A stretch of 20,000 nt of DNA, from the IMG/VR virus record IMGVR_UViG_3300042882_001870. One strand, written 5' to 3'. Source of the DNA: an uncultured virus (IMG/VR IMGVR_UViG_3300042882_001870). Taxonomy: Duplodnaviria > Heunggongvirae > Uroviricota > Caudoviricetes. Made by a program: the position numbers and the translations under genes. The notes under the pieces were generated by a model. It was not told where the DNA came from and searched no databases. It saw only the letters and a program-made list of their open reading frames with translations. Positions 1 to 20,000 of this stretch are shown here, piece after piece. The number at the start of each line of letters is the position of its first letter. Positions within the stretch are counted from its first letter, which is position 1.

Positions 1-870
1 GTGCACAAGGTGCTGTCGGTGCTACTGGTCCACAAGGAGTTCAAGGAGCAATCGGCGTAACAGGAGTCCAAGGAGTCCAAGGTCCACAGGGACCACAAGG
101 TGCACAAGGTGCAGTTGGTGCTACTGGAAACGCTGGAATTCAAGGAGCAGTTGGCATATCTGGATTCCAAGGTAGACAAGGAGTCCAAGGAGCGCAAGGA
201 CCACAGGGAGCACAAGGTGCTGTCGGTGCTACTGGACCCCAAGGAGTTCAAGGCGCTGCAAGTTCTATTGCAGGATTTCAAGGCAGACAAGGGTTTCAAG
301 GCGCACAAGGTCCACAGGGCGCACAAGGAGCAGTTGGTATTACTGGTCCTCAAGGAGTTCAAGGAGCAATCGGCGTAACAGGAGTCCAAGGAGTCCAAGG
401 TCCACAGGGACCACAAGGTGCACAAGGTGCAGTTGGTGCTACTGGACCACAAGGAGTTCAAGGTGCTGCAAGTTCTATTGCAGGGTTCCAAGGTCCACAA
501 GGATTTCAAGGAGCGCAAGGACCACAGGGAGCACAAGGTGCTGTCGGTGCTACTGGACCACAAGGAGTTCAAGGCGCTGCAAGTTCTATTGCAGGATTTC
601 AAGGCAGACAAGGAGTCCAAGGTCCACAAGGTCCACAGGGCGCACAAGGAGCAGTTGGCGTTACTGGACCACAAGGAGTTCAAGGTGCTGCAAGTTCTAT
701 TGCAGGATTTCAAGGCAGACAAGGAGTCCAAGGTCCACAGGGACCACAAGGTGCACAAGGTGCAGTTGGCGTTACTGGACCACAAGGAGTTCAAGGAGCA
801 GTTGGAATAGCAGGATTCCAAGGTAGACAAGGAGTCCAAGGTCCACAAGGTCCGCAGGGCGTTCAAGGGA
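1..870 (+). repeat. Coding Gly-X-Y tandem repeat array (fibre 1)
   Basis: 9-bp-period repeats with larger duplicated blocks, e.g. an exact 96-bp copy at 33-128 and 351-446. GAASSIA interruptions start at nt 252, 462, 573 and 684. Confidence 0.95.
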
Positions 871-1313
871 TATCTAATGTTTTGCAAACATCAGTAACTG
901 CGTTAGGAGTTGGAACCCCAGCAGGACCAACAGGAGAAATAAGAGCAACCGGAAACATAACTTCGTATTATTCTGACATAAGGTTAAAAGATAATATAGA
1001 ATCTATAAAAAATGCTAGTGAAAAATTATATCAATTAAATGGAATTTTTTATAAACAAAATAAGTTTGCAGAAACCTTTGGATATAAAGATTATAGCAAA
1101 CAAATAGGAGTTATAGCACAAGAAGTTCAAAAAATTATACCAGAAGCTGTTGCATTAGCACCATTTGATATTGATGAAAATCACAATAGCATCACAGGTT
1201 TAAATTTATTAACGGTTAATTATGAAAAATTAATTCCATTAATAATAGAAACTATAAAAGAACAACAAAAAGAAATAGATTTATTAATAAAAGAAATAAA
1301 ATATGGCAGCTAA
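1..1313 (+). CDS. Collagen-like fibre protein 1 with C-terminal S74 intramolecular chaperone domain (5' truncated by window)
   Basis: The frame starting at nt 3 is open through Gly-X-Y repeats ([15 protein letters not shown]...) and is continuous with track ORF 882..1313, whose TTG start is an internal codon. The C-terminus has [19 protein letters not shown]...[16 protein letters not shown]...[22 protein letters not shown], typical of the peptidase S74 chaperone plus coiled coil. Confidence 0.9.
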
Positions 1314-2985
1314 TAATAATTTCGTTGTAAAAAATGGCATATCTATAAATCTAAATGAAATAATTTCATCAGAAGGCATTTGGACTGGTCCCGCTTCAAG
1401 CTATTCCGGATCACAAGGACCACAAGGAGCACAAGGACCACAAGGCGCTCAGGGTGCTGTGGGTGCTGCTGGTCCACAAGGAGTTCAAGGAGTAGCAGGA
1501 TTCCAAGGTCCACAAGGATTTCAAGGAGCGCAAGGTCCACAAGGTCCACAAGGCGCTCAAGGGGCAGTTGGTGCTACTGGTCCACAAGGCATACAAGGGG
1601 TGGCAGGGTTCCAAGGTCCACAAGGATTCCAAGGCGCTCAAGGTCCACAAGGTCCACAAGGCGCTCAAGGCGCAGTTGGTGCTATTGGACCACAGGGCAT
1701 TCAAGGGGTAGCAGGATTTCAAGGTCCACAAGGATTTCAAGGCGCTCAAGGCGCTCAGGGTGCTGTCGGTGCTACTGGTCCTCAAGGAGTACAAGGTGCT
1801 GCAAGTTCGATTGCGGGGTTCCAAGGTCCACAAGGATTCCAAGGCGCTCAAGGTCAACAAGGACCACAAGGCGCTCAAGGCGCAGTTGGTGCTATTGGAC
1901 CACAGGGCATTCAAGGGGTAGCAGGATTTCAAGGTCCACAAGGATTTCAAGGAGCGCAAGGTCCACAAGGTCCACAAGGCGCTCAAGGGGCAGTTGGCGT
2001 TACCGGACCACAAGGAGTTCAAGGGGTGGCAGGGTTCCAAGGTCCACAAGGATTTCAAGGTGCTCAAGGCGCTCAGGGTGCTGTCGGTGCTACTGGTCCT
2101 CAAGGAGTACAAGGTGCTGCAAGTTCGATTGCGGGGTTCCAAGGTAGACAAGGATTTCAAGGCGCTCAAGGTCCACAAGGACCACAAGGCGCTCAAGGCG
2201 CTGTAGGTGCTACTGGTCCTCAAGGAGTTGCTGGAATAGCAGGATTCCAAGGTAGACAAGGATTCCAAGGCGCTCAAGGTCCACAGGGCGCTCAAGGAGC
2301 ACAAGGCGCTGTAGGTGCTACTGGTCCTCAAGGAGTTGCTGGAATAGCAGGATTCCAAGGTAGGCAAGGATTCCAAGGCGCTCAAGGTCCACAGGGAGCA
2401 CAGGGGGCAGTTGGTGTTACTGGACCGCAAGGAGTTCAAGGAGCGGCTAGTTCAATTGCAGGATTTCAAGGCAGACAAGGAGTTCAAGGTCCACAGGGTC
2501 CACAGGGAGCACAGGGGGCAGTTGGTGCTACTGGTCCTCAAGGAGTACAAGGAGCGGCTAGCAATGTGGTAACTGAAGTTACAGCACTAGGAGTTAATAC
2601 TATAGCAGGAACAACAGGAGAAATAAGAGCAACTGGACAAATTACTGCATATTATTCTGATAAAAGATTAAAACAAGTTTTAGGAAATGTTGACAATTGT
2701 TTAGAAAAGATAAGTAAAATACATGGTGTATATTACGAACAAAACGAATTAGCTAATTCATTTGGATATAAAGACTCTTCAAGACAAATAGGATTTATAG
2801 CACAAGAAATACAAGAAGTGCTACCAGAAGCAGTAAAAATTGCCCCTTTTGATTCTAATAAATATGGACATAGTATTTCTGGAGAAAAATATTTAACCGT
2901 ACTATACTCAAAAATAGTACCGTTATTAATAGAAGCATTAAAAGAACAGAAAATACAGATAGATGAACTAAAAACAAAAAATTGA
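1303..2985 (+). CDS. Collagen-like fibre protein 2 with C-terminal S74 intramolecular chaperone domain
   Basis: 560 aa. Short N-terminal peptide [16 protein letters not shown], about 384 aa of Gly-X-Y (nt 1408-2559), then YY-SDKRLK...[16 protein letters not shown]...[15 protein letters not shown]. Its start overlaps the end of the upstream gene. Confidence 0.92.
1408..2559 (+). repeat. Coding Gly-X-Y tandem repeat array (fibre 2)
   Basis: Higher-order unit of about 12 triplets ([36 protein letters not shown]) repeated with variants, plus three GAASSIA interruptions. Confidence 0.95.
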
Positions 2986-2993
2986 GGAATATT

Positions 2994-3566
2994 ATGAAAG
3001 GTGAATGGTGTTATTTTAAATCATATTTTGATAAAGATACTTGCGAAAAAATAATCAGAGATGTTCAATCCATTCCATCACAAGATGCTCTTGTTGGTAA
3101 TATCGATGCTTTCGCTGATTATAAAAATAGAAGAAGTAAAATAAAATTTATTCATAGTTCAAATTGGAGATTTGCGTATATATTTGATGCATTATGGAAA
3201 GCAGCAATAAGTGCAAATAATGATTTTTTTGACATACACATTACTAGATTAAATTTCATTCAATTCGCAGAATATAGTCACGAAGACCAAGGAGAATATA
3301 AAAACCATCACGACGTTTTTTGGTTAAACAATGATCCCGTTTATCATAGAAAACTTTCTTGTGTAATCCAACTATCAGACTCTACTGAATATGAAGGTGG
3401 AGATTTTGAGTTAGTAGATGTATCAACATATCCTGATGCTTCTGAGATTAGGCAACAAGGATCGACTATATTTTTTCCTTCATTTTTTACACATAGAGCA
3501 AATCCAGTAATAAGAGGAACTAGATATAGTATTGCTGCATGGTTTGAAGGTCCGAAATGGAGATAA
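2994..3566 (+). CDS. 2OG-Fe(II) oxygenase (prolyl-hydroxylase-like fold)
   Basis: HxD (HHD), RKLSCVIQLS, YEGGDFE, distal His (THRANPV) and 2OG-binding GTRYS. ATG 2994 after GAGG is preferred over the track's TTG at 2982. Confidence 0.88.
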   Translation: MKGEWCYFKSYFDKDTCEKIIRDVQSIPSQDALVGNIDAFADYKNRRSKIKFIHSSNWRFAYIFDALWKAAISANNDFFDIHITRLNFIQFAEYSHEDQGEYKNHHDVFWLNNDPVYHRKLSCVIQLSDSTEYEGGDFELVDVSTYPDASEIRQQGSTIFFPSFFTHRANPVIRGTRYSIAAWFEGPKWR

Positions 3567-3567
3567 T

Positions 3568-4290
3568 ATGCACCCAACCATACATTATAATGAACCGTTT
3601 GATTACTACATTATAGATGATTTTTTAGAACCATCTATCGCAAAAAAGATATCAGAAGAATTTATCCCATTTGAATCCACACATTGGTTCGATTATAATA
3701 ATCCATTAGAAATAAAAAAAACTTTAAACAATTGGTATCATTTTCCAGAAACCACTTATAAGTTTTTTTCTTATCTAAATTCAAAAGAATTCGTAGAAAT
3801 AATTCAAAATATAACAAAAACAAATAATCTATATACTGATATCGGATTACATGGTGCTGGCTGGCACATTCATGGTAACGGTGGGAAATTGAATGTACAT
3901 CTAGATTATTCAATTCACCCAAAATTAAAATTACAAAGAAAATATAATTTTATAATATATCTATCACAGGAATGGAATCCAAAATGGGGAGGTAATTTAG
4001 AATTTTGGTCACACGATTTTCTAAACAAAAAACCAAAAGAAAAAATTGCCCAAGTGGATTGTATATTCAATAGAGCAGTAATTTTTGACACTACCAAAAA
4101 TTCTTGGCATGGGTTTAACGATCCCATAACTTGCCCAAATAATACATATAGAAAAAGTATTGCTTGTTATTACCTAACTGACCCAGAAGAAATCACAGAG
4201 GAACGATACAGAGCATTATATTCAGCATCAAAATCTCAAGAGAATGATAGAAACATTGAACAATTGATTAAAAATAGAAGTAAACTATGA
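3568..4290 (+). CDS. 2OG-Fe(II) oxygenase
   Basis: IIDDFL, LNVHLD (HxD), IIYLS..W..WGGNLE, FNRAVIF, SWHG, YRKS. ATG 3568 follows GGAG and lies just after the upstream stop. Confidence 0.88.
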   Translation: MHPTIHYNEPFDYYIIDDFLEPSIAKKISEEFIPFESTHWFDYNNPLEIKKTLNNWYHFPETTYKFFSYLNSKEFVEIIQNITKTNNLYTDIGLHGAGWHIHGNGGKLNVHLDYSIHPKLKLQRKYNFIIYLSQEWNPKWGGNLEFWSHDFLNKKPKEKIAQVDCIFNRAVIFDTTKNSWHGFNDPITCPNNTYRKSIACYYLTDPEEITEERYRALYSASKSQENDRNIEQLIKNRSKL

Positions 4291-6005
4291 ATAAAAAATG
4301 TAAAATTGTTATGATTACCATGTTTAAGAATGAAGCAAGATCCATAGAAAGAATGCTAAATTCTTGTTTACCTTTTGTAGATTACTATGTTCTTCAGAAC
4401 AACGGATCGACAGACGGTTCCGATCAAATAGTAAAAGATTTCTTGATTAATAACGAGTTATCCGGAACTTTATATGATGTAGAAGAAGGTTGGGTTGGAT
4501 TTGGATGGAATAGAGATCATTTAATTCAAACATGTCAAGATATTGATCATGGATGTGATTGGATTTTAAAGATGGATTGCGACGAAGTTTTGGAGATTGA
4601 TGAAGATTTTGACTGGGATTTAATATCAGATACTTCTATCCAAGCGTTCCACATTCCAGCGGTAAGTGGGAGTTGTGTATATTACAGAGCATGGATGTGG
4701 AATGCAAAACTTCCTTGGAGATTTAATCATGATACTTGTCATGAAACAATTTACTGCGAAATTCCAGAAATTGATAAAAATTTTATATGTAAGGATTTAC
4801 CTAAATCATTTAGACAAGTTGGATATAATGAAGGGCAAAGTTGGTCGGTTCCAACAAAATTTATAACAGATTCTCTAATATTAGAAGAAAAAATGATTAG
4901 AGAAAACACTATTCATAGTGATATATATCATTTTTGGTATATTGGAAAAAGTTATGCTGACGCATACCCTTCAACCGCATTTCCTCTTGGAAACAATCAA
5001 CAAAAAGAGTATGCTAGAAGGTGCATCTATTATTTTACAGAATATTTAAATTTGATGCACGATTTTGATAAGACCAAAAAAGCAAAGTTTGTAGACGAAA
5101 CTTCTTACATGTCACTAATTTTAATGGCAGAGGCATATATATTCTTAAATAAAGAAGACAACGCAATAGAGTGTTATATTCTTGCAGAATCTTTTGCTCC
5201 AAAAAGAAATGATCATCTTTTTGGATTAGCAAGAATTTATAAACGTTTGAAGCAATATGAAGAAATGTTACAAATCACTTCTGTAATGATTAACCCAGAA
5301 AGAAAAAACCCTTTCCCAGAATATTGTAATTTTATAGATTCTTCTTTATATATCAATGAAGAAAATAATGTCGTAGAAGAACTTCATAATTTTGCATTAT
5401 CACATAATACAAAAGAACAACATATTCCATTACCATTTTATATAAATTTAAATAAAGATAAAAATTTATTTGTAGTTGATAATTTTTATACCAATCCAGA
5501 TGATGTCAGAGATTTTGCATTAAATTTTGTTGAATATAAAGAAGATTTAAATTGGTATAAAGGGTTAAGATCTACAGTAACATATAGACCAGATGGTATA
5601 AAAGAAGCATTTGAAGAAATAATAGGAAAAAAGATTTATAATTTCGAAGAACACGGATTTAATGGAGTTTTTCAGATAACAAGCGCAAAAGATCCCCAAG
5701 TATATCATTATGATGCACAAAAATGGGCAGCAATGATATATTTAACCCCAAATTCTCCGCTAGAAAGCGGAACAAGAACCCATAGATCCAAATTAAACGG
5801 AACAAAACACGCATCAGAACCAAACGTTGATTTTGCATTTAATGGCAATTTCTATGACAGCACTAAATTTGAAATTATTGATAATGTGGGGAATATATAC
5901 AATAGATTAGTAATAATGGATGCCCAGAATATACATTCTGCGGGTCCATATTTTGGCTCTGCTATTCATGATAGTAGATTAACTCATTTATTTTTCTTCG
6001 ATTAA
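4287..6005 (+). CDS. Fusion: family-2 glycosyltransferase + TPR-like helices + C-terminal 2OG-Fe(II) oxygenase-like domain
   Basis: N-terminal GT-A motifs (KNEARSIERML, NNGSTDGS, WILKMDCDE = DxD). TPR-like middle (FWYIGKSYADA; AIECYILAESFAPKRNDHLFGLARIY). C-terminal VVDNFY, YHYD, IYLTP, YNRLVI, IHSA, SRLT. ATGA overlap with the previous gene. Confidence 0.82.
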   Translation: MNKKCKIVMITMFKNEARSIERMLNSCLPFVDYYVLQNNGSTDGSDQIVKDFLINNELSGTLYDVEEGWVGFGWNRDHLIQTCQDIDHGCDWILKMDCDEVLEIDEDFDWDLISDTSIQAFHIPAVSGSCVYYRAWMWNAKLPWRFNHDTCHETIYCEIPEIDKNFICKDLPKSFRQVGYNEGQSWSVPTKFITDSLILEEKMIRENTIHSDIYHFWYIGKSYADAYPSTAFPLGNNQQKEYARRCIYYFTEYLNLMHDFDKTKKAKFVDETSYMSLILMAEAYIFLNKEDNAIECYILAESFAPKRNDHLFGLARIYKRLKQYEEMLQITSVMINPERKNPFPEYCNFIDSSLYINEENNVVEELHNFALSHNTKEQHIPLPFYINLNKDKNLFVVDNFYTNPDDVRDFALNFVEYKEDLNWYKGLRSTVTYRPDGIKEAFEEIIGKKIYNFEEHGFNGVFQITSAKDPQVYHYDAQKWAAMIYLTPNSPLESGTRTHRSKLNGTKHASEPNVDFAFNGNFYDSTKFEIIDNVGNIYNRLVIMDAQNIHSAGPYFGSAIHDSRLTHLFFFD

Positions 6006-6007
6006 TT

Positions 6008-7264
6008 ATGAAATTTAGCATTATAACCCCAGAACATAATAAAAATAATCCGTATTTGATGGAATTGTTCGAATCCATAGAAAACCAAACTTATGAAAAT
6101 TGGGAATGGGTAATATTATTAAATAATGGTTGCGAATTCGAAGACCTTCCAGAACAAATTTTATACCATGATAAAGTAAATGTATACAAACTAGAAGAAA
6201 CCAATTCAAATATTGGATTTATAAAAAATAAAGCATTTCATCTTGGGTCCGGAGATGTTTTAGTAGAAGTTGATCATGATGATATATTAATAGAAAATTG
6301 TTTAGAAAAATTATACGAAGTATATCAAGATGAAAACATGGGATTCGTATATAGCGATAATGCCGTCTTACATATGACCGATGAATTTTCCCCATATGAC
6401 GCAAATCAAGGGTGGGAATATTCTATTTATAATTGGAAAGGTCGAGATTTAATTTCTATGAAAAGTTTCGAACCATCTTCTCAAAGTTTAGGTTATATTT
6501 GGTATGCTCCAGATCATGTCAGATCTTGGAGGTCTAATGTCTATAAAGAAATTGGAGGACACAATCCAGAATTATCAGTATGCGATGATCATGAATTATG
6601 TATTAGAACATATCTACACACTAAAATGAAAAGAATTCCGGAAGTTCTTTATATCTATAGAATTACCGGGGAAAATACTTGGTTGGAAAGAAATCAAGAA
6701 ATACAACAAAAAACAATAGAATTATTCAATAATTATATTCAACTTTTAGCAGAAAAAGATTGCGAAGAAAAAGGATTATTGAAAATTGATTTGGGAGGGG
6801 GTTTAAATCCGTATAAAGATTATAAAACCGTTGATATCACAGAATCTGCGGATTTTCAATACGATTTAAATGAAGGGATACCGTTACCAGATAATAGCGT
6901 AGGAGTTATCAATGCCAGTCATATATTAGAACATTTAAAAGATCCTATCAAATCTATGAGCGAAATTCATAGGGTGTTATGTCATGGTGGATGGGCTTTT
7001 ATAGAAATTCCAAGCACGGATGGAAGAGGAGCATTCCAAGACCCCACACATGTAAGTTTCTGGAACGAAAATAGTTTTTTATATTATACCGATAAATATC
7101 TTGCTAATTTTATAAATAATAAATATATAAGATTTCAAGAATATTATAAACAAACATATTTTCCAAATGAATGGTTACAACAAATAAATGTTTGTGTTAC
7201 TTCCGCATATTTAACAGTTATTAAAGACGATTCTATCCGATACCCCGGATTTTTAAAAATATAA
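6008..7264 (+). CDS. Fusion: family-2 glycosyltransferase + SAM-dependent methyltransferase-like domain
   Basis: FSIITPEHN, ESIENQTYENWEWVIL, EVDHDD (DxD), CDDHEL. C-terminal KIDLGGG (SAM motif I-like), ASHILEHL, EIHRVLCHGG, DPTH. Confidence 0.82.
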   Translation: MKFSIITPEHNKNNPYLMELFESIENQTYENWEWVILLNNGCEFEDLPEQILYHDKVNVYKLEETNSNIGFIKNKAFHLGSGDVLVEVDHDDILIENCLEKLYEVYQDENMGFVYSDNAVLHMTDEFSPYDANQGWEYSIYNWKGRDLISMKSFEPSSQSLGYIWYAPDHVRSWRSNVYKEIGGHNPELSVCDDHELCIRTYLHTKMKRIPEVLYIYRITGENTWLERNQEIQQKTIELFNNYIQLLAEKDCEEKGLLKIDLGGGLNPYKDYKTVDITESADFQYDLNEGIPLPDNSVGVINASHILEHLKDPIKSMSEIHRVLCHGGWAFIEIPSTDGRGAFQDPTHVSFWNENSFLYYTDKYLANFINNKYIRFQEYYKQTYFPNEWLQQINVCVTSAYLTVIKDDSIRYPGFLKI

Positions 7265-7267
7265 ATA
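7260..7267 (+). promoter_or_regulatory. T4-type late promoter TATAAATA
   Basis: Exact consensus, contains the TAA stop of the upstream gene and lies about 30 nt before ATG 7296. Confidence 0.7.
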
Positions 7268-7295
7268 CTAATATAAACAACTTATAGGTATCAAT

Positions 7296-7745
7296 ATGCC
7301 AAAATACAATCAATCAAACGTTTCAGGAGAATTGTGGAGAAGATCTCCTCAAATAATTTGTTATAATAATTATAATCAAAATCCAGTAATACTTTTTGAT
7401 GAAGAAGATATAATAGTATTGAATAATGGAGAATTTGCATCCAATAGAATCCAGTCAAAATTACATCAAGAATTTAATTCTGATAACGCTAATACTGCAT
7501 TTGAGTTGAGAAACCCGGAAACAGAAGAATATATAGGAACATTTGCAACATACAAAGATTTATACGTATTAATGTATTCTTTATATTTTCATTTGGCAAA
7601 GGAGAGAGACAAAGGACCACAACCATATCCAAGTTGGATATGGAACGACCAAACTAATTCGTGGGATGCTCCTATCCCAAAACCGGAAGATGGACAAGAA
7701 TATTATTGGGATGAAAGTTCTCAAGAATGGGTTATCGTTGCATAA
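7296..7745 (+). CDS. Hypothetical phage protein with Trp/Pro-rich C-terminus, probably fibre-associated
   Basis: 149-aa ORF behind a late promoter. C-terminal PQPYPSWIWNDQTNSWDAPIPKPEDGQEYYWDESSQEW. Function inferred only from context. Confidence 0.65.
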   Translation: MPKYNQSNVSGELWRRSPQIICYNNYNQNPVILFDEEDIIVLNNGEFASNRIQSKLHQEFNSDNANTAFELRNPETEEYIGTFATYKDLYVLMYSLYFHLAKERDKGPQPYPSWIWNDQTNSWDAPIPKPEDGQEYYWDESSQEWVIVA

Positions 7746-7757
7746 GGAGAACTCATC

Positions 7758-8711
7758 ATGACAATGGTAGCGAGTGGATATATTGAATTAGGTCCAAACG
7801 CAGCAGCAGCTACACCAAACACCTCAATTGGAACAGAGTTAAAAAGAACTGCATATGCGTCAACAAACTTAACAGAAACAGATTGTAGATATTTAGGTGG
7901 AATCAACACAGGACAAATAGGGTTTTCTAATTTTTATTCAAAATATGTGATACAAGGACAAACTTTTGCAACTAGCACCAGTGGAAATTGGACAGTGCCA
8001 ACAGGAGTTTATTATGTCAGCATATTATGTATTGGCGCTGGCGGCGGAGGTGCAGCGCTTTCTGGAAGCACCACTTATTCTGGAGGCGGAGGTGCATTAT
8101 CATATACAAATAACATACCAGTAACACCAGGAGAAGTTTTATCATATGTTGCAGCACCTATAACCGCAAGACAAGCGCAAGGAGGAACGTCTTCTGTTTC
8201 TAGGGGGGCAACTGTTCTTGTAAGTGCTGCTGGAGGAAGCCAATATGCAACAGGAGGTCAAGCTTCTGCTGGAGTTGGATCTGTTAAATATTCTGGAGGA
8301 AATGGGAATTCTTATACAGGTATAGGATCTGCTGGCGGTGGAGGTGCAGCCGGATATTCTGGAGTTGGAGGAACCGGAGGAAACCCATCCACACAAGCGG
8401 GAACTGCTGGATCTGGAGGAGGTGGCGGAGGTGGCGGAGGGTCGTCTTCATTCAGTACTGGTGGAGGCGGAGGAGGAGTAGGGAATATCGGAGAAGGACC
8501 AAGTGGTGCTGCTAGTGGGACAAACGGAGGAGCAGGAAAGGGCGGTTCCTATGGAACAGATGGAGTTGGTGGATTTCTTTTAGGTGGTGCTGGTGGAGGA
8601 TATGGTGGAGGCGGTGGAAGTGATACAACAGGAACCGGTGGTGCTGGTCTGGTAAGGTTTATGTGGGGAGTAAACAGATATTACCCATCAACAAATACTG
8701 GAGTATTATAA
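7758..8711 (+). CDS. Glycine-rich virion protein, gp38-adhesin-like / polyglycine domain
   Basis: Strong SD (AAGGAGA). N-terminal ASGYIELG...SIGTEL...IGFSNFYSK, then WTVPTGVYYVSILCIGAGGGG and many GGGG runs ending in GGAGLVRFMW. Confidence 0.72.
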   Translation: MTMVASGYIELGPNAAAATPNTSIGTELKRTAYASTNLTETDCRYLGGINTGQIGFSNFYSKYVIQGQTFATSTSGNWTVPTGVYYVSILCIGAGGGGAALSGSTTYSGGGGALSYTNNIPVTPGEVLSYVAAPITARQAQGGTSSVSRGATVLVSAAGGSQYATGGQASAGVGSVKYSGGNGNSYTGIGSAGGGGAAGYSGVGGTGGNPSTQAGTAGSGGGGGGGGGSSSFSTGGGGGGVGNIGEGPSGAASGTNGGAGKGGSYGTDGVGGFLLGGAGGGYGGGGGSDTTGTGGAGLVRFMWGVNRYYPSTNTGVL

Positions 8712-8714
8712 ATA
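8707..8714 (+). promoter_or_regulatory. T4-type late promoter TATAAATA
   Basis: Exact consensus overlapping the TAA stop at 8709-8711. Confidence 0.55.
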
Positions 8715-8837
8715 TTAATTAAAAAGAAGAATCTCCAAAATATTTACTACAACCTTTTATAAACAATTCTGCTGGTTTAATAGAACTATTAGAATCAGAC
8801 CCCCCTAATAAATTAATAGAATAACTTCTAAATTTCC

Positions 8838-8886
8838 TCCCTATCCTCGTTTTATAAATAATAGTATAATTAACCGAGGATAGGGA
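8838..8886 (+). promoter_or_regulatory. 12-bp inverted repeat enclosing a late promoter (TATAAATA 8853-8860); the 3' arm carries the purine-rich RBS
   Basis: TCCCTATCCTCG (8838-8849) is the exact reverse complement of CGAGGATAGGGA (8875-8886). ATG at 8893. Confidence 0.8.
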
Positions 8887-8892
8887 ATCGGA

Positions 8893-8961
8893 ATGTCAAC
8901 TAAAAATTTTATCACTAAGCATGGTATAGATGTCAATTATAAGGTGTGTATCGATGATTAA
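8893..8961 (+). pseudogene. 22-codon mini-ORF resembling the fibre N-terminal peptide (relic or leader peptide)
   Basis: MSTKNFITKHGIDVNYKVCIDD* aligns by eye with [23 protein letters not shown] of fibre 2 (NF..K.GI..N....I). Its end overlaps ATG 8954. Confidence 0.55.
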
Positions 8962-9271
8962 ATACTCATATAAAATAACAAAATTTAACATAAATCCAGA
9001 TTCTAAACAACTAACTTCTGTTGAGTGGTGGTATGTCGGTAAAGAAAACGATTGTAAATATGAAATTTATAACGTAACGCAATTAGACGTCAAAGGGAAA
9101 AAGTTTATTCCCCTAGAAAATTTACAAGAAAAAGAAGTAATTAAATTCATTGAAAGTTCTTTAGACAAAGAATATATTAAATCAATGAAAGAAGTTATTA
9201 CAATGGAAATCGATAAACAAAAAACTCCAGAAACAGTATCAATAACACCACCTTGGATAGAAAATGTCTAA
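8954..9271 (+). CDS. Hypothetical small phage protein
   Basis: ORF MIKYSYKITKF...FIPLENLQEKEVIKFIESSL...PPW. ATG 8954, coupled to the mini-ORF stop, is preferred over 8930. It overlaps the gp13 start. Confidence 0.7.
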   Translation: MIKYSYKITKFNINPDSKQLTSVEWWYVGKENDCKYEIYNVTQLDVKGKKFIPLENLQEKEVIKFIESSLDKEYIKSMKEVITMEIDKQKTPETVSITPPWIENV

Positions 9272-10010
9272 CGTATCAACAAGAGACGAATTAAAAGATT
9301 ATTGTTTAAGAAGACTTGGCTTTCCAGTAATTGAGATAAATGTATCTGAAGAGCAAATTGAGGATCGTTTGTCTGATTGTATGCAGTTTTACATTGATTA
9401 TCATTATGATGCAACTTCTAAAGCATATTATAAACACACAATAACTCAAGAAGATATTGAAAATAGATATATAACGGTTCCAGATTCATTAATTGGGGTT
9501 ACTAGAATATTACCGCTGAACAATTTGCTGAGTAAGTCGTATATGTGGGATATTCGGTATCAACTAATCCTCAACAACCTTTGGGATTTAACCTCTACTT
9601 CTATGGTTCCGTATACTATAGCAATGCAACATATTCGCGGATTAGAAATGTTGTTTAACGGCGAAATTCCCATAAGGTTTCAAAGACATCAAAATAAAGT
9701 TAAGATTGATATGGGTTGGGGTACTGAACAATGTCCAGAAGGAACCGTTATTGTTATTGAAGGATACCAAATAATAGACCCAGAAGAATACTCCGACGTG
9801 TTTAACGACCGTTGGATTAAAAGGTATTCTACAGCATTGATAAAACGTCAGTGGGGAGAAAATATGAAGAAATTCGGGCAAATTTCTCTACCGGGTGGCG
9901 TTACTTTAAATGGGGATAGAATATATCAAGAAGCAGTTGATGAAATTTCAACACTAGAAAACGAAATGTTGGTTAAATATTCAGAACCGCCAGAATTCAT
10001 GATTGGGTAG
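9264..10010 (+). CDS. gp13: Neck protein gp13
   Basis: ELKDYCLRRLGFPVIEINV...WIKRYSTALIKRQWGENMKKF..ISLPGGVTLNG, characteristic of T4-like gp13; synteny. Confidence 0.93.
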   Translation: MSNVSTRDELKDYCLRRLGFPVIEINVSEEQIEDRLSDCMQFYIDYHYDATSKAYYKHTITQEDIENRYITVPDSLIGVTRILPLNNLLSKSYMWDIRYQLILNNLWDLTSTSMVPYTIAMQHIRGLEMLFNGEIPIRFQRHQNKVKIDMGWGTEQCPEGTVIVIEGYQIIDPEEYSDVFNDRWIKRYSTALIKRQWGENMKKFGQISLPGGVTLNGDRIYQEAVDEISTLENEMLVKYSEPPEFMIG

Positions 10011-10016
10011 AAAATA

Positions 10017-10889
10017 ATGCCAACAAACCCATATTTCGATTTCTATAAGAATAGACCAGAACAAAACCTCGTAGAAGATTTAATTCACGAGGCAGTTAAG
10101 ATGTTCGGGTTTGATTGTTATTACATACCCAGAAATGAAGCTGCTGTATCTGATCTACTTTATGGCGATGACCCGTTAAAGAAATTTGATGCTGCATACC
10201 CTATGGAAGTGTATTTAACAAATTCTGTAGATCCCGGCATGAACAACGATTTCTTTTCTAAATTCGGGCTAGAAATTAAAAATACAATTAGAATTCAAGT
10301 GCCTAGAAGAGCATTTGCTAAAAGAGTACCTCAAGATACCCACACCAGACCAAAGGAAGGGGATTTAGTGTATATTCCATTTTTGTCTGGTACTGGCGAA
10401 TTATATGAAATTAAATATACCAACGACGCCACAGACTATTTCACTTTGGGTAGAAAACAGCCATATTATTGGGAACTTGAACTAGAATTATTCAAATATT
10501 CTCATGAAGATATGAATACGGGGGTAGAAGAGATAGACGTTGTTGAACAAGTTAATTCTTTTGCTATTGATTATATATTGGATACTGGTACTGGCAACTT
10601 TAAAGTCAACGAATTAGCATATCAAGGTCCGGTAGGTTCACCAACAAGTTTCGCCACAGTACAAAATTGGAACGCTCCAACAAAAACTTTAAAAGTTACC
10701 AATATGTCTGGTATATTTGATTCTGATTTAAACGTTATTGGTTCTGAATCCGGAGCAAATTACTCTATACAGAATTTTGATGAATTGGATAACCCTCAAA
10801 TTAGAGACGGTTGGGATAATAAGGTTATTGAAGATATTAGCGATACAGTAATAGATACTTCGGAAAGTAACCCATTTGGAATATTATAA
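10017..10889 (+). CDS. gp14: Neck / head-completion protein gp14
   Basis: NPYF..EQNLVEDLIHEAVKMFG..YYIPR, FFSKFGLEI, RPKEGDLVY, C-terminal ESNPFG; synteny. Confidence 0.92.
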   Translation: MPTNPYFDFYKNRPEQNLVEDLIHEAVKMFGFDCYYIPRNEAAVSDLLYGDDPLKKFDAAYPMEVYLTNSVDPGMNNDFFSKFGLEIKNTIRIQVPRRAFAKRVPQDTHTRPKEGDLVYIPFLSGTGELYEIKYTNDATDYFTLGRKQPYYWELELELFKYSHEDMNTGVEEIDVVEQVNSFAIDYILDTGTGNFKVNELAYQGPVGSPTSFATVQNWNAPTKTLKVTNMSGIFDSDLNVIGSESGANYSIQNFDELDNPQIRDGWDNKVIEDISDTVIDTSESNPFGIL

Positions 10890-11908
10890 TGACCGCAATA
10901 AACCATTATCATAAATGTGTCCGCAAAATCACTTCTGCGTTTGCTTCAATATTTAATAATATAGTATTAATTAGGGACAATAACCAAAGAATCGTTGTTC
11001 CTATAGAATATGGAGATAAAGAAAAATTTGTTAAGAGGTTGCAAGGCGATCCAGAATTGGATAAAAAAGTCCAAGTCCTTTTACCTAGAATGTCTTATGA
11101 GATGGTTGGGTTTAATTATGATAAGGATAGAAAATTAAATACAAACAATAAAAATTTCTCTTCAAATCCGGATAATGCAGATAAAGCGTTTATGCAATAT
11201 AATCCGGTTCCTTACGATTTCAATTTTGGATTGACAATATATACCAGAAATGTTGAAGATGGAAATCAAATTATAGAACAAATCCTTCCATACTTTACCC
11301 CAGATTATTCTTTAAGAGTTACTTTAGTACCAGAAATGGGTATAACTAAAGTAATACCTATTGTTTTAAACGACGTTAGATTAATTATAGAATCTGATGG
11401 GATGTTTAATACAGAAGTAAGAACAGTAATTTGGACTTTGAGTTTTACAGCTAAAGGGTTTATATTTGGGGCAGTTAAAGATGTTCCTATCATCAAAGAA
11501 GTAAACGAAAATTTCTTATTTGGTATTGGTGGTTCTTTCGATTCTGGAATCGGTACTTCTTGTAATCCAAATGGATCAAAATCTTTTAATGTGGACCCCG
11601 ACGGATATGGCGACTATATAAATGGAGAATGGGTTTATCAGGGACAAAAATACGATTTGGCGTATGCTACTGGTAAGGTTGGGGATTGGAATGCAAATTC
11701 TAATACTGTTTATATTACCGATATTATGGGCAATTTCAAACTTAATCAACCAATAGTAGGAACAGATTCTCTTTCTATTCACGTACCAATTTCTGCCACA
11801 TCAAACGATATGATAGCGTTCACAAAAACAATTACGGTATCCCCGAATACAGCAAACGCTAATTCTTACTGGCAACCAGAACTATCTATTACAGAATACG
11901 TTACATAA
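10889..11908 (+). CDS. gp15: Tail sheath stabiliser / tail terminator gp15 with C-terminal extension
   Basis: VPIEYGDKEKF, LPRMSYEM, YNPVPYDFNF, QIIEQILPYFTPDY, IWTLSFTAK. TAATG overlap with gp14. Confidence 0.92.
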   Translation: MTAINHYHKCVRKITSAFASIFNNIVLIRDNNQRIVVPIEYGDKEKFVKRLQGDPELDKKVQVLLPRMSYEMVGFNYDKDRKLNTNNKNFSSNPDNADKAFMQYNPVPYDFNFGLTIYTRNVEDGNQIIEQILPYFTPDYSLRVTLVPEMGITKVIPIVLNDVRLIIESDGMFNTEVRTVIWTLSFTAKGFIFGAVKDVPIIKEVNENFLFGIGGSFDSGIGTSCNPNGSKSFNVDPDGYGDYINGEWVYQGQKYDLAYATGKVGDWNANSNTVYITDIMGNFKLNQPIVGTDSLSIHVPISATSNDMIAFTKTITVSPNTANANSYWQPELSITEYVT

Positions 11909-11916
11909 ACATTATT

Positions 11917-12360
11917 ATGAGCAAATTTGATGAAAAAATGGAAAACTTTTTTGAAGTTGCTCCATCTGAACCCAACAACCTTCCAGAGAAAATTTCTTCT
12001 TCAGAACCAATACCCCATGAAACTCTAGACGTAGATTTAAAGAAAGACTACGAAACAGCCAGGGAAAATTTTCACGAATTGATTGAGGTTGGTAAAGACG
12101 CAGTACAAGATATATTAACTATCGCAAGGGAAAGCGAAAAAGGAAGGGATTTTGAAGTTGCTGCAAATTTGCTTAAAAACGTATTGGACGCAAACCAACA
12201 ATTATTAGATATACATAAAAAAGTAAGAGATATTTCTAATTACAAAAATCAAAAAGAAGAAAAAACCACAATCAATAATGCTTTATTTGTTGGTAGTACG
12301 ACAGAATTAAGCAAAATGCTCAAAGATCTAAATTCAAAAGAAAAAATTATCGAAAATTAA
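11917..12360 (+). CDS. gp16: Terminase small subunit gp16
   Basis: DYETARENFHELIE.G, FEVAANLLK, NNALFVGSTTELSKML; directly upstream of the large terminase. Confidence 0.88.
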   Translation: MSKFDEKMENFFEVAPSEPNNLPEKISSSEPIPHETLDVDLKKDYETARENFHELIEVGKDAVQDILTIARESEKGRDFEVAANLLKNVLDANQQLLDIHKKVRDISNYKNQKEEKTTINNALFVGSTTELSKMLKDLNSKEKIIEN

Positions 12361-12363
12361 ATT

Positions 12364-13251
12364 ATGATAGAGTCTTCTTATAGAGCTAATCCACAGCTCA
12401 AGCGTGAAGGAATACAAATAGAGTTTACTCAGGAGCAAGTAGAAGAATATATTAAATGCGCGTCTGATCCAATATATTTCATCCAAAATTATGTAAAAGT
12501 GGTCCATGTAGATAAAGGCGTTATTCCTTTTAATATGTGGGATTTCCAAAAAGACATGATTAAAACGTTTCACGAAAACCGTTTTAGTATTGTTAAGTGT
12601 CCTCGTCAGGTGGGAAAAACAGTTTCTTCTGTGGCGTACATTCTTTGGATGACTTTATTCAATGACGATCAAAACATAGCAATCCTAGCAAACAAAGGCG
12701 ACCTAGCAAGAGAAATTCTCGATAGATACCAACTCGCATATGAAAACTTGCCTATTTGGTTACAACAGGGAGTTAGAGTTTGGAATAAAGGTTCTATTGA
12801 ATTAGAAAACGGTTCGAAAGTATTGGCGTCTGCTACTTCTTCAAACGCCATACGTGGTGGCTCTTTCACATGTGTCTTTTTGGACGAATTTGCATTCGTT
12901 CCTTCTAATATAGCAGAAAATTTCTTCACATCTGTTTATCCAGTAATATCTTCTGGTAAAACAACTAAGATGATTATTGTTTCTACTCCAAACGGTATGA
13001 ATTTGTTTTATAAAATGTGGACTGATGCTGTATCAAAAAGAAGTGAATATAAAACTTTTAGTATCCATTGGGGAATGGTTCCCGGAAGAGACGAAAAGTT
13101 TAAAGAACAAACAATCAAGAATACTTCGCTACGGCAATGGCAACAAGAATTTGAATGCGTTCATGGAGAAACTTTAATAGAAATTTTAGACACAAAAACA
13201 AATCAAACAATATCTATACCAATAAAAGATTTTTACGAAGATTTTGTTTGA
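12364..13251 (+). CDS. gp17: Terminase large subunit gp17, N-terminal (ATPase) fragment fused to split-intein N half
   Basis: Walker A KCPRQVGKT, Walker B VFLDEFAF, coupling motif VSTPNG. The extein ends at QQEFE (aa 264), followed by the intein block-A-like CVHGETLIEI...FV*. Confidence 0.93.
   Translation: MIESSYRANPQLKREGIQIEFTQEQVEEYIKCASDPIYFIQNYVKVVHVDKGVIPFNMWDFQKDMIKTFHENRFSIVKCPRQVGKTVSSVAYILWMTLFNDDQNIAILANKGDLAREILDRYQLAYENLPIWLQQGVRVWNKGSIELENGSKVLASATSSNAIRGGSFTCVFLDEFAFVPSNIAENFFTSVYPVISSGKTTKMIIVSTPNGMNLFYKMWTDAVSKRSEYKTFSIHWGMVPGRDEKFKEQTIKNTSLRQWQQEFECVHGETLIEILDTKTNQTISIPIKDFYEDFV
13156..13248 (+). mobile_element. Split intein N-fragment (IntN, 31 aa)
   Basis: CVHGETLIEILDTKTNQTISIPIKDFYEDFV: Cys1 plus block-A pattern (CxxGxTxI ... 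IPIKDF), then a stop codon. Confidence 0.88.
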
Positions 13252-13268
13252 TTAAGACTTTTTTGCTT

Positions 13269-13276
13269 TATAAATA
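13269..13276 (+). promoter_or_regulatory. T4-type late promoter TATAAATA inside the fractured terminase locus
   Basis: Exact consensus in the 52-nt gap between the IntN stop and the HNH start. Confidence 0.72.
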
Positions 13277-13303
13277 TTATATTTTAGAAATATAGTTCAT
13301 AAT

Positions 13304-13867
13304 ATGTGCGATAATTATAGAAAAATTTGGGAAAATCGTTTTGGGAAAATCCCTTTTGATGATAACGGAAGAACTTTTGAAATACACCATATAGACGGTA
13401 ATAAGTCAAATAACGATATAAACAATTTATTGTGCGTTAGTATTCAAGAACATTATGAAATACACTATAAAAATGGAGATTATGGAGCTTGTGTTATGAT
13501 AGCAAAACGCATGTCTTTACCTCCAAATTATATTTCTGAGATACAGAAAGGTGTTAAGAGACCGAGAATAGGTGGCGTTAAAAAGGGAACCAAACCTTGG
13601 AACAAAGGTTTAACTGGATATAAATTGAATTTAACTGAAGAAGGAAAGCAAAAACAAAATCAAGCAAAACCTAGAAAAATATCAGAAGAAAATGTAAGGG
13701 TAATTATAAAAAACTATAAAGATAGAATTTTTATAGAAGACGACAGAATAGGAAAAACGCAAAAAAATGGTAAAAAATTAACATACGAAAAAGCTTTTGC
13801 AGAATATTATTCTAAAATTTATAATGTTACTGATACTAGAATTTTGCAAATAATAAAAAATGTTTAA
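13304..13867 (+). CDS. Free-standing HNH homing endonuclease
   Basis: YRKIWE...EIHHIDGNKSNNDINNLLCVSIQEHYEIH (HNH motif), basic KPWNKG (NUMOD-like) segment and a possible C-terminal helix-turn-helix. It sits between the intein halves. Confidence 0.88.
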   Translation: MCDNYRKIWENRFGKIPFDDNGRTFEIHHIDGNKSNNDINNLLCVSIQEHYEIHYKNGDYGACVMIAKRMSLPPNYISEIQKGVKRPRIGGVKKGTKPWNKGLTGYKLNLTEEGKQKQNQAKPRKISEENVRVIIKNYKDRIFIEDDRIGKTQKNGKKLTYEKAFAEYYSKIYNVTDTRILQIIKNV

Positions 13868-14174
13868 AGAAAATAATAGATATTTAATAAAAACCCCTTT
13901 AGGGTTTGAATCCTTTAAGGGTATACAAAATAAAAAAATTAATATATTATATACTTTTATTTTTGAAGACGGGGAATCAATAAAGTGTTCTGGAGGTCAC
14001 AAATTTTTAACTGACATCGGATTTTTAGAAGCCAAAAATATAACTCTAAAAAACACGATAACAAACAAAAAAATAAAAGATATAGTAACAGAAAACGGAA
14101 TTTTTGATGTATATGAACCTATATCTGTTGGAACGTATAAAACATATTTTACTAACAACGTCATTTCTCACAAT
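13860..14174 (+). mobile_element. Split intein C-fragment (IntC, 105 aa)
   Basis: IKTPLGF, block B IKCSGGHKF, block F DVYEP, block G YFTNNVISHN followed by Cys+1 at 14175. Confidence 0.9.
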
Positions 14175-15071
14175 TGTGATTTCCTGGGTTCAACAAACAC
14201 CCTCATATCTGGCGAAAAACTGGCTACAATAGCATATAAAGAATCATTAAAAAAATATGCGGATATGATAGTTTATGAAGACCCTATAAAAGAATCTTAT
14301 GATGAGGATACTGGAGAGTTATTAACTAGAGATCATTTATACGCAATGACTGTAGACGTTTCAGAAGGTAAAAATTTAGATTATTCTGCGTTTTCTGTTT
14401 TTGACGTTTCAACTATGCCTTATAAGCAAGTTGCTGTTTATAGAAATAACGCAATACCTCCAATGTTATACCCAACTGTTCTTAAAATGTGTGCTGAATA
14501 TTATAATAACGCTCATGTATTAATTGAAGTAAATAATAATCCACAAATAGCAGACGTTTTAATTGAAGATTTAGAATATGAAAACGTATTAAAGGTTTCT
14601 TCTGGTAATAAGCGAGCACAAACATTATGTTTATACGGAGGTAGAAACGTTGCTATGGGATTAAAAATGAGCCCACTAGTTAAACGTATTGGTTGTTCTA
14701 CTCTAAAAACCCTAGTCGAAACGGATAAATTGGTTATACAAGATTTTGAAACTATATCCGAATTAACAACATTTGTGCAAGACGGTCCGTCATATAAAGC
14801 CGAAGAAGGGGCAAACGACGATCTTGCTATGACTTTGGTCATATTTGGTTGGTTGGCAACACAAAAAATGTTTAAAGAAATAGTAGATCACGACCTCAGA
14901 AAACAACTTCAGTTAGAACATTTTAACTTTTCTGAAGAAGACCAACTACCTTTGGGCGAATTAGACAACGGATTAAAATTTGAACATTTTGTAGAAGGTA
15001 ATTCCGTTTGGATAGAAACGTCTGACCCAGACCCATATAAACTTATTTTAAAGGATATGTTAGATTTTTAA
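13860..15071 (+). CDS. gp17: Split-intein C half fused to terminase large subunit gp17 C-terminal (nuclease) fragment
   Basis: aa 1-105 are intein-like and end in VISHN. The extein begins CDFLGSTNTLISG and contains RNase H-like terminase motifs (TVDVSEGKNLDYSAF, LIEVNN, GANDDLAM). Confidence 0.93.
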   Translation: MFKENNRYLIKTPLGFESFKGIQNKKINILYTFIFEDGESIKCSGGHKFLTDIGFLEAKNITLKNTITNKKIKDIVTENGIFDVYEPISVGTYKTYFTNNVISHNCDFLGSTNTLISGEKLATIAYKESLKKYADMIVYEDPIKESYDEDTGELLTRDHLYAMTVDVSEGKNLDYSAFSVFDVSTMPYKQVAVYRNNAIPPMLYPTVLKMCAEYYNNAHVLIEVNNNPQIADVLIEDLEYENVLKVSSGNKRAQTLCLYGGRNVAMGLKMSPLVKRIGCSTLKTLVETDKLVIQDFETISELTTFVQDGPSYKAEEGANDDLAMTLVIFGWLATQKMFKEIVDHDLRKQLQLEHFNFSEEDQLPLGELDNGLKFEHFVEGNSVWIETSDPDPYKLILKDMLDF

Positions 15072-15083
15072 AACGCTCAATTT

Positions 15084-15091
15084 TATAAATA
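15084..15091 (+). promoter_or_regulatory. T4-type late promoter TATAAATA
   Basis: Exact consensus, intergenic, upstream of the AGGAG RBS and gp18. Confidence 0.8.
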
Positions 15092-15125
15092 ATTATATCA
15101 ATTTACACTATAATAGGAGATAAAA

Positions 15126-16916
15126 ATGAGTGTTTTAAATATGTTATCCCCAGGAATTCAAGTAAACGAAGTAGATTTGACTACTATCGTTCCTGGAGTA
15201 TCTACTTCTGTAGGAGCATTCGTTGGGGAATTCAATTGGGGACCAGTTAATCAACCAGTGCTCATTTCTAACGAGACGCAATTACTATCGGTTTTTGGAA
15301 AACCCACAACAGAAACTTCAGATTCTTATGTTGCTACTTCTTTCTTTTCTTGTGCAAACTTTTTGTCTTATACAAATTCTTTGTATGTAACAAGAACTAT
15401 TAACGCAAATAGCGCATTAAACGCCTCAACAGACAGAACAGCAAATAAAATTTTAATTTCCAACGAAGACGCATACGAAAATAATTATTTAAATGCTAAT
15501 AATGAATTCTTATACGGCGACTTTGTAGCAAAATATCCCGGAAAAATTGCCAATGGACTTCAAATTTCTTTGTGCGCAAATTCTGCTGGTTTTTCTTCTT
15601 GGTCTTATAAGAACTATTTCGATAACGCTCCAGGAACATCAACTTATGTCGCAGAAACGACTGGAAATTACTCTGCCAATGACGAATTCCATATGATTGT
15701 TATCGACAGTTTGGGGAAAATGTCTGGTAAAGCTAATACAATCCTTGAAAAATTTGCATTTTTATCAAAAGCAAAAGATGCAGTAGATATTAACGGAAGA
15801 AGTTCTTATTTCAAAAACGTTTTGCTACAATCATCGAATTATTTGTATGTGTTAGACAACCCAGATTATGCAAATACAGCCAATACTTGGGGAAAACTTT
15901 CTTCAGACGTTGTTTCTTATGATTCACCCATTAACTTTAATGTGACATTAAATGGTGGGTCTGATGGTGTCGCCCCAACGACTGCAAACGTTACTTCTTC
16001 TTGGGATTTAATCAACGATAAAGATAAGTATGAAATTTCTTTGGCTTTTCTAGGCGCAGCAGCACCAAATAATGACGCGACACCAATTGTCGCGCAACAC
16101 GTATTAGACAATATTATTCTTGGAACTAGCGGCGAAACCCCAATTATCGGAAGAAAAGATTGTATGTTATTTGTATCTCCTCGCATAGGAGACGTATTAA
16201 ACGAATCAGGATTTGAAGTCGATAATATAGTAACAAACAACCTTTCTTTCTTAAACGTCTTGAATAGAAGTTCTTCTTATATGGTTGTGGATTCTGGTTG
16301 GAAGTACCAATACGACCGCTATAATAATGTTTACCGTTGGATTCCATTAAACGCAGATATTGCAGGGCTTTGCGCGTATACCGATTCTGTTGCTGATCCT
16401 TGGTATTCTCCTGCTGGATTTAATAGAGGTAAAGTTAAAAATGCAGTAAAGCTTGCTTGGAATCCTAATTTAACACAAAGAGACGAATTATATAAGAATG
16501 GAATCAATCCAGTAGTTTCTGTTACTGGTGATGGGGTTGTCCTTCTTGGAGATAAAACTCTACAAAGAAAACCTTCTGCGTTCGATAGAATTAATGTTCG
16601 TAGATTATTCATTACTCTTGAAAAATCTATTTCTAGAGCAGCAAAATTCAGCCTATTTGAATTTAACGATCCGTTCACTAGATCACAATTCGTCGCTTTA
16701 ATTGAACCATACCTACGTTCAGTACAAGCAAGAAGGGGTATTACCGCATTTAGAGTAGTTTGTGACGAAACCAATAATACTTCAGATATTATTGATAGAA
16801 ACGCTTTTGTTGGTGATATCTATATTAAACCAGCAAGAAGCATCAACTTTATCCAATTAAACTTTGTTGCAGTAAAAACTGGTGTGGACTTTAATACAGT
16901 TGTAGGACAATTCTAA
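15126..16916 (+). CDS. gp18: Tail sheath protein gp18
   Basis: LSPGIQVNEVDLT, FNWGPV, PWYSPAGFNRG, SAFDRINVRRLF, IYIKPARSINFIQLNFVA. Confidence 0.96.
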   Translation: MSVLNMLSPGIQVNEVDLTTIVPGVSTSVGAFVGEFNWGPVNQPVLISNETQLLSVFGKPTTETSDSYVATSFFSCANFLSYTNSLYVTRTINANSALNASTDRTANKILISNEDAYENNYLNANNEFLYGDFVAKYPGKIANGLQISLCANSAGFSSWSYKNYFDNAPGTSTYVAETTGNYSANDEFHMIVIDSLGKMSGKANTILEKFAFLSKAKDAVDINGRSSYFKNVLLQSSNYLYVLDNPDYANTANTWGKLSSDVVSYDSPINFNVTLNGGSDGVAPTTANVTSSWDLINDKDKYEISLAFLGAAAPNNDATPIVAQHVLDNIILGTSGETPIIGRKDCMLFVSPRIGDVLNESGFEVDNIVTNNLSFLNVLNRSSSYMVVDSGWKYQYDRYNNVYRWIPLNADIAGLCAYTDSVADPWYSPAGFNRGKVKNAVKLAWNPNLTQRDELYKNGINPVVSVTGDGVVLLGDKTLQRKPSAFDRINVRRLFITLEKSISRAAKFSLFEFNDPFTRSQFVALIEPYLRSVQARRGITAFRVVCDETNNTSDIIDRNAFVGDIYIKPARSINFIQLNFVAVKTGVDFNTVVGQF

Positions 16917-16935
16917 CATAAATTAGAATAATAAT

Positions 16936-16964
16936 AAAAGGGGTCTTAGGACCCCTTTTTATTT
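16936..16964 (+). terminator. Rho-independent terminator after gp18
   Basis: AAAAGGGGTC-TTAG-GACCCCTTTT stem-loop followed by TATTT; A/T flanks on both sides, so possibly bidirectional. Confidence 0.85.
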
Positions 16965-16982
16965 GACGTAAATTAAGATTAT

Positions 16983-16990
16983 TATAAATA
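16983..16990 (+). promoter_or_regulatory. T4-type late promoter TATAAATA
   Basis: Exact consensus just after the terminator and upstream of the AAGGAG RBS of gp19. Confidence 0.8.
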
Positions 16991-17024
16991 CTTAAAAATA
17001 TTTACATTTCCAAGGAGAAATAAG

Positions 17025-17594
17025 ATGGCTAATTACCAACCTTTTAACATTTCCACTTTTGTCAATAACATGACCTTTGATGGAGCCAGACCTAACCTTT
17101 TCGACATAACTTTTGAAGCTCAATCAGAAAATGTTGGAGACAACTTTACATTAAGAGCCGAATCTACTTCCCTTCCTGGTTCCAGTATTGGTACCGCTTC
17201 TGCATATTTTTTCGGCAGAGAAGCGAAATTTGCTGGTAATAGAAGATTTGATAATTGGACTGTTCAAATTCTAGTTGATGAACAAGATTTTAAAAGCGGA
17301 CCAAGATTCTTCTTAGAAAGTTGGATGAATAAATTGAATGGTCACGTTGCAAACGTTAGAGATTCAGCAAAAATCACACCAAACGACTACCAAAAAGATG
17401 GATACGTTAGGCATTATAGTAAAGACGGTAAAGGTATTCTAGCAGAATATAAAATGGTCCAGTGCTTTCCAGTAGATATTTCTCCAATTAATTTGGGTTG
17501 GGATCAAAACGACCAAATCGAAAGATTTTCCGTAACTTTCGCAATGCAATGGTGGGAATCTAATACTGGAAGTACAGATAAGACTTCTTCTTAA
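17025..17594 (+). CDS. gp19: Tail tube protein gp19
   Basis: GARPNLF, SLPGSSIG, FFGREAKFAGNRRFDNWTV, FPVDISPINLGWD..DQIERFSVTF. Confidence 0.94.
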   Translation: MANYQPFNISTFVNNMTFDGARPNLFDITFEAQSENVGDNFTLRAESTSLPGSSIGTASAYFFGREAKFAGNRRFDNWTVQILVDEQDFKSGPRFFLESWMNKLNGHVANVRDSAKITPNDYQKDGYVRHYSKDGKGILAEYKMVQCFPVDISPINLGWDQNDQIERFSVTFAMQWWESNTGSTDKTSS

Positions 17595-17598
17595 TGTC

Positions 17599-17606
17599 TA
17601 TAAATA
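17599..17606 (+). promoter_or_regulatory. T4-type late promoter TATAAATA
   Basis: Exact consensus between gp19 and gp20. Confidence 0.75.
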
Positions 17607-17636
17607 TTGAATTAATCTTAATTATGGAATAAAAAT

Positions 17637-19295
17637 ATGGCAGATAAATCATTCAGTTTATTCGGGTTTAAATTAAAGCGTAAAGAAGAAGAAAAGGTAG
17701 ATCAAATACCAAGTTTTACTGTACCTGCTAACGAAGACGGTGCAACAACAATTTCTTCTTCTGCTTTTTATTCTCAAACTATAGACTTAGACGGAATAAC
17801 AAAAAACGAGGTTGAATTAATAACTCGCTATAGGGAAATGGCGATGCAACCAGAAATTGAATCTGCTATTGAAGATATTATTAATGAAGCTATAGTACAA
17901 AACGATGATGGAAAATCTGTAGATATCGTCACAGACAATATCGCAAAAATGTCCGACAAATTAAGAGACGCTATTGAATCAGAATTTAAAGTTGTATTAA
18001 AACTTTTAAATTATAATAATATGGCGTCTGATATTTTCAGAAGGTATTATGTAGATGGTAGATTATTTTACCACGCAATTATTGATATTACCAACCCAAA
18101 AAAAGGTATTCAAGAATTACGCTATATTGATCCAAGAAAAATTAGAAAAATTAGAGAAGTAAAAAAGCAAAAAGATAAAGAAACAGGAGTAGAAGTCGTT
18201 ACAGATGTGAGCGAATACTATATCTATAACGATAGAATGGTATCCGGCACCACAGCAACTTCAAGCGTTCAAGGTATTAAAATAGCTCCAGATTCTGTAA
18301 TCAATATCAATTCGGGGCTAATGGACGCTAGAAGAGCAGTCGTTTTAAGTTATTTACATAAAGCAATCAAGCCATTAAACCAATTAAGAATGATTGAAGA
18401 CGCTTCTGTAATTTATAAGCTATCAAGAGCTCCTTCTAGAAGAGTATTCTACGTTGATGTTGGTGATATGCCTAAAGCAAAAGCTGAACAATATCTTAGG
18501 GATATGATGACCAAATATAGAAATAAATTGGTGTATGACGCCACTACTGGAGAAGTAAGAGACGACAGAAAACATTTATCCATGCTCGAAGATTTTTGGA
18601 TGCCTAGAAGAAATAACGGAACAACTACAGAAATTAAAACTCTGGAATCTTTAGACAATTTCTCAAATATGGATATGGTAGAATATTTTGAGAGAAAATT
18701 GTATAAATCTCTGAACGTTCCCGTAAATAGATTGGACCCACAAAATGTTTATAATGTTGGTAGAAGCAGCGAAATTACAAGAGACGAATTAAAGTTTGCT
18801 AAATTTATTGACAAACTAAGAAATAAATTTTCTGATATGTTTGATCAAATCATGAGAATTCAATTAGTTTTAAAAGGGGTTTGTACAGAAGAAGAATGGG
18901 AAGAATATAAAGAGGGCGTATTTTACGACTTCGTAAAAGATAATAACTATTCTGAATTGAAAGAAGCAGAATTGATGCAAGGTCGATTGGGGATTCTTGG
19001 GATTATTGACCCTTACGTTGGGAAATATTATTCAAAAGAATGGATTCAAAGGAATGTATTAAGGTTGAATGACGACGAGATTCGACATATGAGTAAAGAG
19101 ATGGAAACCGAAAAAAAGGAAGACATAAAAAATCAAGAAGAAGATCAGAGCAATCAAATTAAATTACAAGCTCAAGCAGCGGAATTGCAGAGTAAATTGA
19201 TGCCTCAACCAGATCAACAGATTGATGCCGGACAAGAACAAGGTCAAGAATCAACACCGCAAAATCCAAATAATCCATACAACGTATATAAATAA
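17637..19295 (+). CDS. gp20: Portal protein gp20
   Basis: SLFGF, YVDGRLFYH, LRYIDPRKIRKIRE, LSYLHKAIKPLNQLRMIEDA, SMLEDFWMPRR, EITRDELKF. Confidence 0.96.
   Translation: MADKSFSLFGFKLKRKEEEKVDQIPSFTVPANEDGATTISSSAFYSQTIDLDGITKNEVELITRYREMAMQPEIESAIEDIINEAIVQNDDGKSVDIVTDNIAKMSDKLRDAIESEFKVVLKLLNYNNMASDIFRRYYVDGRLFYHAIIDITNPKKGIQELRYIDPRKIRKIREVKKQKDKETGVEVVTDVSEYYIYNDRMVSGTTATSSVQGIKIAPDSVININSGLMDARRAVVLSYLHKAIKPLNQLRMIEDASVIYKLSRAPSRRVFYVDVGDMPKAKAEQYLRDMMTKYRNKLVYDATTGEVRDDRKHLSMLEDFWMPRRNNGTTTEIKTLESLDNFSNMDMVEYFERKLYKSLNVPVNRLDPQNVYNVGRSSEITRDELKFAKFIDKLRNKFSDMFDQIMRIQLVLKGVCTEEEWEEYKEGVFYDFVKDNNYSELKEAELMQGRLGILGIIDPYVGKYYSKEWIQRNVLRLNDDEIRHMSKEMETEKKEDIKNQEEDQSNQIKLQAQAAELQSKLMPQPDQQIDAGQEQGQESTPQNPNNPYNVYK
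19287..19294 (+). promoter_or_regulatory. T4-type late promoter TATAAATA
   Basis: Formed by the last codons of gp20 (TAT AAA TAA), upstream of AGGAG and ATG 19314. Confidence 0.7.
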
Positions 19296-19313
19296 TAAAT
19301 TTAGGAGTCAATA

Positions 19314-20000
19314 ATGAACGAGAATATTTCTAAAGCGGTAGATTTCGCATTTTCTAATAACATTAGCGAAATGGGAAAAGAAATCGAAAACGCTCTAATG
19401 CAGAAAGTTTCTGACGCTCTTGCTGGTAAAAGAATCGAAGTTGCACAAACCCTAGTTCAAAACGAAAGAGAAGAACCAGTTGACGACTTTGAAGACGAAG
19501 ATTTTGAAGAATCTGAATCCATCCAAGAACTAAGCAAAGAAACCCTTCAAAGTTACGTTAATAAACGTCAATGGGATATGGGTGCTAATGAAAAGGCGCA
19601 AAAGAAAATGGATACTGGTTTAGCTAGAGCTGAAACTAAACTAAAAGGCGACCAACACAAACTTGATAAAAATAAAAATGGTAAATTAGATTCTCAAGAT
19701 TTCAAGTTATTAAGAAAAGAATCAGAAGAACTAGAAGAAAAGTTATCTGTTTCCGATGGAGCCGAAAAGTGGATCCACGATTTTGTACATTCTGACAACC
19801 CCAAGTTTGAAGGTAAATCCAAGAAAGAAAGAATTCAAATGGCTCTTGGTGCCTTTTATGCCGCTAAGAAAGCGACCAACGAAGAAGTTGAAGAACTTGA
19901 CGAAATCTCCTCAAAATTAGCGTATAGAGCTGCAAGTAAGAGAGGGGAACGAATGTCCAAAGCATGGCGAGCTAATGATATGGACACTTTCGAAAAAGAA
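19314..20000 (+). CDS. Prohead core protein gp67-like N-terminus with long modular extension (3' truncated by window)
   Basis: Not in the ORF track because it runs off the end. AGGAG RBS, ATG 19314, open for 229 codons: MNENISKAVDFAFSNNISEMGKEIENALMQKVSDALAGKRIEVAQTL, an acidic tract, then further modules. Its position after the portal matches gp67. Confidence 0.75.
   Translation, partial: MNENISKAVDFAFSNNISEMGKEIENALMQKVSDALAGKRIEVAQTLVQNEREEPVDDFEDEDFEESESIQELSKETLQSYVNKRQWDMGANEKAQKKMDTGLARAETKLKGDQHKLDKNKNGKLDSQDFKLLRKESEELEEKLSVSDGAEKWIHDFVHSDNPKFEGKSKKERIQMALGAFYAAKKATNEEVEELDEISSKLAYRAASKRGERMSKAWRANDMDTFEKE

What the first reader, a model, noticed from the sequence alone, without database searches (positions are those of the whole stretch)
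12364..15071. Fractured terminase gene rejoined by an atypically split intein, with a free-standing HNH gene between the halves
Seen: gene 1 ends QQEFE|CVHGETLIEI...FV* (31-aa IntN) and gene 2 begins with 105 aa ending VISHN|CDFLGS. Removing both gives QEFE-CDFLGS, the conserved gp17 segment, in a 264+298=562-aa terminase. The break falls between the ATPase motifs and the nuclease motifs. By residue count IntN is net acidic (about -4) and IntC net basic (about +3). Established: short-N/long-C split inteins in T4-like TerL genes are a rare but known class (GOS-TerL, AceL-TerL), valued for protein semisynthesis because IntN is short enough to synthesise. Inference: an essential packaging motor is assembled by protein trans-splicing, and this may be a new, possibly orthogonal member. 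The block B motif is SxxH (CSGGH) rather than the usual TxxH.
Basis: partly seen in the sequence, partly recalled or inferred. Interest (0 to 1): 0.88.

Follow-up and report, generated by a model that had tools for sequence, protein, structure and literature searches.

The report
Split-intein terminase gene with HNH insert
An uncultured T4-like lake phage encodes its DNA-packaging motor as two genes, which the short and long halves of a split self-splicing protein element should stitch together, with a selfish HNH nuclease gene in between; this is real, but it is a further member of an already described intein family.

Summary
terL (gp17-type) is encoded as TerL-N(264 aa)+IntN(31 aa) at 12364-13251 and IntC(105 aa)+TerL-C(298 aa) at 13860-15071. 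A free-standing HNH gene lies between them at 13304-13867.

- **Junction.** The break is exact against an uninterrupted cyanophage TerL: EFE|C...SHN|C.
- **Family.** IntC matches PDB 6dsl_B "CatC" at E 4.5e-15. A profile of IntN and six relatives matches 6dsl_A "CatN" at E 2.9e-5. Cat is the consensus of the AceL-TerL/GOS-TerL atypically split inteins, so this is that family.
- **Binding.** A complex prediction passed (0.73; best of 3 controls 0.00), possibly from memory of 6dsl.
- **Not an artefact.** Seven other IMG/VR contigs and contigs of four public runs carry the same stop and frames.
- **Relatives.** They show the full set of states: empty site, contiguous 144-aa mini-intein at the same site, split with HNH, and split with only an HNH remnant.
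The SxxH block B is the family norm (26 of 26). The family is not rare (524 clusters at 50% identity).

The layout is the "fractured gene" of Dassa et al. 2009, and this scan has noted split-intein terminases with HNH genes before on other DNA. Verdict: a new member of a known kind. Splicing itself is untested.

The parts
11917..12360 (+). Small terminase subunit gene (gp16-like); context showing that the fractured gene sits in the canonical gp17 position
   Evidence: phrog_445 terminase small subunit, E 5e-39. Upstream lie head-tail adaptor, head closure and sheath stabilizer genes; downstream lie sheath, tube and portal genes.
12364..13155 (+). TerL N-extein, 264 aa (ATPase part: GKT at residue 84, LDEF at 173, STPNG at 207)
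   Evidence: PF03237 E 4.1e-23. 60% identical to S-IOM18 TerL residues 7-266. Aligns to T4 gp17 chains 3ezk/2o0h, E about 1e-63. Motif positions.
13156..13251 (+). IntN, 31 aa (CVHGETLIEILDTKTNQTISIPIKDFYEDFV), followed by the stop codon at 13249-13251
   Evidence: In frame with the N-extein. Relatives have 30-31 aa with C1, G4 and T6 invariant in 7 of 7. The profile hits 6dsl_A 'CatN' at E 2.9e-5. Net charge -4.
13252..13303 (+). 52-nt spacer holding a T4-late-promoter-like TATAAATA at 13269-13276
   Evidence: The motif occurs 10 times in the window against 3.23 expected; 0 of 200 shuffles reach 10. It lies 35 nt before the HNH start. It is present at the same place in 5 of 7 related loci printed: L013, L014, L017, L018 and L072.
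13304..13867 (+). Free-standing HNH homing-endonuclease gene, 187 aa
   Evidence: PF13392 HNH_3 E 1.2e-11. phrog_12324 'intron-like DNA endonuclease' E 2.6e-27. Homologs (31-64% id) sit between the intein halves in L013, L014, L016-L020, L072, L086 and L088. pN<pS in 6 of 6 pairs.
13860..14174 (+). IntC, 105 aa (block B C43-S44-G-G-H47, block F V-Y-E86-P, block G S-H104-N105); its ATG overlaps the HNH stop by 8 nt
   Evidence: 6dsl_B 'CatC' E 4.5e-15 over residues 1-109; Spl DnaX mini-intein E 8.5e-4. S44, H47, H104 and N105 are invariant in 26 of 26. Net charge +3.
14175..15071 (+). TerL C-extein, 298 aa, starting with Cys+1 (CDFLGS...); carries the RNaseH-like nuclease domain
   Evidence: PF17289 E 9.5e-7. 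Aligns to S-IOM18 TerL from C266 and to the RB49/T4 gp17 nuclease domain 3c6a/3ezk, E 3e-36.

Best explanation
This is a 'fractured gene'. The gp17-type large terminase gene of an uncultured T4-like freshwater myovirus is broken inside a class-1 mini-intein by a free-standing HNH homing-endonuclease gene.

Gene 1 makes the ATPase part of TerL ending in a 31-aa IntN. Gene 3 makes a 105-aa IntC followed by the hinge and nuclease part. The short, acidic IntN docks into the nearly complete, basic IntC to finish the HINT fold.

Splicing then follows the usual class-1 route. Cys1 makes the thioester, Cys+1 takes over the N-extein, Asn105 cyclises, and an S-to-N shift leaves a seamless 562-aa TerL reading ...QQEFE-CDFLGS....

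The HNH enzyme most likely cuts intein-less terL alleles in co-infecting relatives and so spreads the whole cassette (IntN end, promoter, HNH, IntC start). The cassette carries its own late-promoter-like TATAAATA. The terL-C start overlaps the HNH stop, so the C-half is probably made from the late HNH transcript as well as from read-through.

Shown here: the ORFs, the exact junction, homology of both halves to the solved Cat intein, conservation of catalytic residues, reproducible assembly, and the allelic series in relatives. Inferred: that splicing happens, that the HNH is an active homing enzyme, and how the genes are transcribed.
For: (1) Anatomy and exact junction.

(2) Both halves are homologous to the two chains of the solved atypically split consensus intein. 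IntC matches 6dsl_B CatC at E 4.5e-15 over 1-109. The IntN profile matches 6dsl_A CatN at E 2.9e-5 and is the only hit below E 0.2.

(3) Catalytic set. Cys1 is invariant in 7 of 7 IntN sequences. Block B Ser/His, the penultimate His and the terminal Asn are invariant in 26 of 26, and the +1 residue is a nucleophile in 26 of 26 (C in 5, T in 21).

(4) Complex prediction: score 0.73, best of 3 controls 0.00. That mark was reached by 116 of 157 solved complexes and 2 of 215 mismatched pairs. The runs agree in at least 87% of contacts and partner pLDDT is at least 72. Contacts put residues 265-268 against block B (42-43) and block F (84-85), and 272-277 against strand 8-11. A like complex (6dsl) is solved, so this shows likeness and may be from memory.

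(5) Selection: pN<pS in every pair. IntC dN/dS is 0.15-0.28 in 7 of 10 pairs (3 saturated), HNH 0.17-0.40 in 6 of 6, and IntN 0.09-0.42 in 10 of 10.

(6) The same layout, with a related HNH, occurs in 10 diverged loci. L016 keeps both intact intein halves around a 63-aa HNH remnant.

(7) A contiguous 144-aa mini-intein sits at the same EFE|C site in the full-length TerL P0055. The nearest TerL relatives, L011 and L015, have the empty site.

(8) Reproducible DNA.

(9) No RNA-intron signature.

(10) The layout matches Dassa et al. 2009 as they describe it: host-N+IntN, a 27-51-nt spacer, the endonuclease gene, then IntC+host-C on one strand. That paper includes one gp17 terminase locus 'fractured at an unusual point' with a long C part (PMC2677866, passages read).
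Against: - No experiment and no RNA or protein data. No RNA run holding the stretch was listed, so expression and splicing are inferred.
- The block F acidic residue is Glu86 here and in the four nearest relatives, where 21 of 26 members and CatC have Asp. From recall, this Asp helps coordinate the splicing steps in class-1 inteins, so the rate could differ.
- IntN alone found no solved structure. Only the 7-sequence profile did.
- The record is a 23.9-kb fragment estimated 14% complete, so a second, intact terL elsewhere in the genome cannot be excluded.
- The complex pass may reflect memory of 6dsl.
- dS is near saturation in most pairs, so the ratios are rough.
Confidence: 0.88

Rival explanations
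1. The two TerL halves work without being ligated. The intein halves serve only as a tight non-covalent clamp or have lost splicing, as the HNH-split NrdA of phage Aeh1 works as two chains.
For: Fractured genes without splicing exist: Aeh1 nrdA split by an HNH gene, cited in PMC2677866 (passage read). The block F Asp is replaced by Glu in this subclade, 5 of 26. The break lies at the ATPase/nuclease domain boundary, where two chains might still cooperate.
Against: Every residue needed only for chemistry is invariant across members down to 44% identity: Cys1, block B His, the penultimate His, the terminal Asn and a +1 nucleophile. A mere clamp would not hold these. Per a review (PMC11766414, passages read), the family's characterised members AceL-TerL, GOS-TerL and Cat splice in vitro.
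Confidence: 0.06
2. The locus is a dead terminase gene in a defective or decaying phage, inactivated by HNH insertion.
For: Only 14% of the genome is on the record. There is no expression evidence.
Against: All three ORFs are intact and near-identical in 7 other contigs and in contigs of 4 runs at word depths 9.7-61. 20 runs of 20 studies hold the stretch, of which 11 may be the source. pN<pS in exteins, intein and HNH. The gene sits in an otherwise intact gp13-gp20-like structural block. Diverged phages keep the same layout.
Confidence: 0.03
3. The insert is removed at RNA level (a group I intron with an HNH ORF), or the stop and frame changes are sequencing or assembly artefacts.
For: HNH genes often ride in phage group I introns. 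phrog_12324 is named 'intron-like DNA endonuclease'.
Against: No Rfam family matched at E<=1 other than a chance miRNA match in 12900-14400. The flanks of the insert are protein-coding intein halves that match CatN and CatC. The same sequence is found in independent assemblies with no joined form.
Confidence: 0.02

Closest known systems
AceL-TerL, GOS-TerL and their consensus Cat (atypically split TerL inteins; PDB 6dsl; Thiel 2014, Bachmann & Mootz 2015, Stevens 2018, seen only as cited in the review PMC11766414)
   Same: Host protein is a T4-type TerL. IntN is short: 31 aa here against 25, 37 and 30. IntC is long: 105 aa here against 104, 115 and 104 (table in PMC11766414). Cys1/Cys+1 as in AceL-TerL and Cat. 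Block B is C-S-x-x-H. Both halves are homologous in sequence to CatN and CatC.
   Different: By my count's alignment, only about 37% of aligned IntC positions (40 of 109) are identical to CatC. Block F has Glu where Cat has Asp. The +2 residue is Asp, not Glu. The full natural locus is seen here, with the HNH gene, its promoter-like motif and the overlap. I could not read the primary papers, so identity to AceL-TerL and GOS-TerL themselves is not measured.
Fractured genes of Dassa, London, Stoddard, Schueler-Furman & Pietrokovski 2009 (PMC2677866)
   Same: Same layout: host-N+IntN, a short spacer (27-51 nt there, 52 nt here), a free-standing endonuclease gene, then IntC+host-C on one strand with overlapping frames. 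That paper includes one gp17 terminase locus broken 'at an unusual point' with a 122-residue C part.
   Different: Their endonucleases were GIY-YIG or Vsr-like, and they only predicted that HNH genes could fracture genes. Here the endonuclease is HNH. They marked hairpins upstream of the endonuclease genes; none stands out here (z +1.38).
Contiguous mini-intein at the same TerL site (P0055, 707-aa metagenomic TerL)
   Same: Same insertion point (QEFE|C...SHN|CEFLGS). The N-terminal 28 residues align with IntN and residues 302-409 with IntC. The exteins are close to the window's.
   Different: It is one polypeptide with a 144-aa intein and no endonuclease. About 9 linker residues sit where the window has stop, spacer, HNH and start. 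Its IntC part is only 39% identical.
Split PolB intein with an HNH gene in Pseudomonas jumbo phage MIJ3 (PMC6892783)
   Same: A split intein with a free-standing HNH homing-endonuclease gene between the two host gene parts in a phage (passage read).
   Different: Different host protein (PolB). The split is conventional, with blocks A, N2, B and N4 all in the N part.
Aeh1 nrdA split by an HNH gene (Edgell and co-workers, as cited in PMC2677866)
   Same: An essential T-even-type phage gene is split by an HNH homing-endonuclease gene under late control (passage read).
   Different: There is no intein; the two chains assemble non-covalently.

Membership tests
Atypically split TerL inteins (AceL-TerL / GOS-TerL / Cat) | Sequence homology of the long C-fragment to the family | tested here: met
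   IntC against 6dsl_B 'Consensus engineered intein CatC': E 4.5e-15, residues 1-109 to 9-116.
Atypically split TerL inteins (AceL-TerL / GOS-TerL / Cat) | Sequence homology of the short N-fragment to the family | tested here: met
   The profile of 7 IntN sequences hits 6dsl_A 'CatN' at E 2.9e-5, with the next hit at E 0.21. The single sequence found nothing.
Atypically split TerL inteins (AceL-TerL / GOS-TerL / Cat) | Split near the N-terminus: IntN about 25-37 aa holding block A only, IntC about 104-115 aa holding blocks B, F and G | tested here: met
   31 aa and 105 aa. Block B C-S-G-G-H lies at IntC residues 43-47. Family lengths come from the table in PMC11766414.
Atypically split TerL inteins (AceL-TerL / GOS-TerL / Cat) | Host is a T4-type large terminase, insertion before a Cys followed by an acidic residue | tested here: met
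   PF03237 and PF17289 on the exteins. EFE|C(D/E)FLGS junction. CatC in 6dsl carries C-E after the intein. The native AceL and GOS junctions could not be read.
Atypically split TerL inteins (AceL-TerL / GOS-TerL / Cat) | Protein trans-splicing activity | not testable with these tools
   Only a complex prediction was possible: 0.73 against 0.00 for the best control, possibly from memory of 6dsl.
Class 1 intein (HINT domain) | Cys/Ser1, block B (T/S)xxH, block F acidic residue, block G His-Asn, and a +1 Cys/Ser/Thr | tested here: met
   C1; S44 and H47; E86 (Asp in 21 of 26 relatives, Glu in 5); H104-N105; C+1. The Glu is a conservative departure. The list of defining residues is recalled and agrees with PMC2677866.
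Fractured gene (Dassa et al. 2009) | Host-N+IntN, a short spacer, a free-standing endonuclease gene, then IntC+host-C, all on one strand | tested here: met
   12364-13251, a 52-nt spacer, 13304-13867, 13860-15071, all on the + strand. Definition read.
HNH homing endonuclease | HNH catalytic motif | tested here: met
   PF13392 HNH_3 E 1.2e-11 on residues 6-50; phrog_12324 E 2.6e-27.
HNH homing endonuclease | Sporadic presence at one site among related genomes, with empty target alleles | tested here: met
   Of the 79 loci other than this phage's own, 10 carry the cassette at this site. In 65 the N-extein runs straight into the C-extein. 2 are unbroken here but broken elsewhere, and 2 are too short to tell. 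L016 holds only a remnant, and L032 has a homolog (49% id) just upstream of an unbroken terL.
HNH homing endonuclease | Cleavage of the intein-less allele | not testable with these tools
DNA identity to the nearest empty allele, L011, is 70-76% throughout.

The most novel reading that the evidence does not exclude
This subclade (Cys1/Cys+1, block F Glu instead of Asp, +2 Asp, about 37% identical to CatC) would be a functionally distinct natural short-IntN split intein that does not cross-react with AceL-TerL, GOS-TerL or Cat, and so a further orthogonal tool for semisynthesis.

Its phage group holds the complete evolutionary series in one gene: empty site, contiguous mini-intein, HNH-fractured, and HNH-decayed. 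It also has a second atypically split site just before Walker B. That would make it the best natural system to test the gene-fracture model at an atypical split point, and to ask whether the cassette's own late promoter times assembly of the packaging motor.
Probability: 0.25. Interest if true: 0.5.

Novelty: new member of a known kind. Interest (0 to 1): 0.3.

Why it matters
Short-IntN split inteins are valued because a roughly 30-residue IntN can be made by peptide synthesis. Only a few natural ones are characterised: AceL-TerL, GOS-TerL, PolB16 OarG and the engineered Cat (PMC11766414 and PMC10189870, passages read).

This window adds a complete natural locus of a diverged member, with its endonuclease and expression signals. 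The relatives show that the family is large, and that one phage gene carries all stages of the intein/homing-endonuclease life cycle.

For phage biology the lesson is already established: an essential packaging motor can depend on protein trans-splicing.

Tried and rejected
- **Group I intron or other RNA family in 12900-14400:** only a chance miRNA match at E 0.91.
- **Hairpin upstream of the HNH gene, as drawn by Dassa et al.:** 13240-13330 folds no better than shuffles (z +1.38). The terL-C start region also shows nothing (z +0.40).
- **Sigma-70 and terminator scan:** 19 promoter-like sites against 16.2 expected and 1 terminator-like site against 1.5 expected; uninformative.
- **NCBIfam:** nothing for the HNH gene or gene 3.
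- **HNH against solved structures by sequence:** no meaningful hit.
- **IntN alone against the PDB:** no hit; the profile was needed.
- **Co-conversion or recombination tract around the cassette:** DNA identity to the nearest empty alleles, L011 and L015, is flat at 66-76% across terS, terL and the flanks, so nothing can be said.
- **RNA evidence:** no RNA holder was listed.
- **Primary papers** on Cat, GOS-TerL and the 2017 PNAS paper are not held. Comparison with AceL-TerL and GOS-TerL themselves therefore rests on a review and on PDB 6dsl.
- **Earlier notes of this scan on this genome:** none. A look-up by sequence gave an unrelated note.
- **Synonymous divergence of the cassette.** In several pairs it is lower than that of the exteins. 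For win-L017, pS is 0.51 for IntN, 0.51 for HNH and 0.70 for IntC, against 0.78 and 0.80 for the exteins. This would fit later horizontal spread, but dS is near saturation and composition may differ, so I do not count it as evidence.
Full report
**What is in the sequence**

The window lies in a 23,888-bp IMG/VR virus record estimated 14% complete. Its genes follow T4 order: head-tail adaptor, head closure, sheath stabilizer, small terminase, [the finding], tail sheath, tail tube, portal.

Between the small terminase gene (11917-12360) and the sheath gene (15126-16916) there are three same-strand ORFs in three different frames:
- 12364-13251, 295 aa.
- 13304-13867, 187 aa.
- 13860-15071, 403 aa.

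Pfam assigns them as follows:
- First ORF: Terminase_6N on residues 80-269, E 4.1e-23.
- Second ORF: HNH_3, E 1.2e-11.
- Third ORF: Terminase_6C, E 9.5e-7, plus a sub-threshold Intein_splicing hit.

PHROGs agrees: terminase large subunit at E 8.8e-67, and 'intron-like DNA endonuclease' at E 2.6e-27.

**The junction**

I used BLASTP against the uninterrupted 549-aa TerL of Synechococcus phage S-IOM18 (L001). ORF 1 aligns up to ...VEFE(265). ORF 3 aligns from C266-EFLGS. The 31 residues after QQEFE in ORF 1 (CVHGE...EDFV, 13156-13248) and the first 105 residues of ORF 3 (MFKEN...VISHN, 13860-14174) are therefore insertions. They are flanked exactly by the host residues, with Cys at +1 (14175). 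The exteins add up to 264 + 298 = 562 aa.

Against solved T4 gp17 chains:
- The N-extein covers the ATPase domain up to about chain position 350-353 of 3ezk.
- The C-extein covers the nuclease domain.

**Is it an intein, and which one?**

- IntC hits PDB 6dsl_B, 'Consensus engineered intein CatC', at E 4.5e-15 over its whole length. The next hits are ordinary mini-inteins: Spl DnaX at E 8.5e-4, then DnaB and gp41-1 weakly.
- IntN alone is too short to find anything.
- A profile of IntN with six homologs from related loci (A2) hits 6dsl_A, 'CatN', at E 2.9e-5. The next hit is at E 0.21.
- According to a review (PMC11766414, passages read), Cat is the consensus of the atypically split TerL inteins AceL-TerL (IntN 25, IntC 104 aa) and GOS-TerL (37, 115).

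The window's 31/105 split matches that family in sequence, in host protein and in split point.

By my count's alignment, about 40 of 109 aligned positions are identical to CatC. This is a diverged member.

**Catalytic residues and relatives**

A word-indexed search with IntC found 27 proteins, all of them IntC+TerL-C of 256-407 aa. In the alignment of 26 of them:
- C43-S44-G45-x-H47 (block B), H104 and N105 are invariant.
- The +1 residue is Cys in 5 (the window and its four nearest relatives) and Thr in 21.
- The block F acidic residue is Glu in the same 5 and Asp in 21.

CatC has CSDNH. The Glu in block F is the one local departure.

IntN pieces from seven loci are 30-31 aa, with C1, G4 and T6 invariant. 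Net charges are -4 for IntN and +3 for IntC.

**Do the halves fit together?**

A complex prediction used residues 250-295 of ORF 1 and residues 1-120 of ORF 3, the latter with alignment A1. It scored 0.73, against 0.00 for the best of 3 controls. That mark was reached by 116 of 157 solved complexes and 2 of 215 mismatched pairs. The runs agree in at least 87% of contacts, and partner pLDDT is at least 72.

The contacts place Cys1 and its neighbours against block B and block F, and IntN residues 272-277 beside IntC strand 8-11. A like complex (6dsl) is solved, so the pass shows likeness and may be from memory. It does not show that this copy binds.

**Artefact or pseudogene?**

- The 3408-nt region is 99.85-100% identical, without gaps, in seven other IMG/VR contigs. 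An eighth covers its 3' part.
- Twenty public DNA runs from 20 studies, all lake or freshwater metagenomes by their labels, hold at least 96% of the sampled words. Eleven of them may be the source.
- Contigs of four of those runs cover 12900-14400 in one piece. They show one C>T at 14296, no indel in the main contig and no joined form.
- pN is below pS in every pair of loci compared, for exteins, IntN, HNH and IntC alike. dN/dS is 0.15-0.28 for IntC in the 7 of 10 pairs not saturated, and 0.17-0.40 for HNH in 6 of 6. dS is near saturation, so the ratios are rough.
- No Rfam family fits the insert.

**Allelic series in relatives**

I examined the best 80 of 583 confirmed IMG/VR loci, together with the 8 loci of this phage itself, using tblastn with the five parts. 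Among the 79 loci that are not this phage:
- **Empty site: 65 loci.** The N-extein runs straight into the C-extein in one frame. This includes the nearest TerL relatives: L011 (N-extein 91%, C-extein 71% identical) and L015 (86%, 68%).
- **Cassette at this site: 10 loci** (L013, L014, L016-L020, L072, L086, L088). Each has a related HNH gene in between (31-64% identical).
- **Too short to tell: 2 loci** (L049, L087).
- **Unbroken here but broken elsewhere: 2 loci** (L012, L031; see below).

In L016 the gap between the halves is only 174 nt. It holds a 63-aa ORF matching just the C-terminal tail of the HNH protein, while IntN (30 aa) and IntC remain intact. This is a decayed endonuclease inside a surviving split intein.

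A library-wide HMMER search with IntC gave 524 cluster representatives at E<=1e-3 and 57 at E<=1e-10. By my hand count of the 150 listed, about 106 carry the domain within their first 21 residues (split form, or a truncated gene call) and 44 carry it internally.

Pfam on 20 of these hits gave no family for 5. Of the 15 with a hit, 12 carry a terminase domain and 3 match only intein/HINT domains. Several TerLs appear to hold more than one intein-like insert: the IntC query matched 2 to 4 separate stretches in P0030, P0031, P0035, P0038 and P0054, and P0069 and P0088 also carry LAGLIDADG domains.

P0055 (707 aa) is a full-length TerL with a contiguous 144-aa mini-intein at the same site: QEFE|CVSGNTLIEI...ILSHN|CEFLGS, residues 266-409. 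Its first 28 residues align with IntN, and residues 302-409 align with IntC. The window's stop, spacer, HNH gene and start therefore replace a linker of about 9 residues in a contiguous relative.

Together these are the stages of the gene-breaking model of Dassa et al. 2009 (PMC2677866, passage read), seen here at an atypical split point.

**Expression signals (inference)**

TATAAATA is, from recall, the T4 late-promoter consensus. It occurs 10 times in the window against 3.23 expected, and 0 of 200 shuffles reach 10. Nine are on the + strand. By my arithmetic, seven lie 27-77 nt before an ORF start: the ORFs at 7296 and 8930, HNH, sheath, tube, portal, and the ORF at 19314.

One sits at 13269-13276, 35 nt before the HNH start. 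The motif is at the same place in 5 of the 7 related loci printed, and absent in L016 and L088. None precedes terL-N or terL-C.

The terL-C ATG overlaps the HNH stop by 8 nt. Relatives start at the same codon with ATG, TTG or GTG.

I infer that the HNH gene brings its own late promoter, and that terL-C is translated from that transcript as well as from read-through. No hairpin of the kind Dassa et al. describe is detectable.

**Comparison with what is known**

The layout is the 'fractured gene' of Dassa et al. 2009. That paper already lists one gp17 terminase locus from Lake Gatun 'fractured at an unusual point' with a 122-residue C part. The locus later became GOS-TerL (review). The endonucleases in that paper were GIY-YIG or Vsr-like, and HNH was only predicted as a possible fracturing agent. 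An HNH gene inside a split intein has since been reported in the PolB gene of phage MIJ3 (PMC6892783).

This scan has also noted split-intein terminases with HNH genes before on other DNA: 17 notes in at least 15 genomes. One of them is in a T4-like phage (e1-5843680). All were judged a known kind.

I could not read the primary AceL-TerL, GOS-TerL or Cat papers. Whether those loci were reported with an HNH gene therefore stays open, as does the identity of this intein to them.

**Verdict**

This is a new, diverged member of the known AceL/GOS/Cat family of atypically split TerL inteins, in a complete natural locus. Trans-splicing, HNH homing activity and orthogonality are untested. Interest is modest.

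Noticed in passing
L012:336-3380 and L031:2690-5485 (related IMG/VR loci): A second intein site in the same TerL, at GGSF(T/N)|CV just before the Walker B motif (window residue C170 of ...SFTCVFLDEF...). It is also atypically split. In L012 the N gene runs TerL(1-169)+short IntN straight into what reads to me as a GIY-YIG-type endonuclease in one 513-codon stop-to-stop frame; I ran no domain search on it. The next gene starts with an IntC-like domain ending SHN|CVFLDEF. In L031 an HNH ORF lies in another frame, while the terL frame stays open for 931 codons across it.
   Followed up: partly
L016:3817-4008: A split intein with both halves intact but only a 63-aa remnant of the HNH gene (its C-terminal tail) in a 174-nt gap. 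The endonuclease has decayed while the split intein persists.
   Followed up: partly
L032:2625-3185: A homolog of the window's HNH protein (49% identical over 191 aa) lies immediately upstream of an uninterrupted terL. The same HNH family therefore also occurs free-standing, outside an intein.
   Followed up: no
P0030, P0031, P0035, P0038, P0054, P0069, P0088 (metagenomic TerL proteins of 842-1038 aa): T4-type TerL proteins that appear to carry more than one intein-like insert. The IntC query matched 2-4 separate stretches in the first five, and P0069 and P0088 also carry LAGLIDADG domains. TerL looks like an intein hot spot in this phage group.
   Followed up: no
window 7260, 8853, 13269, 15084, 16983, 17599, 19287 (+ strand): TATAAATA motifs lie 27-77 nt upstream of ORF starts. 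There are 10 in the window against 3.2 expected, consistent with T4-type late promoters in this uncultured freshwater myovirus.
   Followed up: partly
window 3-2985: Two adjacent ORFs with strong hits to collagen-like or repeat-rich tail-fibre families (phrog_5073 E 3e-130), followed by 2OG-Fe(II) oxygenase-like and endonuclease V-like ORFs.
   Followed up: no
A1 columns about 150-165 (window C-extein residues about 38-52, KESYDEDTGELLT): A 13-residue acidic insertion early in the C-extein is shared by the window and some relatives (P0003-P0006, P0008, P0011, P0055) and absent from most other family members.
   Followed up: no
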